From contig JACOXI010000003.1 in NCBI GenBank assembly GCA_016176335.1, forward strand, positions 194,477 through 258,476: a DNA stretch of 64,000 bases. The letters run 5' to 3'. Below the pieces are notes generated by a model. The model saw only the letters and a list, made by a program, of their open reading frames with translations, made no database searches and was not told the origin of the DNA. Positions within the stretch are counted from its first letter, which is position 1. Each line of letters opens with the position of its first letter. The position numbers were made by a program, and so were the translations under genes. This DNA comes from Candidatus Daviesbacteria bacterium. GTDB lineage: Bacteria; Patescibacteriota; Microgenomatia; Daviesbacterales; UBA10151. This document shows, in pieces, positions 1-64,000 of the stretch.

Positions 1-296
1 TTAGCTGCAAGGATGGTAGAAATTTTAAGTTGGGTTTGTCTGATCAAAATCTCGTATGGCCCCAGACTTTCTATATAAGGAATTTGTTGTTCAATAGCCT
101 CTTTTTTGTCTGCCAAATCCGCATCCAGTTTAAACCTTAAGATAAAGGCAATAAATACTATGACTTCAACCAATATAAAGATGTACCTTCCTGTAGAAAG
201 AAGCCAGCGGAATACTTTTACCGCCAGTTTCTCGGGATTGCTTTGCGGTTTGAGAAGGTCAAGATTAATCCCGATCTTAAGATTTTTTTTGGGCAT
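1..296 (-). CDS. hypothetical small membrane protein (98 aa; not in supplied ORF track)
   Basis: Reverse-strand ATG at 294-296 (cat) to TAA at 1-3 (tta). Hand translation MPKKNLKIGINLDLLKPQS...YIFILVEVIVFIAFILRF... has one TM helix. Confidence 0.35.
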   Translation of the reverse strand, partial: MPKKNLKIGINLDLLKPQSNPEKLAVKVFRWLLSTGRYIFILVEVIVFIAFILRFKLDADLADKKEAIEQQIPYIESLGPYEILIRQTQLKISTILAA

Positions 297-310
297 GGAT
301 TAATTATACA

Positions 311-335
311 GGGGATAGGGTGTAGGGTGTAGGGG
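311..335 (+). other. G-quadruplex-capable motif GGGGATAGGGTGTAGGGTGTAGGGG (four G-tracts)
   Basis: Read directly from the sequence; between the two reverse-strand genes, immediately 3' of the rpsT stop. Confidence 0.3.
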
Positions 336-340
336 TGAAG

Positions 341-565
341 TTAGTTAGATAACCTTGATTTTAGTCGGGCAGCTTTGTTAGGATGGATCAGTTTTACTTT
401 GGCAGCTTTATCTAATGCGGAAAAAACTGTCTGTAGGTCTTTGGCGTTTTTTGTTGCTCTGACTTTTTTGATCAAAGCTTTCAAAGCATCTTTCCGCCTT
501 TGATTACGGATTGTTCTAGTTTTATCCTTTCTTACCTTTTTAATGGCCGAACGAATTATTGGCAT
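341..565 (-). CDS. rpsT: 30S ribosomal protein S20
   Basis: 74 aa basic protein; IRSAIKKVRKD...KKVRATKNAKD...LIHPNKAARLKSRL matches S20 family. Confidence 0.85.
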   Translation of the reverse strand: MPIIRSAIKKVRKDKTRTIRNQRRKDALKALIKKVRATKNAKDLQTVFSALDKAAKVKLIHPNKAARLKSRLSN

Positions 566-634
566 AAGTTATTTTGGAATGGTATCATAGCCGCTACCTT
601 TTTATCAAGCTCAAATATTGTTATAGTTTAAATT

Positions 635-2275
635 ATGGTCAAAAATTTATTATCAATTCTTTACTCGAGACAAACTTCAATCCTTTCCGGTGCTGTAATT
701 ATTATGGCCACCGTGATTTTATCAAAGATATTGGGTTTGGCAAGAGACAGGTTATTAACTCATATTTTTCCACCGGACAATATTTCTATATTTTTTGCAG
801 CTTTCGGCATACCGGATATAATCTTCCAGCTTTTGGTGTTTGGAGCTCTGTCTGTGGCTTTCATTCCTGTTTTTACGGAATATGTGGAAGGAAAAGGTAG
901 AGATGCGGCATTTAAGTTGGCAGGATCAATTCTAAACTTGGCCCTTATTGTTTTAAGTTTTGCAATTATTATCATCCTGATTTTTATTGATCCGCTCACC
1001 TCTTTGGTTGTCCCCGGGTTTTCTGTTGAGCAGCGTATACAGACAATTACCCTAACAAGAGTAATCTTATTGGGACAGTTATTTTTGGTAATAGGATCGC
1101 TCTTTAGTGGTATGTTGCAATCCTTCCAAAGATTTATTATCCCGGCATTAGCAGGAGTTTTTTATAATGTGGGAATTATTTTGGGGATAATTTTTCTTAC
1201 CTCACCTTTGGGCATGATGGGTGCAGCGATTGGGGTTGTGATTGGGGCAGTTTTACATTTTATGATACAGCTTCCGGTTATCGTCTCGTTGGGTTTTAGA
1301 CCGAAGTTTTTATTGACATTTTTTCATCCGGGAGTAAAGGAAATAACCGGGCTTATGAGTGTTAGAAGTGTGGGGTTGGCAGCGGAGCTTTTTAACGAGA
1401 GAGTGGGAATAGCTTTGGCCTCTTTAATATCTGTTCAATCGGTGACCTTTCTGACATTGTCTCAACATTTACAATTGGTACCGATTAGTCTGTTTGGAGC
1501 AACTATTGCTCAAGCAGCTCTTCCTGTGCTTTCTTCCGAGAGGGCAAGGGGCAGGATGGAAGAATTTAAAACCACACTGCTTACAACAATGCATCAGATT
1601 TTATTTCTGGCACTACCTGCAACAGCAATCCTGATAGTGTTGCGGATTCCTGCGGTAAGGCTGGTTTTCGGAGCATCTCAATTTAATTGGGAGGCAACAG
1701 TTTTAACAGGTTTAACTTTAGCTTATTTGTCAATCGGTTTGGCTGCTCAAGCGGTTTCATTACTTTTGGTCAGGGGTTTTTATGCGCTCAAAGATACAAG
1801 AACACCGGTGGTAGTTTCGCTAGTAGTTGTTGCCACAAATGTGGCCTTAAGTCTGTATTTTGTAAAGAGTTTAAGATTGGATGTTTGGAGTTTGGGTTTT
1901 GCATTCTCAATAGCCAGTATTCTATCGGCAGTGCTACTTTTTTCAACACTTCATCTTAAGGTGGGTAAATTTGATTTAAAGGTTGTTTTAATTCCCTTTT
2001 TCAAGATGGTTATGGCAACCATTATTATGGGTGTTGCTTTGTATGTACCTATAAAGCTTTTGGATCAGGTTATTTTTGACACAACAAGAACACTAAACCT
2101 TTTGATATTAACCGGTCTCTCATCAACTTTTGCTCTTTGTGTTTACGTATTATTGGTTTGGTTTTTGAAAGTCAGAGAACTGCAAACTTATTCGGATTTG
2201 TTAAGAAGAGTTGCCAAGTTTCAAAGTCAGTTTAAAGCCAAGGAAATTATCACTCCTGAGAGCGGAACTGTTTAA
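635..2275 (+). CDS. murJ: lipid II flippase MurJ/MviN
   Basis: 546 aa polytopic membrane protein; N-terminus SILSGAVIIMATVILSKILGLARDRLL and overall MurJ/MOP architecture. Confidence 0.85.
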   Translation: MVKNLLSILYSRQTSILSGAVIIMATVILSKILGLARDRLLTHIFPPDNISIFFAAFGIPDIIFQLLVFGALSVAFIPVFTEYVEGKGRDAAFKLAGSILNLALIVLSFAIIIILIFIDPLTSLVVPGFSVEQRIQTITLTRVILLGQLFLVIGSLFSGMLQSFQRFIIPALAGVFYNVGIILGIIFLTSPLGMMGAAIGVVIGAVLHFMIQLPVIVSLGFRPKFLLTFFHPGVKEITGLMSVRSVGLAAELFNERVGIALASLISVQSVTFLTLSQHLQLVPISLFGATIAQAALPVLSSERARGRMEEFKTTLLTTMHQILFLALPATAILIVLRIPAVRLVFGASQFNWEATVLTGLTLAYLSIGLAAQAVSLLLVRGFYALKDTRTPVVVSLVVVATNVALSLYFVKSLRLDVWSLGFAFSIASILSAVLLFSTLHLKVGKFDLKVVLIPFFKMVMATIIMGVALYVPIKLLDQVIFDTTRTLNLLILTGLSSTFALCVYVLLVWFLKVRELQTYSDLLRRVAKFQSQFKAKEIITPESGTV

Positions 2276-2277
2276 TC

Positions 2278-4041
2278 TTGATGTATATCAGAAATTTTTG
2301 CATTATTGCTCATATAGATGCGGGAAAGTCAACACTGGCTGATAGGCTGTTGGAGATCACAGGAACTGTTCCTAAAGAAAAACTAAAACCCCAGTTGTTG
2401 GATAGTTTGGCTTTAGAGCGGGAGCGTGGTATTACAATTAAATTGGCTCCCGTGCGTTTACGATATACGATAAACGATACACAATATACTCTTAATTTAA
2501 TTGATACTCCCGGCCATGTTGATTTTTCTTATGAGGTATCGCGCGCTTTGGCTGCTGTGGAAGGGGCGATTTTGCTTGTTGATGCAACAGCGGGTATTCA
2601 GGCTCAAACTTTGGCACATGGTCTGGCTGCTTTGGATCAAAACCTGACTTTAATATCTGTAATAAACAAGGTTGATTTGTCTCATGCTGATGTCCAAAAA
2701 TCAACCAAAGCATTGACAGATACTTTTGGATTTTCAGAATCGGAAATATTACTCGTTTCCGGAAAAACCGGTCAGGGAGTGGATAAACTTTTACAAGCTA
2801 TCGTGGAAAGAATTCCTGCTCCCAAATCCGAGACAGACAAACCATTGAGAGCTTTAATCTTTGATTCGTTCTTTGATTCGTTTAAAGGTGTTATTGCCCA
2901 AGTGAGGATTGTTGAGGGGCAAACACCACCAGTAAACAGTAAAATATCCTTTTTGCGAACGCAGGCAGCAGGGCATATCCTGGAAACAGGATTTTTTGTG
3001 CCGCAGCTAACCGTTAACGAGGGATTAAAAAGCGGGGAAATAGGTTATATTGCCACCGGCATCAAAGAACCTGATCTGGTGCGGGTGGGAGATACCATCA
3101 GTTCCACATTTGAGGTGGAGCCCTTGCCAGGATATAAAGAGGTTAAACCTATGGTCTTTGTTGGACTTTTTCCCATAGATGCTGACAAATACTTTGAACT
3201 GAAAGATGCTCTTGCCAAGTTTAGATTAACGGATCCTGCTTTTTCATATATACCGGAGCAATCACAAGCTTTAGGTGCGGGATTTCGATGTGGATTTTTA
3301 GGACTGTTACATGCGGAAGTTGTTCAGGAAAGACTATCAGGAGAATTTAATGTTGATCTTATGGTAACAGTTCCTTCAGTTGAGTATCTTTTAAATAACC
3401 AGCCGATTACCTCTCCTTCGGAGTTGCCCCAGGGAGAAAACATAACCGATTTGAAAGAGCCATGGGTGAAATTGAGAATTTTTGTGCCCCAAAATTATAT
3501 TGGGTCTGTCATGGAGTTAATACAAGATAAAAGAGGCAGATTTTTAAACATGCAGCATTTCGGGCTTCAGGTGGAGATGTCCTATGAAATGCCGCTTTCT
3601 GAAATGGTGACTAATTTTTACGACAGATTAAAATCAGTTTCTTCTGGTTTTGCATCGTTGGATTGGGAGTTTTTGGAATTTCGGGAGGCGGATTGTGTAC
3701 GGGTTGATATTTTGGTGGGAGGAGAGAAGGTTGATGCGCTTTCCATGATCATAATTAAGGAAAAGGCAGAATCCGCCGGTCGGCTGATGGTGGAAAAATT
3801 AAAAGAGGTACTCCCCAGGCAAAATTTTGCAATAGCAATACAGGCAGCAATTGGTGGAACAATTATTGCCAGAGAAACGCTTTCTCCCTTTAGAAAAGAT
3901 GTCACAGCCAAATTATATGGTGGAGATAGAACCAGAAAAGATAAGCTGCTAGAGAAGCAGAAAAAAGGTAAAAAGAAGATGAAGATGGTAGGCCGTGTAG
4001 AAATTCCCCAAGAAGCATTTTTAAGTATTTTGAAAAGTTAA
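2278..4041 (+). CDS. lepA: translation elongation factor 4 (LepA)
   Basis: 587 aa; GTPase motifs [21 protein letters not shown]; LepA-specific C-terminal region. Confidence 0.95.
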   Translation: MMYIRNFCIIAHIDAGKSTLADRLLEITGTVPKEKLKPQLLDSLALERERGITIKLAPVRLRYTINDTQYTLNLIDTPGHVDFSYEVSRALAAVEGAILLVDATAGIQAQTLAHGLAALDQNLTLISVINKVDLSHADVQKSTKALTDTFGFSESEILLVSGKTGQGVDKLLQAIVERIPAPKSETDKPLRALIFDSFFDSFKGVIAQVRIVEGQTPPVNSKISFLRTQAAGHILETGFFVPQLTVNEGLKSGEIGYIATGIKEPDLVRVGDTISSTFEVEPLPGYKEVKPMVFVGLFPIDADKYFELKDALAKFRLTDPAFSYIPEQSQALGAGFRCGFLGLLHAEVVQERLSGEFNVDLMVTVPSVEYLLNNQPITSPSELPQGENITDLKEPWVKLRIFVPQNYIGSVMELIQDKRGRFLNMQHFGLQVEMSYEMPLSEMVTNFYDRLKSVSSGFASLDWEFLEFREADCVRVDILVGGEKVDALSMIIIKEKAESAGRLMVEKLKEVLPRQNFAIAIQAAIGGTIIARETLSPFRKDVTAKLYGGDRTRKDKLLEKQKKGKKKMKMVGRVEIPQEAFLSILKS

Positions 4042-4563
4042 ATGAAAAAATACGTTTTTAAGGCTTACAATCCAATTTTCCCTGAACTTTTTGAAAAAGA
4101 AAAAAGCAGGATAAAAAAGGTTTTGGGAAGTAGTGATCGTATTGAACATGTTGGCAGTACTGCGGTTTTAGGTTTAGGCGGTAAGGGGATAATTGATATT
4201 TATATTGCCACACAGAAAAATCAAATGAAGGTTTTATCGAAAAAATTACAGGGATTGGGTTATGAATATGAACCTGAAGGTGGTTCGGATGAGCGTTTGT
4301 TCCATCGGATCTCTTTGCCTGATCCCGCGGAAGAAGTAAGAACCTATCATGTTCATGTGACTTTTCCCGAGAGTGATGAGTGGATTAAGGCAATTAAATT
4401 GCGGGATTATTTAAGAACGCACCCTCAAGATGCCCAAAAATATGCTAAGGCGAAAAAGCTTGCGGCAGCGAAGGCTAATGAAAGTAGGAAAACTTATCTC
4501 AAGATAAAGAGCCCTATTTTAGAAGAAATAATTGAGAAATCCTTAACATTCGGAAGACTATAA
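4042..4563 (+). CDS. GrpB family protein (nucleotidyltransferase-like, COG2320)
   Basis: 173 aa; RIEHVGSTAV...IIDIYI motif typical of GrpB/UPF0157. Confidence 0.65.
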   Translation: MKKYVFKAYNPIFPELFEKEKSRIKKVLGSSDRIEHVGSTAVLGLGGKGIIDIYIATQKNQMKVLSKKLQGLGYEYEPEGGSDERLFHRISLPDPAEEVRTYHVHVTFPESDEWIKAIKLRDYLRTHPQDAQKYAKAKKLAAAKANESRKTYLKIKSPILEEIIEKSLTFGRL

Positions 4564-4585
4564 TGATTTAAATCATTAAAGCAGT

Positions 4586-4792
4586 TTAACGGTAAGTTTG
4601 GGTAGTGCGGCGTTCAATTCGTTGATGAATTTTTAGGTAAGTATTAATATCAAGTAGAGCTGCTTTTGGTTTACCATGTTGGGCTATGATAATCACGCCA
4701 TCTTTGGGTAGGTTTTTCAGGATATCTGATAATTTCCTCCTAAGTTCATCAGTGCCTATAAATTTTTTGTCTAGAATATTGCTTAATTGCAT
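4586..4792 (-). CDS. Phd/YefM-like antitoxin domain protein (orphan, no adjacent toxin)
   Basis: 68 aa; DELRRKLSDILKNLPKDGVIIIAQHGKPKAALLDINTY resembles Phd/YefM fold signature; no toxin ORF on the same strand nearby. Confidence 0.45.
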   Translation of the reverse strand: MQLSNILDKKFIGTDELRRKLSDILKNLPKDGVIIIAQHGKPKAALLDINTYLKIHQRIERRTTQTYR

Positions 4793-4864
4793 GAGGATAT
4801 CATAACATATTCCTTAGGTTTGTCAATAGTTGCTTTTAGGTTCAAAGAGACAGATAATACCTCT

Positions 4865-5677
4865 ATGAACCCATTAATAAGCGTAGTGATACCAACCTAC
4901 AATCGTAAAAATATAGTTTTGGAAGCTATTCAAAGCGTGTTACAGCAAGAGCCTAAAAATTATGAAGTGATCGTTGTGGATGATGGTTCTACAGACAAAA
5001 CAGCAGAGTACATAAAGTCTTTAAAGTTACCTGTCAGGATTATTAATAAAGAAAATGGTGGGGTAGCCAGTGCCAGAAATGCCGGCATTAAAAACGCTAG
5101 AGGTAGATATATAGCGTTTTTAGACTCTGATGATATTTGGCTGCCGGGAATTTTAAAGGCTCAACTTGCCTATTTAAAATTTCACCCAAATATTCCATTG
5201 GTGTACACAGATCAGTATATTCAGGTGAGAGGAAGAAGGCGTAAGAAGACAAGGTTTAGTTATCAACCACCTAGAAATATGTTTAATCTACCTGGGTTCA
5301 TAGATAAAGTCCCAATTCACTCATCATCGGTTATGGTTAGAAAGTCAATTTTTGAAAAGATGGGTTCGTTTAATGAAAATCTGAAAATTCACGAAGATAC
5401 AGAGATGTGGAACAGGATTAGTGAGCGTTATAAACTTGGTTTTATCGACAAACCTCTTGCTATTTTTCGGTGGGAGGTAGATCCTCGGCATTTACTTAGG
5501 GAAAGCGAGAGAAAAAAGTTTGTACAAGAAGGGAAGAAATATATGAAGTTGTATGAAGATAGAAGACAAAACAGGGAATTGACTGATGAAGAAAAGAAAG
5601 CCATAAAAAGAAGTAGATCTATTCTAGAAAGAATTGAAGCTAAACTTTATCCAACAAATTCTCGATCGAGAATATAG
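4865..5677 (+). CDS. family 2 glycosyltransferase
   Basis: ISVVIPTYNR...VIVVDDGSTD...FLDSDD motifs (GT-A, DXD). Start trimmed to the ATG preceding MNPLISVVIPTYN; the supplied ORF starts at 4787. Confidence 0.8.
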   Translation: MNPLISVVIPTYNRKNIVLEAIQSVLQQEPKNYEVIVVDDGSTDKTAEYIKSLKLPVRIINKENGGVASARNAGIKNARGRYIAFLDSDDIWLPGILKAQLAYLKFHPNIPLVYTDQYIQVRGRRRKKTRFSYQPPRNMFNLPGFIDKVPIHSSSVMVRKSIFEKMGSFNENLKIHEDTEMWNRISERYKLGFIDKPLAIFRWEVDPRHLLRESERKKFVQEGKKYMKLYEDRRQNRELTDEEKKAIKRSRSILERIEAKLYPTNSRSRI

Positions 5678-5788
5678 TGAAAAATAATTATAAACCTCTC
5701 TTGATTAAATAACTACTTTGTGAGTAAACTGGAAGTAGTCCCACTTCGTCAAGACTTCGCGGGACAAAGAAGGAGGTGATTTAATAAA

Positions 5789-5995
5789 ATGAAAACACTT
5801 CATATGGTAGCCTTTACCCTGTTGGTGGTTGGTGGTTTGAACTGGGGCCTTTGGGCTTTGTTTAATTTTAACCTGGTTAACACTGTGTTGGGTGCTTGGC
5901 CAACAGTTGAAAAGTTAGTGTACATTTTGGTTGGTGTATCAGCTGTCTACATAGCTGCGACACACATGCAGGATTGTAAAGCGTGTGGAAAGTGA
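5789..5995 (+). CDS. DUF378 family small membrane protein
   Basis: 68 aa, two TM helices, LVVGGLNWGLWALFNFNLV signature; strong SD GAAGGAGGTGAT upstream. Confidence 0.7.
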   Translation: MKTLHMVAFTLLVVGGLNWGLWALFNFNLVNTVLGAWPTVEKLVYILVGVSAVYIAATHMQDCKACGK

Positions 5996-6045
5996 CGCTT
6001 TGCGTCATCCCGAGGAGCCATTAAGGCGACGAAGGATCTGGTAAT
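5993..6045. repeat. GC-rich structured repeat element (copy C) starting at the TGA stop of the DUF378 gene
   Basis: TGACGCTTTGCGTCATCCCGAGGAGCC...GGCGACGAAGGATCTGG; shares ordered blocks with copies at 55141-55185 and 13441-13473. Confidence 0.45.
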
Positions 6046-6054
6046 TATTTTAAT

Positions 6055-6082
6055 CCCGCACCTCATGGTGCGGGATTTTTGT
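6055..6082 (+). terminator. intrinsic terminator (8-bp GC stem CCCGCACC/GGTGCGGG, loop TCAT, T-tract)
   Basis: Perfect stem followed by ATTTTTGTT, 60 nt after the DUF378 gene stop. Confidence 0.6.
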
Positions 6083-6094
6083 TAGAATACAAAC

Positions 6095-7069
6095 ATGAAA
6101 ATCATTAAACCTCCCAAACTTAATATTGGAGATACTATTGGAATTGTTGCTTCATCTCTGCCTGTATTACCGTCTTTTAAAGAAAACTATGAACGTGGGA
6201 AAAAACTAATTGAGGAGATGGGTTTTAAGATCAAGGAGGGGAAAACAATAAGTCAGACTCGCTGGTGGATGGCAGGCACACCCAAAGAAGTGGCTTGGGA
6301 TATCAATAATATGTTTGCTGATAAAAAAATCAAAGCCATCATAGCTCAAACCGGTGGCTATTCTGCAATATCTATTTTAGAACATCTTGACTACCCGCTG
6401 ATTGCTCAAAATCCAAAACCATTTATAGGTATGTCGGATGTAACAGCATACCATTTGGCAATTTTTGCAAAAATTGGCATGGTGGGATTTCATATGGATG
6501 ATGTGACATTTGGGATGGGTAGGGAGTTGAAAGAAGGACAGCAGGATTGGCCCAAGTTAGATCAGGAGTTTTTTTTAAAATTTTTAACAAGAAATGAAGC
6601 ACCTGGAATCATTAAACCAGTAACTGAATGGGAAGAATGGAAAACAGGGAAGGCGGAAGGTCATTTAATTGGAGGGATATTGGAGAGAATTTCAGTGCTT
6701 GCAGGTTCGCACTATTTTCCCAGGCCGGAGGTATTTGAGGGGAGCATATTATTTTGGGAGGAAGTGGGAGTAGAACTGACTGATATTTACCAGTATCTTT
6801 ACCAGCTTAAAAATATGGGGATTTTGGAAAAGATTCATGGAATGTTGATTGGTAAATTGAAATATATCAAGCCTGCAATGGAGACAGAAATAATTGAACC
6901 AACTGCCAAAGAGATGATTTTGGATGTTTTAAAAGATTACAGATTCCCCATCATGGCCAATTTGGATTTTGGGCACTTTACAGTCAATATCCCCATGCCA
7001 ATAGGTATAAAAGTTTCTTTTGATACTTCCAAAAAGCAGTTAAAATTTTTAGAATCTGCTGTAGTTTAA
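6095..7069 (+). CDS. ldcA: LD-carboxypeptidase (peptidase S66, LdcA/MccF-like)
   Basis: PKLNIGDTIGIVASS N-terminus and catalytic-serine motif GMSDVTAYH. Confidence 0.8.
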   Translation: MKIIKPPKLNIGDTIGIVASSLPVLPSFKENYERGKKLIEEMGFKIKEGKTISQTRWWMAGTPKEVAWDINNMFADKKIKAIIAQTGGYSAISILEHLDYPLIAQNPKPFIGMSDVTAYHLAIFAKIGMVGFHMDDVTFGMGRELKEGQQDWPKLDQEFFLKFLTRNEAPGIIKPVTEWEEWKTGKAEGHLIGGILERISVLAGSHYFPRPEVFEGSILFWEEVGVELTDIYQYLYQLKNMGILEKIHGMLIGKLKYIKPAMETEIIEPTAKEMILDVLKDYRFPIMANLDFGHFTVNIPMPIGIKVSFDTSKKQLKFLESAVV

Positions 7070-7800
7070 CCTCTAATCACTTTACAGTTGGGGCAGCGTA
7101 AGGAAGTGTCTTCATAAATTTTGGCAACTTGGTCAGAAAGTTTAAACTCTAAAGTTGTGCCTTCTGAAATAGAGAAAACATCAGGACTATTATCAAAAGT
7201 GAGTGTGGCTTTTCCTCTGACTAGCTGGAAGCCAATTTTGTCAAATCCGTCTGCTTTATCATACTCATCTTGATTTAGATATATTGGTGCTGTCTTTTTG
7301 GTTGTATTATTAAATGCCAGAGCAAAACCGTCGCTAAAAGATTCACCGGTAATACTTTTAAAATAACCTGTTGAACCAAAGGGTGTAGATACGACAATAC
7401 CATCTCCTATGTAAATTTCTCCAGGGGTATCATCTTGTAATGTTTTAAAGCGGATTGTATGTATTGGTTCTTTATTACGGACAACAAAATCATTTAATGC
7501 AAGAAGAGCCTTACCATACACACTTGTGTGAAGCTTTTTATATTCTTTGAGTTGTAATTCCTTCTCCAGTAACTTTTTAAGTATAACTTTATCCTCATGG
7601 TTTAAACATTTTTTGCAAATTAAGCTATCTCTTATCGGAAGTTTTGGCACACCTGGATATTTTTTCTCCGAAGAAAGCAGAGTCCCATCCCCGCCATAAC
7701 TTATTACCACATCCGGATTTTCGGTTACTATCTCAAATCCTAAACTTTGTATCAACCCTGCTATATTTTTTGCATTATTACCATGCAGCAAGACTTTCAT
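7066..7800 (-). CDS. nadK: NAD+ kinase
   Basis: GGDGTLL, NDFVV, DGIVVSTPFGSTGY motifs of the NAD kinase family. Confidence 0.8.
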   Translation of the reverse strand: MKVLLHGNNAKNIAGLIQSLGFEIVTENPDVVISYGGDGTLLSSEKKYPGVPKLPIRDSLICKKCLNHEDKVILKKLLEKELQLKEYKKLHTSVYGKALLALNDFVVRNKEPIHTIRFKTLQDDTPGEIYIGDGIVVSTPFGSTGYFKSITGESFSDGFALAFNNTTKKTAPIYLNQDEYDKADGFDKIGFQLVRGKATLTFDNSPDVFSISEGTTLEFKLSDQVAKIYEDTSLRCPNCKVIRG

Positions 7801-7844
7801 GTAGCTAATGATACTACAGATTAGGTATACTTAAAAATTAAGTT

Positions 7845-9083
7845 ATGAGACCTAAAATTTCTCCTTTTATAGTCCTTAAGGTAACCCACTTTAGAAGTTA
7901 TCTATTTGGGGCATTTATTTCAGAGATTGGTAACCAGATGCAGACAGTGGCAGTTGCCTGGCAAGTTTATGAACTAACCCGAAATCCTGCATCTTTGGGA
8001 CTGATTGGTCTGGCCAATTTTTTACCAATAATTGCTTTTTCCTTAGTCGGAGGATTGGTGGCTGATAAAGTTGACAGGAAAAAGTTGTTAATTTTTGCAC
8101 AAGCTGCTCAGTTAATTTTGGCAATCATTCTTTTTGCCATGACTGTTTTTCATCTTATTAACCCTCTAATGATTTATGGTATTTTAGTGTTGGTTGCAAC
8201 TTCACAATCATTTTCCATCCCGGCCAGGCAAAGCGTGTTGCCCCATCTTGTGCCAAAACAATATTTTATGAATGCAGTTTCTTTAAATGTTTTGCAGTTT
8301 CAGGGAGCCACCATGATTGGTCCCGCCGTGGCGGGATTTTTGATTGGGGGAGTGGGAATATCAGCAGTGTATTTTCTTAATGCCTTATCTTTCTTATTTT
8401 TTATAGGAACACTGTTTACTTTAAATGTTTCTTTGCAAAAACATGATGCTGGGGAGGTGGAATTTAGTTTAGCATCCATTATGGAAGGGATAAAATTTGT
8501 GGTCAAAACCCCCATTCTTTATAACACCATGATTTTGGATTTTAGCGCTACTTTTTTTGGTACAGCCACTATTTTAATGCCTGTTTTTGCCCAGGATGTT
8601 TTGCATGTTGGCCCAAAAGGTTTGGGGCTTTTATACTCTGCTCCAGCCATAGGCGGGGTATTGGCAGGGCTTTTAGTTTCTGCTTTACATCACAAGATCA
8701 AACATCAAGGCAAGGTAATTATTGGGGCGCTCACTGTATATGGATTAGCCACAATTGGGTTTGGTTTATCTAAAATTTTCCCTCTTTCCATATTATTTTT
8801 AATCATGCTTGGTTTTGGAGATATGGTCTCCACTATTATCAGAAATACCATCAGACAAATGATTACTCCGGATCATTTAAGGGGCAGGATGGCCTCTGTG
8901 ATGAGGATTTTCTTTCAGGGCGGGCCACAGCTGGGGGATATGGAAGCTGGATTTTTGGCCAAAGTAATTGGCGGTCCAGCCTCTGTGGTGGTGGGTGGCA
9001 TAGGAGTGCTGGCAGTTTTGTCAGTACTTACTTTTAAAGGTAAAGCTTTGAGAGAGTATCACGGTAAAGACTTGGCAGTGTAA
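7845..9083 (+). CDS. MFS transporter
   Basis: 412 aa, about 12 predicted TM helices, MFS-type repeated architecture. Confidence 0.7.
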   Translation: MRPKISPFIVLKVTHFRSYLFGAFISEIGNQMQTVAVAWQVYELTRNPASLGLIGLANFLPIIAFSLVGGLVADKVDRKKLLIFAQAAQLILAIILFAMTVFHLINPLMIYGILVLVATSQSFSIPARQSVLPHLVPKQYFMNAVSLNVLQFQGATMIGPAVAGFLIGGVGISAVYFLNALSFLFFIGTLFTLNVSLQKHDAGEVEFSLASIMEGIKFVVKTPILYNTMILDFSATFFGTATILMPVFAQDVLHVGPKGLGLLYSAPAIGGVLAGLLVSALHHKIKHQGKVIIGALTVYGLATIGFGLSKIFPLSILFLIMLGFGDMVSTIIRNTIRQMITPDHLRGRMASVMRIFFQGGPQLGDMEAGFLAKVIGGPASVVVGGIGVLAVLSVLTFKGKALREYHGKDLAV

Positions 9084-9084
9084 A

Positions 9085-9732
9085 TTATTTTGAAATCTTC
9101 AGTGATGAAGCAACTTTTAATAAAGTATCTCCTACTAATTCTCCCGCATTAGGCGCAGATCCCGCACTTAAGCTAAAAATATCGGAGTTAAGTTCAGGTT
9201 GGACAAAAAGTACCCCGTAAGAATATGCAACTGTACGAGGGTCTGGCGAAGGGGATGGGAATATGAGTAACTCATTTTGGCCATTTATTGTGGATACGTT
9301 TCTGCGAACAGTTCCTTGTACAATCTCTGGAATGAAAGGCTTAAGATAATAATCTGCTGCTTGTTTTACAGTTGAACCAAATACTCTGTCAAGCTTTGTT
9401 ATCCATATTGAATTATTCTGGTTGCTTTGATCTTTAATAGTGACCACATACTGCGTTCCGCCTTGTGGATTAAGACCCTCTTCAGCTTCCCAGTCCGCTG
9501 GAATTTTTACGCAGAAATTTAGGTTGTTACTACAAAAAGTTTTCTCGTTTTGTACAGGAAATGAGGTAGGTTGTGGGGTTTGCTCGCCTCGATGAGTCGA
9601 AGCGGGGGAAGTTACCACTGGATTAGCTGCGGGTTTTGGAGAAGTGGATCTACCCAGAAAATATGCTCCACCAGCAATTAGTATTATTAAAGCCCCAACT
9701 ATTATCCAAATCAGTATTTGCCCTTTTTGCAT
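9085..9732 (-). CDS. hypothetical membrane-anchored secreted protein
   Basis: N-terminal TM/signal anchor, Pro/Ser/Thr-rich linker, then a beta-rich domain; no recognisable family. Confidence 0.5.
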   Translation of the reverse strand: MQKGQILIWIIVGALIILIAGGAYFLGRSTSPKPAANPVVTSPASTHRGEQTPQPTSFPVQNEKTFCSNNLNFCVKIPADWEAEEGLNPQGGTQYVVTIKDQSNQNNSIWITKLDRVFGSTVKQAADYYLKPFIPEIVQGTVRRNVSTINGQNELLIFPSPSPDPRTVAYSYGVLFVQPELNSDIFSLSAGSAPNAGELVGDTLLKVASSLKISK

Positions 9733-9970
9733 ACCTTTATTCTAACAGTTTAGGATATAAAAGAATTAGCAAAAAACTTATGACCAGAGCTGAGAAAAAT
9801 GGGATTTTAATAAAAACACCCTTTTTATCAAGGTTAATATCCCAAGGCAAACGGGGAAACTTGGGAATAATATTCTCTACCAAACTCATTAAAAGAAAAA
9901 CCGTAAAGAAAACAATAAATTCCTTTCATACTGTTTTATTATAAATTGACTGTTACTTAATTAAAATACT

Positions 9971-11344
9971 ATGATTAAGTTAATGTCCTTTTACCTAAAG
10001 GCTCTGTTTGCTTTCACAGCAATCATGCTTTTTCTTCACCCAGCCCCTGTTTTTGCCCAAGCAGGGGGAGGGGGACCAGCCGGGATACCCCTGATTGAGT
10101 ATATATTTGCCAGAATAGTTTGTGTGGCTGTCCCTCTGGGGTATACAGCATTGCTGGTAGTTTTAGTATTTGCTGGAATTAAGTATTTAATCTCCGCGGG
10201 TGAGGCTAAAGCTGTTCAAGCTGCCCATCAAACAGTCACCTGGGGACTATTGGGAATATTATTCCTGACTATAGCCTGGTTAATCCTGCTGCTGATTCAA
10301 AACTTTACAGGAGTAAAAGTGACACAGTTTACCCTATCCTCATTACCTGGTGTACAGGGTTTTACTGGATCATGCTGGGCACCGGCACCAGTTGCCCCTG
10401 AACCACCGCCATCTCTTATGCAAACCACCCCTGCTAGCAACCTGATATCCCTTCCTCAAGATAAGCCGCTAGCTGCCGTTATTTTTGTTCGTGAATGTAG
10501 ACACTTACAAAATTTTATTAGAGCCAGTCATGTTATGCAGCCTCTTCTTCCAGCAGACCCTCTTAGGTTATTATATAACTCCCCTGCCGGAAACCCCTAT
10601 CCTAATTATGTAAACCCTAATCCGGATGATCCAGAATTGGCAGATCTTTTTGATGAAAATAAGGATGTACCAAAAGAGTGGCTTCATAATATTGCAATAG
10701 ATGCTTTATTAGTAATACCACCATGGTTTAGTGTCGGATATGAAATTGATGTTCCAAAAACAGTCACAAAGCTTCCCCTTAAAATAGCTTATATGCGTGA
10801 TTTCTCTCCTGTTGCTCCTCAATACGACAGATTTATTGGATATACCAGCCTAACGAGAGGGTATTTCCCACCAGATTATCCGGATGAATTGTTCTGGCAC
10901 TTCTATAACCTCGGCGGGACTAGTCACTTAATAAAAGTACCTGATGACCCTGATAGGCTACCTGAGCGGTTCAAAGAAAATCCTCCTCAAAGGATGCACC
11001 ATTATTTTTACAGGAGTAGTTACGGGTTTTGGATGGTTCCTAAGAATCGCCAAAGCGAAGTAAAAGACTCACCTTTTGTGGACGTCTCTCCTTGGGGATA
11101 TCTTACATCTGATAAAACTGTTGCACTATACAAAAGAGATGTAATCCCAGAACAGAGGATTCCTTTGGAATATGCAAATCATTTACCCTTTGGGCTGACC
11201 TTTGATCCAGAAGAAGCACTCAGGCTAATGGATGATACAACGAAGTCTAAGAGCGGGGGGTGGGGAACTTATTCATTTCCATCTATTATTTCTTGTCCGG
11301 AGGGTGAGATTTGGCAATTTCCAGTAAATATTCATGGATCCTAA
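9971..11344 (+). CDS. secreted protein with TrbC/VirB2-pilin-like N-terminal hydrophobic hairpin and a 330-aa Pro-rich C-terminal domain
   Basis: Sec signal ending VFAQA. Gly run, then two hydrophobic helices (IVCVAVPLGYTALLVVLVFAGIKYL ... GLLGILFLTIAWLILLLI) separated by a short polar loop, the arrangement seen in VirB2/TrbC pilins. The rest is unknown. Confidence 0.45.
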   Translation: MIKLMSFYLKALFAFTAIMLFLHPAPVFAQAGGGGPAGIPLIEYIFARIVCVAVPLGYTALLVVLVFAGIKYLISAGEAKAVQAAHQTVTWGLLGILFLTIAWLILLLIQNFTGVKVTQFTLSSLPGVQGFTGSCWAPAPVAPEPPPSLMQTTPASNLISLPQDKPLAAVIFVRECRHLQNFIRASHVMQPLLPADPLRLLYNSPAGNPYPNYVNPNPDDPELADLFDENKDVPKEWLHNIAIDALLVIPPWFSVGYEIDVPKTVTKLPLKIAYMRDFSPVAPQYDRFIGYTSLTRGYFPPDYPDELFWHFYNLGGTSHLIKVPDDPDRLPERFKENPPQRMHHYFYRSSYGFWMVPKNRQSEVKDSPFVDVSPWGYLTSDKTVALYKRDVIPEQRIPLEYANHLPFGLTFDPEEALRLMDDTTKSKSGGWGTYSFPSIISCPEGEIWQFPVNIHGS

Positions 11345-12065
11345 TAAGTTAGCTGAAAATATCAATAACAAGGGTGGGTTCAGAGCTGTATGGCAGTGGT
11401 TAAATCAATCACCAACCAGGTTAACAGGAATAATACTACTTGGTTTGTCTTTTGTATTGTTTTTGGCTTTGATGGTGATAATTTCTCAAAAAAACATTTC
11501 TAAAAAAACAGTATCTAATACACCTTATCCAAGCCCAGCTGCTCAACTGAAACAAAATATCCTTTCTCCCCTGCCATCACCAAAACCTGATGTAACTTTA
11601 AACTGGACAGTTCTTACAAACATTTATGGATTTCAGATTAAATATCCTTCAGGCTCCAAACTAACACCTGTCTTACCTCAGGCTTACTCCTCAGCCACAC
11701 TGCAAATAACCTCTGCTGCTTCAACTTTAGCTTTGGATATTGTTGATAAAAACAATCCAATCATAAAAGGCAAATCTTTAAAAGAAATTGTTGATTTAAT
11801 AAGGGAGAAAAATGCTACATCTTCTGCAAATATAACAGTCAAAAAGGTGCTCACTAAGCCTATTTTAATTCTTTATGGGGGGAATGAAGGATATGAGTGG
11901 TATTTGGAATCAAGTGGGCTGATAGGGTTGGATGCAACATATACCTCTAAGTTGGGTAAGAACCGCATTATTGAGTTTGATAAAAACAACAAACATTATC
12001 TGATCTTTACCAGTTTTGATGATTTGGGGGAACAGTTGTTATCAACTTTGAATATAATTCAATAA
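11334..12065 (+). CDS. hypothetical membrane-anchored protein (overlaps upstream gene by 11 nt)
   Basis: N-terminal TM helix, SPLPSPKP linker, extracytoplasmic domain; overlap with the upstream gene suggests translational coupling. Confidence 0.5.
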   Translation: MDPNKLAENINNKGGFRAVWQWLNQSPTRLTGIILLGLSFVLFLALMVIISQKNISKKTVSNTPYPSPAAQLKQNILSPLPSPKPDVTLNWTVLTNIYGFQIKYPSGSKLTPVLPQAYSSATLQITSAASTLALDIVDKNNPIIKGKSLKEIVDLIREKNATSSANITVKKVLTKPILILYGGNEGYEWYLESSGLIGLDATYTSKLGKNRIIEFDKNNKHYLIFTSFDDLGEQLLSTLNIIQ

Positions 12066-12089
12066 ATTTCGCGCTCACTCATGATCTGC

Positions 12090-12107
12090 GGGTCGAAAAT
12101 TCGACCC
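12090..12107. other. perfect 18-nt palindromic hairpin GGGTCGAAAATTCGACCC
   Basis: Between the 3' end of the 11334-12065 gene and the hrcA promoter; no T-tract. Confidence 0.3.
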
Positions 12108-12136
12108 TTGACAAAGATTAGCAGTCATGGTAGATT
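12108..12136 (+). promoter_or_regulatory. sigma70-like promoter of the hrcA operon (TTGACA-17-TAGATT)
   Basis: Consensus -35, 17-nt spacer, 4/6 -10; overlapped by the CIRCE operator. Confidence 0.45.
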
Positions 12137-12144
12137 AGTGCTAA
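12118..12144. promoter_or_regulatory. CIRCE operator (HrcA binding site) TTAGCAGTC-N9-TAGTGCTAA
   Basis: One mismatch per arm relative to consensus TTAGCACTC-N9-GAGTGCTAA; 5 nt upstream of hrcA ATG. Confidence 0.8.
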
Positions 12145-12148
12145 TCTT

Positions 12149-12874
12149 ATGGTTGATTTATCTGAAAGACAACGGGCACTTTTAAAAGCAATAGTGGAAG
12201 AATATATTGAGTCGGCTGAACCTGTTGGGTCTGAAGTTATTGAGCGAAAGTATGATCTTCGTGTCTCCCCTGCCACCATTCGGATTGAGATGGGAAAACT
12301 GACAGAGGCAGGTTTCTTACGCCAACTCCATACTTCTGCAGGAAGGACACCCACCTCTTTGGGTTTTAGGGTTTATATACAGGAACTGATGAATGAAAAA
12401 CAACTGCCTGTTACTGCGGAGGTTTCCATTAAAGAAAAGCTTTGGCAGGAAAGGTATAAAAAAGAAAGGTTACTGCAAGAGGCGGTGAAAGCTTTGGCAG
12501 ATAGGTGTGATATGTTGGGTTTGGCAACAGATAATGAAGGTCAGATCTACTTTGCGGGTGCTGCCAATATTTTGGATTGGCCGGAGTTTTATGACATTGA
12601 TGTCACCAGGTTTGTTTTGTCTTTGTTTGATGAGAACCCAAGGTTAAAAGAGATTATAGGGAAGGCTGTTGGTGCTGATCCGATCCATATACTTTTTGGG
12701 GAGGAATTGGGGTTTGAGGATTTGCGTCCCACAGGGTTTGTTTTTACAAGATATGAGGCAGAACCAAAAGAAGGTGTGGTGGGAGTGATTGGCCCTGCCA
12801 GGATGAATTTTGCTATGGTTTTGCCTTACATAAAATATGTCAGGGATTTATTAGTGGAGGCTGGACGAATGTAG
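12149..12874 (+). CDS. hrcA: heat-inducible transcription repressor HrcA (short, 241 aa)
   Basis: LSERQRALLKAIVEEYIESAEPVGSE...SPATIRIEMGKLTEAGFL...HTSAGRTPT matches HrcA wHTH; sits upstream of grpE-dnaK-dnaJ behind a CIRCE operator. Confidence 0.85.
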   Translation: MVDLSERQRALLKAIVEEYIESAEPVGSEVIERKYDLRVSPATIRIEMGKLTEAGFLRQLHTSAGRTPTSLGFRVYIQELMNEKQLPVTAEVSIKEKLWQERYKKERLLQEAVKALADRCDMLGLATDNEGQIYFAGAANILDWPEFYDIDVTRFVLSLFDENPRLKEIIGKAVGADPIHILFGEELGFEDLRPTGFVFTRYEAEPKEGVVGVIGPARMNFAMVLPYIKYVRDLLVEAGRM

Positions 12875-12918
12875 AATTCAGAGTTTAGAGTTCAGAATGG
12901 TGTAGAATTTAGAATTCT
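12872..12918. repeat. degenerate TAGAATT-type heptamer repeats in hrcA-grpE intergenic region
   Basis: TAGAATTCAGAG TTTAGAG TTCAGAATGG TGTAGAATT TAGAATTC; same unit family as 27541-27575 and 38522-38549. Confidence 0.5.
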
Positions 12919-12942
12919 TAAATTAATTATAAATTTTGTACT

Positions 12943-13539
12943 ATGGGTAAAAAAGCGAACGATCGAATAAATGAAATTATAGGGAAAAATAAAGAGCTCG
13001 AGGCTCAGTTAAAAAGAGCAGTAGCTGATTATCATAATTTGGAAAAAAGAGTATCTGAAGGAAGATCAGAGCTAACTTCTTTTATGGGAGCAGAATTGGT
13101 GAAAAGACTTTTACCAGTATTGGATCATTTAGAACAGGTAGTCGACCGTGGTCGACCTATCCTGAGCGAGCGAAGTGAGTCGAAGGACTGGTTTAGAGGA
13201 GTTGAGCTGGCTGTTAAAGAGTTAAACCAGGTTTTACAATCTGAAGGGTTGGATGAAATATCAGCAGATCCCTCGACTTCGCTCGGGACAGGCTCCGTAT
13301 TTGATCCAAGCCTTCATGAGGCAGTTGACACAAAGGATGGGGAAGATAATAAAATAATAGAAGTAGTCAGAAAAGGTTATAATTTAAATGGAAAAGTTTT
13401 AAGACCAGCACAAGTGATTGTCGGGCGGAAGCAAGACAATCATCCTGAGGAGCGAAACAGCGACGAAGGATCTAGTATGGAAGATTCTGGACAAGCCAGA
13501 ATGACAGAGAACGAAGGATCTGAAGGAAGTACAAACTAA
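12943..13539 (+). CDS. grpE: nucleotide exchange factor GrpE (with C-terminal acidic extension)
   Basis: [10 protein letters not shown]...VELAVKEL...FDPSLHEAV motifs; operon context. Confidence 0.9.
13267..13290. repeat. 24-nt in-frame repeat GATCCCTCGACTTCGCTCGGGACA (second copy in fusA at 50060-50083, 23/24 identical)
   Basis: Direct comparison of the two loci; encodes DPSTSLGT in GrpE and DPSTPLGT in EF-G. Confidence 0.7.
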
Positions 13540-13540
13540 T

Positions 13541-15496
13541 ATGGCTAAAATTGTGGGAATAGATTTAGGTACAACAAATTCAGCAGTGGCGGTGATGGAG
13601 GGTGGTAAACCCAAAGTCATCCATTCTGCTGAAGGGGAAAATATTATCCCATCAGTTGTTAATCCCACCAAAAATATTGTGGGTAGGGTGGCCAAACGCC
13701 AGGCTGTGGTTAATCCCAAAGAAACGATTTTTTCCATTAAAAGATTAATGGGTAGAAAATTCAAAGATGCCGAGGTTCAAAGAGATATTAAATGGCTTCC
13801 ATATGCTATTAAAGAAGGCAAAAATGGCATGGCTGTTGTGGAGGTGGAAGGTCATGAGTATACTCCACAAGAAATTTCTGCTCAAATTTTACAAAAAATT
13901 AAGACTGATGCAGAGAGTTATTTAGGAGAAAAAGTGACAGATGCAGTAATTACTGTTCCTGCATATTTTGATGATGCTCAAAGACAAGCCACCAAACAAG
14001 CTGGAGAAATAGCTGGGCTTAATGTGCAAAGAATTATCAATGAACCAACAGCTGCTGCGCTGGCTTACGGACTTGATAAATCTCACGCTCACACCATTGC
14101 TGTTTATGATCTGGGCGGCGGAACTTTTGATATCTCCATTTTGGAACTGGGGGATGGAGTAATTGAAGTGAAATCAACTAATGGCGACACACATTTGGGT
14201 GGAGATGATTTTGATCAGGTTATTTTAGATTATTTAGCAGAAGAATTTAAAAAAGAACAAGGCATTGATCTTAAAGGAGACAGACAAGCTTTGCAAAGAT
14301 TAAGAGATGCTGCTGAAAAAGCCAAAATTGAGCTTTCTTCCTCAATGGAGGCTGCAATTTCCATACCATTTGTGACTGCTGATTCATCAGGGCCTAAGCA
14401 TTTGGAGATGAAACTTTCCCGAGCCAAGCTGGAGGGATTGGTTAAATCTTTAATTGATAAATCCTTTAATGCAGTTAAGGCATGCCTTAAAGATGCAAAG
14501 CTTGAGCCAGGAAAAATTGATGAAGTGGTTTTGGTTGGTGGAATGACCAGGATGCCTGCAGTGCAGAAGGCTGTGCAGGAATATTTTGGCAAAGAGCCAC
14601 ACAAGGGTATTAATCCTGATGAGGTGGTGGCTGTGGGGGCAGCAATACAAGGTGGAGTTTTGGGTGGGGAAGTCAAAGATGTTTTGCTTTTGGATGTTAC
14701 ACCTTTGACTTTGGGAATTGAAACTTTGGGTGGAGTTAGAACGCCTCTTATTAACAGAAATACCACAATTCCCTCTTCCAAATCAGAAGTTTTCTCAACA
14801 GCAGCTGATAACCAGCCTGCTGTGGAGATTAATGTGCTGCAGGGTGAGAGGGAAATGGCAGCTGACAACAAATCTTTGGGAAGATTTGTTTTAGATGGGA
14901 TTCCGCCTGCACCAAGAGGAGTTCCACAAATTGAAGTCACTTTTGATATTGATGCCAATGGTATTTTAAATGTGTCTGCCAAAGATAAAGCCACAGGCAA
15001 AGAGCAAAAAATAACCATCACAGGTTCAACAGGTTTGGATAAGGCAGAAGTGGAGAAAATGACCAAAGAAGCAGAAGCTCATGCAGAAGAGGATAAAAAG
15101 AAAAAAGAGGGAATTGAAGTAAGAAATATAGCAGATAGTTTAGTTTATCAAACAGAAAAAACCTTAAAAGAACAAGGGGATAAAGTGCCAGCTGATGTTA
15201 GAACAGAGGTGGAGCAAAAGTTAAATGAGCTTAAAGATGCATTAAAAGGAGATAATGTTGATGATATTAAGACCAAAGGTGATGCGCTGGGGGAAGTTTT
15301 GCAAAAAGTAGGTTCTGCAATGTACAAAGACCAGGGTACAGGTGACAGTGGACAGGGTACAGCAGGACAAACCGAGGAAGCTCCAAAAACAGAGGATTCG
15401 TCATCCGAAGCTCCAGCGAAGGATGAGGCTGTTGAAGGTGAAGTAGTGAGCGAAGCTTCTGCTGACGCAGTAGAAGAGGAGAAAAAATCGGAGTAA
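13541..15496 (+). CDS. dnaK: molecular chaperone DnaK (Hsp70)
   Basis: [16 protein letters not shown], full Hsp70 NBD+SBD; 651 aa. Confidence 0.97.
15332..15355. repeat. 24-nt in-frame repeat CAGGGTACAGGTGACAGTGGACAG (identical copy in infB at 21007-21030)
   Basis: 24/24 identity; encodes QGTGDSGQ in the DnaK C-terminal tail and in an IF2 G-domain insertion. Confidence 0.7.
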
Positions 15497-15640
15497 CGCT
15501 CCAGTCGGCAACCCCGCTCGCTTGCTCATCAACGCAAGCGTCCTGCGACTAATCGCCTCGGATACGCTCGCTTCGCTCGTCTAGGACTCACTGCGCTCGG
15601 GGGCAGCCTCCTTCCGCTCTCAGTTTCGATAAGTTGATAT
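15497..15640. repeat. GC-rich dnaK-dnaJ intergenic element carrying CTCGCTTCGCTCG and GCGTCCT...GGATACG blocks
   Basis: Unusually GC-rich for this genome; shares an 11-mer TCGCTTCGCTC with 55501-55512 and the ordered heptamers GCGTCCT/GGATACG with 55621-55660. Confidence 0.45.
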
Positions 15641-15649
15641 AATTCGATT

Positions 15650-16588
15650 ATGGCTAAACGTGATTATTATGAAATTTTAGGAGTTAATAAAAGTGCCTCG
15701 GTAGATGAAATTAAATCTGCTTACAGAAAACTGGCCAGAAAACATCATCCTGATGTGGACAAATCTGCTGGTGCTGCGGAAAGGTTTAAGGAAATTGGTG
15801 AAGCGTACCAGGTCCTATCTGATCCGCAAAAAAAAGGAGCTTATGATCAGTTTGGTCATGCTGCATTCGATCGAGGAGCTGGAGCAGGTGGAAATCCCTT
15901 TGGCGGTGGATGGCAGCAATATAGTTGGTCAACAGGTGGTGGTAACCCCTTCGGCTCCGCTCAGGGCGGGCCCAATATCCAATTTGATTTCGGAGGATTT
16001 GAAGATCCGTTTGAGTTATTTGAACAAATTTTTGGTGGTGGGTTTGGTGCTCAAATGAGAAGAAGGCCAACATATCAATTAAATTTAAAATTTGATGAGG
16101 CTATAAAAGGGGTTGAGAAAGAAGTTGAGATAGAATCAAGAAATCAAGCAGGCAGATTAGAGAGAAAAAGGATGAAGATTAAGGTTCCTGCAGGGGTTGA
16201 TAACGGAACCAAAATGAGATTTGGGGATTTGGATATTGTGTTTAATGTAGGAAGAAATCCGCAATTTTTAAGAGAAGGAGCAGATGTATTTTCTGAAATT
16301 ACCATAAATATTCCACAATTGGTTTTAGGAGATGTGTTTGAGGTGGAAACAGTACAAGGGAAAGTTAAGGTAAAAGTCCCTCCAGGCACTCAACCAGGAT
16401 CTTTGGTAAAACTTAAAGGAAAAGGCGCCCCGCGTTTGGGAAGTTCATCTCACGGTGATCATTATGTCAGGGTAAACCTTAATGTGCCACAAAATCCTTC
16501 AAAACAAGAAAAACAACTTTACGAAGAACTAAAAAATTTAGCCTCCCCGCCTGGCGGCGAGGCAAGCAGGAAAAAAGGCTGGTTTTAA
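15650..16588 (+). CDS. dnaJ: DnaJ-family co-chaperone lacking the Cys-rich zinc-finger domain (class B / CbpA-like)
   Basis: J-domain with HPD (KHHPDVD), Gly/Phe-rich region, C-terminal substrate-binding domains; no CxxCxGxG repeats. Confidence 0.85.
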
Positions 16589-16636
16589 GTCCTCTGATTT
16601 TCGAATAGTTGACAAAGTCTGGCGAACCTGACTATT

Positions 16637-18610
16637 GTGATTACAACTCCCATGAAGAGATTGTCGAACATAGCAGATTTCATTAAACAAAAACGGAAAA
16701 TTCTGGCTTCATTATTTTTAATCGTTGGTCTGTTAAGTGTTATGGTAGATGTGGTTATTCTCTCACAGCGTCCCCAGATTTACCATTCCAAAGCAGCCGA
16801 ACAAACAACTTATATTTTGCAAAATACTGTTGAATTTACCTCGCCGAAAACTTTTTACAGGATTTCTTATGATAAAAGGTATTGGACCACCAGCACTTTT
16901 GGCCCCAGAGTGATCTTTAATCTAAATAAAGAATATGGTGCTGCGAGGTTGGATATTATAGAAGGAGAAAGCGAAAAAGATTTAAACATTTTAACTGATG
17001 AAATAGTAAAATCATCTACGGTAACCCCTACTAAAATTGAACCTGTTTCATTGAAAGAAAAACCTGCCTCACTTATAACGTATAAAGAACAAGTTATTGA
17101 CCAGGATGTGTATTTTGAGAAGCTGATTGTCAAAGAGGGTAATAGATTTGTTACTCTTGAGAAGAGAGTCCCAAAATTGGGTTATGATCAATCATATTTA
17201 GATAACTTACTGCAAAGCTTTTCTTTTAATAACTTGCCAAACTCAGAACAAGTAAAAGGAATCTCGCAACTACCAGCGGATCTGACAACAGTTGAGTTGG
17301 TTGATCTTGTTAGACCTTCCATTGCCAATATTGTCTATGTTTATTGTTTGGATATTATCAATCTTCAACCCAATTTATCCCTTCTTTCAAAACCTCAATA
17401 TCAATTTTGTGGTTCGTCAAAAGGCTCTGGTTTGATTGTTAACGAGGGAGGGGTGGTGGCAACCAATGGTCATGTAGTGAAAATCTATCCCGAAGAAGGT
17501 TTGGTAATCAATCTTTTAAATATGGGGAGTAAACTTTTTACTGATGATTTAATTAGGGGAATCTATCTATCAAAAGGTCAATTACCCACACAAAGTCAAG
17601 TGGACGATTTTGCGAAAGAAATCAATTCTAATCCTCACTATTTAGACAGGTTGTTAGAGGAAATTTTTGACCTAATCGGGAAAAAGATTATATCTTTGAG
17701 TACCAGTGATGAGAAATATTATGTTAATGTGGGTAATGAACCGACTAAAATAGATTATCAAAAACTAGGCAAGGGTGATGTTTTAAATTCTGTTATCCCT
17801 TCCGGAACAACTTATACTGCTAAGTTATTAGATTTTAATTATCCTAACAGATATTCATTTGAGGCGATTGTCAACAAAAATTATAAACAAGGAGCTGATG
17901 TGGCTTTATTAAGAATAGATACTTCCAATCACTTATTTCCGGCGTTGGAACTGGGGAACACAGAGAATTTAAGAGAGGGTTCCGAGATAATTATTGCAGG
18001 ATACCCTACTTTAGTGGAAGGAGCGGAGGATCCTCGATCGGCAGTCAGTTTTAAGACTTCCACCAAGCCTAGTATTACCCGAGGAGTTATCAGCGCCGTG
18101 AAACAGGATGTAACCGGTAAAACTATACTCCAGACAGATGCTTCCATAGATCATGGTAATAGTGGGGGGCCCGGGTTTAACTCGTCTGGTCAGGTGATAG
18201 GAATAGCCACCTTTATGGCTGAAAGTCAATCCGGTAATTTTAATTTCTTAAGAGACGTATCGGAGCTTAAAAACTTGATGTCAAAAAATAAGGTGGAAAA
18301 TAAGCAGGATAAACTAACAAATTATTGGAGAAAGGGTTTAGATGACTTTAGAAATCAATACTACAATCAAGCTATTAAGAACTTTAAAGAGGTTGAAGCA
18401 TTAAGTCCCTCCCATCCTACTGTCAAAGAATTTATAGAAGCTTCGGAAGAAGCAATTGCCAGAGGAGAAAGTTTGGAAGGATTAGCATCTTTTGTTAAAG
18501 GCAAAAATTCCAATGTGTTACTTATGGTATTTGGGGGAATTGCAGTAATCAGTTTTATGTCTGCCGGATTTTTAACAGCGCTACCACTTTTTGCAAGAGA
18601 CACTAACTAG
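16637..18610 (+). CDS. membrane-anchored trypsin-like (S1/HtrA-type) serine protease with C-terminal TPR-like region and TM helix
   Basis: N-terminal TM; GSGLIVNEGGVVATNGHVV (His), DVALL (Asp), DASIDHGNSGGPGFN (Ser) catalytic triad motifs; C-terminal hydrophobic helix. Confidence 0.7.
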   Translation: MITTPMKRLSNIADFIKQKRKILASLFLIVGLLSVMVDVVILSQRPQIYHSKAAEQTTYILQNTVEFTSPKTFYRISYDKRYWTTSTFGPRVIFNLNKEYGAARLDIIEGESEKDLNILTDEIVKSSTVTPTKIEPVSLKEKPASLITYKEQVIDQDVYFEKLIVKEGNRFVTLEKRVPKLGYDQSYLDNLLQSFSFNNLPNSEQVKGISQLPADLTTVELVDLVRPSIANIVYVYCLDIINLQPNLSLLSKPQYQFCGSSKGSGLIVNEGGVVATNGHVVKIYPEEGLVINLLNMGSKLFTDDLIRGIYLSKGQLPTQSQVDDFAKEINSNPHYLDRLLEEIFDLIGKKIISLSTSDEKYYVNVGNEPTKIDYQKLGKGDVLNSVIPSGTTYTAKLLDFNYPNRYSFEAIVNKNYKQGADVALLRIDTSNHLFPALELGNTENLREGSEIIIAGYPTLVEGAEDPRSAVSFKTSTKPSITRGVISAVKQDVTGKTILQTDASIDHGNSGGPGFNSSGQVIGIATFMAESQSGNFNFLRDVSELKNLMSKNKVENKQDKLTNYWRKGLDDFRNQYYNQAIKNFKEVEALSPSHPTVKEFIEASEEAIARGESLEGLASFVKGKNSNVLLMVFGGIAVISFMSAGFLTALPLFARDTN

Positions 18611-19421
18611 TCTTTTTAGGAAGGAATGAATTCACTATTACTACTCCTAAAGTTAATATTGAGACCATAAAAGGAAAGCCATGAAAGTAAGTGTATCTGC
18701 TGGTTAGGCTGACTACTAAATCAACAATTAATCCCAAAGTAATGGCGTATAAACTTACTTTATATGATTGTCCAAAGCCAAGAGTTCGTCTGAAGATCTT
18801 ACTAAGCAACCAAATTAATGAAGCTAAGAGAAGCAGGTGGATTAATCTGAGGATATAGGCAAGGTAAAGGCCAATAAAGCTAAGTAACAATAGCATGGGT
18901 CCTACAAATTTAAGATAAGGAGAAAACTTTTGGTAAAAAGAGTTTAAAACTTCCTGATTTAATTTAAAATCTTTAATTTGAGCAAGACTATATGTTCTGC
19001 TTTCTACATCACTTTTTTTATAAACAATAGAATCTTTAGTTATCCAGGCAGCAACTTGATATTCATCAAATTTGGTTGAAGAATAAGGAGTTTTAGTATC
19101 AATCACCACCAGATTTTGACTTTTATCTCCCTCACAAGAAGAAATAAAATATGGTTCCTCAGCATTAATAGTTACTTGTCCCTTAGTAATTTTAACTTTT
19201 AAATCTTTTGGATAACAATCAATTATATCTGTAGCAAAAGTTTGTAATGCTTGGGCGGTTTCAAAAAATAATGGACTGATTAAAGTAATTAGGCGAGTAA
19301 TTGTTAGAAGTAGTATTAATAGAAAAAAGTAACTTAAATTTTTTTTAAAAGATTTTGTTAAAACAATAGAGTAAAACTCGGGTGAATAAATGCTATTTAT
19401 GACGGTTTTAAGAAAGTTCAT
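18603..19421 (-). CDS. DUF1189-like polytopic membrane protein
   Basis: Start trimmed to MNFLKTVINSIYSPEFYS (resembles DUF1189 N-terminus); several TM helices. Confidence 0.45.
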   Translation of the reverse strand: MNFLKTVINSIYSPEFYSIVLTKSFKKNLSYFFLLILLLTITRLITLISPLFFETAQALQTFATDIIDCYPKDLKVKITKGQVTINAEEPYFISSCEGDKSQNLVVIDTKTPYSSTKFDEYQVAAWITKDSIVYKKSDVESRTYSLAQIKDFKLNQEVLNSFYQKFSPYLKFVGPMLLLLSFIGLYLAYILRLIHLLLLASLIWLLSKIFRRTLGFGQSYKVSLYAITLGLIVDLVVSLTSRYTYFHGFPFMVSILTLGVVIVNSFLPKKTS

Positions 19422-19450
19422 CTTAACCTCAGGATAACATATTCCAATTC

Positions 19451-19479
19451 TTGACTTCAATTTGGTAAAAGAGTAATAT
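19451..19479 (+). promoter_or_regulatory. sigma70-like promoter upstream of nusA (TTGACT-17-TAATAT)
   Basis: Near-consensus hexamers with 17-nt spacing. Confidence 0.45.
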
Positions 19480-19506
19480 AATTGTGGTTAATAATCCAAA
19501 GGACCG

Positions 19507-19537
19507 AAAAGGTGGGCTAGTCCCACCTTTTATTTTA
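19507..19537 (+). terminator. intrinsic terminator/attenuator hairpin in nusA leader (AAAGGTGGG-CTAGT-CCCACCTTTTATTTT)
   Basis: 7-bp GC-rich stem plus U-tract about 30 nt downstream of the promoter and 80 nt upstream of nusA ATG. Confidence 0.55.
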
Positions 19538-19618
19538 GGTAACAGGGTACAGTGAGCAGGTTACATTAATCGCAAAAAAGCTGTTACCTGTAGCCTAAAA
19601 TCTGTAATATTTACTAAC

Positions 19619-20794
19619 ATGGCACAAGCACGAACAGAATTTGCAGCAGCACTTAATCAAATAGCCTCTGAAAAAGGAGTAGATCCTTCCGTGGTTACAG
19701 AAGCAATTAAAGCCGCTGCTTTGGCTGCTTATAAAAAGGATTTAATGCTTAGAAATGAGCCTGTGCCTGAAGATTTTGAAGAATTTACCTCTGAAGTAGA
19801 TCCTGCAAGCGGGGAGATCAGGATTTTTGATAAAGATAAAAATGTCACCCCGCCTGGTTTTGCCAGAATTGCAGCCTCAATTGCCAAACAAGTTATCATG
19901 CAGCGTCTTAACGAGGCAGAAAGAGATGCCATCCTCTCCGAATATGAAAACAAAGTTGGGACAGTTATTTCCGGCAGTATACAAAGACAGGAAGGAAATA
20001 CCTGTTTTGTAGATTTGGGTAGGGCAGAAGGTGTACTTCCTCCTCAAGAACAAGTTCACACGGAAATATATAGCCAAAACCAAAGGTTTAAGTTTTTAGT
20101 TAAAGAAATAATAGAAGGCGGTAGAGGTTCGGAGGTGGTTGTTTCCAGATCAGATCCTGCTTTGGTTTCTGCCCTCTTTGCGCTTGAGGTGCCGGAAATT
20201 CAATCAGGTGGTGTTGAGGTAAAAGTGATTGCGCGGGAAGCCGGGTCAAGGACAAAAATTGCGGCCGTATCAACCCAAGAGGGTGTTGATCCTGTAGGCT
20301 CTTTGGTGGGACAAAAAGGTGTCAGGGTTCAGGCTGTAATGAGTGAGCTTGGGGAAGAAAAGATTGATATTATTTCATATTCGGATGATCCGGCAAGGTT
20401 TATAGCATCCGCCCTGTCTCCTGCCAAAGAAGTTCAGGTTAAATTAAATGAAGAAAATAAAGTCGCAACAGTGACTGTCCCTCAAACCCAACTGTCTTTG
20501 GCAATTGGAAAAGGTGGACAAAATGTCCGTCTGGCTGCAAAATTGACAGGTTGGAAAATAGATATTGTGGGAGCAGAAGAGCCCTCTTTCGCCAAGGCTT
20601 CGGAGGACAAGCCTAAAGAAGTGAAAGAGGGTTTACCCTCCGAAGTCTTGACTAAGGAGGGGACCGGGGAACAAAAAGAGCAACCCCAGGTTGGATCACA
20701 AGCCCCAGTAGATGATACGAAAGCTGCTCAAGATGTTAAAGCTGATGTGGAAAAAGCAGATAAAGAAGAATCAAGCAATAAGAATAAAGAATAA
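19619..20794 (+). CDS. nusA: transcription termination/antitermination factor NusA
   Basis: NusA N-terminal domain, S1 and tandem KH domains (LAIGKGGQNVRLAAKLTGW). Confidence 0.9.
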   Translation: MAQARTEFAAALNQIASEKGVDPSVVTEAIKAAALAAYKKDLMLRNEPVPEDFEEFTSEVDPASGEIRIFDKDKNVTPPGFARIAASIAKQVIMQRLNEAERDAILSEYENKVGTVISGSIQRQEGNTCFVDLGRAEGVLPPQEQVHTEIYSQNQRFKFLVKEIIEGGRGSEVVVSRSDPALVSALFALEVPEIQSGGVEVKVIAREAGSRTKIAAVSTQEGVDPVGSLVGQKGVRVQAVMSELGEEKIDIISYSDDPARFIASALSPAKEVQVKLNEENKVATVTVPQTQLSLAIGKGGQNVRLAAKLTGWKIDIVGAEEPSFAKASEDKPKEVKEGLPSEVLTKEGTGEQKEQPQVGSQAPVDDTKAAQDVKADVEKADKEESSNKNKE

Positions 20795-20853
20795 AGCTTA
20801 TGAACATAGACTGTAAAATCCTTTATTCATAATTCTTACTGCGGAGTAAACAA

Positions 20854-22365
20854 ATGACAGAAGTAACACGTCCACCTATCGTGACAATTTTAGGCCATGT
20901 TGATCATGGTAAGACTACACTTTTGGATTTTATCCGCAAAACTAATGTAGCTTCTCGTGAACATGGTGGAATAACTCAACATATTGGAGCATATCAAATT
21001 AGTGCACAGGGTACAGGTGACAGTGGACAGAAAGACAAAAATTCACTGAAACCTGCAACCTCTAACCTAATAACCTTTATAGATACTCCAGGCCATGCGG
21101 CTTTTGAAAAAATGCGATCCAGAGGTGCCAAAGTTGCGGACATAGCAGTATTAGTTGTGGCGGCAGATGACGGGATAATGCCGCAAACAGATGAGGCTAT
21201 AAAACATATACAGGAGGCCAAAGTACCGATGATTGTGGCAGTAAACAAAATAGATATGAGTGGAATTGATGTTAAAGTTCAATTGGAAAAGATTAAAAAA
21301 CAATTATCCGACAGGAAAATTCTGGTTGAAGAATATGGTGGAGATACGCCGGTTGTGCCAATATCGGCAAAATCAGGTGAGGGTATTCCGAAGCTTTTGG
21401 AGATGATAACGCTGGTGTCAGAGCTAAACGACATAAAAGGTGATCCGCAAGAGGTTGCTTCCGGTGTTGTGATCGAGTCCAGTTTGGATAAGTTTAAAGG
21501 TCCGATTGCCACAATTTTGGTAAGAGATGGGACCTTGAGAAAAGGAGATCAAATCATGGTAGGGGGCAGTAAAGGTAAGGTAAGGGGAATGTTTGATTTT
21601 AACGGTAAGAGTTTGGAGGCTGCTGGTCCTTCAACTCCTGTTGAGGTTTTAGGTTTGGAGGGTGTGCCTGCTGTGGGGGGACTTTTAGGCAAAGAGTCAC
21701 CCTCCAAAGCTTTAGCGGAGGCGGACAAAGAGGTGAAGTCTTTGGTGGATAAATTAAGGCAGGGTGCCCCTAAAACATTAAAACTTGTTATCAAAGCAGA
21801 TAAACAAGGATCTTTGGAGGCAATTCAATCCTCTTTGGAAAAGTTTAATGAGGAAGGGGAAGTGGTGAATTTTATATTTTCCGGCACAGGCGATATTGGG
21901 GAGGAGAATATTAAGTTGGCAGCAGCTGTAGGAGCAATAGTTTTAGGGTTTAATGTAAAAATTGCCCCAAATGCGCAGAAATTAGCAGAGGCGGAGAAGG
22001 TTTTGATAAGAACCTACAATATTATCTATGAATTGATTGAGGAAATGGAAGAGGTGGTGGAAGCTCTCCTGAAGGTTGGTCAGGTGGAGGAAGTTTTTGG
22101 CAGGGCAAACATTATTGCGGAATTCCCCTTTGGCAAAGGGGAAAGAATTGCAGGATGCAGAATAATAGAGGGGGAGATAGCAAAAGGGCGTAAAATTAGG
22201 ATTGTCAGAGAAAGTGCAGTGATTGGTGAGACTAAACTGAAGTCTTTAAGAAAAGTTAAAGAAGAAGTGCAAAAGGCGGAAAAAGGAAATGATTGCGGCA
22301 TGCTGTTTGATCCGCCTGTTAATTTTCAAGTGAGTGATGTTGTGGAATCATTCAGAGTGATATAG
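20854..22365 (+). CDS. infB: translation initiation factor IF-2 (short form, 503 aa)
   Basis: [22 protein letters not shown]-domain motifs plus IF2 domain II/C-terminal; the long N-terminal region seen in E. coli-type IF2 (~890 aa) is absent. Confidence 0.95.
21007..21030. repeat. infB copy of the 24-nt QGTGDSGQ-coding repeat (see 15332-15355)
   Basis: 24/24 identical to the dnaK copy; lies within a roughly 22-aa insertion between G2 and G3 of IF2. Confidence 0.7.
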
Positions 22366-22419
22366 CTTGCAATTATGGGATAATCATGGTAGAATCCCAA
22401 CCATACTGCCTCAATATAA

Positions 22420-23463
22420 ATGAAATACGATTCACAAATTGTTGAACTGAAAAATTTGCTCCCAACTGCCAAAAATATTTTGATTGCTCTCCCGGCGGAT
22501 GCTGATATGGACAGATTAGCTGCGGGATTGGCATTATTCTTAACTTTGGAAGCAGCAGGAAAGGAAGTTGCCATTGTCAGTGAGACAGCTGTAAAAGTTT
22601 CCCAGTCCCACCTTTTTGGGGTTGATCACATTCAGAATAACTTACCGCAAACAGAAGGTGGAAATCTGACTGTTACTTTGGAAGGCGTTGCCGCATCTGA
22701 TGGTACGGTTCCGGCTTTAGAAAAATTGGACTGGTATGCAGAAGGTAGTAATTTAAATTTGGTTTTCCATGTTCTTTCCGGCCAGACTTTCCAACCGGCC
22801 AGAATTGTCCCTCGTTACCAAGGGAGCGGTTTTGGCCTTATATTCGTTATCGGAGCAGTAAATTTGAATGTTTTAGGCAATATTTATCAGGCCAACAACC
22901 AGGTTTTTTCCGGAGTTCACACAGTAAACATTGATACACAAAGTGCCAATACCAGTTTTGGGCAAACAAATATAGTAGATACAAATGCTTCATCTGTTTC
23001 AGAGGTGATGACTAATCTGGTGGCTGATTTAGGATATAGCTTGGATGCAGATTCAGCCAGCAATTTATTGGTGGGAATTTTTGATATTACAAATAATTTA
23101 TCTAATGCAAAAGCATCTGCCGAAACATATATGGCTGTTGCACAATGTCTGCGTGTGGGGGGAAGAAAACCTGGTTTGCAAGCCTCCCAGCCCCAAGTTG
23201 CTCAACCACAAACAATTTCTCAACAACCTGCCTATGATTGGTCTGCGCTTCTTCCGAAGGAAGCGATGACTATGCCGAAAAACGAGCCTCAAGAATATAC
23301 CACTCCACCGGTTGTCTCCCCGATTGATGCAGGGGATCATGCGCCACAAGCTGCTGTACAGCCTTCACCGGAGGAGCGACCTGCAGGAGAAAGAGTAATC
23401 TCTGAAACCCCTGAACCAGATTGGCTGACCCCCAAAATCTTCAAAGGTTCATCTTTGGGGTAA
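22420..23463 (+). CDS. DHH-family (NrnA-like) phosphoesterase homolog with degenerate motifs and Pro/Gln-rich C-terminal tail
   Basis: Position after infB and N-terminal ILIALPADADMD / GVDHI resemble NrnA motifs (DxD, DHH), but with substitutions. Confidence 0.55.
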   Translation: MKYDSQIVELKNLLPTAKNILIALPADADMDRLAAGLALFLTLEAAGKEVAIVSETAVKVSQSHLFGVDHIQNNLPQTEGGNLTVTLEGVAASDGTVPALEKLDWYAEGSNLNLVFHVLSGQTFQPARIVPRYQGSGFGLIFVIGAVNLNVLGNIYQANNQVFSGVHTVNIDTQSANTSFGQTNIVDTNASSVSEVMTNLVADLGYSLDADSASNLLVGIFDITNNLSNAKASAETYMAVAQCLRVGGRKPGLQASQPQVAQPQTISQQPAYDWSALLPKEAMTMPKNEPQEYTTPPVVSPIDAGDHAPQAAVQPSPEERPAGERVISETPEPDWLTPKIFKGSSLG

Positions 23464-23556
23464 CCATTTGCATAATCATAAGATTTCTGTTAGAATACCC
23501 GCAAACTAATTTAGAGCAACGTCTTGGCACCGAGGTTGTCTCAAGAAAGGATTAAG

Positions 23557-23826
23557 ATGCCACTTGACCCAAAAGTTAAGCAGAAAATAATTAAAGAGTT
23601 TGCCACCAAGAGTGGCGATACAGGTTCTCCGGAAGTTCAAGCAGCGCTTTTAACAGAGCAGATTAAACACTTAACCTCTCATTTAAAAGAACACACACAC
23701 GACATACATTCTCGGCGTGGCCTTTTATCTATGGTTAACAAAAGAAGAAGACTGCTGCAGTACTTGTTTAAAAAGGATGCGCAAAGGTATACAATAGTTA
23801 TTGAAAAGTTAGGATTAACAAAGTAA
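23557..23826 (+). CDS. rpsO: 30S ribosomal protein S15
   Basis: [56 protein letters not shown] matches S15; start trimmed from the supplied ORF. Confidence 0.9.
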
Positions 23827-23903
23827 GAACCGTTTATGTTATAATGGTTGTGTAAGAGAGATTTGGGGATTGCAAAGAGAGAATTAGTTTATCGTTAATT
23901 GTA

Positions 23904-23937
23904 TATCGTTTATCGTCATTCAAAACGATACACGATA
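23904..23937 (+). promoter_or_regulatory. rpsO-pnp intergenic stem-loop (TATCGTTTATCGT / ACGATACACGATA, 8-nt loop)
   Basis: 13-bp imperfect inverted repeat with additional TATCGT-type repeats on both sides, about 70 nt upstream of pnp. Confidence 0.45.
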
Positions 23938-24008
23938 GACCAAGAGCCGTAAGGCGTTACGATATACGCTAGTTACCTCTTCCACAGTTTCCAAATCCTC
24001 AAAAATTA

Positions 24009-26375
24009 ATGTCAAAAATTATTGTCAAAGAAATCGATCTTAATGGTCGTAAATTACGTTTAGAAACAGGCAAGCTGGCAATGCAGGCAGATGCTGCTGT
24101 TTTGGTGTCTTGGGGTGAGACTGTAATTTTGGCAACGGTTGCCACCCAGCCTTTGGCGGAAGATTTGGGTTATTTCCCCCTGTCTGTTGAGTATGTTGAA
24201 AAACACTATGCCGGTGGAAAAATTTCTTCCTCCAGGTTTGTCAAAAGAGAAACTAAACCTACAGATGAGGCTGTTTTAACAGGTAGACTGATTGATCGCT
24301 CCATCCGCCCGCTTTTTCCCAAAGATTTCAAAAACGAGGTACAAGTAATTTTAACTGTTTTATCAATTGATCAGCTTAATGACCCTGATGTTTTAGGTTT
24401 AATTGGTGCTTCAGCTGCTTTATCTGTCTCATCTGTGCCTTGGAATGGACCACTTGCCGGTGTGCGAGTAGGCGCGCGCGAAGGATCATTGGTGGTTAAT
24501 CCCACCATGGATCAGATAGAACATCTGGAAATGGATTTAATGGTTGCTGCCGGTAAAGAAAAAATTGTCATGATAGAGACAGGAGCTAAACAAGTTGACG
24601 AACAAGTTATTTTAGCAGGAATTAAAGAAGCCCACAAACAGGCTCAGGAAATCATTGCTTTAATAGAGATATTTACCAAAGAGGCAGGTAAAACTAAACA
24701 GGAAGTGTCACATCTCGAGGAAGCTTTGGAAGAGGCTTTGCTGGTTGAGGTAACTAGCTTGACCCGCGAACGAATTGAAAAAGCCCTATTTGATAATGAA
24801 CATCCTTGGCATGAGGCAACAGGGGATGTAATTAAAAAAGAGCTAATAATTCAATATACTGAAAAATTAACTCCACAAATTATCTCCGGGATTTTTGACA
24901 AGGTGGCCAAAGAAATTTTGCATGAGACAGTACTTCAAAAAGGTCAAAGAGTGGATGGCAGGGCCATGGATGAAATCAGACCACTTAATATGGAAGTAGG
25001 ACTCTTACCCAGAACGCACGGCAGTGCCTTATTCCAAAGAGGAGATACGCAGGTTTTATCTATTGCCACATTAGGTGCCCCTTCCCTGCAGCAAACTTTG
25101 GACGGTATGGAAGGAGAAAGGCAAAAAAGATTTATGCACTATTACAATATGAGCATTAATCCGTTTTCCGTGGGAGAAGTTAAAAGATTGGGCGCTCCAA
25201 ACAGGCGCGATGTCGGGCATGGGTCCTTGGTTGAAAAAGCACTACAGCCGGTTGTTCCTTCGGAAGATAAATTCCCTTATGCCATAAGGGTAGTGTCGGA
25301 AGTTCTGGCTGCCAATGCTTCCACATCTCAAGCATCGGTTTGCAGCGCAACACTCTCACTTTTAAATGCGGGAGTACCTTTGGAAGAACCTGTAGCAGGA
25401 ATTGCCATGGGACTTTTCTCAAATGAAAAAAAAGTACAGGTGGTAACGGATATGAGGGCTGTTGAGGATTTTTACGGAGAGATGGATTTTAAGATCTCCG
25501 GGACTAAAAACGGCATTACCGCAATTCAGATGGATACAAAATTGGCAGGCTTAACCTTTGAAATCATTGACACTGCTCTGCAAATGGGTAAAAAAGCCAG
25601 ACTGGAGATTTTGGAGGCTATGCAACAAGTCATCCCTGCTGCAGGACCTTTGTCTGTTCATGCCCCGAGGGTGGAGATTTTGCATATAAAACCCGAGGAA
25701 ATTGGATTATTAATTGGAACAGGCGGAAAAACTATTAATTCGATAATTAATAAAACAGGCGCACAAATTGATATTGAAGATGATGGGACGGTAATGGTTT
25801 CTGCAGTCAAGAGTGAGGGTGTGGACCTCGCAATTGAAGCAATAAACGGAATGTTTAAAGAGATCAATGTTGGAGATGAGTTTGTCGGTAAAGTTGTCAG
25901 GTTGGCGGCGTTCGGCGCATTTGTGGAAATTGCTCCTGGAAAAGACGGATTAGTGCACATCTCCCAGATGGCTCCAGGTCATGTGGAAAGAGTGGAAGAT
26001 GTTGTATCCGAAGGTCAGGAAGTGAAAGTGAGGGTCACAGATGTGTCGCCGGAAGGAAAGATTGGTTTATCTATGCTTTTTGGAGCGGATATGAAGCCTG
26101 AATCTGAAAATCGGCCAAGATCAGGAGGCGGGTTTAGATCAGATGAGCGAAGATCGTTTAGTGACAGACCCAGATTTGGTGGGGGCGATAGACCAAGATC
26201 AGCTGGCGGAAGTTACAGATCAGGAGGATTTGGTGGAGGCGGGAGATCTTCAGGAGGGTATGGTGGAGAAAGACGAGGGGGTTTTGGTAGATCTTCAAGC
26301 GGAAGGCCAGGCGGTTTTGATAGAGGTGGAAGAGGTGGCCGCAGTGGCTCGGGCAGAGGCGGATTTGGAAGATAG
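24009..26375 (+). CDS. pnp: polyribonucleotide nucleotidyltransferase (PNPase) with about 90-aa C-terminal RGG/Gly-Arg-rich tail
   Basis: Two RNase PH domains, KH (LLIGTGGKTI) and S1 domains; C-terminus is RGG/GGF low-complexity. Confidence 0.95.
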   Translation: MSKIIVKEIDLNGRKLRLETGKLAMQADAAVLVSWGETVILATVATQPLAEDLGYFPLSVEYVEKHYAGGKISSSRFVKRETKPTDEAVLTGRLIDRSIRPLFPKDFKNEVQVILTVLSIDQLNDPDVLGLIGASAALSVSSVPWNGPLAGVRVGAREGSLVVNPTMDQIEHLEMDLMVAAGKEKIVMIETGAKQVDEQVILAGIKEAHKQAQEIIALIEIFTKEAGKTKQEVSHLEEALEEALLVEVTSLTRERIEKALFDNEHPWHEATGDVIKKELIIQYTEKLTPQIISGIFDKVAKEILHETVLQKGQRVDGRAMDEIRPLNMEVGLLPRTHGSALFQRGDTQVLSIATLGAPSLQQTLDGMEGERQKRFMHYYNMSINPFSVGEVKRLGAPNRRDVGHGSLVEKALQPVVPSEDKFPYAIRVVSEVLAANASTSQASVCSATLSLLNAGVPLEEPVAGIAMGLFSNEKKVQVVTDMRAVEDFYGEMDFKISGTKNGITAIQMDTKLAGLTFEIIDTALQMGKKARLEILEAMQQVIPAAGPLSVHAPRVEILHIKPEEIGLLIGTGGKTINSIINKTGAQIDIEDDGTVMVSAVKSEGVDLAIEAINGMFKEINVGDEFVGKVVRLAAFGAFVEIAPGKDGLVHISQMAPGHVERVEDVVSEGQEVKVRVTDVSPEGKIGLSMLFGADMKPESENRPRSGGGFRSDERRSFSDRPRFGGGDRPRSAGGSYRSGGFGGGGRSSGGYGGERRGGFGRSSSGRPGGFDRGGRGGRSGSGRGGFGR

Positions 26376-26426
26376 TTTTAACCTTTATGCTGTAGTACAA
26401 TTACTTTGGCCTAGTGGCTAGGACTT

Positions 26427-27449
26427 ATGGATTCTGCCCATTCAACTATTGAAGAGTTAAAAATTAAAATCTCACAAGCGAGTTTGCCAAAAGATGTTGA
26501 AGAAAAACTTTTAAATCTTTTGTACTTTCCGGGTACAGGTACGGAACTTGAAAAACTGGTTGCTTATATTAATTTTGTTATTGGGTTGCCTTTTGGAAAA
26601 TACAGTGAGGATATTTTGGATCTTAATAGGGCAAAGCAGATTCTGGACAGTCATCATTACGGTTTACAATCAGTTAAAGATAGAATTTTAGAGTATCTTT
26701 CTGTTTTAATTTTACACAAACAAAAAGGGAATTTGAGTTCTTTTCATGCACCGATCCTGGCGTTTATAGGTTTAGTTGGAACCGGAAAAACATCAATTTC
26801 CTACTCCATTGCCGAAAGCTTGGGTAGACCAATTATGAGGATTCCTTTTGGAGGATTAGGAGATCCTGCCAGTCTGCGGGGTCAATCCAGGGCCAGGGCA
26901 GATGCGGAGCCCAGTCAGATCATCAAAGCGATCAGGCAATCAAAGGTAGGCAATCCGGTTATTCTTTTGGATGAGATTGACAGAGTTGCAGAGGAACATA
27001 GAACTGATTTAATGGGTGTTTTGGTTGAACTGTTGGATCCTGCTCAAAATCAAGCGTTTGCGGATCATTATTTGGATTTTCCATATGATTTATCCCAAGT
27101 TTTATTTATTACAACTGCCAACAATACCACAAATATTGCCACAGCGGTTTTGGATCGGTTGGAACCGATTCAAATGCCTATCTTTTCGGACGAGGAAAAA
27201 GCCACCATCGGTCGCGATTATCTTCTACCAAAAGCAATGGAAGAAGCAGGTATAGAAAAGAGTATGTTATCCTTTGATCAAAGTATGTGGTCACAAATCA
27301 TCAGGCCTCTGGGGTATGATGGCGGGATTCGGTCTTTGGAGCGTTCTTTACAAGAAATTTGCCGCAAAGTGGCAAGGAAAATTGTGGAAGGAGAGATTGG
27401 TCCGTTTAAAATTTCTCAAGATAACCTTGGGGAATATTTGGGAGGGTAA
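26427..27449 (+). CDS. Lon-like AAA+ ATPase module without protease domain
   Basis: HHYGLQSVKDRILEYLSV..GLVGTGKTS (Walker A)..ILLDEIDRV (Walker B)..LDRLEPI aligns with the LonA ATPase domain. ORF ends after the ATPase domain and the next gene starts 130 nt later. Confidence 0.75.
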   Translation: MDSAHSTIEELKIKISQASLPKDVEEKLLNLLYFPGTGTELEKLVAYINFVIGLPFGKYSEDILDLNRAKQILDSHHYGLQSVKDRILEYLSVLILHKQKGNLSSFHAPILAFIGLVGTGKTSISYSIAESLGRPIMRIPFGGLGDPASLRGQSRARADAEPSQIIKAIRQSKVGNPVILLDEIDRVAEEHRTDLMGVLVELLDPAQNQAFADHYLDFPYDLSQVLFITTANNTTNIATAVLDRLEPIQMPIFSDEEKATIGRDYLLPKAMEEAGIEKSMLSFDQSMWSQIIRPLGYDGGIRSLERSLQEICRKVARKIVEGEIGPFKISQDNLGEYLGG

Positions 27450-27540
27450 ATTAACCTAATTGACCTAATTTCTAATTGATCTAAATAATGATTAAATGTC
27501 TTAAGTACCAATTAGAACATTTTGTCATTAAGATTTGTTT

Positions 27541-27575
27541 AGAAATTAGAAATTAGAAATTAGAAATTAGAAATT
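27541..27575. repeat. perfect tandem heptamer repeat (AGAAATT)x5 ending 6 nt before the RNase J start codon
   Basis: Read directly: agaaatt x5 then tttaatATG. Confidence 0.85.
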
Positions 27576-27581
27576 TTTAAT

Positions 27582-29273
27582 ATGAAGTCTTTTGCACCAA
27601 AACTTACATTAAACCAGAAAGGACAATCATTAAAAGTAATTCCCTTAGGTGGAGTTGGTGATGTGACCAAAAACATGTATGTATACGAATATGGGAATGA
27701 CATTATTATTGTGGATTGTGGGGTAGGATTTCCGGATGAAGGCATGCCGGGGGTTGATTTGGTTATTCCGGATATCTCATATTTGAGAGATAAAAAAGAC
27801 AAAATTAGGGGAATCCTTATCACTCACGGACACGAGGATCACATTGGGAGTCTTCCATATATTTGGCCCGCTTTACAGGCTCCAATTTATACTCAAAGAT
27901 TAACTGCGGGATTTATTAGGAGTAAATTTATAGAGCATGATTTACCGAGAAACAAGATTGTCGAGATGAAGATTGATCAAAAATTAGACCTTGGATCGTT
28001 TAAGATTTCTTTTTATCAGGTGTCACATTCAGTACCTGATTCTACCGGGATTGTCATAGAGACCCCGGTTGGCAGGATTATTCATCAGGCAGATTTTAAA
28101 ATTGATTGGACTCCTGTTTCAGGACAAGTGACAGATGTGGGAGAGGTGGCCAGATTGGGTAGCGCGGGGGTATTGTTTCTTTTGATTGATTGTTTAAGAG
28201 TAGATAAACCGGGTTTTAATAAATCGGAAAAATCAATAGAGGATACTTTCGAGAAAGCAGCAGTTGATACATCGGGCAAACTGCTTCTGACAATGACATC
28301 ATCAAATGTTTCCAGAATGCAGCAGGCGATTAATGTCGCTCAAAGAGTTGGCAGGAAGGTGGCTGTTTTGGGGCGCTCTTTTGAAAAGAATTTTCAGGTT
28401 GCCAGAGATTTGGGATATTTGCATGTTCCGCCGGGAATTATCATTGCGCCGGATGAAATAAATTCTTTCGCAGCAGGGAAAGTTTTGGTTTTAATTGCAG
28501 GATCTCAAGGTCAATCCGGCTCATCATTATCTCGTGCTGCCAATGAAGAACACAAGCAAATAAAACTTAAGGAAGGTGATAGCGTGGTGTTTTCTGCAGA
28601 CCCTATTCCTTCCACAGAATCTGCCCAAAATGCTTTAATAGATTCAATCGTGAGACTTGGGGTAACTGTCCATTACTCTGCTGTTCTCTCGGATTTACAT
28701 GTTTCAGGTCATGCTGCACTGGAGGAGTTAAGGTTAATGGTCAATCTTATCAAACCAAAGTTTATTTTGCCTATTGGCGGGACATTTAGGCATATGAGAA
28801 GTTTTTCTAAGATGGCACAAGAAATGGGTTATCAGAAAAATCAAATTATTGATGCAGAGGATGGGGACATATTGAATATATCAAGGGAGACCGTCAAGCT
28901 TGATGGCAGGGTTGATGTACAAAATGTTTATGTTGATGGGTTAGGGATTGGGGATATTGGACATATAGTTTTAAGAGACAGACAAAAAATGAGCGAGGAA
29001 GGGGTGGTTGTTGTTGTTGTATCTTTGGATAGACATACAGGTAAGCTTACTGGCGATCCTGACATAATTTCCCGGGGATTTGTGTTTGAGGAATTTGCAC
29101 AGGATCTTTTGGATGAGGCCAAAAGAGTGCTTTCGGATAATTTGGCACAACATATTCATAAAAATACAGACTGGCGTTTTGTCAGAAAATTGGTTGAAGA
29201 TAGTTTGGAAAAATTCTTCTATGATGCAACAGGAAGGAGACCGCTGGTTCTGCCCACAGTTGTAGAGATATGA
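27582..29273 (+). CDS. rnj: ribonuclease J (beta-CASP metallo-beta-lactamase RNase)
   Basis: VIPLGGVGDV...ITHGHEDHIG motif II, beta-CASP and C-terminal domain; 563 aa. Confidence 0.9.
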   Translation: MKSFAPKLTLNQKGQSLKVIPLGGVGDVTKNMYVYEYGNDIIIVDCGVGFPDEGMPGVDLVIPDISYLRDKKDKIRGILITHGHEDHIGSLPYIWPALQAPIYTQRLTAGFIRSKFIEHDLPRNKIVEMKIDQKLDLGSFKISFYQVSHSVPDSTGIVIETPVGRIIHQADFKIDWTPVSGQVTDVGEVARLGSAGVLFLLIDCLRVDKPGFNKSEKSIEDTFEKAAVDTSGKLLLTMTSSNVSRMQQAINVAQRVGRKVAVLGRSFEKNFQVARDLGYLHVPPGIIIAPDEINSFAAGKVLVLIAGSQGQSGSSLSRAANEEHKQIKLKEGDSVVFSADPIPSTESAQNALIDSIVRLGVTVHYSAVLSDLHVSGHAALEELRLMVNLIKPKFILPIGGTFRHMRSFSKMAQEMGYQKNQIIDAEDGDILNISRETVKLDGRVDVQNVYVDGLGIGDIGHIVLRDRQKMSEEGVVVVVVSLDRHTGKLTGDPDIISRGFVFEEFAQDLLDEAKRVLSDNLAQHIHKNTDWRFVRKLVEDSLEKFFYDATGRRPLVLPTVVEI

Positions 29274-29310
29274 TGAATATCTTATAGTATTATGTGGTAT
29301 AATATAAATT

Positions 29311-31419
29311 ATGGCAAGACGTCGCTCTATTTATAAATTGCCCAAATTAAGATTGAAACAAAAAGCCATTACTGCTGTTGGAGCTTTGGTTGCTTTTGCT
29401 TTATCTATACTTTCTGCAGTTGCGCTAACAACCCATTCCCAAACTCTTGAGTTTTGGAGAAGCTTTTTAACAGATCTTTTCGGTTGGACGAAAATTTTCT
29501 CTCCTTTGGTCTTTTTAACTGCCGGATTTGTTTTAAGCCGAGCCAAATGGAAATTTGCACAAACTAATGTTTTGCTTGGTTTAATATTGATTATTTTATC
29601 TGCCGCCAGTTTGACTTCGCCCGTAAGATTTACAGAGGCCGGATTCTTGGGCCAAACAATTTGGACTCAACTTGAATCCTTTGTCACCAGGCCAGCTGCT
29701 GCGGGGCTTTTGATACTGGCGTTTTTGGTAGGATTGGTGGTTTTGTTTAATACATCCCTGGGCCAAATTTTTAAGATATTTGGCTTAATTTTTGAATTTT
29801 TAAACGGACAGATCATTAAACCGATCTTCCGAAGACCAAGAACTTTTGAGGCAAAGCATATTCCTATTAAGGTGTCAGGGTTGGATGAACGTTCTGCAGT
29901 CAGAGCACATCAGCCTCCTATTCAAAAAGAAAGTATTTTGGTAGATACGCTGGTGCAGAATGTGGCGGGTAAGGCTCAAGTTTGGAAATATCCTCCTTTA
30001 TCCGTGTTATCTGAAAAAGTTGGGTCAGCTGCGGATCGGGGAGATGTCAAGAGAAATGCGGATATTATTGAGAAAACTCTGGATTCGTTTGGGATCCAGG
30101 CAGATGTGGCAGAGGTTAATGGAGGTCCTGCCGTGACTCAATATGCATTAAAGATTTCAGCAGGGACCAAAATTTCCAAGATTGCCAATCTGCAACACGA
30201 TTTGGCTTTGGCTTTGGCAACACCAACTGGAACAGTGCGGATTGAAGCTCCAATTCCGGGAAAATCTTTGGTTGGGATTGAAGTGCCAAATAGATCTTTG
30301 GAGATAGTGGGGCTTAAAGGAATTTTGGGTTCGGATGAGATGGGTAAATACAAATCAAAATTAGCAGTTGCGCTGGGACGCGATACCTCCTCCAAACCGA
30401 TGATTGTTGATTTGGATAAGATGCCGCACGTTTTAGTGGCTGGTACCACCGGATCAGGAAAGTCAGTTCTTTTGAATGCAATTATTGGTTCTCTGCTTTT
30501 TAGAAACTCTCCGGATGAGTTAAAAATAATTATGATTGATCCAAAAAGGGTGGAGTTGACAAACTACAACGGCGTTCCCCACCTGCTAACACCGGTTATC
30601 ACGGAGCCGGAAAAGATCCTGTCATCTTTGAAATGGGCCATGGCTGAAATGGAAAGACGCTATAAATTATTCCAATCTGTGGGGGTCAGAAATATTAGCG
30701 GTTACAACGAACTGTCCGGCTTCCAGGCTTTACCTTATATTGTAATAATAGTTGATGAGTTGGCGGATTTGATGATGTTTGCGCCTGTGGAGATTGAGGA
30801 TGCAATTACCAGAATTGCCCAGCTTGCCAGAGCAACAGGTATGCATCTTGTGGTTGCCACACAAAGGCCTTCTGTTGATGTTATCACAGGTTTGATTAAA
30901 GCCAATATTCCTTGCAGGATCGCTTTTAATGTTTCTTCCATGGTGGATTCAAGGGTAATTTTGGATGGGCCGGGAGCGGAAAAATTATTAGGGCGCGGAG
31001 ATATGTTATTTTTACCTCCTGATGCTTCAAAACCCATGAGAATTCAAGGAGTTTTAGTGCAGGATGAAGAAATAAATAATTTAATAAAATATCTTAAGAA
31101 TACTGGCATTGCTCCGGAGTATACGGCCGAGGTGACAGAAATGCCTTTAGGCAGATGGGGTGGAAGAGGCGGGAGGGAAGGAGATCAGGATGAATTGTTC
31201 GAGGAGGCAGTCAGGACTGTTTGTCAATATGACAGGGCTTCTGCATCATTACTGCAAAGGAGACTTAAAGTCGGGTATGCAAGAGCTGCTAGAATTATCG
31301 ATGAGCTTGAGATGGCAGGGATTGTCGGGGTAGGCGAGGGTAGCAAGCCTAGGGATGTTTTAGTCAAAAATGCCGATGAATACTTTGCTGCCCAATCATC
31401 ATCTACCGGTGAGAGTTAA
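29311..31419 (+). CDS. ftsK: DNA translocase FtsK/SpoIIIE
   Basis: N-terminal TM segments; motor domain with VAGTTGSGKS Walker A and gamma domain. Confidence 0.9.
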   Translation: MARRRSIYKLPKLRLKQKAITAVGALVAFALSILSAVALTTHSQTLEFWRSFLTDLFGWTKIFSPLVFLTAGFVLSRAKWKFAQTNVLLGLILIILSAASLTSPVRFTEAGFLGQTIWTQLESFVTRPAAAGLLILAFLVGLVVLFNTSLGQIFKIFGLIFEFLNGQIIKPIFRRPRTFEAKHIPIKVSGLDERSAVRAHQPPIQKESILVDTLVQNVAGKAQVWKYPPLSVLSEKVGSAADRGDVKRNADIIEKTLDSFGIQADVAEVNGGPAVTQYALKISAGTKISKIANLQHDLALALATPTGTVRIEAPIPGKSLVGIEVPNRSLEIVGLKGILGSDEMGKYKSKLAVALGRDTSSKPMIVDLDKMPHVLVAGTTGSGKSVLLNAIIGSLLFRNSPDELKIIMIDPKRVELTNYNGVPHLLTPVITEPEKILSSLKWAMAEMERRYKLFQSVGVRNISGYNELSGFQALPYIVIIVDELADLMMFAPVEIEDAITRIAQLARATGMHLVVATQRPSVDVITGLIKANIPCRIAFNVSSMVDSRVILDGPGAEKLLGRGDMLFLPPDASKPMRIQGVLVQDEEINNLIKYLKNTGIAPEYTAEVTEMPLGRWGGRGGREGDQDELFEEAVRTVCQYDRASASLLQRRLKVGYARAARIIDELEMAGIVGVGEGSKPRDVLVKNADEYFAAQSSSTGES

Positions 31420-31462
31420 TTTCCTCTGGCAAGAAAACAATTAAAGAGCTAGAATTTCCTTC

Positions 31463-32023
31463 ATGGATAAAAATATCTCAGATCTTTTAACAAAGGGAGA
31501 AGTTGGAGTGATCCCTACAGATACTATTTATGGAATTGTCGGGTCTGCTTTAAATCAAGAGACTGTTGAAAGAATATACCAATTAAGGAAAAGGGCAGCT
31601 GATAAACCATTCATAATACTTATTCCATCCATTGAAGATTTGAAAAAGTTTGGGATTCAACTAACTGAAAAACAAAAAGAATTTTTGGAAAAAGTTTGGC
31701 CCAATCCTGTAAGTGTAATTTTGCCAGTTAAAAATGAGAAATTTAACTATCTTCACCGGGGTAAAAATTCTCTGGCATTCAGAATGCCTAAAAATGAGTG
31801 GCTTTTGGACATATTAAAAAGGGTTGGGCCATTAGTTGCACCAAGTGCTAACATTGAAGGACAAAAACCATCTGAAACTATTGATAATGCAAAACAATAT
31901 TTTGGTGACAATGTTGATTTTTATATGGATGGGGATAGAATAGAATCTCAACCGTCAACGCTGATACAACTTACAAGTTACGGTTCATATAATATTTTAA
32001 GACAGGGGACTTTTCAGTTATGA
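31463..32023 (+). CDS. tsaC: L-threonylcarbamoyladenylate synthase (YrdC/TsaC domain)
   Basis: VIPTDTIYGIVGSA ... KPFIILI motifs of YrdC family; 186 aa single domain. Confidence 0.8.
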   Translation: MDKNISDLLTKGEVGVIPTDTIYGIVGSALNQETVERIYQLRKRAADKPFIILIPSIEDLKKFGIQLTEKQKEFLEKVWPNPVSVILPVKNEKFNYLHRGKNSLAFRMPKNEWLLDILKRVGPLVAPSANIEGQKPSETIDNAKQYFGDNVDFYMDGDRIESQPSTLIQLTSYGSYNILRQGTFQL

Positions 32024-32658
32024 GAACTGTCGGACAAGTTTTGAAAGAAGAAAGAGAGAAAAAATTTTATACTCTTGAAGAGGTTGAAAAAGCTACCAAG
32101 ATAAGAAGAGAACTTCTGGAAGCTTTGGAAAGAGGTGAGTATCAAAGACTTCCACCACCAACTTTTATTCAAGGATTTATTAAAAATTACGGTAAATTTT
32201 TGAAATTGGACTCCGTCAAACTTTTGGCAATTTTCAGAAGAGAATTTTCCGATCAAAAACACCCCCCCAAAATTTTGGATTCTTTTTCAAACCCGGTTGA
32301 AAGAGGAAAATTTAAAATAACCCCGGCAAAATTTTTGGCTACCCTAGTTTTAGGATTGGTGATAGTTTTTTTTGCGTACCTTTGGTTTGAATATAGATTT
32401 TTAGTAGGAGCTCCTTTTTTGGAAGTGACAACACCAACTGATCAGATAAGCACGTCAATTTCAAAAGTGCAAGTTTCAGGAAGAACCGAACCTGAAGCAA
32501 AAGTAAAAATTAATGATCAAGAAATTCTGGTTGATCTTTCCGGTAGATTTGTTCAGGAGATTACATTGACAGAAAATGTCAATAATTTGGTTATAACAGC
32601 AACGTCGAAAAGCGGGAAGGTAACTAAGATAGAAAGAACTGTTTTTTTAAGGCAATAA
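32020..32658 (+). CDS. rodZ: RodZ-like cytoskeletal protein (XRE-type HTH + TM + C-terminal domain)
   Basis: N-terminal HTH (TLEEVEKATKIRRELLEALERGEY), single TM, periplasmic C-terminal domain. Confidence 0.6.
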   Translation: MRTVGQVLKEEREKKFYTLEEVEKATKIRRELLEALERGEYQRLPPPTFIQGFIKNYGKFLKLDSVKLLAIFRREFSDQKHPPKILDSFSNPVERGKFKITPAKFLATLVLGLVIVFFAYLWFEYRFLVGAPFLEVTTPTDQISTSISKVQVSGRTEPEAKVKINDQEILVDLSGRFVQEITLTENVNNLVITATSKSGKVTKIERTVFLRQ

Positions 32659-32670
32659 TTGGTATAGTGT

Positions 32671-32973
32671 TTGACACCTATGGATTTTTTGCAAATAGCT
32701 CTAATATTTTTAATGCTTTTACTTTCGGTTTTTCTGACAATTACTGGCATCCAGGTATTTTTTATTTTAAGAGATTTAAAAAAAGCTTTGGATAGATTAA
32801 ATAGAGTGTTGCAAACTGGGGAGGAAATTGCCGAAGATTTGGAAAAACCTGTGGCGGCCGCATCCGGGTTGATTACCACTTTGGGAGCTGGAGCTAAGGC
32901 TTTGAGGAATGTGGTTAAAAGAGAAAAGAAAAAAGTCCCTAATAACCGCAGGTTCTACAAAAAAGTTCTTTAA
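32671..32973 (+). CDS. small membrane protein, DUF948-like
   Basis: N-terminal TM helix then coiled-coil/charged region; resembles DUF948 general stress proteins. Confidence 0.4.
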   Translation: MTPMDFLQIALIFLMLLLSVFLTITGIQVFFILRDLKKALDRLNRVLQTGEEIAEDLEKPVAAASGLITTLGAGAKALRNVVKREKKKVPNNRRFYKKVL

Positions 32974-33001
32974 GCTATAATCCGACACTTCTTGTAACGC
33001 G

Positions 33002-34906
33002 TTGCGTTATAATACCCTCATGGATTCGAAAACTTTAAGAGAGAAATTTCTAAAATTCTTTGAGAATAATGGTCATACCATTATTCCCTCTGCTCCATTG
33101 GTACCATCGGATGAAGAACAATTAGTTGGTAAAGAGAGAGTTTTATTCACTGGTGCAGGCATGCAGCCCCTGATTCCTTACCTTATGGGTAAACTACATC
33201 CAAAAGGAAATAAATTGGCCGATGTGCAAAAGTGTGTAAGAACTGATGATATTGAACAAGTTGGAGATGCAACTCACCATACTTTTTTTGAAATGTTAGG
33301 GAACTGGTCATTAGGAGACTACTGGAAAGATGAAGCAATAAAATTATCGTTTGAATTTTTAACTAAAGAATTGGAAATTCCAATAGAAAAATTAGCAATA
33401 TCTGTTTTTGCTGGAGATGATGATGCGCCTCGTGATGAAGAATCTGTAAAGAAATGGAGAGAACTAGGAATCCCAGAAAAAAGAATTGCTTATTTAGGAA
33501 AAGAAGCAAATTGGTGGCCTACTGGTGAAAAATCAGGTCCATGTGGTCCTGATACGGAAATGTTTATTTGGACAGGAGAAGGTTCCGCGCCAGAAGAATT
33601 TGATCCCAAAAATCCAAAATGGGTAGAGGTTTGGAATGATGTGTTTATGGAATTTAATAGAAAAGAAGATGGAACTTTAGAGGATTTACCACAAAAAAAT
33701 GTAGATACTGGAATGGGGTTGGAGAGAATGTTGGCAGTAATAAATGGTAAAGATAATGATTATCAAACAGATCTTTTTTTAAGTGTAATCAATAATCTTG
33801 AATTATTTTCGGGATACAAATATGGAGAAAATACTGAAGTTGATCAGGCATTTAGAATAATTGCAGACCACATGAAGGCGGCAACCTTCTTAATAAAAGA
33901 TGAAGTTTTACCAAATAATAAATTACAGGGGTATGTATTACGTAGACTGATTAGAAGGGCGGCGGTAAAAAGCAAAAGATACTTCAAATATGACTTAAAT
34001 TTATTAGCGAATCTCTCGAGTAAAATTGTTGCTTTTTACCATGATACTACTGATTATTTTGAATACCAAGATTTAATTAAAATACATAGTATTATATTTC
34101 AAGAGGTCAAAAAGTTTGAGGAATCATTAAGTGCTGGTTTAAGAGAAATAGATAGGCGACTTAATAAATATGATACTCAAGGGGGATGGTTAGATTCTCC
34201 TGAAAATGCAGCAAAATTCGCCTTTGATTTGTATCAGACATATGGATTACCTATGGATGCGTATTTTGATGATGTACTTAAAAAATTTGGTATCGCATAT
34301 GCATGGGGGCAAAAAGAAGACTTATATAAGGAATTTGAAAAATTAAGAAATGAGCATGCAGATCTTTCTAGAAATACTTCTGCCGGAATGTTTAAAGGAG
34401 GACTTGCTGATCATTCGGAAGTTGTTACCAAATATCACACTGCTACTCATCTTTTGCATCAGGCTTTAAGAGACGTATTAGGTCCTGAAGTTTTTCAAAA
34501 GGGATCTAATATAACTAGTGAAAGATTAAGGTTTGATTTTTCTTATGATAAAAAAATGACAGATGATGAGATTAAAAAAACAGAAGATATTATTAACAAA
34601 AGAATTGATGAGGATTTAAAGGTTGACCACATGATTATCCCGCTTGACGAAGCAAAAAAGATGAATGCCATCGGGCTTTTTGATGAAAAGTATGCAGACA
34701 AAGTAAGTATTTATGGTGTCGGCCTTGGCTACGGAATAGATTCACAGGCCAAAGACCAAAGAGATAGAGGTGGGTATTATTCTTTGGAATTTTGTGGTGG
34801 TCCCCATGTGGAGCAAACAGGAACAATTGGAAAAATTAAAATTACCAAAGAAGAAGCAATATCTGCAGGCATTCGCCGAATCAGAGCCCAGATTGTTTCT
34901 TCTTAG
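33002..34906 (+). CDS. alaS: alanine--tRNA ligase, short form lacking C-terminal C-Ala domain (634 aa)
   Basis: Class II AlaRS catalytic motifs (FTGAGMQP, WSLGDYWK, GPCGPDTE) and editing-domain His/Cys motifs (HTATHLLH, CGGPHV). True start may be MDSKTL at 33020. Confidence 0.9.
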   Translation: MRYNTLMDSKTLREKFLKFFENNGHTIIPSAPLVPSDEEQLVGKERVLFTGAGMQPLIPYLMGKLHPKGNKLADVQKCVRTDDIEQVGDATHHTFFEMLGNWSLGDYWKDEAIKLSFEFLTKELEIPIEKLAISVFAGDDDAPRDEESVKKWRELGIPEKRIAYLGKEANWWPTGEKSGPCGPDTEMFIWTGEGSAPEEFDPKNPKWVEVWNDVFMEFNRKEDGTLEDLPQKNVDTGMGLERMLAVINGKDNDYQTDLFLSVINNLELFSGYKYGENTEVDQAFRIIADHMKAATFLIKDEVLPNNKLQGYVLRRLIRRAAVKSKRYFKYDLNLLANLSSKIVAFYHDTTDYFEYQDLIKIHSIIFQEVKKFEESLSAGLREIDRRLNKYDTQGGWLDSPENAAKFAFDLYQTYGLPMDAYFDDVLKKFGIAYAWGQKEDLYKEFEKLRNEHADLSRNTSAGMFKGGLADHSEVVTKYHTATHLLHQALRDVLGPEVFQKGSNITSERLRFDFSYDKKMTDDEIKKTEDIINKRIDEDLKVDHMIIPLDEAKKMNAIGLFDEKYADKVSIYGVGLGYGIDSQAKDQRDRGGYYSLEFCGGPHVEQTGTIGKIKITKEEAISAGIRRIRAQIVSS

Positions 34907-34952
34907 GTCATTCCCCGAAGTGCCAATATGTGCTAAGATAACTTTATTCCAT

Positions 34953-37130
34953 ATGAGTTTTTTTGATAGAATTTCTGCTTCAATACCCTTTGGAAAACAA
35001 AAAGAACAACTTGAGTACTATTTTGCCTTGAACATTTCCTTTGAAAGATTAACAGCTGCCCTTTGGACAATTGAAGGAAAAGAATTAAAAATTTTGGATA
35101 CTGCGGATAAATCATACTCCGGAACAGAGCAGATCACACTTGTTGCCGACTCTCTTTTGGATTCGGTTATAGGAACAAAACAGATTGAACCACAAAAAAT
35201 CCTTTTTGGAGTACCCCATTCCTGGCTTGCTGACGATAATTTAAAAGATGAATATTTAAAACTGTTAAGAGGATTAGTCAAGGAATTGGAGCTTACCCCT
35301 ATGGCTTATGTTGCTACAACTTCCGCCATAAACCATCTTTTGGAAACACAAGACGGGATCCCCCAAACAGCGATTTTGATTGGATTTGAAAGAAAGCATC
35401 TGACTGTTACGGTTGTAAGAGCTGGCAAGATTGATGGGGTGAAAATTTTGGAAAGAGGTGATAATTGCGGTGCGGATATAGAAAAAGCACTGCTGACTTT
35501 TACGGACATTGAAACCCTTCCATCAAAAATTTTACTTTTTGGTTTAGATCGGGAAGATCTGGAAAAATTAAAAGGTCAGCTTTTGTCTTTTGCTTGGATG
35601 GCAAAACTGTCTTTTTTACACTTTCCTAAAATAGAAATTCTGCAGGATTCTTTGGAGATAAAAAGTGTTTGTCTGGCCGGAGCAACAGAGCTACAAACTC
35701 ATGTTATCTTCAAAGATAAACTGCTTCAAAAAATTCAAGAAGCAACAATAGAACCTAAAGAGAGATTAGAGAAAGAGACGCCGGAAGGTGACAATTTCGG
35801 ATTTGTTTTGGGGGATGTATCTAAACAAGTTCAAATTAAGGAAGTGGAACGCAAAGAATCACCAGAGGAGGGATTAGATGGGGAAGGTTCAGGGAGCAGT
35901 ATGGAAATTGATGATTTTGAGCCACAAGAAGTTTTATCAGCACAACCTTCTATTTTGGATAAATTTAAACTGACAGTATTGAAAAAATTCATTCCCAAAA
36001 GGAATTATATAGTACACACAATTCTGTTAGGTTTAATTGGGGTGACTGTTGTTTTAGTTGGTGCATATATTCTGCTGGTTAAGGTACAAGTTAAAGTTTT
36101 TGTTGAGCCAAGAATTTTAGAGAAAAATGCTCAAGTTGTTGCTGATCCAAAACAAAAGGAGGTTTTGGAAGATGCAAGGATAATCCCGGGTCAGATCATT
36201 GCAACAGAAGTTTCCGGAACTGCTAAGGATAGTGCCACCGGCAAAAGACAAATTGGGGACCCTGCCAGGGGAACGGTGATCATTAGAAATAAAACTGATG
36301 CAAGTGTAACTTTATCAAAAGGAACAGTTTTTGCTGCTAACAATCAAAGATTTAATTTGGATGTTTCAGTCACTATTGCTTCACGTTCTGCTGATGATGG
36401 AACTTGGGGCCGAGCCAATAGAGAAGTGACTGCCCAAGCAATTGGGGCAGATGGTAATTTGCCATCTGGTACTGATTTAACAATTTCAGGTCACCTAACA
36501 GATCAATTAATTGCTAAATCAGAAGGTAATTTCTCCGGCGGGACTTCTAAAGAAGTGACTGTTGTGTCAAGTGAGGATCAAAAAAGACTTCTGGCGTCTT
36601 TAGCATCAACCTTGCGGAAACAGGCTCAACAAAAGCTACAAGGAGAATTACCAGAGAAAAAGATTTTAGAGGAAGCTTTATCAGAACAAATTTTAAGGAA
36701 AGATTATAACAAAAATGTTAATGATCAAGCCAATGAGTTTTCACTTAATATGGCAACAAGGTTTAAGGGTACGGCCTTTGAAGAAAAGGATTTGAAAAGA
36801 ATTGTTGGGAAACTTGTCACAACCGAGGTTCCGCCAGGCTATGAGTTGAATTTGCAGGATACGGAAACGCAAGCAGATGTTGCCAAACTTGAAACTGATG
36901 GAAGATTGATATTTTTGGCAAAATTTAGAGCAAAAGTTTTGCCTAAACTTGATAAAGACTGGATTAAAAATCAAATAAAAGGGAAAACTATAAATGAAGC
37001 GGCAGCAAGACTTAAAAGCATGGAAAATGTGTTAGGATCCGAGTTTCAAATGAAACCTGCCTTACCAAGTTTCTTGCAGCGTTTGCCGATTCTTTCTCAC
37101 AATATGGAGGTTGAGGTAGGTTTGAAATGA
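34953..37130 (+). CDS. hypothetical bitopic membrane protein: PilM/FtsA-like (degenerate actin-fold) N-domain, central TM, large extracytoplasmic C-domain
   Basis: Start trimmed to MSFFDRIS. N-terminal ~330 aa resemble PilM/FtsA but lack the DxG phosphate motif; TM at IVHTILLGLIGVTVVLVGAYILLV; C-terminal ~330 aa unknown. Could be a PilM-PilN/O-type fusion. Confidence 0.45.
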   Translation: MSFFDRISASIPFGKQKEQLEYYFALNISFERLTAALWTIEGKELKILDTADKSYSGTEQITLVADSLLDSVIGTKQIEPQKILFGVPHSWLADDNLKDEYLKLLRGLVKELELTPMAYVATTSAINHLLETQDGIPQTAILIGFERKHLTVTVVRAGKIDGVKILERGDNCGADIEKALLTFTDIETLPSKILLFGLDREDLEKLKGQLLSFAWMAKLSFLHFPKIEILQDSLEIKSVCLAGATELQTHVIFKDKLLQKIQEATIEPKERLEKETPEGDNFGFVLGDVSKQVQIKEVERKESPEEGLDGEGSGSSMEIDDFEPQEVLSAQPSILDKFKLTVLKKFIPKRNYIVHTILLGLIGVTVVLVGAYILLVKVQVKVFVEPRILEKNAQVVADPKQKEVLEDARIIPGQIIATEVSGTAKDSATGKRQIGDPARGTVIIRNKTDASVTLSKGTVFAANNQRFNLDVSVTIASRSADDGTWGRANREVTAQAIGADGNLPSGTDLTISGHLTDQLIAKSEGNFSGGTSKEVTVVSSEDQKRLLASLASTLRKQAQQKLQGELPEKKILEEALSEQILRKDYNKNVNDQANEFSLNMATRFKGTAFEEKDLKRIVGKLVTTEVPPGYELNLQDTETQADVAKLETDGRLIFLAKFRAKVLPKLDKDWIKNQIKGKTINEAAARLKSMENVLGSEFQMKPALPSFLQRLPILSHNMEVEVGLK

Positions 37131-37768
37131 TTACCATACCGAAGATAATATCGTTAAGTTTTCTTTTTCTTGGAGTGTTTATTTTAATACAAGTTGTCAT
37201 GCCGATTGTGTCTTTTGAAGTTTGGGAATTAGGTCAAAAATTTGATAAGGAAACTACTCTGATCAGCCCGCAAAAAGGACAATCGGTATTAGGTGTGTCA
37301 ATTGAAAGCAAGGATAATTTTCCTGCCTTTGTATCCAGTGTAAAAAGAGAAATAGCCCCTTCCTACACACAGTTTAGGATAAATGTTCCAAAATTACAGC
37401 TTTCTGAAATTACGGTTGATGTAGATAGTAATGATTTGACTCGCGGGTTGGTACATCTTCCAGGTTCTGCTTTGCCCGGAGAGAGGGGGAATGTTTTTAT
37501 TTCCGGTCACTCTGCCGTAAGTCCCCTGATTTCTTTGAAGACTGCTTTTTTTGGTAAACTTCAGGATTTAAAAAAGGCAGATAAAATTATTGTTGAGGCG
37601 GAAGGGACAAAATTTACCTATCAAGTTATTGATGTTAGGGCGGTCAACCCGAACGATACCTCGGTCATCAAGCCTCCTGATAAAATGGGAAGGTATATAA
37701 CTTTGATGACTTGTGTTCCTCCAGGGTTAAATTTCAAAAGACTAGTGGTTTTAGGTAAAATTATTTGA
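37127..37768 (+). CDS. sortase family transpeptidase
   Basis: N-terminal TM anchor; GNVFISGHS (His) and ITLMTCVPPG (TLxTC Cys) sortase motifs. Confidence 0.75.
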   Translation: MITIPKIISLSFLFLGVFILIQVVMPIVSFEVWELGQKFDKETTLISPQKGQSVLGVSIESKDNFPAFVSSVKREIAPSYTQFRINVPKLQLSEITVDVDSNDLTRGLVHLPGSALPGERGNVFISGHSAVSPLISLKTAFFGKLQDLKKADKIIVEAEGTKFTYQVIDVRAVNPNDTSVIKPPDKMGRYITLMTCVPPGLNFKRLVVLGKII

Positions 37769-37771
37769 TTC

Positions 37772-38149
37772 ATGAGATATTTAGGAATAGATTTTGGGTT
37801 AAAGAAAATTGGCCTTGCAATTTCGGAAGGAGAACTAGCTGCCCCACTGAAAGTTTTAGAAGCTTCTAATTTTCAAGACGCCTTCAGTAAAATAAAAAAA
37901 GAGGCAGCGGATTTTGATAAAGTTATTATTGGAAAACCCGAAGGGAAAGTGGGCAAAAAAGTTACGAAACTTGTCAGTCTCTTAAAGAAAGAAAGTATGG
38001 ATATAGAGGAGTGGGATGAGACTTTGTCAAGCCAGAAAGCTATGGCATATATGATCCAATCCGGATTAGGAAAAAACAAAAGGAAGATAACGGATGCATA
38101 TTCTGCAGCGATCATTTTACAGGAATATTTGGATGAGAAAAAACATTAA
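37772..38149 (+). CDS. ruvX: Holliday-junction resolvase-like / pre-16S rRNA nuclease YqgF (RuvX)
   Basis: MRYLGIDFGLKKIGLAIS N-terminus typical of YqgF; 125 aa. Confidence 0.85.
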   Translation: MRYLGIDFGLKKIGLAISEGELAAPLKVLEASNFQDAFSKIKKEAADFDKVIIGKPEGKVGKKVTKLVSLLKKESMDIEEWDETLSSQKAMAYMIQSGLGKNKRKITDAYSAAIILQEYLDEKKH

Positions 38150-38155
38150 GATACT

Positions 38156-39112
38156 ATGAAAAAAATAATTGGATCAGCTGTTTTGGTTATCTTGGCAGTA
38201 TTTTTAATTCGTGGTTTTTGGGATAGTCAACTTACTCCCGTGTCATCGGAGAAAGAGACTAAATCTTTTGTAATTACAAAGGGTGGGAGTTTTTCGGAAG
38301 TTTCCAAGAAATTATCGGATGAAGGTTTGATTAAGTCTTCATTTTTCTTTACTTTTTTTGCTAAACAATCAGGTCTTTCGGATAAAATCCAGTCCGGTAC
38401 TTTTAAATTATCTCCCTCAATGTCTGCAGAGGAAATCTTAAAAACAATCACAGGTAATCCTGTAGACGATTGGGTGACCTTGCTTGAAGGATGGAGAATT
38501 GAGGAAATGGCAGAGAAACTCAATTCAGAATTCAGAATTCAGAATTCAGAATTTTTGAAAATTGCCAAGGAAGGATATATGTTTCCTGATACCTATTTGT
38601 TCCCAAAAGATTATTCGGCGGAGCAGATTGCAAAAATTATGATGGATAATTTTGAGAAAAAATATACAGAAGCGCTGCGGACAAAAATTAAGTCTTTGGG
38701 ACTATCTGAAGATCAAGGAGTCATATTGGCATCAATAGTGGAAAGAGAAGCGAGGTCGTATGAGGCAAGAAGGATGGTTGCAAGTATTCTTTTAAAAAGA
38801 CTAAAAATTGGTATGGGGCTTAATGCCGATGCAACAGTACAATATGCCACAGGTTACCAGCCCCAAGAAAAAAGCTGGTGGAAAAGACATTTAACAAAAG
38901 AAGATTTAAGGGTGGAATCACATTACAATACTTATATTTATTCCGGTTTACCGCCGACACCTATTGCAAACCCGTCTTTATCATCTCTTCAGGCAGTTGC
39001 GGATGCAGATTTGTCAATACCGTATCTTTATTATTATCACGATTCAAAAGGCAATTCATATTATGCTAAAACCTTGGATGAACACAACCAAAATATTGCA
39101 AATAACCCCTGA
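38156..39112 (+). CDS. mltG: endolytic murein transglycosylase MltG (YceG-like)
   Basis: N-terminal TM, YceG domain; conserved alaS-ruvX-mltG neighbourhood. Confidence 0.85.
   Translation: MKKIIGSAVLVILAVFLIRGFWDSQLTPVSSEKETKSFVITKGGSFSEVSKKLSDEGLIKSSFFFTFFAKQSGLSDKIQSGTFKLSPSMSAEEILKTITGNPVDDWVTLLEGWRIEEMAEKLNSEFRIQNSEFLKIAKEGYMFPDTYLFPKDYSAEQIAKIMMDNFEKKYTEALRTKIKSLGLSEDQGVILASIVEREARSYEARRMVASILLKRLKIGMGLNADATVQYATGYQPQEKSWWKRHLTKEDLRVESHYNTYIYSGLPPTPIANPSLSSLQAVADADLSIPYLYYYHDSKGNSYYAKTLDEHNQNIANNP
38522..38549. repeat. tandem heptamer repeat (AATTCAG)x4 inside the mltG coding region
   Basis: Read directly; encodes NSEFRIQNSEF. The unit is not a multiple of 3, so a copy-number change would frameshift mltG. 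Confidence 0.85.
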
Positions 39113-40263
39113 TGAATAAAAAAATTCTATATCTCCTGGCTTTTTTGATAAAAGGGTGGGAAGTATCCTTACTTTTGGTTTTGCCTATTTTACAAACACA
39201 AGGCAGAATAAATTTATTTGAATTGGGAATACTTGCCGCAACTTTTTCCATTTTTCAAATAATCACATCTCTTTTCTCTGGACACTTGGCGGAAAAATTT
39301 AGTAATAAAAGAGTAATGACTGCTGCTATATTTTTTTATGGTTTAGCCTGGCTTGTTCTTGCTACACCGATCAGTTTTATCTCTCTTTTGGTAGTGTGTT
39401 GTTTAGGAGGGATAGCCACAGGGTCGTTTATACCCCTTGCCAATTCCCAAATTGCGAAAATTGCCAACCAAAACAGAGCCAAAGAATTTGGGGACTTTAG
39501 TGCTTTTTCTGACATTGGGAGGGTAGTTTTGGTAAGCATCACAACTTTTTTGATAGGCAATGTCAGTTTATTTACCACCTCTTTAGTGTTTGCTGTTTTG
39601 GGGATTATTTCAACAGCAATCCTTGCTAAAGTGACGATTTTAAATTTTAAGGAGGAAGACTCATTGAAAAATTTACAAGCTGTCAGGTTACACCACTTAT
39701 TAAAAAATAAACGATTTATTTTTGCGGTTTTAACAGGCATGTTTGATGTATTTGCAAGTGCGTCACTTTTTATTTTCATCCCGCTGCTTTTGATACCAAA
39801 AGGGATTGATATTTCATCAGTTGGGTTTTTGAGCGCTCTATTTTTTGCAGGGTATCTTTTTGGAAGAGTCTTATTAGGGAGAATGGCAGATCAATTCGGA
39901 GATGTTAATATTTTGGTGATAGCACAAATTTTTATGGCAGTTTTGATTGTATGCCTTATATTTATAAACAATTTGATTCTGGTATCTACAATACTTTTTG
40001 TATTAGGTGTGTTTACAAGAGGAACCTCACCTGTGATTCGTGCTATGATGGCAAACGCTGTTTCCGAAAAGCATAAGTTCGATAAGGCTTTTAGTATTCA
40101 TTCTTTTTCCCTAAATACCGCAAATGTTACCAGCAGATCTGTTTATGGTTTTTCTGCAGGCATTTTTGGGATTGCCAGTGTTTTTTATTTATCGGCGCTT
40201 GTTGCATTGGCAACTTTAGTACCGCTGTACCTTTATCAAAGGTCCAAAGATCAAGGAGTCTGA
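39112..40263 (+). CDS. MFS transporter
   Basis: 383 aa, about 12 TM helices. Confidence 0.65.
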   Translation: MNKKILYLLAFLIKGWEVSLLLVLPILQTQGRINLFELGILAATFSIFQIITSLFSGHLAEKFSNKRVMTAAIFFYGLAWLVLATPISFISLLVVCCLGGIATGSFIPLANSQIAKIANQNRAKEFGDFSAFSDIGRVVLVSITTFLIGNVSLFTTSLVFAVLGIISTAILAKVTILNFKEEDSLKNLQAVRLHHLLKNKRFIFAVLTGMFDVFASASLFIFIPLLLIPKGIDISSVGFLSALFFAGYLFGRVLLGRMADQFGDVNILVIAQIFMAVLIVCLIFINNLILVSTILFVLGVFTRGTSPVIRAMMANAVSEKHKFDKAFSIHSFSLNTANVTSRSVYGFSAGIFGIASVFYLSALVALATLVPLYLYQRSKDQGV

Positions 40264-40264
40264 A

Positions 40265-40660
40265 ATGTATGAGCAGGGCTTGCGACTTCGTCTAAAATTC
40301 TGGGGGAAAGTAAGAAAAGCAAATCTTAGAGGGAAAAAGTTGGGATTTCCTACTGCCAATATGAATTTATCTAGAAAAATACCTGAAGGGATCTATATTT
40401 CTAAAGCTAGAATAGCTGGGGTAGAATATAAATCACTGACCTTTATAGGTGAGGCCAAAACATTTGGCGAAAAAAAATTCCAAGCAGAAACATACATTTT
40501 GAATTTTAGTAGAAATCTATATGATAAATGGATTACAGTAGAACTTTTCAAAAAGATTCGTGGTAATAAAAAATTTAAATCAGCTAAAGACTTGGTAGAG
40601 CAGATGAAGGAAGACGAGAGAAAAGCAAGAGATTTTTTTTACCTCTTGACGAAGAGGTAA
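40265..40660 (+). CDS. riboflavin kinase domain protein (RibF C-terminal-like, standalone)
   Basis: GKKLGFPTANM (GxPTAN) and downstream E..Y motif of riboflavin kinase; no FAD-synthetase N-domain. Confidence 0.65.
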   Translation: MYEQGLRLRLKFWGKVRKANLRGKKLGFPTANMNLSRKIPEGIYISKARIAGVEYKSLTFIGEAKTFGEKKFQAETYILNFSRNLYDKWITVELFKKIRGNKKFKSAKDLVEQMKEDERKARDFFYLLTKR

Positions 40661-40790
40661 GATTTGTGCTATCTTATAAATAATTAAATAAGAAATATCA
40701 GAGGCGTACGGGAACGTATGCTTCATTTCGTTGATTCGCTAATACAGAAGGATATTATCGAGCAAAGCTGTCCAAATAGGCCATCTACTA

Positions 40791-43700
40791 ATGTCTTTAC
40801 AAGCTTTTGAATTAAATCAAACCCGTAAGTCGTGGAGCAAAGCATCTGCCTTGACCCCGGAGCTCAACCTAATAAAAATTCAACTTGATTCTTACAAATG
40901 GTTTCTCACTGATGGTATAAAGGAAGTATTAGAAGAAATAACCCCGGTTGAGGATTTTACAGGCAAAAATTGGTCTTTGGAACTCGGGTCATATTCATTT
41001 GGTAAGTCAAAATACACTCCGGAGCTTGCCAAGATGAAGGGAGTAACTTTCGATGCGCCTCTTAAGATAGAGGCCATTTTAATAAATAAACAAACAGGAA
41101 AAAGGACCAAACAGGAAGTGTTTTTAGGTGACATCCCCCAAATGACAGAGAAGGGAACTTTTATTATAAACGGGGTTGAAAGAGTGATCATTAATCAATT
41201 GGTTCGTTCCCCTGGAGTGTTTTTTTCGGCAGCGGACGACCCCATTACAGGAAGAAGGCTTTACTCTGCAGAAATTAGGCCATATAGAGGTTCTTGGTTA
41301 GAATTTTCAATATCCAGAACCGGTGTGTTAACAGCCAAAATTGACAGAAGAAGAAAATTTGCGGCAACCACCTTGCTTCGCGCCTTGGGTTTTTCCGAGT
41401 CCGAAACCATCATTGAACTGTTCAGCGATGTGGATACCGCGGAGGATAAACGTATCGAGACAACGCTGTCGAAAGACCCAACACAAAACAGCGATGAGGC
41501 ACTGCTGGAGATTTTTAGAAAGATGCGGCCCGGGGATCCTGTAGTTTTGGATAATGCCAAAAGCTTACTGGACGGGATGTTTTTCAACTCCAGGCGCTAC
41601 AATTTAACCAGAGTAGGACGCTACAAAATAAATAAAAGATTAGCATTAGATACCCCAAATAGTGCGGACAATTGGATTCTGACGAATAACGATATTGTAG
41701 CCACCTTAAAATACCTGATAAAACTTTCAAATGGTTTGGGGAAAGTAGATGATATAGATCATTTAGCCAACAGAAGAGTTAAGTGTGCGGGAGAACTGGT
41801 ACAACAAAATGCCTTCAGAATTGGAGTATTAAGGTTAGAACGAATTATCAAAGAAAGAATGAGCCTGACTGCGGCAGATCAGGAACCTACTCCCGGCAGT
41901 TTAATCAATGCCAAGCCTGTGATTGCAGCAGTCAATGAGTTTTTCCGTTCATCTCAACTTTCTTCTATCTTGGATCAGGTTAACCCTTTGTCAGAATTGG
42001 ATCATTTAAGAAGATTGTCTGTTATGGGTGTAGGAGGAATCACCAGAGATCGGGCTTCCTTTTCGGTTCGTGATATAAATCATTCCCAATACGGCAGAAT
42101 TGATCCAATCCGCTCTCCCGAAGGACAAAATATCGGTTTGGTCACTTATCTTGCTTTATACGCTAGGATAAACGAATATGGGTTTTTGGAAACGCCTTAC
42201 AGAAAGGTTGTTTTAGAGCGCGGAAAGCCTCGGATAACCAATACAATAATCTATCTTACGGCTGACGATGAAGAGGATTATCATATTACGGAAGCAACTG
42301 TTAATGTTGATCCAAAAGGCAATATTGTAGATGATCGAGTTCCAACTAGATTCCAAGGAAGTTTTTTTGAGGGCGAATCAAAGCAAATTTCTTTAATTGA
42401 TATCTCACCGCAGCAAATTTTTGGCACATCGGCAGCATTGATCCCCTTTTTGGCAAATGATGATGCAAACAGGGCTTTGATGGGAACTCAAATGCAATGT
42501 CAGGCCGTACCTTTGCTTATCCCTTCCGCTCCAATCGTAGGTACTGGTATGGAAAGGATTGTTGCGGATAACATGGGAAGAGTAGTAAGAGCTCCTGAAG
42601 ATGGAGTTGTTATATCTGTTGATGGTGAAAAACTGATCTTAAAGGGTAAAAGGCAGGAATATAAATTTGAGATTAAAAAGTTTATTCATTCACCTCAAGG
42701 AACCTGTTATTCGCAAAGGCCCGTTGCCAAACTAGGACAAAAAGTTAAAAAAGAAGATCTCTTGATTGATGGCGTTGCAACACAAAACGGAGAATTGGCT
42801 TTGGGTCAAAATCTTTTGATTGCTTATATGAGTTTTGAAGGGTTGGGTTATGAGGATGCAATAGTTATTTCCGACAAACTTGTCAAAGAAGATCTTTTGA
42901 CCTCAATCCATATTGAAGAATATGAAGTTGATGTTGTGGAAACGAAATTAGGATTGGAGGAGTTAACCCGCGACATTCCCAACGTGTCTGAAGATGCGTT
43001 GAGAAATTTGGATGAAAAAGGGATTGTCAGAATTGGTGCCGAAGTTGGGCCAAACGATATTTTGGTTGGCAAAGTTCAACCAAAAGGCGAGACGGAGTTA
43101 ACTGCCGAGGAAAGACTGCTTAGGGCAATATTTGGAGAAAAAGCAAAGGAAGTTCGCGACACGTCTTTAAGGGTTCCACACGGTGAGCGGGGGACAGTAA
43201 TCGGGGTGCAGATACTCTCACGCGACGAAGGAGATGAGTTGGATACCGGGACGCTGATGAGAATTAAAGTCAAGGTGGCACAGATGAGAAAAGTGACCGA
43301 AGGGGATAAGTTGGCAGGAAGACATGGGAACAAAGGGGTTATTTCAAAGATTGTTCCAGTATCGGACATGCCTCATTTGGAAGATGGGACACCGGTTGAT
43401 ATTATTATTTCTCCCTTGTCTGTGTTATCCCGTATGAATTTGGGTCAGCTTTTGGAAACCCACTGGGGTTTTGCCGCACAAAAATTGGGTTATAAAATTG
43501 CCGCTCCTGTTTTTGAGAAGATGCCGGAGGATATGTTAATTATCGAGTTTAGAAAAGCAGGACTTCCGGTTGACGGGAAGGTCAGACTTATTGACGGAAG
43601 AAACGGAGAGCCGTTTGATAACACAATTGTTGTCGGAAGAAATTATATTTTAAAGCTGATCCACATGGTTGAGGAAAAAATTCATGCCCGCTCTACAGGA

Positions 43701-44132
43701 CCATATTCCTTGGTTACTCAACAACCTTTGGGAGGCAAAGCTCAAATGGGTGGACAAAGGTTGGGAGAGATGGAAGTTTGGGCTTTGGAAGCGTATGGCG
43801 CTGCCCATATCCTACAGGAAATGTTAACTATCAAATCAGATGATGTGGTGGGCCGAGCTAAAGCTTTCGAGGCAATTGTCAAGGGGATTGATATACCTCA
43901 AGCGTTGGTTCCCGAATCATTTAAGGTTTTAGTAAAAGAATTGCAGGCTTTAGGGTTGTCAGTTGAGACTTTGGGAGCAAAAATAGTGCAAGTGCCTGAA
44001 GTTGAAGAAAAAGCGGAAGTTTTACGTGAGGTAGCTCAAATGGAACAAGTTTTAGAAGCAAAGCCTTTGGCCACCGAAGGTGAGTTGGAAGCGGAAGGCA
44101 GCCCGTTTGAGGTGGTTGATGCGAAGGAGTAA
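40791..44132 (+). CDS. rpoB: DNA-directed RNA polymerase subunit beta
   Basis: 1113 aa; conserved beta-subunit blocks and the signature residue motifs of beta regions. Confidence 0.97.
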   Translation: MSLQAFELNQTRKSWSKASALTPELNLIKIQLDSYKWFLTDGIKEVLEEITPVEDFTGKNWSLELGSYSFGKSKYTPELAKMKGVTFDAPLKIEAILINKQTGKRTKQEVFLGDIPQMTEKGTFIINGVERVIINQLVRSPGVFFSAADDPITGRRLYSAEIRPYRGSWLEFSISRTGVLTAKIDRRRKFAATTLLRALGFSESETIIELFSDVDTAEDKRIETTLSKDPTQNSDEALLEIFRKMRPGDPVVLDNAKSLLDGMFFNSRRYNLTRVGRYKINKRLALDTPNSADNWILTNNDIVATLKYLIKLSNGLGKVDDIDHLANRRVKCAGELVQQNAFRIGVLRLERIIKERMSLTAADQEPTPGSLINAKPVIAAVNEFFRSSQLSSILDQVNPLSELDHLRRLSVMGVGGITRDRASFSVRDINHSQYGRIDPIRSPEGQNIGLVTYLALYARINEYGFLETPYRKVVLERGKPRITNTIIYLTADDEEDYHITEATVNVDPKGNIVDDRVPTRFQGSFFEGESKQISLIDISPQQIFGTSAALIPFLANDDANRALMGTQMQCQAVPLLIPSAPIVGTGMERIVADNMGRVVRAPEDGVVISVDGEKLILKGKRQEYKFEIKKFIHSPQGTCYSQRPVAKLGQKVKKEDLLIDGVATQNGELALGQNLLIAYMSFEGLGYEDAIVISDKLVKEDLLTSIHIEEYEVDVVETKLGLEELTRDIPNVSEDALRNLDEKGIVRIGAEVGPNDILVGKVQPKGETELTAEERLLRAIFGEKAKEVRDTSLRVPHGERGTVIGVQILSRDEGDELDTGTLMRIKVKVAQMRKVTEGDKLAGRHGNKGVISKIVPVSDMPHLEDGTPVDIIISPLSVLSRMNLGQLLETHWGFAAQKLGYKIAAPVFEKMPEDMLIIEFRKAGLPVDGKVRLIDGRNGEPFDNTIVVGRNYILKLIHMVEEKIHARSTGPYSLVTQQPLGGKAQMGGQRLGEMEVWALEAYGAAHILQEMLTIKSDDVVGRAKAFEAIVKGIDIPQALVPESFKVLVKELQALGLSVETLGAKIVQVPEVEEKAEVLREVAQMEQVLEAKPLATEGELEAEGSPFEVVDAKE

Positions 44133-44137
44133 ATATT

Positions 44138-47100
44138 ATGAACGATCTTTTGGATTTTGAAAGCTTAAAATTGACTGTGGCAAGCCCGGAACAGATCCGC
44201 AGCTGGTCTTTTGGGGAAGTGACAAAGCCTGAAACTATAAATTATAGAACCTTAAAGGCAGAAAAAGACGGGCTATTTTCGGAAAATATTTTCGGACCGA
44301 CCAAAGATTACGAATGTTACTGCGGAAAATATAAAAGAATAAGGTATCGGGGGGTTATTTGTGATAAATGCGGAGTTGAAGTAACCCAGTCTAAAGTAAG
44401 GCGTGAGAGGATGGGTCATATCAACCTGGCCTCCCCTGTTGCGCATACCTGGTTTGTTAAAGGCGCGCCTTCAAAATTATCACTAGTACTTAATATTTCT
44501 CCTAAAAATTTGGAAGCGGTGGTTTATTTTGCATCATACCTTATTATCGCTGTTGATCCCGAAGGAAAAGCGAAAGCTTTGGAAAAATTAGAGAAAGATT
44601 TGCAAGATAAAATTGAGGAGTCTAAAAAAGGACTGGACAAAAACAGTAAGGGTTTGGACGATTTGCTTACAAAGGACCTTGCGCTTTTGAAGAAGAAACT
44701 GGAAAAAGAAAAATTCGAGCTTGAATCACAAGAATTGGAGCTAAAAAGCAGATCAGAAAAACAAAAATTAAGGGATAATCATGTTGTGGAGCAGGGGCAG
44801 CTTGAGGGTATTTTCAAGGCTGTTTCGGATTTGGTAAAGTCTGTGGTGCCTTCGGAACTGTTATCGGAGGAAGAATACTACAAACTTGTAGAATATGGAG
44901 TGGCGGATTTTGTGACAGTTGGTATGGGTGCTGAAAGTCTTCTTGAGACTTTGAAAAAACTTGATTTGGACAAACTGTCAGCACATTTGCGTGATGAGGT
45001 AAGAAAATCCACAGGACAAAAGCATATTAAGGCCACTAAAAGGTTGAGGATTATTGAAGGTATGCGTTCTGTCGGGATTTTGCCGGAATGGTTGGTTCTC
45101 CAGGTGTTGCCGATTCTCCCTCCGGATCTTCGTCCGATGGTTCAACTGCCGGGTGGAAGATTTGCCACATCGGATCTTAATGATTTATACAGAAGGGTCA
45201 TTAACAGAAATAACAGATTAAATAAACTGATTAATTTGGGTGCGCCTGAAATAATTTTGCGAAATGAAAAAAGAATGTTGCAGGAAGCGGTTGATTCACT
45301 TATTGATGCATCATCCAGATCATCAAGAAGGGGAGGTCCGGCAGTTTCCCACAATTTAAGATCTCTTTCCGATATGTTGAGGGGTAAACAAGGGAGATTC
45401 AGACAAAACCTTTTAGGGAAAAGGGTTGATTATTCGGGAAGATCGGTGATTGTGGTTGGACCAAAACTTAAGTTGGATCAGGTAGGACTGCCTAAAGAAA
45501 TGGCCTTGGAAATGTTTAAACCTTTTGTTTTAAGAGAACTGATTGCAAGAGGGTTGGCATCAAATGTTAAGGGTGCAAAAAATGTTTTGGAAGCCCGCCC
45601 TTCCGAAGTTTGGGATATTTTGGAAGAAATTATCACCGGCCATCCGATTTTGATAAACCGTGCCCCAACTTTACACAGACTGGGTATTCAAGCATTTTAC
45701 CCGGTGTTGGTTAATGGCTCTGCGATCCAGGTGCATCCTTGTATTTGTGCTGGGTTTAATGCGGATTTTGACGGAGACCAGATGGCAGTTCATGTGCCCT
45801 TATCACAAAAAGCACAAGATGAGGCAAAGCAATTGATGATGGCAAGAGAAAATATCTTTGGTCCTGCTCATGCACAACCCATCACTGTTCCAAACAGAGA
45901 AATGGCCTTAGGTTGTTATTACCTGACATATATTCCTGATTCTGAAAGTTTGAAAGAGCTCTCCGATTTTGTATCAGCGGAAGATGCGATCAGAGCTTAT
46001 CAACTAGGGAAAATTAAAATTCAACAAAAGATCAAAGTTAAAGTAAATGACGAGATTTTGGAAACATCCGTAGGCAGGATTCTTTTTAATCAGGTTCTGC
46101 CAATTCATATGAAATTTATTAATTCTGTTGTCAAGGGTTTGACCATCAGAGATCTAATTTTGAAAGCAACAGAAACACTTTCTAAACAAGAAGTTTCCGA
46201 TCTGATAGATAATATCAAAAGAATCGGATTTTGGGGCGTAACATTATCTGGAATTTCAATTTCGATTTTTGATGCAAGAATTGTTCCCGAAAAGCAAAAA
46301 TATTTGGATGAGGCAGAAATTGAGATAGAAAAGATTGAAGGCAATGTGACCAAGGGCTTAATTACACCCGTAGAAAAATTACAATTATCACAGATGGTTT
46401 GGATTAAGACAACGGAAGATTTGGCAAACGCTACTTGGGATTTCTTAGGCCCGCAAAACCCAATCAGGATGATGGTTGAAGCAGGGGCAAGAGGATCAAG
46501 AGATCAGGCAAAACAGCTTTCAGCCATGAGAGGATTATCAACAGACCCAACAGGTAAAATTGTGGAACTGCCGACAAAATCAAATTACAGACAAGGTCTT
46601 TCTGTATTTGAATACTTTACATCTGCAAGGGGGGCCAGGAAAGGTGTTGCGGATAAAGCCTTAAAAACTGCCGATGCAGGGTATTTGACCAGAAGATTGG
46701 TGGATATTGCTCATGATGTGATTATCAGAAATGAAGATTGCCAAACATCAGAGGGGTTGGAGTATGACATTTCAAAAACTTCCTTCAATACCGCAAGAGA
46801 GAAGCTTTTAGGAAGAGTGGTTTTGGAAAATATTACCGCAGCTCACGGCCGCAAAGTGTTGTTTAAAGCGGAAACAATTTTCACAGAAAAAGTCATACAA
46901 ACTCTTATTAAAGAAGACATTACCAAAGTTGTAGCCAGATCTCCGCTTACTTGTAAGGCGCCTTATGGGATTTGCAGCAAGTGTTACGGACTTGATTTAA
47001 CCACAAGGGAGCAAGTTGTAATTGGTACACCGGTTGGGGTTGTTGCCGCCCAAGCAATCGGTGAACCCGGAACACAACTGACCATGAGAACATTTCACAC

Positions 47101-47830
47101 AGGAGGAATTGTGGGTTTAGATATTACTCAAGGTTTGCCAAGAGTTGAAGAACTATTTGAAGCTAGAACTCCCAAAGTTGTCGCTCCTATGTCTGAAATT
47201 GCAGGAAAGGTTTCTATCTTGGAAACCGAATTAGGGATCAGAGTCAGAGTGAAAACTACCACCAAACCATACGAGGAGAGAGAATATATTATTCCCGTAA
47301 CAGCCACCCTTTTGGTTGAAGAAGATCAATTGATTGACGGGGGGACAATTTTGGCCTCCGGCCACATTGATATAAAGGAGATACTGCGGGTACAAGGCTT
47401 GCGAGCGGCACAAAGATATATTGTAGATGAGGTAAGATCGGTTTATGAATCACAGGGTGTACCTATTAACGAAAAACATTTTGAGGTAATTGTCAGGAAG
47501 ATGTCTGATAAAGTAAGAATTGAATCTCAAGGGGATACTAACCTGTTGCCGGGTGAGATCGTGGATCAAATTAAGTTTGAGGATGAAAATAAAAGGGTTT
47601 TGGCATCAGGCGGTGAACCGGCAACAGCAGAAGTTGTGATTTTGGGAATCACCAGGACTTCTTTGCAAACAGACAGCTTTTTGTCTGCTGCTTCATTCCA
47701 GGAAACCACCACCATTCTTTCTGATGCGGCAATTCAGGGTAAAGTTGATCACCTGCTAGGCTTGAAAGAAAATGTTATAATTGGTCGTTTGATCCCAACA
47801 AGTCCCGAGAGAGTAAAAATAAGGGGATAA
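44138..47830 (+). CDS. rpoC: DNA-directed RNA polymerase subunit beta'
   Basis: 1230 aa; zinc-binding CYCGKY..CDKCGVEV, NADFDGD catalytic motif. Confidence 0.97.
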   Translation: MNDLLDFESLKLTVASPEQIRSWSFGEVTKPETINYRTLKAEKDGLFSENIFGPTKDYECYCGKYKRIRYRGVICDKCGVEVTQSKVRRERMGHINLASPVAHTWFVKGAPSKLSLVLNISPKNLEAVVYFASYLIIAVDPEGKAKALEKLEKDLQDKIEESKKGLDKNSKGLDDLLTKDLALLKKKLEKEKFELESQELELKSRSEKQKLRDNHVVEQGQLEGIFKAVSDLVKSVVPSELLSEEEYYKLVEYGVADFVTVGMGAESLLETLKKLDLDKLSAHLRDEVRKSTGQKHIKATKRLRIIEGMRSVGILPEWLVLQVLPILPPDLRPMVQLPGGRFATSDLNDLYRRVINRNNRLNKLINLGAPEIILRNEKRMLQEAVDSLIDASSRSSRRGGPAVSHNLRSLSDMLRGKQGRFRQNLLGKRVDYSGRSVIVVGPKLKLDQVGLPKEMALEMFKPFVLRELIARGLASNVKGAKNVLEARPSEVWDILEEIITGHPILINRAPTLHRLGIQAFYPVLVNGSAIQVHPCICAGFNADFDGDQMAVHVPLSQKAQDEAKQLMMARENIFGPAHAQPITVPNREMALGCYYLTYIPDSESLKELSDFVSAEDAIRAYQLGKIKIQQKIKVKVNDEILETSVGRILFNQVLPIHMKFINSVVKGLTIRDLILKATETLSKQEVSDLIDNIKRIGFWGVTLSGISISIFDARIVPEKQKYLDEAEIEIEKIEGNVTKGLITPVEKLQLSQMVWIKTTEDLANATWDFLGPQNPIRMMVEAGARGSRDQAKQLSAMRGLSTDPTGKIVELPTKSNYRQGLSVFEYFTSARGARKGVADKALKTADAGYLTRRLVDIAHDVIIRNEDCQTSEGLEYDISKTSFNTAREKLLGRVVLENITAAHGRKVLFKAETIFTEKVIQTLIKEDITKVVARSPLTCKAPYGICSKCYGLDLTTREQVVIGTPVGVVAAQAIGEPGTQLTMRTFHTGGIVGLDITQGLPRVEELFEARTPKVVAPMSEIAGKVSILETELGIRVRVKTTTKPYEEREYIIPVTATLLVEEDQLIDGGTILASGHIDIKEILRVQGLRAAQRYIVDEVRSVYESQGVPINEKHFEVIVRKMSDKVRIESQGDTNLLPGEIVDQIKFEDENKRVLASGGEPATAEVVILGITRTSLQTDSFLSAASFQETTTILSDAAIQGKVDHLLGLKENVIIGRLIPTSPERVKIRG

Positions 47831-47851
47831 AGGAATTAAGGAATTTGAGGT

Positions 47852-48331
47852 ATGCCAACTATAAATCAACTGGTCAGAAAAAGCAGAAAAAAGATTGTCA
47901 AAAAAGTTAAGGCAACTGCTCTCCGTCGAAGCTTTAATGGTAAAGACAGACGATATACTCAAAATTTTAACCCGCAAAAGCGGGGGGTGGTGACGCTGGT
48001 CAAAACCATGACTCCTAAAAAACCCAATTCAGCCTTGCGAAAAGTGGCCAGAGTGAGACTTTCGAACCGAACAGAAGTCACGGCATATATACAAGGAGAA
48101 GGGCACTCTTTGGCAGAACACGGAATTGTGCTGGTTCGAGGCGGAAGGGTAAAGGATTTACCTGGTGTAAAATACCATTTAATTCGCGGTAAACTTGATT
48201 TGGCAGGGGTACAGGGCAGAAAACAGGCAAGATCAAAGTATGGAGCAAAGGTTGGGGGAGCAGTTGCTACCCCAAGACCTGTTGGTCTGTCAGGCGGGGC
48301 GCCAGCACCTGCTGCACCGGAGGGAATATAA
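47852..48331 (+). CDS. rpsL: 30S ribosomal protein S12 (with about 25-aa Gly/Ala/Pro C-terminal extension)
   Basis: PTINQLVRK...[15 protein letters not shown]...[10 protein letters not shown]12 signature. Confidence 0.95.
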
Positions 48332-48334
48332 TTT

Positions 48335-48811
48335 ATGAGGAGTAAAAAGGCTGAAAAAAGAATCATTGTCCCTGATCCGCTTTATAATTCAAGATTGCTT
48401 GCGAAATTTATCAATAAGGTCATGAAAGAGGGTAAAAAGAGTACAGCACAGACAGTAGTTTATAAAGCCTTGGAGATTATCAAGGAACAATCAAAACAAG
48501 AGCCTTTGGGAGTTTTTGAAAAAGCTTTGCAAAATGTTTCCCCAAAAATGGAGGTTAAACCAAGAAGAGTGGGCGGAGCATCATATCAGGTTCCGATTGA
48601 GGTTCGTGGGGATAGGAAAGAAGCTTTATCAATCAGATGGGTTATTACCGGGGCCAGAGCAAGGTCAAATTCCACATTTCATACTTTTGCCCAAAAACTG
48701 GCAGCAGAACTTTTGGATGCTGCCAATAATACAGGTTCTGCTATCAAAAAGAGAGATGACATGCTGCGAATGGCTAATGCAAATAGGGCATTTGCCCACT
48801 TTAGATGGTAA
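48335..48811 (+). CDS. rpsG: 30S ribosomal protein S7
   Basis: S7 family conservation across the full 158 aa. Confidence 0.95.
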   Translation: MRSKKAEKRIIVPDPLYNSRLLAKFINKVMKEGKKSTAQTVVYKALEIIKEQSKQEPLGVFEKALQNVSPKMEVKPRRVGGASYQVPIEVRGDRKEALSIRWVITGARARSNSTFHTFAQKLAAELLDAANNTGSAIKKRDDMLRMANANRAFAHFRW

Positions 48812-48820
48812 TATAAATAT

Positions 48821-49081
48821 ATGTCTGTAGAGAACGTTGATAAAAATCCTTCAGGTCGATTAGGTCCAGCAACTCTAAGAGAACTGGTGGGAGATCTTAG
48901 TGATCATGATAGGCATCATGAAGCTACAGATAGAATAGAAGCCTTGGTAAGAATGGGTCCATCATTAGGTACTTTAGTTAGGGGGTTATCATTAGAGCCA
49001 TCTCTTCCTGGACGTTCTTCGCGTTCATATCACAGGTCCAGAGGCCGAAGAAGGTTTTCTGCACCAGGATTTGACTTTTAG
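48821..49081 (+). CDS. unassigned 86-aa ORF (low-complexity, Arg/Ser-rich); may instead be non-coding
   Basis: Open frame only; no family resemblance. Followed by a strong intrinsic terminator. Confidence 0.2.
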   Translation: MSVENVDKNPSGRLGPATLRELVGDLSDHDRHHEATDRIEALVRMGPSLGTLVRGLSLEPSLPGRSSRSYHRSRGRRRFSAPGFDF

Positions 49082-49108
49082 GTTCAAAGTCAGTATCATT
49101 AATACTTG

Positions 49109-49140
49109 GCCTCCTGAAGTTTGAGGGGGCTTATTTTTTT
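49109..49140 (+). terminator. intrinsic terminator (GCCTCCT-GAAGTTTG-AGGGGGC + TTATTTTTTT)
   Basis: 7-bp stem (one G-U) followed by a 10-nt T-rich tract, after the unassigned segment downstream of rpsG. Confidence 0.6.
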
Positions 49141-49160
49141 AGATGGAGTAAAATGAATTT

Positions 49161-49382
49161 ATGGAGAAAAAGTTGAGGAAAGAAAAATTGAAGATGTGGA
49201 GAGAAAACCTCCAAAAATTAGAGGAGCAACTTGCTGCTGTGCAGCTTAAAAAAGGTGCTGCTGCGCAAGAGGGAGATCTGTCCGAAAATGCAGCCTACAT
49301 TATGGCAATTGAGGATGCCGAGACCTTGCGGGTACAAATTGAACAGGTGAAAAAAATAATTCAAGAATTGGAGGAAGGGTAA
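49161..49382 (+). CDS. GreA/GreB N-terminal coiled-coil domain-only protein (73 aa)
   Basis: LQKLEEQLAAV...GDLSENAAYIMAIEDAETLRVQIEQVKKII matches the Gre N-terminal coiled-coil (GDLxENAEY signature); no C-terminal FKBP-like domain encoded. Confidence 0.55.
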   Translation: MEKKLRKEKLKMWRENLQKLEEQLAAVQLKKGAAAQEGDLSENAAYIMAIEDAETLRVQIEQVKKIIQELEEG

Positions 49383-49453
49383 AGGGGGAAGCGGAAAGGG
49401 GAAAGTACATATATAACTTTACCCTTCACCCTTGACGCTTTACGCTAAAAACT

Positions 49454-51616
49454 ATGCCAGTTCAAAAGACCAAACGGGATTTTCCGTTAGATCGCATACG
49501 CAATATAGGCATTATTGCCCATATTGATGCAGGGAAAACCACTACAACCGAGCGAATCCTCTTTTATACAGGCAGATCATACAAAATCGGAAATATTGAT
49601 GAAGGCACAACAGTGACTGACTGGATGGAGCAGGAAAGGGAGAGAGGAATTACTATTGTTTCTGCTGCTGTCACCACTTTTTGGACAGTTAAATCTGGTC
49701 TTTTTGAAGGAACTGAAACAAGAATTAATTTAATTGATACTCCCGGACACGTTGATTTTACGGCAGAAGTTGAAAGATCTTTGCGAGTATTGGATGGAGC
49801 AGTAATTGTTTTGGATAGCTCTTCCGGTGTGCAATCTCAAACCGAGACTGTTTGGAGGCAGGCCAATAAATACAGTGTGCCCCTTATTGCCTTTGCCAAC
49901 AAAATGGATGTGGTGGGTGCGGATTTTGCCGCTACTATTCAATCTGCCAGAGACAGGTTAGGTGCAAATGCTGTTGCTTACAATTTACCCATGGGAAAAG
50001 AGAATGATTTTAAAGGAGTAGTAGATCTTTTAACTGAAAAAGCAATAATTTGGGAAGGTGATCCCTCGACTCCGCTCGGGACAAGTGATACCGGTGCCAA
50101 ATTTACCGAAGTAGCAATACCTGCTGATATGGTGGATCAAGTTAAAGAGGCCCGTGAGAAGTTGGTGGAAGAGATTTCAGGGACAGATGATGTGTTAATG
50201 GAAAAATACTTGGCTGCAGAGGAAATCAGCATCGATGAACTCAAAAAGGCTTTGAGAAAAGCAGTTATTGATAATAAAATTGTGCCTGTTTTGGCAGGAT
50301 CATCTTTGCGCAACAAAGGCGTTCAACCTATGCTTGATTCAGTGGTAGAGTATCTGCCATCCCCACAAGATATTGGGCAAGTGTCGGGCCAAAACCCTCA
50401 AACAGGTGAGATGGTTATACGTAAAGCTGATCCCCTCGCTCCCTTATCTGCTTTGGCTTTTAAGATTCAGGTTGATCCGCACGTTGGAAAACTTACTTAT
50501 ATTAGGGTTTACTCTGGAACTTTAAAAAGTGGTTCTTATGTTTACAACTCCACTAAGCAAATTAAGGAAAGAGTCGGCAGACTACTCTTGATGCATGCCA
50601 ATGACCGGGAAGAGATTGAGGAAGCTTATGCAGGGGAAATTGTGGCTGCAGTAGGACTTAAGGATACTATCACCGGAGATACACTTTGTGATGAGATTGC
50701 TCCTATTATTTTAGAATCCATCTCATTTCCTGATCCGGTTATTTCCTTGGCCATTGAGCCGAAAACAAAATCCGATCAGGAAAAATTAGGCTATGCTTTA
50801 CAAAGACTGGCAGAGGAAGATCCAACCTTCAGAATAAAGAGCGATCCTGAAACAGCCCAGACTATTATTGCCGGAATGGGGGAATTACAGCTGGAGATTT
50901 TAGTGGAGCGAATGAGGAGGGAGTTTAAAGTGGATGCCAATGTTGGCCAGCCTCAGGTTGCCTATAAAGAAACCATTACTAAAATGGCAGAGGGAGAAGG
51001 TAAGTATATCAGGCAAACTGGTGGTCGGGGTCAATATGGTCACTGTCTTTTAAGAATTGAGCCTTTGCCTCGTGGACAAGGAAGAGAATTTGTTTCCGAA
51101 ATTACTGGCGGAGCAATACCACGGGAGTTTATTTCTCCCATTGAAAAAGGTGTTATTGAGAAAGAAGATACCGGAATTTTGGCAGGATACCCGTTAACAG
51201 ATATTAAGGTGGCAGTATACGATGGATCTTTTCATGATGTTGATTCATCAGAGGTGGCATTTAAAATTGCCGCTTCTTTAGGTTTGTCTGAAGCTGCCAA
51301 AAAAGCAGATATGATTTTGCTCGAACCTATCATGAAGGTTGAGGTGACAACCCCGGATGAGTTTATGGGGGATATTATCGGTGATCTATCTTCCAAAAGA
51401 GCCCAAATTTTGGGATCGGAAAAGCGGGGAAATTATACCATCATTAATGCTTTGGTACCCTTGGCAGAGATGCACGGATACGCAACAGCTCTTCGCAGTA
51501 TGTCCCAAGGTCGAGCCGGCTACTATATGGAGGCTGATCACTACGAACCGGTACCAGCCCAAATCACTGCCAAAATAGTTGAATCCTCTGGATTTACAGG
51601 CCGTGTTGAGCATTAG
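49454..51616 (+). CDS. fusA: translation elongation factor G
   Basis: [21 protein letters not shown] motifs; domains I-V of EF-G; 720 aa. Confidence 0.97.
50060..50083. repeat. fusA copy of the 24-nt DPSTxLGT-coding repeat (see 13267-13290)
   Basis: 23/24 identical to the grpE copy. Confidence 0.7.
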
Positions 51617-51681
51617 AATTATTACGGGGAGTAAAATATTTGCTGATTTTTTGGCGGATATCTGGGAATCAAATATCTGTT

Positions 51682-51710
51682 TTGACAAAGCGTACGGAAA
51701 AGCGTACACT
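51682..51710 (+). promoter_or_regulatory. yefM promoter with candidate antitoxin operator: TTGACA-17-TACACT overlapping direct repeat AGCGTAC-N5-AGCGTAC (GTAC cores 12 bp apart)
   Basis: CGTACG (51691-51696) and CGTACA (51703-51708) centres are 12 bp apart, inside the spacer and -10 of the promoter; ATG 9 nt after the -10 (near-leaderless). Confidence 0.5.
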
Positions 51711-51718
51711 GCTTTTAT

Positions 51719-52042
51719 ATGACCACAGTTTCTGTAACTCAAGCCCGTGCCAATTTATACGATCTTATTGATAAGGTTTCTACGTCTGGTAAACCAGTTG
51801 GAATTACCAATAAAGGTCAAACAAAAGCTATTTTAATTTCTCCGGAAGAGTTAAGATCTTGGGAGGTAACCATGGAAGTTATGAATGATAAAGAGTTGAT
51901 GGAGCAAATCAGAGAAAGTAAGAAAGATATTAAAGCTGGGAGGATTTACTCACTTGATGAAGTAGAAAAGGAGTTAAGATCAGTAAGGGATGTATCAGGT
52001 AAACCTATCAAATCAGGCAAGAAAAAGTCTAAAAAAGCTTGA
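51719..52042 (+). CDS. yefM: type II antitoxin, Phd/YefM family
   Basis: MTTVSVTQARANLYDLIDKV...KPVGITNKGQTKAILISPEELRSWEVTME closely resembles YefM/Phd; followed by a toxin ORF. Confidence 0.8.
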   Translation: MTTVSVTQARANLYDLIDKVSTSGKPVGITNKGQTKAILISPEELRSWEVTMEVMNDKELMEQIRESKKDIKAGRIYSLDEVEKELRSVRDVSGKPIKSGKKKSKKA

Positions 52043-52241
52043 TTATAAATTCCAAGATAAAGTATTGAAATCCCTGAGACTACTTGAGGTTGATCCATTT
52101 CTGGGTGAAAAAATGGGTGGACAATTCAAAGGATCTTTCCGAATTAAGATTCCGCCTTTGAGAATAATTTATACTCCGGATTTTAGTCGGAAGATAATTT
52201 TAGTTGAGGCTATCGGCCACAAAGGAGATATCTACAAATAA
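51990..52241 (+). CDS. type II toxin, RelE/ParE superfamily (YoeB/Txe-like)
   Basis: MYQVNLSNQARKSLKKLDYKFQDKVLKSL...FRIKIPPLRIIYTPDFSRKIILVEAIGHKGDIY matches RelE/ParE fold signature; overlaps the antitoxin 3' end by 53 nt in another frame. Confidence 0.75.
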   Translation: MYQVNLSNQARKSLKKLDYKFQDKVLKSLRLLEVDPFLGEKMGGQFKGSFRIKIPPLRIIYTPDFSRKIILVEAIGHKGDIYK

Positions 52242-52325
52242 ATATTTTCTGTTGCCAGGATCCAGATGGCAACATCTTCGGCCTCTTGAAATCCAGTGAT
52301 TTTTATTAGAAAATAGATTTATCCT

Positions 52326-53483
52326 TTAATTTGAAGGCATTTTTTTACTTTTTTCTATAATAGCCGCAACACGAACTATAAAATCTTGGACATCAAGGAA
52401 GAAATTAGGATATGCTCTTTTTAAAGAATTTATATCACCTGCAGATACAAGAACAGGTTCTATTTTCTCACCATTAGCTACCCTAGCTTCAGCCTCAGTA
52501 TAGTCCTCGGAGGCTTTCTTAATGTTGTCCTTTGCGTAAGATGTTATTCTAACCTTTTTTTCTAAAGAATTTAAGATAATTAAATGGTAATAAGAACCCT
52601 TTCCTTTTTTATCTGCAATGATTTTCAAAGCAAATTTATAGCTCTCCATAGCATTTAATGCTCTAATATCTTCAGCAATATGAGCAACAGCATCAAAAGT
52701 TTCTTTTTTGTCCATTTTATTATATTTTGAGATTCTAGGCGTACCTTCAATATAAGCAAATGCTGAAGATGTAATAGCAAAAAAGTCGCGCCACTTTTTT
52801 TCTCCCTCTCCAGATTTAAGTGCCTGTCCGAGATAAGTTCCCATTGTTTCAACAGCGGTAGCCCATGCGTGTTGTAGCTTTGTCCTAATTTGTAGTTCTA
52901 ATAAGAGTCCATTATATTCTGGTTTAATTTTATTTTTATACCTATAGACTAAATGTACGCTACGATATCCATCCTCTTTTGGATTCTGAATATAATCATC
53001 CGTTCGAACCAATCTATGCTGAAACTTTTTATCCATAAGATATATCGATTCGAGTTGGGTAACATCTTTGATAGATTTAACAACTGCTCTTAAACCACCT
53101 ATGTCCTGCATTCTAGCAAGTTTCATACCTCTGAATCTTCTCAATTTATCAATTATTGTGGACATACGTTTTAAACGCTGAGCTACAATTGCATTTGATT
53201 TCAATCTCCTCAATCTGGTTCTTAATGTAGCTTGAAAAGTATTCATTGGGTAACCATGACAAGCGCGCCAATTACTTAGAACATCGAGAGCATGATTAAA
53301 TTGTTCTTGGTCATTAGATTTACGACTGATTAAGATATCGCCTGCTCTATCTACTGCGGAATTTGAATAATCGGGTTGTGGAAATACCATAGCGGTTATT
53401 ATACAAATATCCCAGAAATAATCAAAAGACACCTTGGCTACGAAAGATTTTAAAACGTTTTTACCTCTTGCATAATCAGGCAA
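52326..53483 (-). CDS. RelA/SpoT-domain nucleotidyltransferase (small alarmone synthetase fold; toxSAS/CapRel-like architecture with 150-aa C-terminal extension)
   Basis: Synthetase motifs DIGGLRAVV, DGYRSVHLVY, ELQIRTKLQHAWA present. No synthetase-partner hydrolase domain. About 150 aa of unknown C-terminal domain. Start may be the internal MVFPQP at 53388-53390. Confidence 0.8.
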   Translation of the reverse strand: MPDYARGKNVLKSFVAKVSFDYFWDICIITAMVFPQPDYSNSAVDRAGDILISRKSNDQEQFNHALDVLSNWRACHGYPMNTFQATLRTRLRRLKSNAIVAQRLKRMSTIIDKLRRFRGMKLARMQDIGGLRAVVKSIKDVTQLESIYLMDKKFQHRLVRTDDYIQNPKEDGYRSVHLVYRYKNKIKPEYNGLLLELQIRTKLQHAWATAVETMGTYLGQALKSGEGEKKWRDFFAITSSAFAYIEGTPRISKYNKMDKKETFDAVAHIAEDIRALNAMESYKFALKIIADKKGKGSYYHLIILNSLEKKVRITSYAKDNIKKASEDYTEAEARVANGEKIEPVLVSAGDINSLKRAYPNFFLDVQDFIVRVAAIIEKSKKMPSN

Positions 53484-53592
53484 ATTATTGTATATTTATA
53501 TCTGTTACCAGCTTAAGGGGCTGGTATTTAATTGTCATTTGTCATATTGAGTCTGGACAAGATGAGATGGATAATGATAAAATAACAAAATT

Positions 53593-54777
53593 ATGGCTGA
53601 ACAGAAAAAGTTTGACAGAAGTAAACCCCACGTAAATATTGGTACCATGGGTCATGTTGACCATGGTAAAACCACTCTTACTGCAGCTATTACCAAAGTT
53701 TTAGCTGGCAAAGGTCTGGCTGAAGCTCGCTCTGTTGACCAAATTGACAATGCTCCTGAAGAAAAAGCCCGCGGTATCACCATCAATATCTCCCACCAGG
53801 AATACGAAACCGAAAAAAGACATTATGCTCATATAGACATGCCTGGTCACGCAGACTATATTAAGAACATGATTACCGGCGCCGCACAAACAGATGGCGC
53901 CATTTTAGTTGTTTCCGCGCCTGACGGCCCAATGCCGCAAACCAGAGAACATTTGCTTTTGGCAAGACAAGTAGGAGTTCCAGCAATTGTAGTATTTTTG
54001 AACAAAGTTGATATGGTTGATGATGCGGAACTGCTGGATTTGGTGGAAGAAGAAGTCCGGGATCTTTTGAAAAAATATGAATATGATCCGCAGTCACCTA
54101 TTATTCGCGGTTCTGCTAAAAAAGCTTTGGAAGGTGATGCGGAGGCTGTGAAGGCTGTTGAAGAACTTATGGCCAAGGTGGATGAATGGATTCCAACACC
54201 GGTCAGAGATGTGGAGAAACCATTTTTGATGGCTGTTGAGGATGTTTTCTCCATCAAAGGCAGAGGAACTGTGGTAACCGGAAGAATTGAAAGAGGCAAG
54301 GTTAAAGTTAATGAGGAAATTGAAATTGTGGGGATTAGACCTACCAAAAAGAGTGTGGTGACGGGAATTGAGATGTTTCACAAAATGTTGGATGAAGGAC
54401 AAGCCGGAGATAATGCCGGCATACTGCTTCGAGGTATTGAGAAAGATGATGTGGAAAGAGGTCAGGTTTTGGCCAAACCCTCCTCAATCACTCCTCATGC
54501 CGAATTTGAAGCAGAAGTTTATATTTTATCTAAGGAAGAGGGCGGAAGGCACACGCCTTTCTTCAAAGGTTACAGACCACAATTTTATATCAGGACCACA
54601 GATGTAACAGGTGAGGTACAACTGCCGGAAGGTGTGGAGATGGCCATGCCGGGAGACACGGTTAAAGTTACCGGTAAATTAATTACACCGGTTGCTATGG
54701 AAGATGGTTTAAGGTTTGCTGTCCGCGAAGGTGGTAAAACTGTTGGAGCTGGGGTAATTACGAAAATTATTGCTTAA
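53593..54777 (+). CDS. tuf: translation elongation factor Tu
   Basis: 394 aa; [22 protein letters not shown]; full EF-Tu conservation. Confidence 0.98.
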
Positions 54778-54834
54778 GTTACTTAAGTAACTTAAAATGC
54801 ACATTGAAAGGGAAATCCCTACAGGGATTATAAT

Positions 54835-55143
54835 ATGCCAAGAGGAAGAATCAGAGTAAAACTGAAAAGTTATGATTATCGGGTGTTGGATCACACCTGT
54901 GAGTCCCTTTTGGATACAGCCCTTCGAACCGGTGCCAAGATTGTTGGCCCAATACCTCTCCCTACAAAAATTGAAAGAATTACTGTTTTAAAATCTCCTC
55001 ATACAGATAAAGATTCAAGAGAAGCTTTTGAAATAAAAACCCATAAAAGAATGATTGATATTGTAGAACCTACCCAAAAAACCATAGATTCCCTGATGCA
55101 CCTTGAGATCCCGGCAGGCGTTGACATTGAAGTTAAGATGTGA
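54835..55143 (+). CDS. rpsJ: 30S ribosomal protein S10
   Basis: RIRVKLKSYDYRVLD...VGPIPLPT S10 signature. Confidence 0.95.
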   Translation: MPRGRIRVKLKSYDYRVLDHTCESLLDTALRTGAKIVGPIPLPTKIERITVLKSPHTDKDSREAFEIKTHKRMIDIVEPTQKTIDSLMHLEIPAGVDIEVKM

Positions 55144-55185
55144 CACTCTGTGTCATCCTGAGGGCGAAGCCCGAAGGATCTCTGA
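55141..55185. repeat. GC-rich structured repeat element (copy A) starting at the TGA stop of rpsJ
   Basis: TGACACTCTGTGTCATCCTGAGGGCGAAGCCCGAAGGATCT: a 5-bp hairpin then an extended hairpin AUCCU-GA-GGGC-GAA-GCCC-GA-AGGAU. The first 27 nt match copy C at 20 of 23 aligned positions. Confidence 0.5.
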
Positions 55186-55192
55186 ACTTGTT

Positions 55193-55468
55193 TCAGATAC
55201 CATCTAAAAGATTCTTAAATGCTGGGTTAATGGTTTTTATAAGTGCCATTTTCCTTTTTCTTGTCCAACCCTTTATTTTCTTCTCTGCGTTTATGGCGTC
55301 CATAACTTGGTCAAATTCTTGATAATAAACTAACTTATTTATATTGTATTTACTTGTAAAGTGATATTTCTTTATTCTATGTTCATGTATCCGACGCTCT
55401 AAATTGTTAGTTACTCCCACATAAAGAGTATTGGATTTATTTGTTAGGATATAAACATAATAAGACAT
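55193..55468 (-). CDS. GIY-YIG nuclease family protein (YhbQ/UPF0213-like, 91 aa)
   Basis: YYVYILTNKSNTLYVGVTNNLERRIHEH = GIY-YIG core with conserved Arg/Glu; reverse strand inside the S10 operon. Confidence 0.8.
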   Translation of the reverse strand: MSYYVYILTNKSNTLYVGVTNNLERRIHEHRIKKYHFTSKYNINKLVYYQEFDQVMDAINAEKKIKGWTRKRKMALIKTINPAFKNLLDGI

Positions 55469-55530
55469 GATTAGAAGTATCTCACATTCGTGAGAGATGT
55501 TTCGCTTCGCTCAACATGACAATTGTCAGC

Positions 55531-55559
55531 TTGCATTTAGATTCAGCCTCTGTTAAAAT
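55531..55559 (+). promoter_or_regulatory. candidate promoter for rplC and downstream r-protein genes (TTGCAT-17-TAAAAT), flanked by ACAATTGTCA palindromic repeats
   Basis: Hexamers with 17-nt spacer. TGACAATTGTCA (55517-55528, perfect 12-bp palindrome) and ACAATTGTCA (55595-55604) bracket it. Confidence 0.35.
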
Positions 55560-55674
55560 TTCCTTACTGATGATTTTATTGTCAGGTTGATTTAACAATT
55601 GTCAATTTTCAGTAGATCGTGCGTCCTACTCCGCGTAAAGCTTCGCAGGATACGACGATTGAAAGCGAGATACT

Positions 55675-55729
55675 GAGTGAGAGCCTGAGTGGTTCGAGTA
55701 CCCTCACCATTGAAGGCCTCACTCTTTTT
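55675..55729 (+). terminator. terminator-like/attenuator hairpin immediately upstream of rplC (GAGTGAGAGCC ... GGCCTCACTC + TTTTT)
   Basis: Arms complementary over 10 nt apart from one unpaired A in the left arm, enclosing a 29-nt interior; U-tract ends 13 nt before the rplC ATG. Confidence 0.45.
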
Positions 55730-55742
55730 AATGCTTTAAATT

Positions 55743-56528
55743 ATGATTAACAGTTTATTAGGAATTAAGAAAAATATGACATCAACTTATGACTCTCGGG
55801 GAAGAAGGGTGGGGGCGACTGTGGTGGAGATCCAGCCTAATTTAGTGACTCAAATTAAGGCAACTGACGGAAAAGATGGATATGATGCAGTGCAACTGGG
55901 AATAGGAAGCAAAAAGTCAGTTAAAAAGCCCCAGCTTGGACACGGTAAAAAGGTGGGAATAGAGAAACCGATCCGCTGGTTTAGGGAAATTAGAATTATG
56001 AATCCCAAATCAAGCTTAGAAGATTTACAGCCTGGACAAGATATAAAACTTGACCAGGTTTTTTCAATCGGAGATGCGGTTAAAGTTAGCGGAACTTCCA
56101 AAGGTAAGGGATTTCAAGGTGGTGTCAGAAGGCACGGATTTCATGGTGGGCCAAAGACTCATGGTCAATCTGACAGGCATCGTGCCCCGGGAGCTATTGG
56201 TTCAGGCACCACGCCGGGAAGAGTTTATAAAGGCAAAAGAATGGCAGGACATATGGGTAATACCCAAGCCAGTATTAAGAATTTGGAGATAGTTGGTTTG
56301 GATAAAGAGAAGAATTTATTGATGGTAAAAGGCGGGATACCAGGTCCAACAGGAAGACTTGTAAAGATTACAAAGTTAGGAAGAATCAAAGGTTACACTC
56401 CACCACCGGAGGAAAAGGTGGAGGAGAGTGAAGAGGGTAAAGGGGAAAGCGTTAAGGGTGAAGAAAAGACAGAAAGTCAACCAACTGAAGAAGCACCAAA
56501 AGAAGGAGAAGAAAATGCCAAAAGTTAA
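55743..56528 (+). CDS. rplC: 50S ribosomal protein L3 (with Glu/Lys-rich C-terminal extension)
   Basis: L3 family conservation; acidic/basic C-terminal tail. Confidence 0.95.
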   Translation: MINSLLGIKKNMTSTYDSRGRRVGATVVEIQPNLVTQIKATDGKDGYDAVQLGIGSKKSVKKPQLGHGKKVGIEKPIRWFREIRIMNPKSSLEDLQPGQDIKLDQVFSIGDAVKVSGTSKGKGFQGGVRRHGFHGGPKTHGQSDRHRAPGAIGSGTTPGRVYKGKRMAGHMGNTQASIKNLEIVGLDKEKNLLMVKGGIPGPTGRLVKITKLGRIKGYTPPPEEKVEESEEGKGESVKGEEKTESQPTEEAPKEGEENAKS

Positions 56529-57231
56529 AAAAGTTGGTAGCTCCAGTCGGCAGTCGTCAGTAAAAAAAACCACAAAACCAGTGGTCAGAAAATCTAGTGC
56601 TTTATCAATCCCAGTCTATTCTCTGACTGGAAGAACATCTGGAACAATGACTCTTCCAAAAGAAATTTTTGGTGCTGATGTCAATAAAAAACTTTTGGCA
56701 CAAGCAATCAGAGTTTATTCAACCAATCAAAAGACAATTACCGCTTCCACTAAAACCCGCGGAGAAGTTAGAGGTTCAACAGCCAAAATTTACAGGCAAA
56801 AAGGTACAGGTCGCGCCAGACACGGTGCTATCCGTGCTCCGATATTTGTCGGTGGAGGAATAGTTTTTGGACCTAAGCCCAAAACAGTCAGATTGGAACT
56901 GCCGAAAAAAATGAAAAAAGTGAGTTTAATTTCTGCTTTATCATCCAAAGCAATTGATAAATCCATTATAGGAGTGAGTGGTTTGGCAAAAGCAACAGGT
57001 CAAACAAAAGAAATTGCAAAATTCATGTCGTCAGTCGTCAGTCGGGGCGCCAGCGCATTAATTGTGATTGGAGAAAAGACAGATAATGCAGTTAGAGCAG
57101 CAAGAAACATTCCAGGGATTAATGTATTGCCGGTGAATACCATTAATGCATACGAGATTTTAAAACACGACATTTTGGTTTTAGCCAAAGAAGCTTTGGA
57201 GAGACTGTCCGGAAAGGCAGAAAAAAGATGA
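56515..57231 (+). CDS. rplD: 50S ribosomal protein L4 (N-terminal basic extension)
   Basis: Start trimmed to MPKVKK (ATG 56515, 14-nt overlap with rplC); L4 core from [12 protein letters not shown] onward. Confidence 0.9.
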
Positions 57232-57659
57232 TAGTAATCAGGCGACCAATAATTACCGAAAAATCAATGAGGCTTGCCAAAAAAAATCTTTATACGTTTG
57301 CAGTGGACAAAAACGCCACAAAAGATTTGATTGCAAAGGTTGTAGCCAAAAGTTTTGGAGTGAAGGTTTTAGGAGTAAAGGTGACAAATGTTTCAGGCAA
57401 GACCAAAACGCAAAGAAGTACGAGAAAAACCTATCAGACGAAAGGTTTTAAAAAAGCCTTTGTACAAGTTGGCAAGGGTGAAAAAATCGCCATTTTTGAA
57501 ACACCAAAAGAAGAGGAAGTGGTGGTAACAAGCGCAGAAAGTGAGCCTCACATCATGAAGGAGAAAAAGGATATTTTGGGAAGAACAAAGGTCAGAGTGG
57601 AGAAACGTGCGGTAGGAGCTGCTCCAACAACCCAGAGAAAGGTAATAACAGGAAAATGA
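57228..57659 (+). CDS. rplW: 50S ribosomal protein L23 (C-terminal extension)
   Basis: L23 N-terminal core IITEKSMRLAKKNLYTFAVDKNATKDLI. Confidence 0.9.
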   Translation: MIVIRRPIITEKSMRLAKKNLYTFAVDKNATKDLIAKVVAKSFGVKVLGVKVTNVSGKTKTQRSTRKTYQTKGFKKAFVQVGKGEKIAIFETPKEEEVVVTSAESEPHIMKEKKDILGRTKVRVEKRAVGAAPTTQRKVITGK

Positions 57660-58390
57660 AAACTTTAAAAACTATACTCAAAAAGCACAGTGGTCGTTCT
57701 CGTGGTCGAGTGACTGTTAGGGGTCAGGGAGGAAGACATAAAAGATATTATCGGGAGATAGATTTTAAAAGGGATAAGTTGGGAGTTTTGGGAGAGGTGG
57801 TCTCAATTGACTATGACCCAAACAGAAACGTGGATATTGCTTTAATCAAATACCAAGATGGGGAGTTTAGATATATCCTCGCACCATCGGGGTTAAAAAT
57901 TGGAGATAAAGTTGAATCAGATGAAAAAGTAGAGGTAAGGGTGGGGAATACCATGAAGTTGAAGAATTTAACTGTAGGCGCCTTGGTGCACAACGTAGAG
58001 CTTATTCCAGGAAGAGGCGGACAATTGGGCAGGTCTGCCGGAGTTGTATTACAGCTTTTGGCAAAAGAAGGAGGATTTGCTCATCTTAAGATGCCATCAG
58101 GTGAGGTGAGGATGATACCTCTTGAGGCCATGGCAACAATCGGCACCTTGGGTAATGAGGAGATAAAGGCAAGGGTCTTGGGCAAGGCTGGTAAATCACG
58201 CCACATGGGTATAAGACCGACAGTGCGGGGTGTTGCCCAGGATCCGGATTCTCACCCTCATGGTGGTGGAGAAGGTAGGTCTGGAATTGGTAGAAAGAAA
58301 CCTATGACCAAATACGGCAGACCGGCTGTAGGGAAAACTAGAAATAAAAAGAAGTGGACAAATAAATACATAATACAAAGGAGGAAATAA
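57656..58390 (+). CDS. rplB: 50S ribosomal protein L2
   Basis: L2 signature GRNxxG..HPHGGGEG.. Confidence 0.95.
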
Positions 58391-58398
58391 TACAACAT

Positions 58399-58686
58399 AT
58401 GAGTAGATCAACAAAAAAAGGACCATATATTGATGCAAAGTTACTGAAAAAGGTAATGGTTCAAAAAGGGGCTGCTGGCAAAAAAGACCCAATTAAAACC
58501 TGGGCAAGAAGGTCGCAAATCCCGCCCGAATTTGTGGGACATACTTTTTTAGTTCATCAGGGAAAAAACTTTATAACTGTTTTTATAACCGAATCTATGG
58601 TAGGTCACAGACTTGGTGAGTTTGCACCCACCAGAATTTTCAGAGGTCATGGAACTGTGACCAAGCGGGTACTGGAGAAAACTTAA
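58399..58686 (+). CDS. rpsS: 30S ribosomal protein S19
   Basis: [20 protein letters not shown]19 signature. Confidence 0.95.
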
Positions 58687-58696
58687 TGGAAAACCT

Positions 58697-59230
58697 ATGG
58701 AAATAACAACTATTCAAAAATTTATACATACCAGTCCCAGGAAGTTAAGACTAGTGGCGGATATGGTGCGTAAAATGGCACCTTTCCGTGCAGTGGATGT
58801 TTTGAAGGTGACACCGAAGGCAGCTGCCAAAGACTTGGTGAAAGCAATAGAAACTGTTTTAGCAAATACCAAACAGAAAGGTCTGGACGTGGAAAAAGTA
58901 GTGTTTAAAAAAATTGAGATCAATGAGGGTACGAAGATGAAAAGATACAGAGCAGGGACAAGAGGCAGGACTAAGCCTTTCAAAAGAAGAATGGCACATA
59001 TAAAAATCGTTTTGACAGATGAGATAAATCTCAAATCTCAAATGTCCCGTCAAAGACGAGGCTCGCCTCTGGCGGTAAATGTCAAAACTGAAACTCAAAA
59101 CTTAAAACTTAAAAAAGAAAAAGGAGGTAAAAAGGCTAAGGTCGTAATGGACAATTCGGCAGAGAGTGCCAAGCAATTGTCTAAGATACGTACCGAATTA
59201 GTCCAAAACAAAGATGGGACAGAAAATTAA
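58697..59230 (+). CDS. rplV: 50S ribosomal protein L22 (long Lys-rich C-terminal extension)
   Basis: L22 core at N-terminus; about 65-aa basic tail. Confidence 0.9.
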   Translation: MEITTIQKFIHTSPRKLRLVADMVRKMAPFRAVDVLKVTPKAAAKDLVKAIETVLANTKQKGLDVEKVVFKKIEINEGTKMKRYRAGTRGRTKPFKRRMAHIKIVLTDEINLKSQMSRQRRGSPLAVNVKTETQNLKLKKEKGGKKAKVVMDNSAESAKQLSKIRTELVQNKDGTEN

Positions 59231-59855
59231 TCCGGTCGGTTTTAGGATGGGTATTGCCACCAGTTGGAGGTCCCGTTGGTATGCACCCAATGGAAAATAT
59301 AAACAGTATGTTGCGGAAGATTTAAAGATCAGAAGTCTTTTGATGAAGAAATTAAAACCTGCAGGCATTCAAAATATTGAGATTGAGCGGGCAGTTAATA
59401 AATTAAAAGTGATTATTTTTGTATCAAGACCGGGAATTTTAATTGGAAGAGGGGGAAGCGGTTTGAGTGAACTGAAAAAGTTTTTATTAAAAGAGTTAAA
59501 GATTAAGGAAGAGGGAAGTCTGGAAATTGTGCCAATGGAGCTAAAATCTGCAGATCTTGTAGCTTTTCTAGTGGCGCAATCTATTGCAGAACAACTTATT
59601 AAAAGATTACCTGCGCAAAGGGTGATGAATCAGGCAATAGATCGGGTGATAAGATCCGGGGCAAAGGGTGTCAGAGTAGTGTTATCAGGAAGGATTGGCG
59701 GAGCAGAGATTGCCAGGCGTGAGTGGAAAGCATCCGGGACTATGCCCCTTCATACTTTAAGAGCTGATATAGATTTCGCCTCATATCCGGCATTAACCAA
59801 ATCAGGATATGTTGGAGTGAAAGTTTGGATCAACAGAGGAGAGGTAGAAATATAA
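59214..59855 (+). CDS. rpsC: 30S ribosomal protein S3
   Basis: [15 protein letters not shown]-terminus, KH and S3-C domains. Confidence 0.95.
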
Positions 59856-60283
59856 TGGCACTTTTGCAACCAAAAAGAACAAAATATCGAAAAGCTTTCA
59901 GAGGAAAAAGAGGAGGAGTTGCCACCCGTGGCAACAGGCTGGCTTTTGGTACCTTCGGAATAAAGGCATTGGCATCCGGTTGGATCTCTGCAAGACAGCT
60001 TGAGGCAGCCCGTCGTGCCATGGCCCATTATACGCAGCGAGGCGGACGTATTTGGATTAGAGTTTTTCCCAATAAACCAATCACCAAACATCCGGCAGAG
60101 TCCAGAATGGGTTCAGGAAAAGGAGATGTAGAAGGGTATGTTGCTGTTGTAAAACCGGGACAACTTATTTTTGAGATGGGCGCTGTAACAGCAGATATTG
60201 CCGAGGAAGCTTTAAGATTGGCATCTCACAAGCTTCCTGTTGATACAAAGTTTGTGGAGAAAGGGGTAAAAAACGTGATATGA
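59855..60283 (+). CDS. rplP: 50S ribosomal protein L16
   Basis: Start trimmed to [13 protein letters not shown] (ATG overlaps rpsC stop by 1 nt). Confidence 0.95.
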
Positions 60284-60519
60284 AGAAAAATGATTTTATA
60301 CAAATTAAGGGATTGGATATTAAAGATTTGAAAGATAAAGCAAAAGCCCAAAGGAGTGAGATTGAGAAACTGACGATGGATAAAAATATGAAAAAATTAA
60401 AAGATATCAAACAAGTCAGCAAATCGAAAAAAGATTTGGCACAGGTTTTGACTGTCTTGAGGCAAAAAGAATTATTAAGTCAACTGGAATCTAAAGTCAA
60501 AGAGTCAGGAGCTAAATAA
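60280..60519 (+). CDS. rpmC: 50S ribosomal protein L29
   Basis: Small helical Lys-rich protein in canonical L16-L29-S17 position. Confidence 0.85.
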
Positions 60520-60523
60520 TTTT

Positions 60524-60919
60524 ATGATCGGACGAGTTATTTCAACAAAGATGCAAAAAACTGCAGTAGTTGTTGTAGAAGGTAAAAAAATACACCCTTT
60601 ATACAAAAAGGCGTTTGTTAAAAGCAAAAAATATCTGGTTGATAATTCTTTTGGAGTGAAGGATGGAGATTTGGTGGAGATTAGTAAAGTTGCTCCTGTT
60701 TCCAAAAATAAACACTGGAGAGTGACAAAAGTTGTAGGTAAGAATTTGGAGGAAATTACCAAAGAGCACTTGCAGGCTGAAGCAGAAAAGATAGTTTCGG
60801 AAGTCATGCCGGGAGAGAAAGAGACTGAAGAGCTATCAGCTATCAGTCGTCAGACTAGGAAAAAAGTAAATAAGAAGCAGGAAATACCTAAGAAAGAAAA
60901 GGAGCAGTCTGATAGCTGA
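60524..60919 (+). CDS. rpsQ: 30S ribosomal protein S17 (C-terminal extension)
   Basis: GRVISTKMQKTAVVVVE..HPLYKK S17 core. Confidence 0.9.
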   Translation: MIGRVISTKMQKTAVVVVEGKKIHPLYKKAFVKSKKYLVDNSFGVKDGDLVEISKVAPVSKNKHWRVTKVVGKNLEEITKEHLQAEAEKIVSEVMPGEKETEELSAISRQTRKKVNKKQEIPKKEKEQSDS

Positions 60920-60943
60920 AAGCTTTGGACTGAAGACTGATTT

Positions 60944-61312
60944 ATGGTACAACACAGAACCAGACTTAATGTTGCAGACAATAGCGGTGCAAAAGTTTTA
61001 CAGGTGATTCAGCCGCTAGGCGGTTCCGGCAAAAGAAAAGCAACTTTAGGCGAGACAGTTATTGGGGTAGTTAAAGGTGCTGATTCTAACGGTCAAGTAA
61101 AAAATCATGAGATTGTCAGAGTAGTTATTGTCAGGACCAGAAAAGAAGCCAGACGCGATGATGGTTCTTATATTAAATTTGATGATAATGCGGGAGTTGT
61201 CATAGATGCTGATGGAAATTTGAGGGCAACAAGAATTTTCGGGCCGATTGCAAGAGAAGTGAGAGAGGCGGGATTTACAAAAATTATATCGCTTGCCCAG
61301 GAGGTTTGGTAA
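60944..61312 (+). CDS. rplN: 50S ribosomal protein L14
   Basis: MVQHRTRLNVADNSGAK L14 signature. Confidence 0.95.
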   Translation: MVQHRTRLNVADNSGAKVLQVIQPLGGSGKRKATLGETVIGVVKGADSNGQVKNHEIVRVVIVRTRKEARRDDGSYIKFDDNAGVVIDADGNLRATRIFGPIAREVREAGFTKIISLAQEVW

Positions 61313-61317
61313 GAATC

Positions 61318-61671
61318 ATGAAAAAGCTAGCTAGTCACAGTACAAAGATAAAAATTAAAAAGGGAGATAAAGTAAAAGTATTGCTTGGTAAAGACAGGGG
61401 TAAGGAAGGAGCGGTTGCTTATGTTTTGGCAGGTAAAGGAAGAGTATTTGTGGAAGGAGCCAATCTGTATAAGCGGAGCTTGCGGGCTGATGCTCTAAAA
61501 AGATATGGAGGACAAGATGCTAAAGGACAAATTATAGATATACCAAAATCTTTGGATATATCTAATGTTGGTTTGATTTGTCCAAGTTGTAAGAAAGTTA
61601 CAAGAGTGGGATACATGATTGGGAAAGAAGGAAAAATTAGAATCTGTAAAAAATGCAGAAAGGAAATATGA
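61318..61671 (+). CDS. rplX: 50S ribosomal protein L24 with C-terminal CxxC...CxxC zinc-ribbon-like extension
   Basis: KOW motif KIKKGDKVKVLLGKDRGKEG; C-terminal CPSCKK...CKKCRKEI. Confidence 0.9.
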   Translation: MKKLASHSTKIKIKKGDKVKVLLGKDRGKEGAVAYVLAGKGRVFVEGANLYKRSLRADALKRYGGQDAKGQIIDIPKSLDISNVGLICPSCKKVTRVGYMIGKEGKIRICKKCRKEI

Positions 61672-62207
61672 ACAGATTAAAGCAAAAATATATAGAAGAG
61701 ATACAGGTTAAGTTACAAGAGGAGCTGGGTGTAAAAAACAGACTGGCAGTTCCAGCCTTGAAAAAAATTATTATTAGTATGGGTTTGGGTGAGGCAAAAG
61801 AGCACAAGGATGTTTTGGATAAAGTAAAAGTTTATCTGACAGCATTGGCAGGACAAATCCCGGTCGTGACATATGCCAAAAAATCAATTGCATCGTTTAA
61901 AGTAACTCGCGGTCAACCGATTGGGATGATGGTAACTTTGAGAGGCATAAGAATGTACGCTTTCTTGGACAAACTAATTAATATAGTGCTGCCGAAAGTA
62001 AGAGATTTTAAAGGTATATCGCAAGAATCTTTTGATAATCACGGCAATTTAAATATCGGGATTGGGGAGCAAACTATCTTTCCGGAGGTTGATTACAAAA
62101 CCATTGATAAACAGAGAGGTTTGGCAGTAACCATCACCACAACCAGCAAAAGTCGCGAGGAAGGCAAGAAGCTTTTGGAGCTTTTAGGAATGCCTTTTAG
62201 AGGTTAA
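61668..62207 (+). CDS. rplE: 50S ribosomal protein L5
   Basis: Start trimmed to MNRLKQKY (ATGA overlap with rplX stop); L5 conservation. Confidence 0.95.
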   Translation: MNRLKQKYIEEIQVKLQEELGVKNRLAVPALKKIIISMGLGEAKEHKDVLDKVKVYLTALAGQIPVVTYAKKSIASFKVTRGQPIGMMVTLRGIRMYAFLDKLINIVLPKVRDFKGISQESFDNHGNLNIGIGEQTIFPEVDYKTIDKQRGLAVTITTTSKSREEGKKLLELLGMPFRG

Positions 62208-62210
62208 GAT

Positions 62211-62390
62211 ATGGCAAAAGTATCAAACATTGTTAAAAAGAAATTTAAATATGAGGTGCAAAAACACAACCGATGTTTACGTTGTGGTAGGGCTCGAGGG
62301 TATTTGCGAAAGTTCGGGCTTTGCAGATTATGCTTTAGGGAACTTGCTCATTTAGGGCAGTTGCCTGGAGTAAAGAAAGCGAGTTGGTAA
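62211..62390 (+). CDS. rpsZ: 30S ribosomal protein S14 type Z (zinc-binding, 59 aa; below ORF-track length cutoff)
   Basis: Hand translation [59 protein letters not shown] with CxxC...CxxC, in canonical L5-S14-S8 position. Confidence 0.85.
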
Positions 62391-62391
62391 T

Positions 62392-62766
62392 ATGGATCCG
62401 ATAGCAGATGCATTAATAAGAATTAAAAATGGTTATTTGGCCGGTAGTCAGTTGGTCACCATTAAGTATTCAAAAATAGTTTTACATATTCTCAAATTAC
62501 TTGAAAAAGAAGGATATGTGGACAAAGTATCTTCTAAAAAGACTACTATTATTGTTGGACTAAAGTACGAAAACAGAATACCGGCCATAACCGAGATCGA
62601 AAGAGTATCAAAGCCTTCACTCCGAATTTATAAAGGCGTTAAGCAGTTACCGCGTGTTTTAAATGGTTTGGGAATTGCAATAGTTTCCACCCCAAAAGGT
62701 GTGATGACCGACAAAAATGCCAGAAAACAACAAGTAGGAGGCGAGGTATTAGCCCTCGTTTGGTAA
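62392..62766 (+). CDS. rpsH: 30S ribosomal protein S8
   Basis: MDPIADALIRIKNG S8 signature. Confidence 0.95.
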   Translation: MDPIADALIRIKNGYLAGSQLVTIKYSKIVLHILKLLEKEGYVDKVSSKKTTIIVGLKYENRIPAITEIERVSKPSLRIYKGVKQLPRVLNGLGIAIVSTPKGVMTDKNARKQQVGGEVLALVW

Positions 62767-62768
62767 AT

Positions 62769-63341
62769 ATGTCAAGAATTGGCGATGCACCGGTTTTAAT
62801 AGTTTCTAAAGTTACGGTTGAAAAAACAGGAAAGACCTTATCTGTTAGCGGGCCAAAAGGTAATTTAAAAATTGAGGTCCCTCCCGCCATTACTGTGGAG
62901 ATTGAAAAGGACCAAGTGATTGTTAAAAGAAAGAGTGAACAAAAAAATATTAAAGCCTTACACGGTTTAACCAGGAGTTTGATTGCAAATATGGTCAAAG
63001 GGGTAACAGATGGTTGGAGTAAAAACTTGGAGCTTGTGGGAGTTGGTTTTAGGGCGCAGAGTGCAGGGAATGAGTTGATACTAAATGTCGGGTATTCGCA
63101 TCCGGTTAATTTGACGGCACCGCAGGGCATAACATTTGAGGTATCGGAAAATACAAAAATTAAAGTATCAGGAATTGATAAACAATTGGTCGGGCAAGTT
63201 GCAGCCAACATCAGAAAAGTAAGAACACCGGATGTTTACAAGGGGAAAGGAATCAGATATGAAGGTGAGTATGTTAGAAAGAAGTTGGGGAAAACAGGTA
63301 AGATAGGAGCTGCTGTCGGAGGAACAGGAGGTAAGTCGTGA
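62769..63341 (+). CDS. rplF: 50S ribosomal protein L6
   Basis: Start trimmed to MSRIGDAPV; two L6 alpha/beta repeats. Confidence 0.9.
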
Positions 63342-63664
63342 ACCAAAGAAAAAAAAGACACATAAGAGTGAGGAAATATTTAAGCGGTACGAAGGAGCGA
63401 CCGAGACTGGCAGTTTTTCGTTCCAGCAAACACATTTATGCTCAAATTATTGATGATAGTTTGGGTAAAACTATAGTTTCTGCATCAGATGTAAAAATAA
63501 GCGGTACTAAAAAGGAAAAAGCCTACAAAACAGGCAAACAATTGGCAGAAAAAGCTTTAAAAAGTAAGATTACCAATATTGTATTTGACAGGGGAGGATT
63601 TTTGTATCATGGTAGAGTGGCGGAAGTTGCAAAAGGTGCAAGAGAAGGAGGATTAAAGTTTTAA
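63338..63664 (+). CDS. rplR: 50S ribosomal protein L18
   Basis: [18 protein letters not shown]18 signature. Confidence 0.9.
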
Positions 63665-63667
63665 GAT

Positions 63668-64000
63668 ATGAATCCACAACAAACAGAAAACGAATATTTT
63701 GAAAGAGTAGTGCAGGTAAATAGAGTCTCTAAAAAAACTAAGGGTGGGGATAAAAGATCGCTGTCGGTTTTAGTGGTTGTTGGTGATAGAAAGGGGCAGG
63801 TGGGAGTTGGTTTAGGCAAGGCAACCGAAGTTCAAGCAGCGATCAGAAAAGCCACCACCTATGCCAAAAAGCATATGATCAAAGTTTCTTTAAACGGTAG
63901 GACTATACCGCATTCAATTTTGCTTAAAAAAGGCGCTGCACAAGTGCTTTTAAAACCCGCCCCAGTTGGTAGCGGTGTTATTGCAGGGGGAGCAGTCAGA
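63668..64000 (+). CDS. rpsE: 30S ribosomal protein S5 (partial, continues beyond window)
   Basis: [16 protein letters not shown]...[10 protein letters not shown]5 N-terminal dsRBD signature; no stop before window end. Confidence 0.9.

What the first reader, a model, noticed from the sequence alone, without database searches (positions are those of the whole stretch)
9971..12065. Two-gene putative surface-structure operon: secreted protein with VirB2/TrbC-pilin-like N-terminal hairpin fused to a large Pro-rich domain, translationally coupled to a membrane-anchored partner
After a Sec signal (…VFAQA) the first protein has a Gly run followed by two hydrophobic helices separated by a short polar loop. 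That is the hallmark topology of T4SS VirB2/TrbC pilins. It then continues for 330 aa with PAPVAPEPPPS and PNPDDPE linkers and no known domain. Canonical VirB2 pilins are about 100 aa, so the fusion is unusual. The downstream gene overlaps it by 11 nt and encodes a TM-anchored extracytoplasmic protein. A third secreted hypothetical (9085-9732) is divergently transcribed. Together they may form a novel cell-surface appendage or adhesin unit.
Basis: partly seen in the sequence, partly recalled or inferred. Interest (0 to 1): 0.55.

Follow-up and report, generated by a model that had tools for sequence, protein, structure and literature searches.

The report
T4SS pilin fused to swappable ectodomain
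In a Candidatus Daviesbacteria (Patescibacteria) genome, a conjugation-type (VirB2-like) pilin carries a large outward-facing domain with no known relatives and is paired with a conserved membrane partner, which may be how these ultrasmall bacteria display host-binding modules, though that function is untested.

Summary
ORF 9971-11344 (true start most likely ATG 9983, 453 aa) encodes four parts: a Sec signal peptide, a two-helix hairpin, a Pro-rich spacer and a ~310-aa C-terminal domain. The 243-aa bitopic protein B (11334-12065) overlaps it by 11 nt.

The hairpin is a genuine T4SS_pilin (PF18895, VirB2-like). The window protein itself scores below threshold. However, 20 of 22 close homologues match the family, and it is 63% identical to a canonical 104-aa pilin (HYS96_00810) of the same genome. 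That pilin closes a six-gene pilin array. In related Daviesbacteria such arrays lie 8-10 kb upstream of a VirB4-like ATPase.

The C-domain is an orphan. An exhaustive search of 1.84 billion proteins finds only one relative. In syntenic loci of relatives, unrelated domains occupy the same slot, bounded by the PAPVAPEP spacer and the conserved A/B overlap.

B directly follows the fusion gene in 6 of 9 contexts (42.5-61% identity to the window's B), whatever the C-domain class.

Best reading: a specialised pilin that displays an exchangeable ectodomain on the T4SS pilus or cell surface, with B as an accessory factor. The function is inferred, not shown. It is a new variant of a known kind.

The parts
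9946..9975 (+). Promoter of the A-B unit: -35 TTGACT (invariant in 4 loci) and -10 TACTAT/TATGAT. It ends only ~8 nt before ATG 9983, so the mRNA probably has a very short leader or none.
   Evidence: Consensus scan. Alignment of window, L093, L001 and L005 upstream regions.
9983..11344 (+). Gene A (453 aa from ATG 9983; mechanical ORF from 9971, 457 aa; residue numbers in this report follow the 457-aa ORF). It is a VirB2-like T4SS pilin fused to an orphan C-terminal ectodomain. NCBI name: hypothetical protein HYS96_01270, Candidatus Daviesbacteria.
9983..10063 (+). Sec-type signal peptide (MSFYLKALFAFTAIMLFLHPAPVFAQA, A-x-A cleavage motif). It is absent from some homologues that start at MGPGPAG.
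   Evidence: Sequence. Hydropathy. Homologue N-termini.
10064..10378 (+). Pilin module (aa 32-136). It comprises a Gly run, helix 1 (39-74), the loop K-Y-L-x-S-x-G-E-x-K, helix 2 (79-113) and the conserved tail NFTGVKVTQFTLSSLPGVQGFTGSC. Cys51 and Cys135 are invariant in the fusion subfamily.
   Evidence: 20/22 homologous modules hit PF18895 (best 9.5e-8) and 15/22 hit TrbC PF04956. It is 63% identical to the canonical 104-aa pilin P0031 of the same genome. 35 positions are >=90% conserved with the same residue in both 22 fusions and 113 short pilins. AF2 pLDDT is 76-87.
10379..10450 (+). Pro-rich spacer (WAPAPVAPEPPPS...). This is the left boundary of the variable cassette. DNA similarity to L093, L001 and L005 stops at 10398-10411.
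   Evidence: blastn. hhalign finds only this spacer shared between C-region classes.
10451..11333 (+). Orphan C-terminal ectodomain (12.5% Pro, 13% aromatic residues). It is bracketed by Cys176 and Cys442, both conserved in its only relative, P0002. The fold is unknown.
   Evidence: Exhaustive phmmer against 1.84e9 representatives finds only itself and P0002. The k-mer search finds only itself. No Pfam, NCBIfam or PHROG hit. AF2 pLDDT <50. Pairwise alignment with P0002.
11334..12065 (+). Gene B (243 aa), a bitopic membrane protein. It has a cytoplasmic tail with the conserved WQWL(T/N)xSxTR motif, a TM helix (~31-51), a Pro-rich linker and a ~150-aa ectodomain that may be PsbP-like. Its start overlaps the end of A by 11 nt (ATGGATCCTAA).
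   Evidence: Homologues lie directly downstream of the fusion gene in L001, L093/L092, L094, L095 and L096 (42.5-61% id to the window's B), and weakly in L005. The junction is conserved. PsbP_2 gives weak hits in 2 of 7 members.
9085..9732 (-). Gene C (215 aa), a neighbour whose membership of the unit is not shown. It has a TM anchor, a Pro-rich linker and a small ectodomain with 2 Cys. It is divergently transcribed, downstream of the DUF2905 ORF.
   Evidence: Syntenic C-like genes occur in L093 and, frameshifted, in L001.
9737..9889 (-). Small ORF of the DUF2905 family (50 aa here, 63-64 aa in relatives).
   Evidence: PF11146 at E 4e-7, above the gathering score. ORF lists.
12090..12144 (+). 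Right-hand boundary of the unit. It holds the hairpin GGGTCGAAAATTCGACCC, then the hrcA promoter (TTGACA 12108) overlapped by a CIRCE-like inverted repeat TTAGCAGTC-N9-TAGTGCTAA (12118-12144).
   Evidence: Sequence. Promoter scan. CIRCE consensus from established knowledge.

Best explanation
Gene A encodes a specialised paralogue of the VirB2-like pilins (Pfam T4SS_pilin, PF18895) that Patescibacteria encode next to their monoderm-type type IV secretion system.

Proposed pathway for A:
- After Sec export and signal-peptide cleavage (AQA|GGGG), the two helices insert as a hairpin. The K-Y-L-x-S-x-G-E-x-K loop faces the cytoplasm and both ends face outward, as in VirB2/TraA-type pilins.
- In canonical paralogues the protein stops ~10 residues after the tail motif. 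Here the reading frame continues through a Pro-rich spacer into a ~310-aa Cys-bracketed ectodomain.
- The most likely role is as a minor subunit, either incorporated into the T4SS pilus or kept at its membrane assembly site. There it would display this ectodomain on the outside, probably as a binding module for the host cell or substrate.
- Between related genomes the ectodomain is exchanged like a cassette, while the pilin module stays 57-85% identical.

B is a translationally coupled bitopic membrane protein. It tracks the pilin module, not the ectodomain class. It most likely helps insertion, stabilisation or hand-over of the fusion pilin.

What is shown: pilin homology, topology, the fusion architecture, orphan status of the ectodomain, cassette-like replacement, conserved A-B pairing, and a pilin array in the same genome.

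What is inferred: incorporation into a pilus, an adhesive function, and the role of B.
For: (1) Pilin identity
- A alone scores sub-threshold against three independent pilin models over the same region: PF18895 (E 0.16), TrbC (0.73) and Mbov_0395 pilin-like (0.52).
- 20/22 homologous N-modules hit PF18895 (best 9.5e-8) and 15/22 hit TrbC.
- A profile of the module retrieves 279 proteins. Of the 120 listed, 115 carry PF18895 and the median length is 108 aa.
- 35 positions, including the polar loop and tail, are >=90% conserved with the same residue in both fusions and short pilins. That argues for retained pilin-specific function rather than mere hydrophobic anchoring.
- AF2 gives a confident helical hairpin.

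(2) T4SS link
- P0031 (HYS96_00810) is on the same 456,706-bp contig as A. It is 63% identical to A aa 42-130.
- P0031 is the last gene of a six-pilin array followed by an M23-like peptidase.
- In the related Daviesbacteria loci checked (L032 and L040 show all three genes in order), homologues of that array and its downstream gene lie 8-10 kb upstream of a VirB4-like ATPase.
- In chromosome CP066688.1 the cluster reads pilin-pilin-M23-...-PrgI/VirB3-248 aa-VirB4.
- In L001 the fusion-B pair itself is 8.5 kb from a VirB4-like gene, beside dnaA. L094 and L096 also place the pair beside dnaA. PMC12102498 reports this as the usual T4SS neighbourhood.

(3) Outward display
- The topology puts the C-terminus outside.
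- Four Cys (51/135 and 176/442) are conserved with P0002, as expected for an extracytoplasmic protein.
- Pilins of this family also tolerate N-terminal extracellular additions (383-aa pilin in L009; P0072, P0125, P0127).

(4) Cassette behaviour
- DNA similarity to the syntenic locus L093 covers 9606-10398 (76%) and 11389-12052 (66%) but not the C-domain.
- The A/B junction ATGGAT(C/T)CTAATAA is conserved.
- There are three C-region classes on one pilin module.

(5) B pairing
- B is directly downstream in 6 of 9 contexts (42.5-61% id to the window's B), independent of C-domain class.
Against: - No VirB4, VirB6 or VirD4 gene lies in the 64-kb window.
- The genome-wide scan did not retrieve the window's own contig. 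The T4SS of this genome is therefore inferred from its pilin array and from synteny in relatives, not seen directly.
- Within +-10 kb of VirB4 in 80 representative genomes there is no fusion gene and no B homologue. The pair is therefore usually not part of the core cluster.
- A 310-aa appendage on every subunit is sterically incompatible with a VirB2-type helical filament. Only sparse, tip or base incorporation is plausible, and none of these is demonstrated.
- Nothing identifies the ectodomain as an adhesin. It has no fold match, and AF2 confidence is <50.
- The existence of a T4SS pilus in Patescibacteria is itself still hypothetical (PMC12857230).
Confidence: 0.5

Rival explanations
1. Co-opted anchor. 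The pilin hairpin has been recruited purely as a stable double-TM membrane anchor. The protein would then be a T4SS-independent, membrane-tethered surface protein, with B as its membrane partner.
For: The gene lies among housekeeping genes, about 92 locus tags from the pilin array. No fusion or B gene occurs within 10 kb of VirB4 in 80 genomes. Genomic contexts vary, sitting next to hrcA, dnaA, recR or toxin-antitoxin genes.
Against: A mere anchor would need only hydrophobicity. Instead the polar loop K-Y-L-x-S-x-G-E-x-K, the A-G...E N-terminal motif and the 25-residue post-TM2 tail are conserved at >=90% in both fusions and bona fide short pilins. The N-module (57-85% id) is far more conserved than B (25-61% identity to the window's copy) or the ectodomain. 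In L001, L094 and L096 the pair sits in the dnaA/T4SS neighbourhood.
Confidence: 0.25
2. Processed precursor. The invariant SLPGVQGFTGSC motif, or the Pro-rich spacer, is a cleavage site. Cleavage would yield a mature short pilin and release the C-domain, either as a secreted effector or as a pro-domain. This would parallel the C-terminal trimming of RP4 TrbC before cyclisation.
For: The 13-residue motif at the exact position where short paralogues end is nearly invariant in 22 fusions. C-terminal processing of T4SS pilins has precedent (TrbC/TraF, VirB2 cyclisation; established knowledge). The spacer is an exposed Pro-rich segment.
Against: There is no recognisable protease or TraF-like gene next to A. 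Cys135 within the motif pairs in conservation with Cys51, which suggests a structural disulfide rather than a cleavage site. No experimental data exist.
Confidence: 0.15
3. Polymorphic toxin with immunity protein. A conserved N-terminal trafficking module would carry variable C-terminal toxin domains, and B would be the immunity protein.
For: The pattern of a conserved N-module, a spacer and unrelated C-domains resembles polymorphic toxin loci. Toxin-antitoxin genes flank some homologues.
Against: Immunity proteins co-vary with their toxin domain. Here B is 61% identical between the window (class I C-domain) and L093 (class II C-domain). B is membrane-anchored with a large ectodomain. No toxin family matches any C-domain. 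The class II C-terminal ~190 aa are well conserved rather than polymorphic.
Confidence: 0.05

Closest known systems
Patescibacterial VirB2-like pilins (Pfam PF18895 T4SS_pilin), encoded singly or in arrays of 2-11 genes near virB4. The array is essential in Southlakia epibionticum (PMC12102498, PMC10633639, PMC12857230).
   Same: The N-module is homologous, at 50-64% identity to canonical members. It shares the helical hairpin, loop motif and tail. The same genome carries a six-gene array of such pilins.
   Different: Canonical members are ~95-150 aa and stop right after the tail. This protein adds a Pro-rich spacer and a ~310-aa orphan ectodomain. It lies outside the array and has a dedicated, translationally coupled partner B. 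The papers read here do not mention such C-terminal fusions or cassette-like replacement.
VirB2/TrbC/TraA conjugative pilins of diderm T4SS (Pfam PF04956; T-pilus 8exh, F-pilus)
   Same: Shared features are a signal peptide followed by a Gly-rich N-terminus, two hydrophobic helices joined by a short basic loop, and both termini outside. 15/22 homologous modules give TrbC hits.
   Different: Similarity is weak: best TrbC hit E 1.8e-4, with no PDB sequence match and non-significant Foldseek hits (8exh_A E 6.8; 8dfu E 3.6). There is no evidence of head-to-tail cyclisation, and the organism is a monoderm.
VirB5/TraC-type minor pilins and tip adhesins, and large minor pilins of other filament systems
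   Same: The proposed role is the same: a low-abundance filament-associated subunit that carries the binding function.
   Different: There is no sequence or fold relationship. Here the binding domain would be covalently fused to a major-pilin-type core rather than being a separate protein.
Polymorphic toxin / contact-dependent effector loci
   Same: A conserved N-terminal module carries non-homologous C-terminal domains that are exchanged at a fixed junction.
   Different: The downstream gene does not co-vary with the C-domain. No toxin domain is detected.

Membership tests
Pfam PF18895 T4SS_pilin (VirB2-like pilins of Patescibacteria and monoderms) | Match to the family HMM above the gathering score (26.6 bits) | tested here: inconclusive
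   The window protein itself scores 12.5 bits full length and 15.5 bits for the N-module alone, both below the cut-off. However, 20/22 homologous N-modules (57-85% id) match, with best E 9.5e-8. Three full-length fusions carry precomputed PF18895 hits.
Pfam PF18895 T4SS_pilin | Demonstrable homology to bona fide members | tested here: met
   The profile of the N-module retrieves 279 proteins. Of the 120 listed, 115 are annotated PF18895, at E 1e-34 to 1e-39 and 43-64% id. It is 63% identical to P0031 of the same genome. 35 shared positions are conserved at >=90%.
Pfam PF18895 T4SS_pilin | Two-helix hairpin with a short basic loop and both termini extracytoplasmic | tested here: met
   AF2 models helices 39-74 and 79-113 at pLDDT 76-87. 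Hydropathy agrees. K71 and K80 flank the loop. The orientation itself is inferred from the signal peptide and the positive-inside rule.
Pfam PF18895 T4SS_pilin | Genomic association with a T4SS (VirB4-like ATPase) | tested here: inconclusive
   There is none in the window. The same genome has a pilin array, and arrays syntenic with it lie 8-10 kb upstream of VirB4 in relatives. The orthologous fusion in L001 is 8.5 kb from VirB4. No fusion lies within 10 kb of VirB4 in 80 representative loci.
Pfam PF18895 T4SS_pilin | Small size (~100-150 aa) and polymerisation into a pilus | tested here: not met
   The size criterion is not met: 453 aa against a median of 108 aa. Polymerisation cannot be tested with these tools.
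TrbC/VirB2 (Pfam PF04956) | HMM match above 27.9 bits; C-terminal processing and cyclisation | tested here: not met
   The score is 10.5-15.6 bits, and the best hit among homologues is E 1.8e-4. The PDB profile search finds no pilin. Cyclisation is not testable.
Polymorphic toxin-immunity pair | The downstream gene co-varies with the C-terminal domain; a recognisable toxin domain is present | tested here: not met
   B is 61% identical across loci with unrelated C-domains. There are no toxin family hits.
Sortase-assembled Gram-positive pilins | C-terminal LPXTG sorting signal with a hydrophobic tail | tested here: not met
   A ends ...FPVNIHGS with no LPXTG and no C-terminal TM. The internal SLPGVQG is not at the C-terminus. 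The window's sortase (37127-37768) is 25 kb away.
Type IV pilins (T4P, class III signal) | Short basic leader, G|F/M-x-x-x-E, a single N-terminal helix and a globular beta domain | tested here: not met
   A conserved A-G|I-P-L-I-E (aa 37-43) has the G/x4/E spacing. But it follows a 27-aa Sec signal peptide (31 aa counted from the 9971 ORF start), and the protein has a second TM helix and the VirB2-type loop. No T4P family hit was found.
PsbP-like (Pfam PF18933 PsbP_2), for protein B | HMM match above threshold | tested here: inconclusive
   The window's B has no hit. 2 of 7 B-family members hit weakly (best E 0.0021).

The most novel reading that the evidence does not exclude
A subfamily of VirB2-type T4SS pilins in Microgenomatia has become a carrier for exchangeable ectodomains. 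A strongly conserved pilin core and a dedicated membrane partner (B) would present lineage-specific modules on the T4SS pilus. Cassette replacement at a fixed spacer/overlap junction would retarget these modules, which would then act as host-range determinants of the epibiotic lifestyle. This would be the first case of a conjugative-type major-pilin fold acting as an adhesin scaffold. It would also be indirect evidence that the Patescibacterial T4SS builds a surface filament.
Probability: 0.3. Interest if true: 0.75.

Novelty: new variant of a known kind. Interest (0 to 1): 0.5.

Why it matters
The T4SS and its pilin array are essential for epibiotic growth in the one genetically tractable Patescibacterium. 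Their function is described as completely unknown, and even the existence of a pilus is hypothetical (PMC10633639, PMC11665869, PMC12857230).

A pilin paralogue that carries a large outward-facing, rapidly replaced domain and has its own conserved partner offers a concrete handle on these questions:
- It suggests that the pilin fold is used to present binding modules.
- It names candidate host-specificity determinants.
- It supplies epitope-sized domains that could be used to visualise the putative pilus.

The finding also shows that HMM cut-offs miss such fusion pilins, so surveys based on small size and profile coverage will under-count them.

Tried and rejected
- Direct family scans of A, B and C against Pfam, NCBIfam and PHROGs gave only sub-threshold pilin hits for A.
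- PDB sequence-profile searches with the N-module, the B family and the class II fusions found nothing meaningful.
- AF2 of full-length A left the C-domain unmodelled (pLDDT <50), because only two sequences cover it.
- Foldseek against the PDB was not significant for either model. The T-pilus 8exh_A (E 6.8) and the Aeropyrum conjugative pilus 8dfu (E 3.6, TMt 0.58) appear only as weak hairpin matches.
B's fold therefore remains unknown.
- Remote homology between the window's class I C-domain and the class II/III domains was tested by hhalign. Only the Pro-rich spacer aligns (E 3.7e-5), and the domain bodies do not (E ~0.2).
- I searched for the window genome's VirB4 by scanning genome contigs with the L001 VirB4 fragment. 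This returned 80 loci from relatives, but none was the 456,706-bp contig.
- I looked for silent cassettes, repeats or further pilin genes in the window and found none.
- A foreign-DNA origin is not supported. GC (0.415) and GC3 (0.317) of the C-domain are in the genome's range, and the locally negative GC skew fits the Pro-rich coding.
- The polymorphic toxin/immunity, sortase-pilin and type IV pilin readings were rejected on their defining features (see the membership tests).
- A B-C paralogy is only weakly suggested (hhalign E 8e-4, probability 25%).
Full report
**1. What is at the coordinates**

The ORF list confirms three genes:
- 9971..11344 (+), 457 aa (gene A).
- 11334..12065 (+), 243 aa (gene B).
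- 9085..9732 (-), 215 aa (gene C).

Residue numbers for A below follow the 457-aa ORF.

A and B overlap by 11 nt, cATGGATCCTAA. A begins with a Sec-type signal (…HPAPVFAQA), followed by GGGG. Two strongly hydrophobic stretches (hydropathy peaks 2.62) are joined by the polar loop KYLISAGEAKA.

After that come a conserved 25-residue tail, the spacer WAPAPVAPEPPPS, and ~310 further residues. These are rich in Pro (12.5%) and aromatic residues (13%).

The identical protein is in NCBI as hypothetical protein HYS96_01270 of a Candidatus Daviesbacteria MAG, on a 456,706-bp contig. The identical gene trio C-A-B also occurs in three independent Logan assemblies. So this is not an assembly artefact.

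The rest of the window is housekeeping. It holds MurJ, LepA, hrcA-grpE-dnaK-dnaJ, NusA, IF2, PNPase, FtsK, rpoBC, EF-G, EF-Tu and ribosomal proteins. There is no VirB4, VirB6 or VirD4.

**2. Corrections to the anatomy**

I aligned the upstream regions of four loci. They share an invariant TTGACT (9946-9951), a -10 box at ~9969-9975, and a conserved TTAATGTCC.

The real start is therefore ATG 9983 (MSFYLK…, 453 aa), as in the NCBI model. The mRNA has almost no leader.

The 238-nt 'intergenic' region also holds a conserved minus-strand small ORF, 9737-9889. It matches DUF2905 above Pfam's cut-off. The divergent unit is therefore DUF2905 followed by C.

Downstream of B lie a hairpin and then the hrcA promoter, overlapped by a CIRCE-like repeat at 12118-12144. 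That closes the A-B unit.

**3. The N-terminal module is a T4SS pilin**

On its own, A gives only sub-threshold hits. But they fall on three independent pilin models over the same residues:
- PF18895 T4SS_pilin, E 0.16.
- TrbC/VirB2, E 0.73.
- Mbov_0395 pilin-like, E 0.52.

Twenty-two other proteins share the N-terminal ~135 residues at 57-85% identity. Of the 22 modules scanned, 20 match PF18895 (best 9.5e-8) and 15 match TrbC.

A profile of the module retrieves 279 proteins. Of the 120 listed, 115 already carry PF18895. Their lengths are 94-214 aa with a median of 108.

Thirty-five positions are >=90% conserved with the same residue in both the 22 fusions and 113 short pilins. They include the polar loop K-Y-L-x-S-x-G-E-x-K, an N-terminal A-G…E motif, and the tail F-T-G-x-x-V-T-x-F.

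AlphaFold2 models helices 39-74 and 79-113 with pLDDT 76-87. Comparison with solved pilins is not significant by sequence or by Foldseek. So the relation to diderm VirB2/TraA rests on the Pfam-level evidence only.

**4. Link to a T4SS**

One of the short relatives, P0031 (104 aa), is HYS96_00810. It sits on the same contig as A, about 92 locus tags away. It is 63% identical to A residues 42-130.

P0031 is the last gene of a six-gene pilin array of 383, 105, 134, 110, 124 and 104 aa. An M23-like peptidase follows the array.

I scanned species-representative genomes with a VirB4-like fragment from locus L001. This returned 80 loci, mostly Daviesbacteria, at 63-91% identity. The window's own contig was not among them.

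In at least 18 of these loci, short pilins 26-63% identical to A's module (42-63% for the 14 closest) lie 5-10 kb upstream of VirB4. Homologues of the window organism's last two array pilins and of the gene after its M23 peptidase occur in the same order there, for example in L032 and L040.

In the complete chromosome CP066688.1 the cluster reads pilin, pilin, M23, …, PrgI/VirB3, a 248-aa protein, a VirB4-like ATPase, then an SLT-like protein. This matches the monoderm-type T4SS described for Patescibacteria, with VirB2-like pilin arrays that are especially abundant in Microgenomatia (PMC12102498).

The presence of a T4SS in the window's genome is thus strongly suggested by synteny but was not seen directly.

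**5. The C-terminal domain is an orphan in a cassette-like slot**

An exhaustive phmmer search of residues 146-457 against 1.84 billion representatives finds only the protein itself and P0002 (E 2e-29). The word-indexed search finds only itself.

A and P0002 are 74% identical in the pilin module but 36% in the C-region. All four Cys (51, 135, 176, 442) are conserved.

The other fusions carry different C-regions:
- Class II (18 proteins) has a variable middle part ending in C-P-D-x-D-Y-Y, plus a well conserved ~190-aa terminal domain.
- Class III (P0018, P0019) resembles only the class II middle part (hhalign 96%, E 3e-9).
- Class I (the window and P0002) shares nothing with them beyond the Pro-rich spacer.

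The locus L093 is syntenic with the window: C-like, DUF2905, fusion, B. DNA similarity covers 9606-10398 (76%) and 11389-12052 (66%). It vanishes across the C-domain.

The left break falls at 10398-10411, in the spacer, in all three comparisons. On the right, the junction ATGGAT(C/T)CTAATAA is conserved in the window, L093 and L001.

Base composition of the C-domain is ordinary for this genome. No silent copies or repeats occur in the window.

AF2 of the syntenic class II protein P0009 is of moderate quality (mean pLDDT 67.5). It has no significant PDB neighbour. The appended domains are therefore of unknown fold and function.

**6. The partner B**

A B homologue lies directly downstream of the fusion gene in most contexts examined:
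- L001, L093/L092, L094, L095 and L096, at 42.5-61% identity to the window's B (43-73% among themselves). Three of these have the same 11-nt overlap.
- L005, weakly (25%).
- It is absent from L002-L004 and L097.

B keeps a cytoplasmic WQWL(T/N)xSxTR motif, one TM helix, a Pro-rich linker and a ~150-aa ectodomain. Only 2 of 7 family members give weak PsbP_2 hits.

B is 61% identical between loci whose fusion proteins carry unrelated C-domains. It therefore tracks the pilin module, not the cargo. That argues against an immunity-protein role.

No B homologue lies within 10 kb of VirB4 in the 80 representative loci. In L001, however, the pair sits 8.5 kb from VirB4, beside dnaA. L094 and L096 also place it beside dnaA.

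**7. Interpretation**

The topology places the C-terminus outside: signal peptide, N-out hairpin, basic loop inside. That is where the termini of VirB2/TraA-type pilins lie (established knowledge of F- and T-pilus structures).

The short paralogue ends with …SLCEVGGKQFCK. This aligns with SLPGVQGFTGSCW of the fusions. So the extension starts exactly at the former C-terminus.

Members of the family also tolerate extracellular additions at the N-terminus (L009 383-aa pilin; P0072, P0125, P0127, P0141).

The best-supported reading is a specialised, probably minor, pilin. It would present an exchangeable ectodomain on the T4SS pilus or at its assembly site, with B as an accessory membrane factor.

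The rivals, with my confidence in each, are:
- A co-opted membrane anchor independent of the T4SS (0.25).
- A precursor cleaved at the invariant motif (0.15).
- A polymorphic toxin system (0.05).

Pilus incorporation, adhesion and B's role are all inference.

**8. Comparison with what is known, and verdict**

VirB2-like pilins and pilin arrays in Patescibacteria are already described, and they are essential in Southlakia (PMC12102498, PMC10633639, PMC12857230). Those papers, as far as I read them, do not mention three things:
- Pilins fused to large C-terminal domains.
- Cassette-like replacement of those domains.
- A dedicated partner gene.

The finding is therefore a new variant of a known kind. 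The functional claim remains a hypothesis. Interest is moderate (0.5). It would be higher (about 0.75) if the ectodomains prove to be host-range determinants displayed on a T4SS filament.

Noticed in passing
window 9737-9889 (-), with 9834-9929 (-): An unannotated small membrane protein of the DUF2905 family lies between genes C and A. It is 50 aa here but 63-64 aa in L093 and L001. A 1-nt indel puts the first TM helix (MKGIY…) into a separate 31-aa ORF, so this is either a truncated gene or a sequencing error.
   Followed up: partly
window 12108-12144: A CIRCE-like inverted repeat TTAGCAGTC-N9-TAGTGCTAA overlaps a TTGACA-17-TAGATT promoter directly upstream of hrcA (12149), the first gene of an hrcA-grpE-dnaK-dnaJ cluster. 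This looks like classical HrcA autoregulation in a CPR genome.
   Followed up: no
window 9946-9983: The conserved promoter of gene A ends about 8 nt before the conserved start codon (9983). This implies a leaderless or nearly leaderless mRNA. No Shine-Dalgarno sequence precedes A or B.
   Followed up: partly
window 10079-10099 (aa 37-43 of A) and short PF18895 pilins: A conserved A-G|(I/L)-x-x-(I/L)-E motif has the G/x4/E spacing of class III (prepilin-peptidase) signals. Many short paralogues start right there (MGPxxAG…) without any Sec signal peptide. Whether a prepilin peptidase acts on T4SS_pilin proteins is open.
   Followed up: no
L009:2955-5961 (same organism, outside the window): A six-gene PF18895 pilin array. 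Its first member (383 aa) carries a ~290-aa Cys-rich domain on the N-terminal side of the hairpin, the mirror image of gene A's architecture. HicAB lies upstream and an M23-like peptidase downstream.
   Followed up: partly
L001, L094, L096: In three relatives the fusion-B pair lies next to dnaA. In L001 it is also near yidC/rnpA and 8.5 kb from a VirB4-like gene. In the window the pair lies next to the hrcA operon, so it has moved.
   Followed up: partly
L001:2027-2694 (-): The C-like gene of L001 is split into 55-aa and 167-aa ORFs. This is either a frameshift or a pseudogene.
   Followed up: no
window 10001-12000: GC skew is slightly negative (-0.04) here, although both genes are on the + strand. 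Almost every other 2-kb bin of the window is positive (0.09-0.33), apart from 52001-54000 (-0.053). GC and GC3 are normal, so the skew probably reflects Pro-rich (CCN) coding.
   Followed up: partly
window 34770-37130 (+) and 37127-37768 (+): A 786-aa ORF with no Pfam hit overlaps the start of a sortase gene by 4 nt. It has an internal TM segment and no C-terminal LPXTG, so it is not an obvious sortase substrate.
   Followed up: partly
record titles: Many Daviesbacteria-like contigs carrying this VirB4 are deposited as 'uncultured Gammaproteobacteria bacterium' (binchicken MAGs). One is labelled Clostridia and one Nevskiaceae. These taxonomic labels are evidently wrong or placeholders.
   Followed up: no

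Follow-up and report, generated by a model that had tools for sequence, protein, structure and literature searches.

An in-frame 24-nt repeat in grpE and fusA of a Daviesbacteria bacterium and its possible link to UPF0213 GIY-YIG nuclease genes

Introduction

Two unrelated essential genes of a Candidatus Daviesbacteria bacterium, grpE and fusA, each carry an exact 24-nt, 8-aa in-frame insertion relative to close orthologues, and the two inserts are almost identical in nucleotide sequence. We favour, at roughly 60% probability, a reading in which these are solo copies of a REP/RPE-like selfish repeat that is possibly mobilised by a GIY-YIG nuclease. The window – the whole 64-kb stretch of DNA analysed here – holds the two exact-type copies together with about eight related units.

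Selfish repeats that colonise essential genes in frame were previously seen mainly in Rickettsia and in a few REP-rich proteobacteria. The present case extends the phenomenon to bacteria of the Candidate Phyla Radiation (CPR), in which grpE, fusA, dnaG, leuS, gap, eno and rpoB are among the genes occupied, and the sequence of the element is nearly the same in unrelated phyla.

Results

Two in-frame insertions in grpE and fusA

The genes grpE (12943..13539) and fusA (49454..51616) contain blocks at 13267-13290 (+; GATCCCTCGACTTCGCTCGGGACA) and 50060-50083 (+; GATCCCTCGACTCCGCTCGGGACA) that differ at one base (23/24 identical) and encode the peptides DPSTSLGT and DPSTPLGT, respectively. The 64-kb window has no further match to the 24-mer with three or fewer mismatches, and none (0 matches at <=3 mismatches) arose in 100 dinucleotide-preserving shuffles of the window, which bears out the claim of a preliminary description of this DNA that the identity is not a matter of chance. 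The same description held that the block is an in-frame insertion at places where canonical GrpE and EF-G are shorter, and both solved structures and orthologues agree: GrpE aligned to 4ANI, 3A6M and 1DKG has a 7-residue gap at the block, EF-G aligned to 6B8D has an 8-residue gap, and empty sites occur among orthologues. The inserted segments are nonetheless offset by 3 nt from the blocks as first placed, and lie at 13270..13293 (+) in grpE (CCCTCGACTTCGCTCGGGACAGGC, 24 nt, PSTSLGTG; empty in orthologue L147) and at 50063..50086 (+) in fusA (CCCTCGACTCCGCTCGGGACAAGT, 24 nt, PSTPLGTS; empty in orthologue L134). With this shift of +3 the likeness of the two copies spans about 27 nt. A GAT codon is already there at both empty sites, and in grpE it corresponds to 13267-13269.

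The fusA insert falls in a loop of the G' subdomain, directly after ..AIIWEGD, and the grpE insert is predicted to be coil in an AlphaFold model, at pLDDT<50. A surface-loop location of the 8-aa insert, raised at the outset as something to verify, is borne out by the PDB gaps in both proteins and the modelled coil in GrpE. No convincing target-site duplication was found at the grpE or fusA insert, nor at the GIY-YIG cassettes described below; GTGAT stands on either side of the fusA insert, with nothing comparable at grpE. Lacking terminal inverted repeats, and with no duplication visible at either insert, the 24-nt unit is not built like a MITE.

Presence and absence among orthologues

Both sites are polymorphic. 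The grpE insert is carried by 41 of 120 GrpE orthologues, and the fusA insert by 15 of 120 EF-G orthologues, at the same codon boundary and scattered without phylogenetic clustering (orthologue trees were simple neighbour-joining trees). In grpE the insert DNA is identical in L144, L146 and L148 and the site is empty in L147; in fusA L337 has a near-identical insert and L134 an empty site. Wherever the insert is present its DNA is nucleotide-identical save for one known variable base. Synonymous differences number 0/50 in the grpE insert against 240/597 in its flanks (four orthologues, 57-70% identity), and 0/6 in the fusA insert against 303/612.

The lack of any synonymous change in the insert, where 40-50% of flanking codons have changed, therefore points to constraint at the DNA level rather than the protein level, or to recent origin. 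The insert sequence has been kept, or lately delivered, as nucleotides and not as a peptide, and gain at the same codon boundary has been repeated in related lineages. The presence/absence polymorphism looked for among orthologues is therefore real, and the scenario named in advance as damaging to an insertion – all orthologues having the residues, with divergent synonymous sites – is excluded, the insert being carried by a minority and its DNA being near-identical.

In-frame copies in other proteins

The element is also found in frame in DnaG, LeuRS (twice) and GAPDH of low-GC genomes, in enolase, RpoB, HisH, MiaA and others, and in a phage TerL. Among 48 copies in low-GC loci, 15 lie deep within ORFs of at least 150 aa, and 8 of these 15 are read in the PST-LGT frame. 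The motif turns up on either strand, in several reading frames, and in spacers as well as in unrelated genes. That a short repeat colonises coding sequence in frame, as first proposed from the two window copies, is supported by the many housekeeping genes of low-GC genomes that carry it.

Consensus, fold and distribution of the repeat

The repeat has a consensus of about (G)(A/G)TCCC-TCGACTNCGCTC-GGGA(T/C)-(GACA / GAACGG / AGG), with a TGTC/GACA tag, a 5-6-bp stem and a conserved 12-nt loop in which a single base, N, is free. Canonical copies elsewhere read TGTCATCCCGAGCG.. or CGTCCCGAGCG.., with TGTC-AT-CCC...; the reverse complement of both window copies opens with TGTC, and the AT of the tag-side stem is absent from it. 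Of 135 copies sampled in at least 120 genome loci, 118 have T at position -2 and 131 have C at -1; downstream they continue with TGACA, CGAAC or CAGG, and the outermost stem pair covaries (A-T 39, G-C 32 and G-T 33; n=135).

The motif was found in at least 120 metagenome loci and in 57 viral stretches, and the core with its conserved flanks is present in Acidobacteriota, Verrucomicrobiota, Sphingomonadales, Bacteroidales, Patescibacteria and phage contigs. A local or lineage-specific repeat, as it was earlier taken to be, does not fit a motif that spans many phyla. By our own arithmetic the 17-base search pattern should give ~70 chance matches in 596 Gb (both strands); a chance origin of the genome-scan matches is rejected because positions outside the pattern are conserved. 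We also considered a DNA uptake sequence (DUS/USS), and rejected it: lineage-restricted over-representation is not seen, the motif occurring in many phyla and in phage contigs.

The two window 24-mers have minimum free energies of -2.2 and -1.5 kcal/mol (z about +1), no better than shuffled sequence, and a stable hairpin is unsupported for them. They belong to an A.C-mismatch subtype that accounts for 9/135 of the sampled copies, and this, with the poor fold, makes hairpin recognition of the window copies doubtful. Rfam gave no gathering-level match in the window and, at E<=1, none over the motif itself in the 8 motif loci compared, and no tRNA or tmRNA was found.

Other repeat-like units in the window

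A second, older-looking element of opposite orientation lies in grpE at 13159..13188 (+; ATCCT-GAGCGAGCGAAGTGAGTCGA-AGGAC). It is the loose reverse-complement relative of the block that had been noticed in this gene, and is a real and separate element, present or absent among orthologues, where it is found at 2-3 different positions as GPALSERSESNG. Unlike the 24-nt insert it has undergone synonymous drift, and it sits in a break between two long helices, which an AlphaFold model places at residues 74-79. The C-terminal tail of GrpE, of which residues 164-198 are predicted to be disordered (AlphaFold model), has two more units. The first (13440..13473, +; TC-ATCCT-GAGGAGCGAAACAGCGACGA-AGGAT-CT) is assigned by resemblance only, and is similar to the sequence 5' of the L134 GIY-YIG gene. 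The other (13484..13506, -; TGTC-ATTCTGGC-TTG-TCCAGAAT; plus strand reading ..SGQARMT) folds into a good hairpin as DNA (-5.5 kcal/mol, z = -5.3), and its stem of 7-8 bp and loop of 3-5 nt make it the closest in geometry, within the window, to published CGTC-tagged REPs.

Scanning the window with a hairpin pattern gave 6 matches against 0.6 expected. One pattern match (15946..15967, -; GCCCT-GAGCGGAGCCGA-AGGGG; PFGSAQGG on the plus strand) is a motif-like unit in the G/F linker of dnaJ (15650..16588), between the DnaJ domains at residues 5-66 and 142-280, and another, a pattern match only, is a motif-like hairpin just upstream of rplC (55689..55710, -; ATGGT-GAGGGTACTCGA-ACCAC). What may be degenerate copies of the motif (..CGCTCGCTTCGCTCG.. 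and ..CTCACTGCGCTCGGGGGCAG..), by resemblance only, stand in the GC-rich dnaK-dnaJ spacer at 15560..15612 (+).

A GIY-YIG cassette in the S10 operon

A GIY-YIG cassette with related inverted repeats occupies 55151-55521 of the window; it is absent from the preliminary description. Its single gene (55193..55468, -) runs against the direction of the S10 operon and separates rpsJ (54835..55143) from rplC (55743..56528), with Ribosomal_L3 lying downstream. The 91-aa product matches Pfam PF01541 (E=1e-15) and the UPF0213 structures PDB 1YWL and 1ZG2 (E about 1e-5), and Y16, G18, R26, H30 and E62 are invariant in the GIY-YIG alignment. Judged by these features the ORF is a stand-alone UPF0213 GIY-YIG nuclease (YhbQ/YazA/SLX1-like), of a family that includes the SLX1 relatives YhbQ and YazA (PMC7017083). 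Defence-system and phage-family libraries gave marginal matches only for the nuclease.

On the 3' side of the gene is an inverted repeat at 55151..55181 (+; TGTC-ATCCT-GAGGGCGAAGCCCGA-AGGAT-CTC; DNA fold -6.3 kcal/mol, z = -1.9), and the junction, a stop codon followed by AACAAGTTCAGAGATCCTTCG.., is common to L134, L276 and L278. The 5'-side flank (55480..55521, +) consists of a small palindrome, TCTCAC-ATTC-GTGAGA, and then an inverted repeat, GAG-ATGTT-TCGCTTCGCTC-AACAT-GACA, which on the gene strand reads TGTC-ATGTT-GAGCGAAGCGA-AACAT-CTC; the same arrangement is present in L122, L124, L134, L276 and L278. The flanks of the window cassette have the general architecture of the 24-mer and not its exact core, which stands beside a GIY-YIG gene in L207, L120 and L024.

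Repeats beside GIY-YIG genes elsewhere

GIY-YIG loci in other genomes were sampled by exact-protein look-ups, plasmid tblastn and a family-representative test. All 6 distinct CPR loci found from the protein side have flanking inverted repeats with their TGTC ends outward, and GIY-YIG copies on Sphingomonas and Methylobacterium plasmids are also repeat-flanked; clear repeats were absent at Legionella plasmid UPF0213 genes and at one Sphingomonas pseudogene. Starting from the motif, 240 motif-centred loci contained 8 GIY-YIG genes, of which 7 were no more than 300 nt away from it. A neighbouring gene of this kind is seen at only about 3% of the motif copies sampled, and no GIY-YIG gene was found in the viral motif loci. 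Cassette sites vary among genomes (recR/ybaB, rpsG/fusA, rpsJ/rplC and nrdR/methyltransferase); the rpsG site is filled in L134 and L124 and empty in the window. A look-up with rpsJ for an empty rpsJ-rplC site returned matches from the same genome only.

The UPF0213 family comprises 10,865 cluster representatives at E<=1e-3. Half of the diverse representatives with called extensions (63/127) read into repeat-encoded peptides, and the density of repeat-peptide signatures at UPF0213 ends is ~100x that of controls, as counted with regular expressions written after seeing the data. One representative reads into FVIPAKAGIS, which we take to be the peptide of a dRS3-type repeat. We found no description in the literature linking GIY-YIG genes with REP, MITE or RAYT repeats, and no literature match to the motif sequence strings.

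Discussion

A repeat inserted as DNA, and what may move it

In the reading we favour, the comparisons above show that 24-nt copies of the repeat were inserted as DNA into grpE and fusA, immediately 3' of a GAT codon. Their persistence is explained by a unit length divisible by three, the absence of stops in all six frames, the small polar residues encoded (PST-LGT) and a position in flexible surface loops; the in-protein copies are probably passengers without a protein function. The same repeat superfamily supplies the inverted terminal repeats of very small cassettes encoding only a UPF0213 GIY-YIG nuclease. We infer that this SLX1-like, structure-selective enzyme recognises the repeat, and it may drive repeat spread or homogenisation in trans, as RAYT does for REP/REPIN. 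Adjacency alone does not tell whether the enzyme mobilises the repeat or the cassette lands in it. A larger claim can be advanced tentatively, at rather less than even odds: that UPF0213 nucleases are the cognate enzymes of TGTC/CGTC-tagged repeats, forming a second REP/RAYT-like system in which a structure-selective nuclease replaces the tyrosine transposase, which is present in many phyla and some phages, and which places 24-nt units repeatedly, in a homing-like manner, at the same codon boundary of essential CPR genes.

Other explanations vary greatly in how well they account for these observations. A bare pairwise match, and nothing more, would be compatible with chance, with one ectopic gene conversion between grpE and fusA, or with an assembly artefact; the shuffles expect no match, an independent Logan assembly (L001) and the NCBI record have the same grpE sequence, and there are hundreds of copies in other organisms, and we regard all three as ruled out. 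Convergent selection in GrpE and EF-G for the PST-LGT peptide as a protein feature, such as a linker or modification site, would explain why both window copies and just over half of the well-embedded copies elsewhere share one frame, and why the inserts are in exposed loops. It is close to refuted by the unchanged synonymous sites of the inserts, by the occurrence of the same DNA in non-coding sequence, on the opposite strand and in other frames in high-GC phyla, and by the absence of the insert from most orthologues. The strict conservation of nucleotides between saturated flanks, and of the motif across phyla, could instead reflect a host-selected cis element that is useful in grpE and fusA at the DNA or RNA level (a nuclease or processing site, a translational pause, mRNA stability or DNA uptake), and REPs are mostly downstream of genes and thought to act as RNA elements (PMC3733652). 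We consider this unlikely: the insert is missing from two thirds of GrpE and seven eighths of EF-G orthologues, either strand can carry copies, which fall in several frames and in spacers as well as in unrelated genes, the window copies do not fold stably and the motif has no Rfam match, and sharing by distant phyla is unlike species-specific uptake sequences.

A stronger competitor, although still an improbable one, is that cassettes and other elements insert into pre-existing inverted repeat dimers, which would act as landing pads, the repeats themselves spreading by another route (a different transposase, replication that switches templates at microhomology, or DNA uptake followed by short-patch recombination). 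It has several observations on its side: about 97% of the motif copies sampled lack a GIY-YIG gene nearby, phage contigs have the motif without a nuclease gene, and the GAT at both empty sites matches the 5' end of the element, as microhomology would allow. The dRS3 repeats serve as phage integration sites. Published CGTC-tagged REPs, Neisseria dRS3 among them, are mostly head-to-head dimers (PMC3733652). Against it stand the constant polarity of the flanks (TGTC outward), with junctions conserved in the 6/6 CPR loci and in several phyla, and the repeat-peptide density at UPF0213 gene ends, which points to a cassette and repeats that travel as one unit. Autonomous integration at specific sites is, in addition, hard to expect of a 91-aa nuclease that has no DNA-binding domain.

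In proteins from CPR and other metagenomes, many of the odd insertions and low-complexity tails are repeat DNA that gene callers have read through, and it would be a mistake to regard them as protein features of a lineage. Because nucleotide-identical units were gained repeatedly at one codon boundary, the delivery of short DNA into genes can be studied here in a natural system. The consistent bracketing of UPF0213 genes by repeats suggests a concrete, testable function for a family of >10,000 sequence clusters, and with it a candidate for the agent that mobilises CGTC-tagged REPs, a question raised in the literature.

Comparison with known systems

Rickettsia palindromic elements (RPEs), reportedly described by Ogata et al. 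in 2000, are likewise short repeats in frame in unrelated, often essential genes, located in surface regions and polymorphic among relatives, and the grpE and fusA inserts share with them in-frame insertion with presence and absence among orthologues. The preliminary description had drawn this comparison, which holds for an in-frame colonising repeat; 'palindromic' fits badly, since hairpin formation by the window copies is thermodynamically weak. Classical RPE-1 measures about 100-150 nt and is, to our knowledge, restricted to Rickettsia, whereas the present unit is 24-27 nt, with a conserved 12-nt loop and a weak palindrome, and occurs in many phyla. RPE-4 and RPE-6 have been placed among C/TGTC-tagged palindromic repeats (Di Nocera et al., PMC3733652). 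The present motif also ends in TGTC. Yeast mitochondrial GC clusters, too, are mobile palindromes, short and rich in GC within an AT-rich genome, and some lie in frame in var1; they differ in belonging to another domain of life, in their unrelated sequence and in having no nuclease gene known to be associated with them.

CGTC-tagged REPs, which include Neisseria dRS3 (Di Nocera et al. 2013, BMC Genomics 14:522, PMC3733652), often have TGTC as their terminal tag and a stem that starts with A-T, T-A pairs; they are found both singly and as inverted dimers, in several phyla and notably in Sphingomonads, and within ORFs including tRNA synthetase genes, and no dedicated transposase is known for them (PMC3733652). 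The present motif has a C/TGTC tag at one end, and shares with these REPs the A-T/T-A stem start, the occurrence as single units and dimers, the presence in several phyla and the copies within ORFs. It departs from them in its stem of 5-6 bp, its conserved 12-mer loop and the lack of a CCA tail, the published REPs having a stem of 8-9 bp, a loop of 4-5 nt and a CCA tail (PMC3733652). Neither the loop strings of the motif nor its encoded peptides are in the supplementary lists of Di Nocera et al., and GIY is not mentioned in that paper (PMC3733652).

Free-standing GIY-YIG homing genes (e.g. T4 seg) are similar in being small genes between highly conserved genes, present or absent at a site. Homing endonucleases, as far as known, carry a DNA-binding domain, whereas the 91-aa protein is a catalytic nuclease domain alone, bracketed by inverted repeats, and we do not class it as a free-standing homing endonuclease. 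Membership of the REP/RAYT group is likewise rejected: RAYT is a Y1 HUH transposase with GTAG-tagged REPs, and here the flanked gene is a GIY-YIG (UPF0213) gene and the tag is TGTC. We know of no transposase activity for a UPF0213 GIY-YIG nuclease. The arrangement is nevertheless one that REP/REPIN-RAYT systems share (Nunvar 2010; Bertels and Rainey 2011, PMC3116915), with a small enzyme gene between two inverted copies of a repeat, the repeat otherwise dispersed in far greater numbers, and recognition that appears to depend on structure together with a short tag.

Short in-frame inserts in grpE and fusA

The 24-mer GATCCCTCGACTTCGCTCGGGACA lies on the forward strand at 13267-13290, within the grpE gene (12943-13539, forward) of the hrcA-grpE-dnaK-dnaJ cluster, where it encodes DPSTSLGT. 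A copy with one mismatch, encoding DPSTPLGT, is located on the same strand at 50060-50083 within fusA (49454-51616, forward). This 23/24 match, noted in the preliminary description, is real: at three or fewer mismatches the window contains no further copies, and 100 dinucleotide-preserving shuffles gave none. Both blocks are local GC-rich islands in a window of approximately 40% G+C. An assembly artefact is excluded as their origin, because GrpE and EF-G proteins identical to those of the window are on record from a 456,706-bp contig of Candidatus Daviesbacteria (Microgenomates, CPR), and the grpE-dnaK stretch recurs in a Logan assembly made independently from run SRR4343435.

The blocks had been described as in-frame insertions, and structural and genomic comparisons bear this out. 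The grpE block corresponds to a 7-residue gap relative to solved GrpE structures, directly ahead of the conserved FDP..H segment, and the fusA block to an 8-residue gap relative to Haemophilus EF-G, in the G' subdomain after ..AIIW. Exact 24-base empty sites are present in close orthologues, from L147 for grpE (..TCCGAT/GGACAA.., the slash marking the site) and L134 for fusA (..TGGGAAGGTGAT/GAAACAGGT.., 88% amino acid identity); the former is filled by CCCTCGACTNCGCTCGGGACAGGC in the window and in L144, L146 and L148, and the window fusA has 24 extra bases, CCCTCGACTCCGCTCGGGACAAGT, relative to the latter. Because these empty sites fix the borders, the true inserted unit is offset by three bases from the block first described, in both genes, and a GAT codon was already there at both targets before insertion. 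No target-site duplication is evident at the inserts. Presence and absence vary among orthologues as had been proposed, with the insert in 41 of 120 GrpE orthologues, always at the same position, and in 15 of 120 EF-G orthologues. AlphaFold models GrpE at a mean pLDDT of 65; here the insert lies in coil with pLDDT below 50, and a second grpE element (13159-13188, encoding ILSERSESK) falls at the break between two long helices.

Conservation at the nucleotide level and repeated gain

We compared codons at conserved residues in four insert-bearing grpE genes whose proteins are just 57-70% identical. Synonymous differences are present in 240 of 597 codon comparisons in the flanks and in none of 50 inside the insert, the sole variable base of which is the first of its fifth codon. 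Likewise, the window fusA and that of L337 have no synonymous differences in the six insert comparisons, versus 303 of 612 gene-wide. On these codon counts the insert is conserved at the DNA level, not the protein level, and ancient conservation of the peptide with divergent synonymous sites – the scenario that the preliminary description had set against its own reading – is excluded, because the inserts lack synonymous change while the flanks differ widely. The ILSERSESK element shows the usual synonymous drift, unlike the 24-nt insert.

The insert has been gained repeatedly at one codon boundary. On a neighbour-joining EF-G tree of 688 columns, the 15 insert-bearing sequences require at least 14 changes, compared to a mean of 14.3 (minimum 11) for shuffled labels, and this scatter is not mere lack of resolution, because the tree clearly separates clades with other local residues in common. 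At the fusA site the free base takes all four forms, encoding P, S, T or A, and related 'SGQ' subfamilies are present too; a few other inserts lie at neighbouring positions of the same EF-G loop. The GrpE insert is partly clustered (20 changes versus 34 for shuffled labels), and the two sites vary independently, since GCA_016184225.1 has the fusA insert without the grpE insert. Repeated gain could proceed by site-specific insertion, by microhomology to the (G)AT of the element itself, or by short-patch recombination between lineages.

A repeat family in many phyla and in phages

With one genome sampled per species, the pattern CCTCGACTNCGCTCGGGA matches at least 120 loci, and in metagenomes the window subtype likewise matches at least 120. 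The genomic matches listed include Acidobacteriota, Verrucomicrobiota, Sphingomonadales isolates, Bacteroidales, Planctomycetota, NC10, Ignavibacteria, Patescibacteria and others. By our own arithmetic a 17-base pattern might match some tens of times by chance in the genome collection, but chance is rejected as the source because bases beyond the pattern are conserved: among copies in the matches listed, position -1 is C in 131 of 135 and position -2 is T in 118 of 135, and downstream flanks are TGACA, CGAACGG or CAGG. Covariation at the adjacent outer pair (A-T 39, G-C 32 and G-T 33 of the 135 listed copies) supports a stem of 5-6 bp enclosing a conserved 12-nt loop, whose one free base is the base that varies in the inserts. 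Three head-to-tail copies with a 40-nt period in an Acidobacteriaceae contig (L002, 1705-1802) indicate that the unit can form short tandem arrays.

A viral scan gave 57 stretches. One of these, L310 (IMG/VR UViG_3300025308_000256, 1-4145), is phage-like, with portal and large terminase genes and 38% GC. Over 4.1 kb it has six motif copies, all on the same strand, and two of these are read in frame within the large terminase (..GSPSTSLGMTKDK.. and ..GASTSLGIER..); phages could therefore carry the repeat between lineages.

Colonization of coding sequence by the motif is general in low-GC genomes. Open frames are informative in loci of no more than 48% G+C; of the 48 distinct copies in such loci, 15 are embedded well within ORFs of 150 aa or longer. 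Recognizable hosts are DnaG, LeuRS (twice), GAPDH, enolase, RpoB, HisH, MiaA, a histidine kinase and glycosyltransferases. The 24-nt unit is stop-free in all six frames, PST-LGT being the dominant frame of embedded copies and VPSEVEG the commonest reverse-strand reading. The preliminary interpretation of a short repeat colonizing genes in frame is essentially right. 'Palindromic' suits the family better than the two window copies: these are of a minority subtype, marked by an A.C mismatch in the stem, and fold no better than shuffled sequence.

A generic stem-GAGC...TCGA-stem pattern identifies six units in the window, versus 0.6 expected; one hairpin of this type is in the G/F linker of DnaJ. 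GrpE alone has four repeat-like units, including its entire C-terminal tail past the conserved domain (13440-13539), which is built from two of them and lies in a disordered region of the same AlphaFold model; the stop codon thus appears to have been displaced by repeat DNA. The 130-nt dnaK-dnaJ spacer (15493-15624) is GC-rich in this 40%-GC genome; degenerate copies of the motif lie within it. Short 7-nt tandem arrays are also present, at 27539-27570 and 38522-38550 (TTAGAAA, four to five times, and AATTCAG, four times).

GIY-YIG cassettes

The S10 ribosomal-protein operon has an antisense 91-aa ORF (55468-55193) in the rpsJ-rplC interval, comprising a GIY-YIG domain only (Pfam E=1e-15). It belongs to the UPF0213 family (PDB 1YWL, 1ZG2), which a review places with SLX1, YhbQ and YazA (PMC7017083). 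On either side the ORF has an inverted relative of the motif, its TGTC end pointing outward – on the gene strand, TGTC-ATGTT-GAGCGAAGCGA-AACAT-CTC upstream and GAG-ATCCT-TCGGGCTTCGCCCTC-AGGAT-GACA downstream – forming a 371-nt cassette (55151-55521). The adjoining intergenic region upstream of rplC (55522-55742) contains repeated TGACAATTGTCA palindromes and a motif-like hairpin (55689-55710).

Among the matches listed, eight of 240 motif-centred loci (1.53 Mb in all) have a GIY-YIG gene, in seven of them within 300 nt of the motif, and the exact core of the window 24-mer lies beside such a gene in L024, L120 and L207. All six distinct CPR loci found from the protein side have the same flanked architecture, with a conserved junction past the stop codon. 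Cassette sites differ between genomes (recR/ybaB, rpsG/fusA, rpsJ/rplC and glycosyltransferase loci), and the window is empty at the rpsG site, where L134 and L124 have a cassette. The window's rpsG-fusA interval (48821-49382) has an 86-aa GC-rich ORF with no Pfam match and a 73-aa ORF matching the N-terminal domain of GreA/GreB only; such a mini-GreA gene also precedes fusA in L134 and L337. On plasmids, one Sphingomonas and one Methylobacterium copy are flanked by repeats, and clear flanking repeats were not seen at one Sphingomonas pseudogene and three Legionella copies.

Gene callers often run UPF0213 ORFs (e.g. cluster representatives P0490 and P0361-P0509) through stop-free flanking repeats, creating spurious N- or C-terminal extensions. 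Of 10,865 representatives at E<=1e-3 we examined extensions in the best 149; in 127 the called protein continues for 10 aa or more outside the domain, and 63 of these contain peptides that translate the head or tail of the repeat (VILS, VIPS, CHPE..; ..LRMT, ..AQDD, ..LRSG). Peptide signatures number 83 in 5,113 residues of extension, versus two in 13,320 of domain core and three in 21,404 of EF-G, a contrast of roughly 100-fold for patterns written after inspection of the data. One representative reads FVIPAKAGIS, which we take as a translated Neisseria dRS3/CGTC-1-type repeat, a hint that UPF0213 genes have other TGTC/CGTC repeat families at their flanks too. From the cassette anatomy and its association with the motif we infer that the nuclease may mobilize the repeat; alternatively, cassettes may land in pre-existing repeats.

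Comparison with known repeats

Beyond the preliminary description, the new features are the unit's spread over many phyla, its maintenance at the nucleotide level, its repeated gain at one codon boundary, and its association with UPF0213 GIY-YIG cassettes. In literature outside subscription journals, we found no papers containing the motif strings and none tying GIY-YIG genes to REP-like repeats.

The CGTC-tagged palindromic repeats defined by Di Nocera et al. 2013 (PMC3733652) often have a TGTC tag and stems starting with A-T and T-A pairs, occur in five phyla, chiefly in alphaproteobacteria including Sphingomonads, count Neisseria dRS3 and Rickettsia RPE-4 and RPE-6 among their number, have some copies inside genes, and 'apparently lack a dedicated transposase'. 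Our motif has this tag and the same AT start but does not fit their geometry, in which the stem is 8-9 bp, the loop 4-5 nt and the tail CCA, and the strings and peptides of our motif are absent from the lists in that paper; on these sequence features we therefore treat it as a family related to, yet distinct from, the CGTC-tagged repeats. As in REP/RAYT systems, a small enzyme gene is flanked by inverted copies of a far more numerous dispersed repeat; however, the enzyme class differs, being GIY-YIG here, and the present case is not a member of the REP/RAYT system.

Follow-up and report, generated by a model that had tools for sequence, protein, structure and literature searches.

The heptameric STRR of cyanobacteria, reportedly described by Elhai et al. 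in 2008 together with dispersed SDR blocks of 21–27 nt (families SDR1–8, Nostocaceae), are said to be mainly intergenic and high-copy, with small palindromes nested in the heptamer arrays and compensatory changes in the hairpins. The USS/DUS of Pasteurellaceae and Neisseriaceae are coding-region motifs that occur about once per kb in preferred frames and tolerant segments, form inverted pairs between genes and come in lineage dialects. RPE (Ogata et al. 2000) are palindromic repeats that lie in frame in many unrelated housekeeping genes and also outside genes, and where translated they add peptide segments at fold-compatible positions; they measure ~100–150 bp (30–50 aa), show no 7-nt periodicity, reach dozens in each genome and are restricted to Rickettsia (PMC10969869). 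REP/REPIN elements comprise solo repeats and inverted hairpin doublets with family-specific variants and no target-site duplication; by definition REPs are extragenic, and they are abundant, tagged with GTAG or CGTC and tied to a RAYT gene (PMC3116915; PMC3733652). In-gene MITEs (Coxiella QMITEs, PMC5896051; ERIC, Correia) are small non-autonomous inverted-repeat DNAs capable of in-frame fusions. Typical of MITEs are a parent IS, target-site duplications and terminal inverted repeats of defined sequence.

The window, by which we mean the whole 64-kb stretch of Candidatus Daviesbacteria DNA analysed here, contains a 24-mer (CAGGGTACAGGTGACAGTGGACAG) that occurs exactly in the DnaK tail (15332–15355) and in IF2 (21007–21030), both on the + strand, with no further copy in the window at up to three mismatches (Table 1). 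In each copy the first base is codon position 1, and the translation is QGTGDSGQ. This in-frame 24/24 identity, claimed in an earlier note on this DNA, is exact and is not a product of chance: none of 100 dinucleotide shuffles contained any 24-mer match, and by our estimate ~7 × 10−6 identical 24-mer pairs are expected by chance in 64 kb. Repeats explained by homology or tandem arrays aside, it is the longest dispersed exact repeat of the window. Identity ends sharply at 24 nt in both genes (flanks AAAGAC and GGTACA in dnaK, AGTGCA and AAAGAC in infB), and a search for a second common block of at least 12 nt between dnaK and infB found none, which excludes a fragment of a longer duplication, one of two alternatives that the earlier note had raised. 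The other, an assembly artefact, is contradicted by independent assemblies from different studies that have the block at the same sites. The 24-mer itself can be parsed as a degenerate heptamer array (CAGGGTA, CAGGTGA, CAGTGGA, CAG).

Table 1. Host genes and heptamer-array features of the window
Feature	Position	Strand	Basis or remark
dnaK, 651 aa, host gene of copy 1	13541..15496	+	Translation; 100% match to Candidatus Daviesbacteria DnaK P0121
Solo heptamer array, DnaK C-terminal tail	15331..15362	+	Scan, TRF period 7
Non-coding heptamer-array hairpin, nusA leader	19533..19600	+	GGTAACAGGGTACAGTGAGCAGGTTACA / loop / CTGTTACCTGTAGCCTAAAA
infB, short 503-aa IF2, host gene of copy 2	20854..22365	+	Translation; 100% match to Candidatus Daviesbacteria IF-2 P0001
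69-nt segment replacing the 18-nt VEHDGK loop of the nearest relatives	20998..21066	+	DNA alignment with L047, L048
5′ arm of infB hairpin, heptamer array including 24-mer 21007–21030	20999..21030	+	Pairs with 21042–21061
3′ arm of infB hairpin, inverted heptamers TTCACTGAAAC CTGCAAC CTCTAAC CT	21042..21068	+	Read as SLKPATSNL

In infB the block belongs to a larger structure. The window IF2 has 23 residues at a point where six (VEHDGK) are found in its closest relatives and in most Daviesbacteria, a net difference of +17 aa, and a 17-residue gap also appears in the alignment with Thermus IF2 4B44. An insertion of roughly 22 aa between G2 and G3 had been proposed, in a place where canonical IF2 was thought to run straight from GAYQV to ITF. 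The location, between G2 (GITQ) and G3 (DTPGH), is correct, but the size is not, and canonical proteins have a short loop of ~6 residues there. Comparison with relatives and structural mapping, both suggested as checks, bear out the extra segment: it stands against the VEHDGK loop, at the tip of the G-domain β2–β3 hairpin, and in an AF2 model residues 53–69 form a disordered coil (pLDDT <50) between strands 45–50 and 72–77. The 23-residue disordered insert (17 aa net) contains no Hint, endonuclease or other domain, which excludes an intein or homing-endonuclease remnant. At the nucleotide level, the 24-mer is part of one arm of a ~53-nt hairpin (−17.9 kcal/mol, z −2.05) and the array scores 22/22 in a position-specific scan; relatives have a stronger stem (L001, −26.4 kcal/mol, z −4.5), and fold z values of −4 to −4.7 occur in several copies. 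No target-site duplication is found at the infB junction. About 24 of 120 Daviesbacteria IF2s carry the block, and L047 and L048, which are ~92–95% identical to the window genome at the nucleotide level in the infB flanks, have VEHDGK instead. Carriers are scattered among non-carriers in a neighbour-joining (NJ) tree of the 120 IF2s, but this tree is star-like and poorly resolved and so gives no proof of multiple gains; only the comparison of the window with L047 and L048 is used here.

The dnaK copy is a solo array of units CAGGGTA, CAGGTGA, CAGTGGA, CAGGGTA and CAG that includes the 24-mer. It scores 22/22 informative positions in the same type of scan, with 0 arrays in shuffles, and TRF calls a period of 7 at 15332–15362, the units being degenerate (GGT/GTG/TGG) and imperfect. 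An inverted partner is absent, and the array folds no better than shuffles (z +0.3). Of 120 Daviesbacteria DnaKs, 21 have the block after AMYxxx, and the closest DnaKs (90–91% amino-acid identity) are a mixture of carriers and non-carriers. The same block stands at the same dnaK and infB sites in other Candidatus Daviesbacteria genomes; the two copies are not new events of the window genome, and both sites are polymorphic across Daviesbacteria.

A third array of the family, non-coding and also in hairpin form, sits in the nusA leader between a conserved leader hairpin (19507–19531) and the nusA ATG (19619), where it displaces the usual SD region. It folds at −26.2 kcal/mol (z −4.7; 0 of 200 shuffles equally stable), has no evident target-site duplication at its junction and occurs in the window genome only: four relatives lack it in a leader that is otherwise conserved. 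The three arrays of the family in the 64 kb all fall inside 6 kb, and none occur in ~140 kb of further Daviesbacteria sequence chosen without regard to the pattern. Period-7 arrays of any kind number 19 in the window, against a mean of 1.5 and a maximum of 5 in 30 shuffles, a ~12-fold excess (TRF). A heptamer array at 2459–2489 in LepA was considered as a further G-domain loop insertion and rejected, the LepA loop being of canonical length.

The family extends well beyond these sites. GTDB genomes yielded 20 loci with a 19–21-nt core and metagenomes another 24, many of them retrieved by exact core match, so that their core identity is by construction. The core has its hosts in Daviesbacteria, Microgenomates and Saccharibacteria, and in CPR bacteria no fewer than 12 further protein families have the block in frame. 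Hosts with CPR-like GC include IF2, DnaK, the PolA linker, ArgRS, GatB, YchF, trigger factor, a DHODH-like protein, the S16 and L3 tails, a LolA-like protein and giant surface proteins. The exact 24-mer recurs at seven other loci, in five contexts: dnaK of L022 (the orthologous site), infB of L002, L030 and L032, GatB, a LolA-like gene and a signal-peptide hairpin. In coding regions the usual form is a solo array of 21–35 nt (dnaK, PolA, GatB and others), and hairpin forms of ~53–70 nt with arms of 20–30 nt occur in infB, the nusA leader, L007, L015, L023 and L034. In L004 and L021 a 30-nt palindrome is nested in phase within the arrays, and a composite of array and nested palindrome in the PolA gene of one genome matches its counterpart in YchF of a different genome at 57 of 61 nt. 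Coding copies all fall in loops, linkers or tails (from a structure model in the case of IF2) and almost always use a single frame, that of the hydrophilic peptide (V/G)TGDSGQ; TGDSGQ is the frame of 12 of the 13 coding host families, and one forward frame of the element contains TGA. Exact copies number one or two per genome; active MITE or REP families typically have tens to hundreds. Sequence dialects of the family include ACAGGTG, ACAGGCA, AAAGTGC and AAGGGGN.

These findings qualify the idea of an in-frame mini-insertion that targets highly expressed essential genes. A wider set of in-frame blocks in housekeeping genes does exist, but its unit is not a 24-nt insertion: the block is a heptamer array, and in infB one arm of a hairpin within a 69-nt replacement. 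Copies are also found in giant surface proteins, on the opposite strand of signal peptides and in non-coding leaders, and the residence of all coding copies in loops, linkers or tails fits survival at permissive sites better than targeting.

Set against the described systems, the element resembles RPE in that the same repeat lies in frame in unrelated genes (at least 13 host protein families with the same nucleotide core) and at surface or tolerant positions, modelled for IF2 and in tails or linkers for other copies. It differs from RPE in being 21–70 nt long, which is short of RPE palindrome length, heptamer-based and low-copy, and in residing in CPR bacteria. With STRR it shares the head-to-tail 7-nt period and, in the 64 kb sampled, an excess of heptamer arrays; with SDR, a 24-nt block in five contexts and a palindrome nested in phase (L004, L021); and with both, hairpins backed by compensatory changes. 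Its host taxa, and probably its sequences, set it apart from SDR1–8, and neither STRR nor SDR is marked by in-frame copies that keep one reading frame in essential genes. Inverted doublets alongside solos, sequence variants and the lack of target-site duplication recall REP/REPIN; however, the element is mostly intragenic, low-copy and without a GTAG or CGTC tag, and no RAYT (Y1 transposase) gene was seen in the loci examined. Like in-gene MITEs it is a small inverted-repeat DNA in frame within genes, but the target-site duplication of MITEs was not seen at either junction, in infB or in the nusA leader. An origin as a MITE from the IS next to infB in L051 was rejected, the terminal repeats of that IS (14-nt ends) being unrelated, and neither a terminal signature nor an associated transposase was found for the element. 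Small GIY-YIG proteins lie next to dnaK and infB in L001 and L002. A conserved nucleotide motif in coding regions, a preferred frame, tolerant protein segments, inverted pairs between genes and dialects are features in common with USS/DUS, from which it departs in its density of about one per 20–100 kb and in the mixing of dialects in one genome. A phage origin was likewise set aside (0 matches in IMG/VR).

On balance we favour the view that the 24-mer probably represents, close to consensus, a small family of dispersed heptamer/palindromic repeats whose copies persist where the host protein is permissive. The family unit would be a degenerate 7-nt ACAGGKN, forming either a solo array or a hairpin of two inverted arrays, with the DnaK-tail solo, the hairpin of the IF2 β2–β3 loop and the non-coding nusA-leader hairpin as its putative members in the window. 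Such a family may spread, or have spread in the past, by copy-and-paste or patch replacement, in the manner of a non-autonomous selfish repeat, and selection would afterwards retain only copies that are stop-free, in frame and structurally harmless. The identity of dnaK and infB copies would then come from both staying near the family consensus, not from recent copying between them, and short-patch allelic replacement between lineages appears to fit best the presence and absence of the infB element among close relatives. We count the PolA/YchF composite as dispersal to unrelated genes, the hairpin confined to the nusA leader of the window genome as a lineage-specific insertion, the missing infB element of L047 and L048 as recent polymorphism and the disordered IF2 insert of the model as a tolerant site. 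Low copy number and the lack of target-site duplication and transposase count against a mobile repeat.

Nucleotide conservation of the element exceeds by far that of its coding context. In infB the flanks are 0.71–0.85 identical and their third codon positions 0.40–0.70, as compared with 0.83–0.97 for the arms of the element, loci retrieved by protein similarity only included, and the synonymous codons of the block are identical across genes and genomes. Conservation of orthologous copies over deeply diverged genomes is unexpected for a neutral relic and points to selection or homogenisation. Among eight infB elements, 84% of cells are paired, against 28–43% in slid controls, with five pairs showing double changes, and dialect ACAGGCA has compensatory UA to CG changes; this covariation could instead reflect template-switch correction of quasi-palindromes and not selection for structure. 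A bolder reading, which we regard as tentative, is that CPR bacteria harbour a new class of tiny heptamer-array hairpins that are either actively copied into genes and leaders and kept near consensus by a trans-acting system or act as a regulatory hairpin at the mRNA level, and that would in either case regularly supply new loops and tails to the essential proteins of these reduced genomes. In the first version an enzyme or RNA template would co-evolve with the dialects; in the second, the shared hairpin would link chaperone and translation-factor operons.

It is rather unlikely that the block is instead a functional cis-acting nucleic-acid signal kept by selection, its coding capacity being incidental, and not a selfish repeat. 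Candidates would be an mRNA hairpin that adjusts the stability or translation of the dnaK or nusA–infB transcripts, a protein or small-RNA site, or a signal of the DNA-uptake type. Nucleotide conservation far above that of the synonymous sites of the flanks, stem covariation and the small number of copies agree with such a role, as does the grouping of all three window copies in the hrcA–grpE–dnaK–dnaJ and nusA–infB neighbourhood, one of them at the SD region of the nusA leader. The dialects ACAGGTG, ACAGGCA and AAAGTGC, moreover, each retain the hairpin at the same infB site, and dnaK and infB use one dialect in the window genome, L002 and L050. However, many carriers, dnaK among them, are solo arrays without a hairpin, most Daviesbacteria lack the element at both sites, and very close relatives do without it at infB, which implies that it is dispensable. 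The host genes are functionally unrelated, the density is ~100-fold below that of an uptake signal, and a known RNA family was rejected, Rfam giving no match for the window hairpins or nine related loci. Nor do dialects follow genomes: L052 and L021, from one assembly, mix three of them, which rules out genome-wide concordance of the strict concerted-evolution type and leaves it a weak observation.

Still less probable is a recent gene conversion or template switch within the window genome that copied 24 nt between infB and dnaK, 5.7 kb apart. The exact 24/24 match in one genome with abrupt ends at both borders is what such an event would leave, and in L050 dnaK and infB have in common a 17-mer of a different dialect (CAGGCAACAGGCAACAG), as intragenomic homogenisation would give. 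Against this, the presence of the identical 24-mer at seven other loci means that no private event is needed; the block is widespread among relatives at each site, and the dnaK and infB copies of L052 differ in dialect. Convergent protein-level selection for a flexible Gly/Thr/Ser/Asp/Gln linker, or an assembly chimera, is highly improbable: both sites are disordered or low-complexity protein segments, but the identical synonymous codons, the opposite-strand and non-coding copies and the agreement of the independent assemblies speak against it.

If the dispersed-repeat reading is true, selfish DNA inside protein-coding genes reaches from Rickettsia to the candidate phyla radiation, with far smaller units, and is tied to the heptamer repeats of cyanobacteria, themselves still unexplained; this reading would also explain part of the odd loop insertions and low-complexity tails of CPR housekeeping proteins. 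The presence/absence polymorphism between strains ~5–8% apart in nucleotides is a tractable marker for recombination and repeat dynamics in uncultured bacteria. GACAGTG...ACAAAAAAT recalls V(D)J recombination signals, a likeness that was judged coincidental. Upstream of fusA lies another heptamer hairpin, built from a different unit.

The window holds two exact copies of the 24-nt block CAGGGTACAGGTGACAGTGGACAG, one in dnaK and one in infB, both beginning at a codon boundary and translating as QGTGDSGQ; a window scan with translation thus confirms what the earlier note had read from the sequence. With tandem arrays and conserved GTPase motifs set aside, this block is the longest dispersed exact repeat of the window, where no third copy was found with up to three mismatches allowed, and it was absent from 100 dinucleotide-preserving shuffles. 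Identity between the two genes breaks off sharply at 24 nt, so the block is not part of a longer duplication. Its sequence reads as an array of degenerate heptamers, CAGGGTA CAGGTGA CAGTGGA CAG (TRF period 7). A position-specific scan for the ACAGKKN unit recovers just three arrays from the 64 kb, and shuffles gave none. The intergenic copy is a strong hairpin built as in infB (-26.2 kcal/mol, z -4.7). The 24-mer belongs to a small dispersed family of heptamer arrays, often hairpin-forming. The original interpretation stands in part, for the in-frame block and for the extra segment of IF2, but neither copy is private to this genome, which belongs to a member of Candidatus Daviesbacteria within the candidate phyla radiation (CPR).

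Positions of the block, heptamer arrays and associated hairpins (window coordinates, unless a comparison locus from another genome, L, is named)
Feature	Position	Strand	Context
24-nt block, copy 1	15332-15355	+	DnaK C-terminal tail; dnaK 13541-15496
24-nt block, copy 2	21007-21030	+	short 503-aa IF2; infB 20854-22365
Heptamer array, dnaK	15331-15362		solo, without partner arm; fold z +0.3
Heptamer array, intergenic	19535-19566		within hairpin copy 19533-19600
Heptamer array, infB	20999-21030		5' arm of imperfect hairpin
infB hairpin, 3' arm	21042-21068		inverted heptamers CTGAAAC CTGCAAC CTCTAAC
TATCG/CGATA inverted heptamers	23887-23935		between rpsO and pnp
(TTAGAAA)x5.3	27539-27575		upstream of gene at 27582
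(AATTCAG)x4.6	38522-38553		in frame in ORF 38156-39112
Different-unit heptamer hairpin (GRAAGGG / CTTNACC)	about 49376-49447		-26.7 kcal/mol, z -4.5
Nested 30-nt palindrome	L004 ~3470-3530; L021 ~4655-4720		PolA; YchF; encodes AFGSEAQARR
Signal-segment hairpins	L023 ~560-680; L034 ~735-860	opposite	
nusA leader	19451-19531; L001 ~8520-8600		also in L002, L049, L051

Period-7 arrays number 19 in the window against a mean of 1.5 (maximum 5) in 30 local shuffles, an excess of about 12-fold, and several of them lie directly upstream of genes. The different-unit hairpin, one of these 19 arrays (5' GGAAGGG TAAAGGG GGAAGCG GAAAGGG; 3' CTTTACC CTTCACC CTTGACG CTTTACG), runs across the stop codon of a small ORF to a point just short of the fusA ATG. 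Its 25/30-nt look-alike, EEGKGESVKGEE, lies in the C-terminal tail of L3 (56434-56463), the very site that carries an ACAGGKN block in the L3 of another genome. The period-7 excess and the fusA-upstream hairpin together indicate that heptamer repeats are a habit of this genome. Such repeats are also habitual in heterocystous cyanobacteria.

Scans for the exact core returned 20 loci in GTDB genomes and 24 in JGI metagenomes, with 0 matches in IMG/VR. Since by our own estimate about 35 matches in 596 Gb are to be expected for any random 19-mer that has one degenerate position, the raw count is not evidence, which lies instead in the distribution of the loci. About 13 of the 20 genome matches fall in CPR genomes of about 40% GC, with the core inside ORFs; its hosts include IF2, DnaK, the DNA polymerase I linker, ArgRS, GatB, YchF, trigger factor, a dihydroorotate-dehydrogenase-like protein, the tails of S16 and L3, a LolA-like protein and giant surface proteins. 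The (V/G)TGDSGQ frame is used in 12 of 13 host families, in TsaD the core is read as LQVTVD, and the remaining forward frame has TGA. The hairpins of L023 and L034 appear non-coding, and their opposite strand encodes a signal or membrane segment at the N terminus of secreted proteins, so that the element (a heptamer array with or without its inverted partner) can be translated in both orientations. Many CPR proteins contain in-frame, translated copies of the family in tolerant segments, and leaders carry it too. In high-GC Chloroflexi the matches are tandem arrays of a related unit, GGACAGT, most of them a short way 5' of start codons on the opposite strand, and in one cyanobacterium-like contig the block adjoins GGGGACT heptamers. 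In Chloroflexi loci L008, L010, L011, L016 and L042 (GC 0.63-0.69), GGACAGT/GGGGACA arrays are found 10-20 nt 5' of starts and read on the opposite strand as CTGTCCACTGTCCCCTGTA in 5' leaders; these arrays gave no Rfam match.

Conservation of the element at the nucleotide level is evident in relatives chosen by protein similarity rather than core match (L001 and L002), in which the nucleotides of the infB insert are nearly those of the window at a protein identity of only about 75%. Across five infB loci (the window, L001, L002, L018 and L030), coding flanks are 0.71-0.85 identical and third codon positions 0.40-0.70, and the element arms reach 0.83-0.97; for L018, L030 and most dnaK loci, which an exact core match had retrieved, core identity is by construction, a bias that leaves L001, L002, the 3' arms and the loops unaffected. 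The dnaK tail of L002 carries the block at 22/24, and G[TA]GDSGQ stands right behind the conserved AMYxxx in 21 of 120 DnaK homologues, with decayed forms in others. Daviesbacteria DnaK tails are mosaics of recurring short blocks, including DPSTSSGQG (homologues P0126, P0131, P0143 and others); that of the window contains a 12-residue recurring block whose DNA is partly palindromic (15392-15430). The NusA C-terminal tail of L002 (9667-9698) holds a heptamer array in another frame (QVTVDSKQ), followed by a DPSASSGRE block.

The unit itself occurs in several sequence variants, or dialects. In infB of L049 and L050 the dialect is ACAGGCA instead of ACAGGTG, and double changes from UA to CG preserve the hairpin there (z -4.0 and -4.4); at this site L052 has yet another dialect, AAAGTGC/GCACT. 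When eight infB elements are aligned, 84% of cells are in pairs, compared with 28-43% in slid controls, and five pairs are changed on both sides (1.5 ± 1.0 in shuffles, 1 of 500 of which reached the observed value). As template-switch correction of quasi-palindromes could give the same covariation, selection for structure is not proven. Within each of the genomes of the window, L002 and L050, dnaK and infB have a common dialect, which by itself would suggest intragenomic homogenisation, but three dialects coexist in the single assembly of L052 and L021. The exact 24-mer also occurs in infB of three other genomes, in dnaK of one, in GatB, in a LolA-like gene and in one signal-peptide hairpin. 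Its presence at both orthologous sites in other genomes makes a private conversion between dnaK and infB unneeded. Judged from their sequences, the two copies are most simply read as near-consensus members of the family, which may occasionally be homogenised within a genome.

Alignment with Thermus IF2 (4B44) places 17 extra residues between GAYQ and ITFIDTPGH, which bears out the segment proposed between the G2 and G3 regions. In the AlphaFold model (mean pLDDT 74), residues 53-69 fall below a pLDDT of 50 and lack secondary structure; flanked by strands 45-50 and 72-77, they are predicted to form a disordered tip of the G-domain beta2-beta3 hairpin. The insert is polymorphic among relatives: about 24 of 120 Daviesbacteria IF2s carry the heptamer hairpin versus about 77 with a short loop, typically VEHDGKL, and the remainder have at least three other, unrelated insert types at the same loop. 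One of them, EIPEESKSRESEANRGILRQAQDDLAENRK, is found in homologues P0028, P0030, P0044, P0051, P0069, P0073, P0089 and P0098, and its DNA in L022 (3503-3635) consists of three small palindromes in series (GATTCCGCAGGAATC; TCCCGAG..CTCGGGA; TTTTGCGGTAAGCCGCAAAA); two more types are EVQSEKGKVQSGLSTQHSSL and EISDKGQAISKENKNHITSHVSR.

Three comparisons bear on movement. A 61-nt composite of a heptamer array and an in-phase nested 30-nt palindrome, GCCTTCGGCTCTGAGGYTCAGGCTCGAAGA, recurs with 57/61 positions matching in a Microgenomates genome (in PolA) and a Daviesbacteria genome (in YchF), and taking the palindrome out of either array restores perfect 7-nt phase. The nusA leader is kept in five genomes as a promoter-like site, an invariant hairpin, a short spacer and the ATG; only in the window is a heptamer hairpin of about 70 nt found between leader hairpin and ATG. 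In this leader, conserved in Daviesbacteria, promoter-like TTGACT-17-TAATAT precedes a T-run hairpin, AAGGTGGGCTAGTCCCACCTTTT, 15-25 nt before the ATG, which resembles an attenuator or the terminator of a small RNA; in the window it is parted from the ATG by the heptamer hairpin, which also displaces the GGAG-like Shine-Dalgarno sequence of relatives. Finally, L047 and L048 have GTAGAACACGACGGTAAG (VEHDGK) precisely at the site of the 69-nt infB element, with about 92-95% nucleotide identity to the window in infB and flanks that match as well as the gene does elsewhere. The difference is one of replacement rather than plain insertion, and the junction shows no target-site duplication. The 30 nt abutting the element hold six differences, over a background of about 5-6%, which weakly suggests a short conversion tract. 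Since the window's element matches other infB alleles in its loop and 3' arm, allelic patch replacement between lineages is probably the best explanation of the polymorphism.

The family is dispersed to unrelated genes, lineage-specific in its presence, conserved at the nucleotide level and disordered in its location. We infer that it is a selfish repeat, and any cause assigned to its nucleotide conservation is likewise interpretative. A functional role as nucleic acid, in favour of which low copy number and deep conservation speak, appears unlikely. Tests for the MITE hallmarks of target duplication and a parent IS found neither, and REPIN/RAYT elements share the logic of solos and doublets but are extragenic and abundant. 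By architecture the family most resembles the heptamer repeats of cyanobacteria and the 21-27-nt small dispersed repeats reportedly described by Elhai et al. in 2008, which likewise show a heptamer context, nesting, and hairpins marked by compensatory changes. That 2008 paper is cited in PMC5861425 and PMC3116915. A literature search returned no mention of heptanucleotide repeats in Patescibacteria. By function the nearest counterpart is the palindromic element of Rickettsia, a selfish palindromic DNA found in frame within many housekeeping genes (PMC10969869), which unlike the CPR element is 100-150 bp long, numerous and not heptameric. Small GIY-YIG ORFs lie directly 3' of infB in L001 (11551-11781; 76 aa) and of dnaK in L002 (4715-5011; 98 aa).
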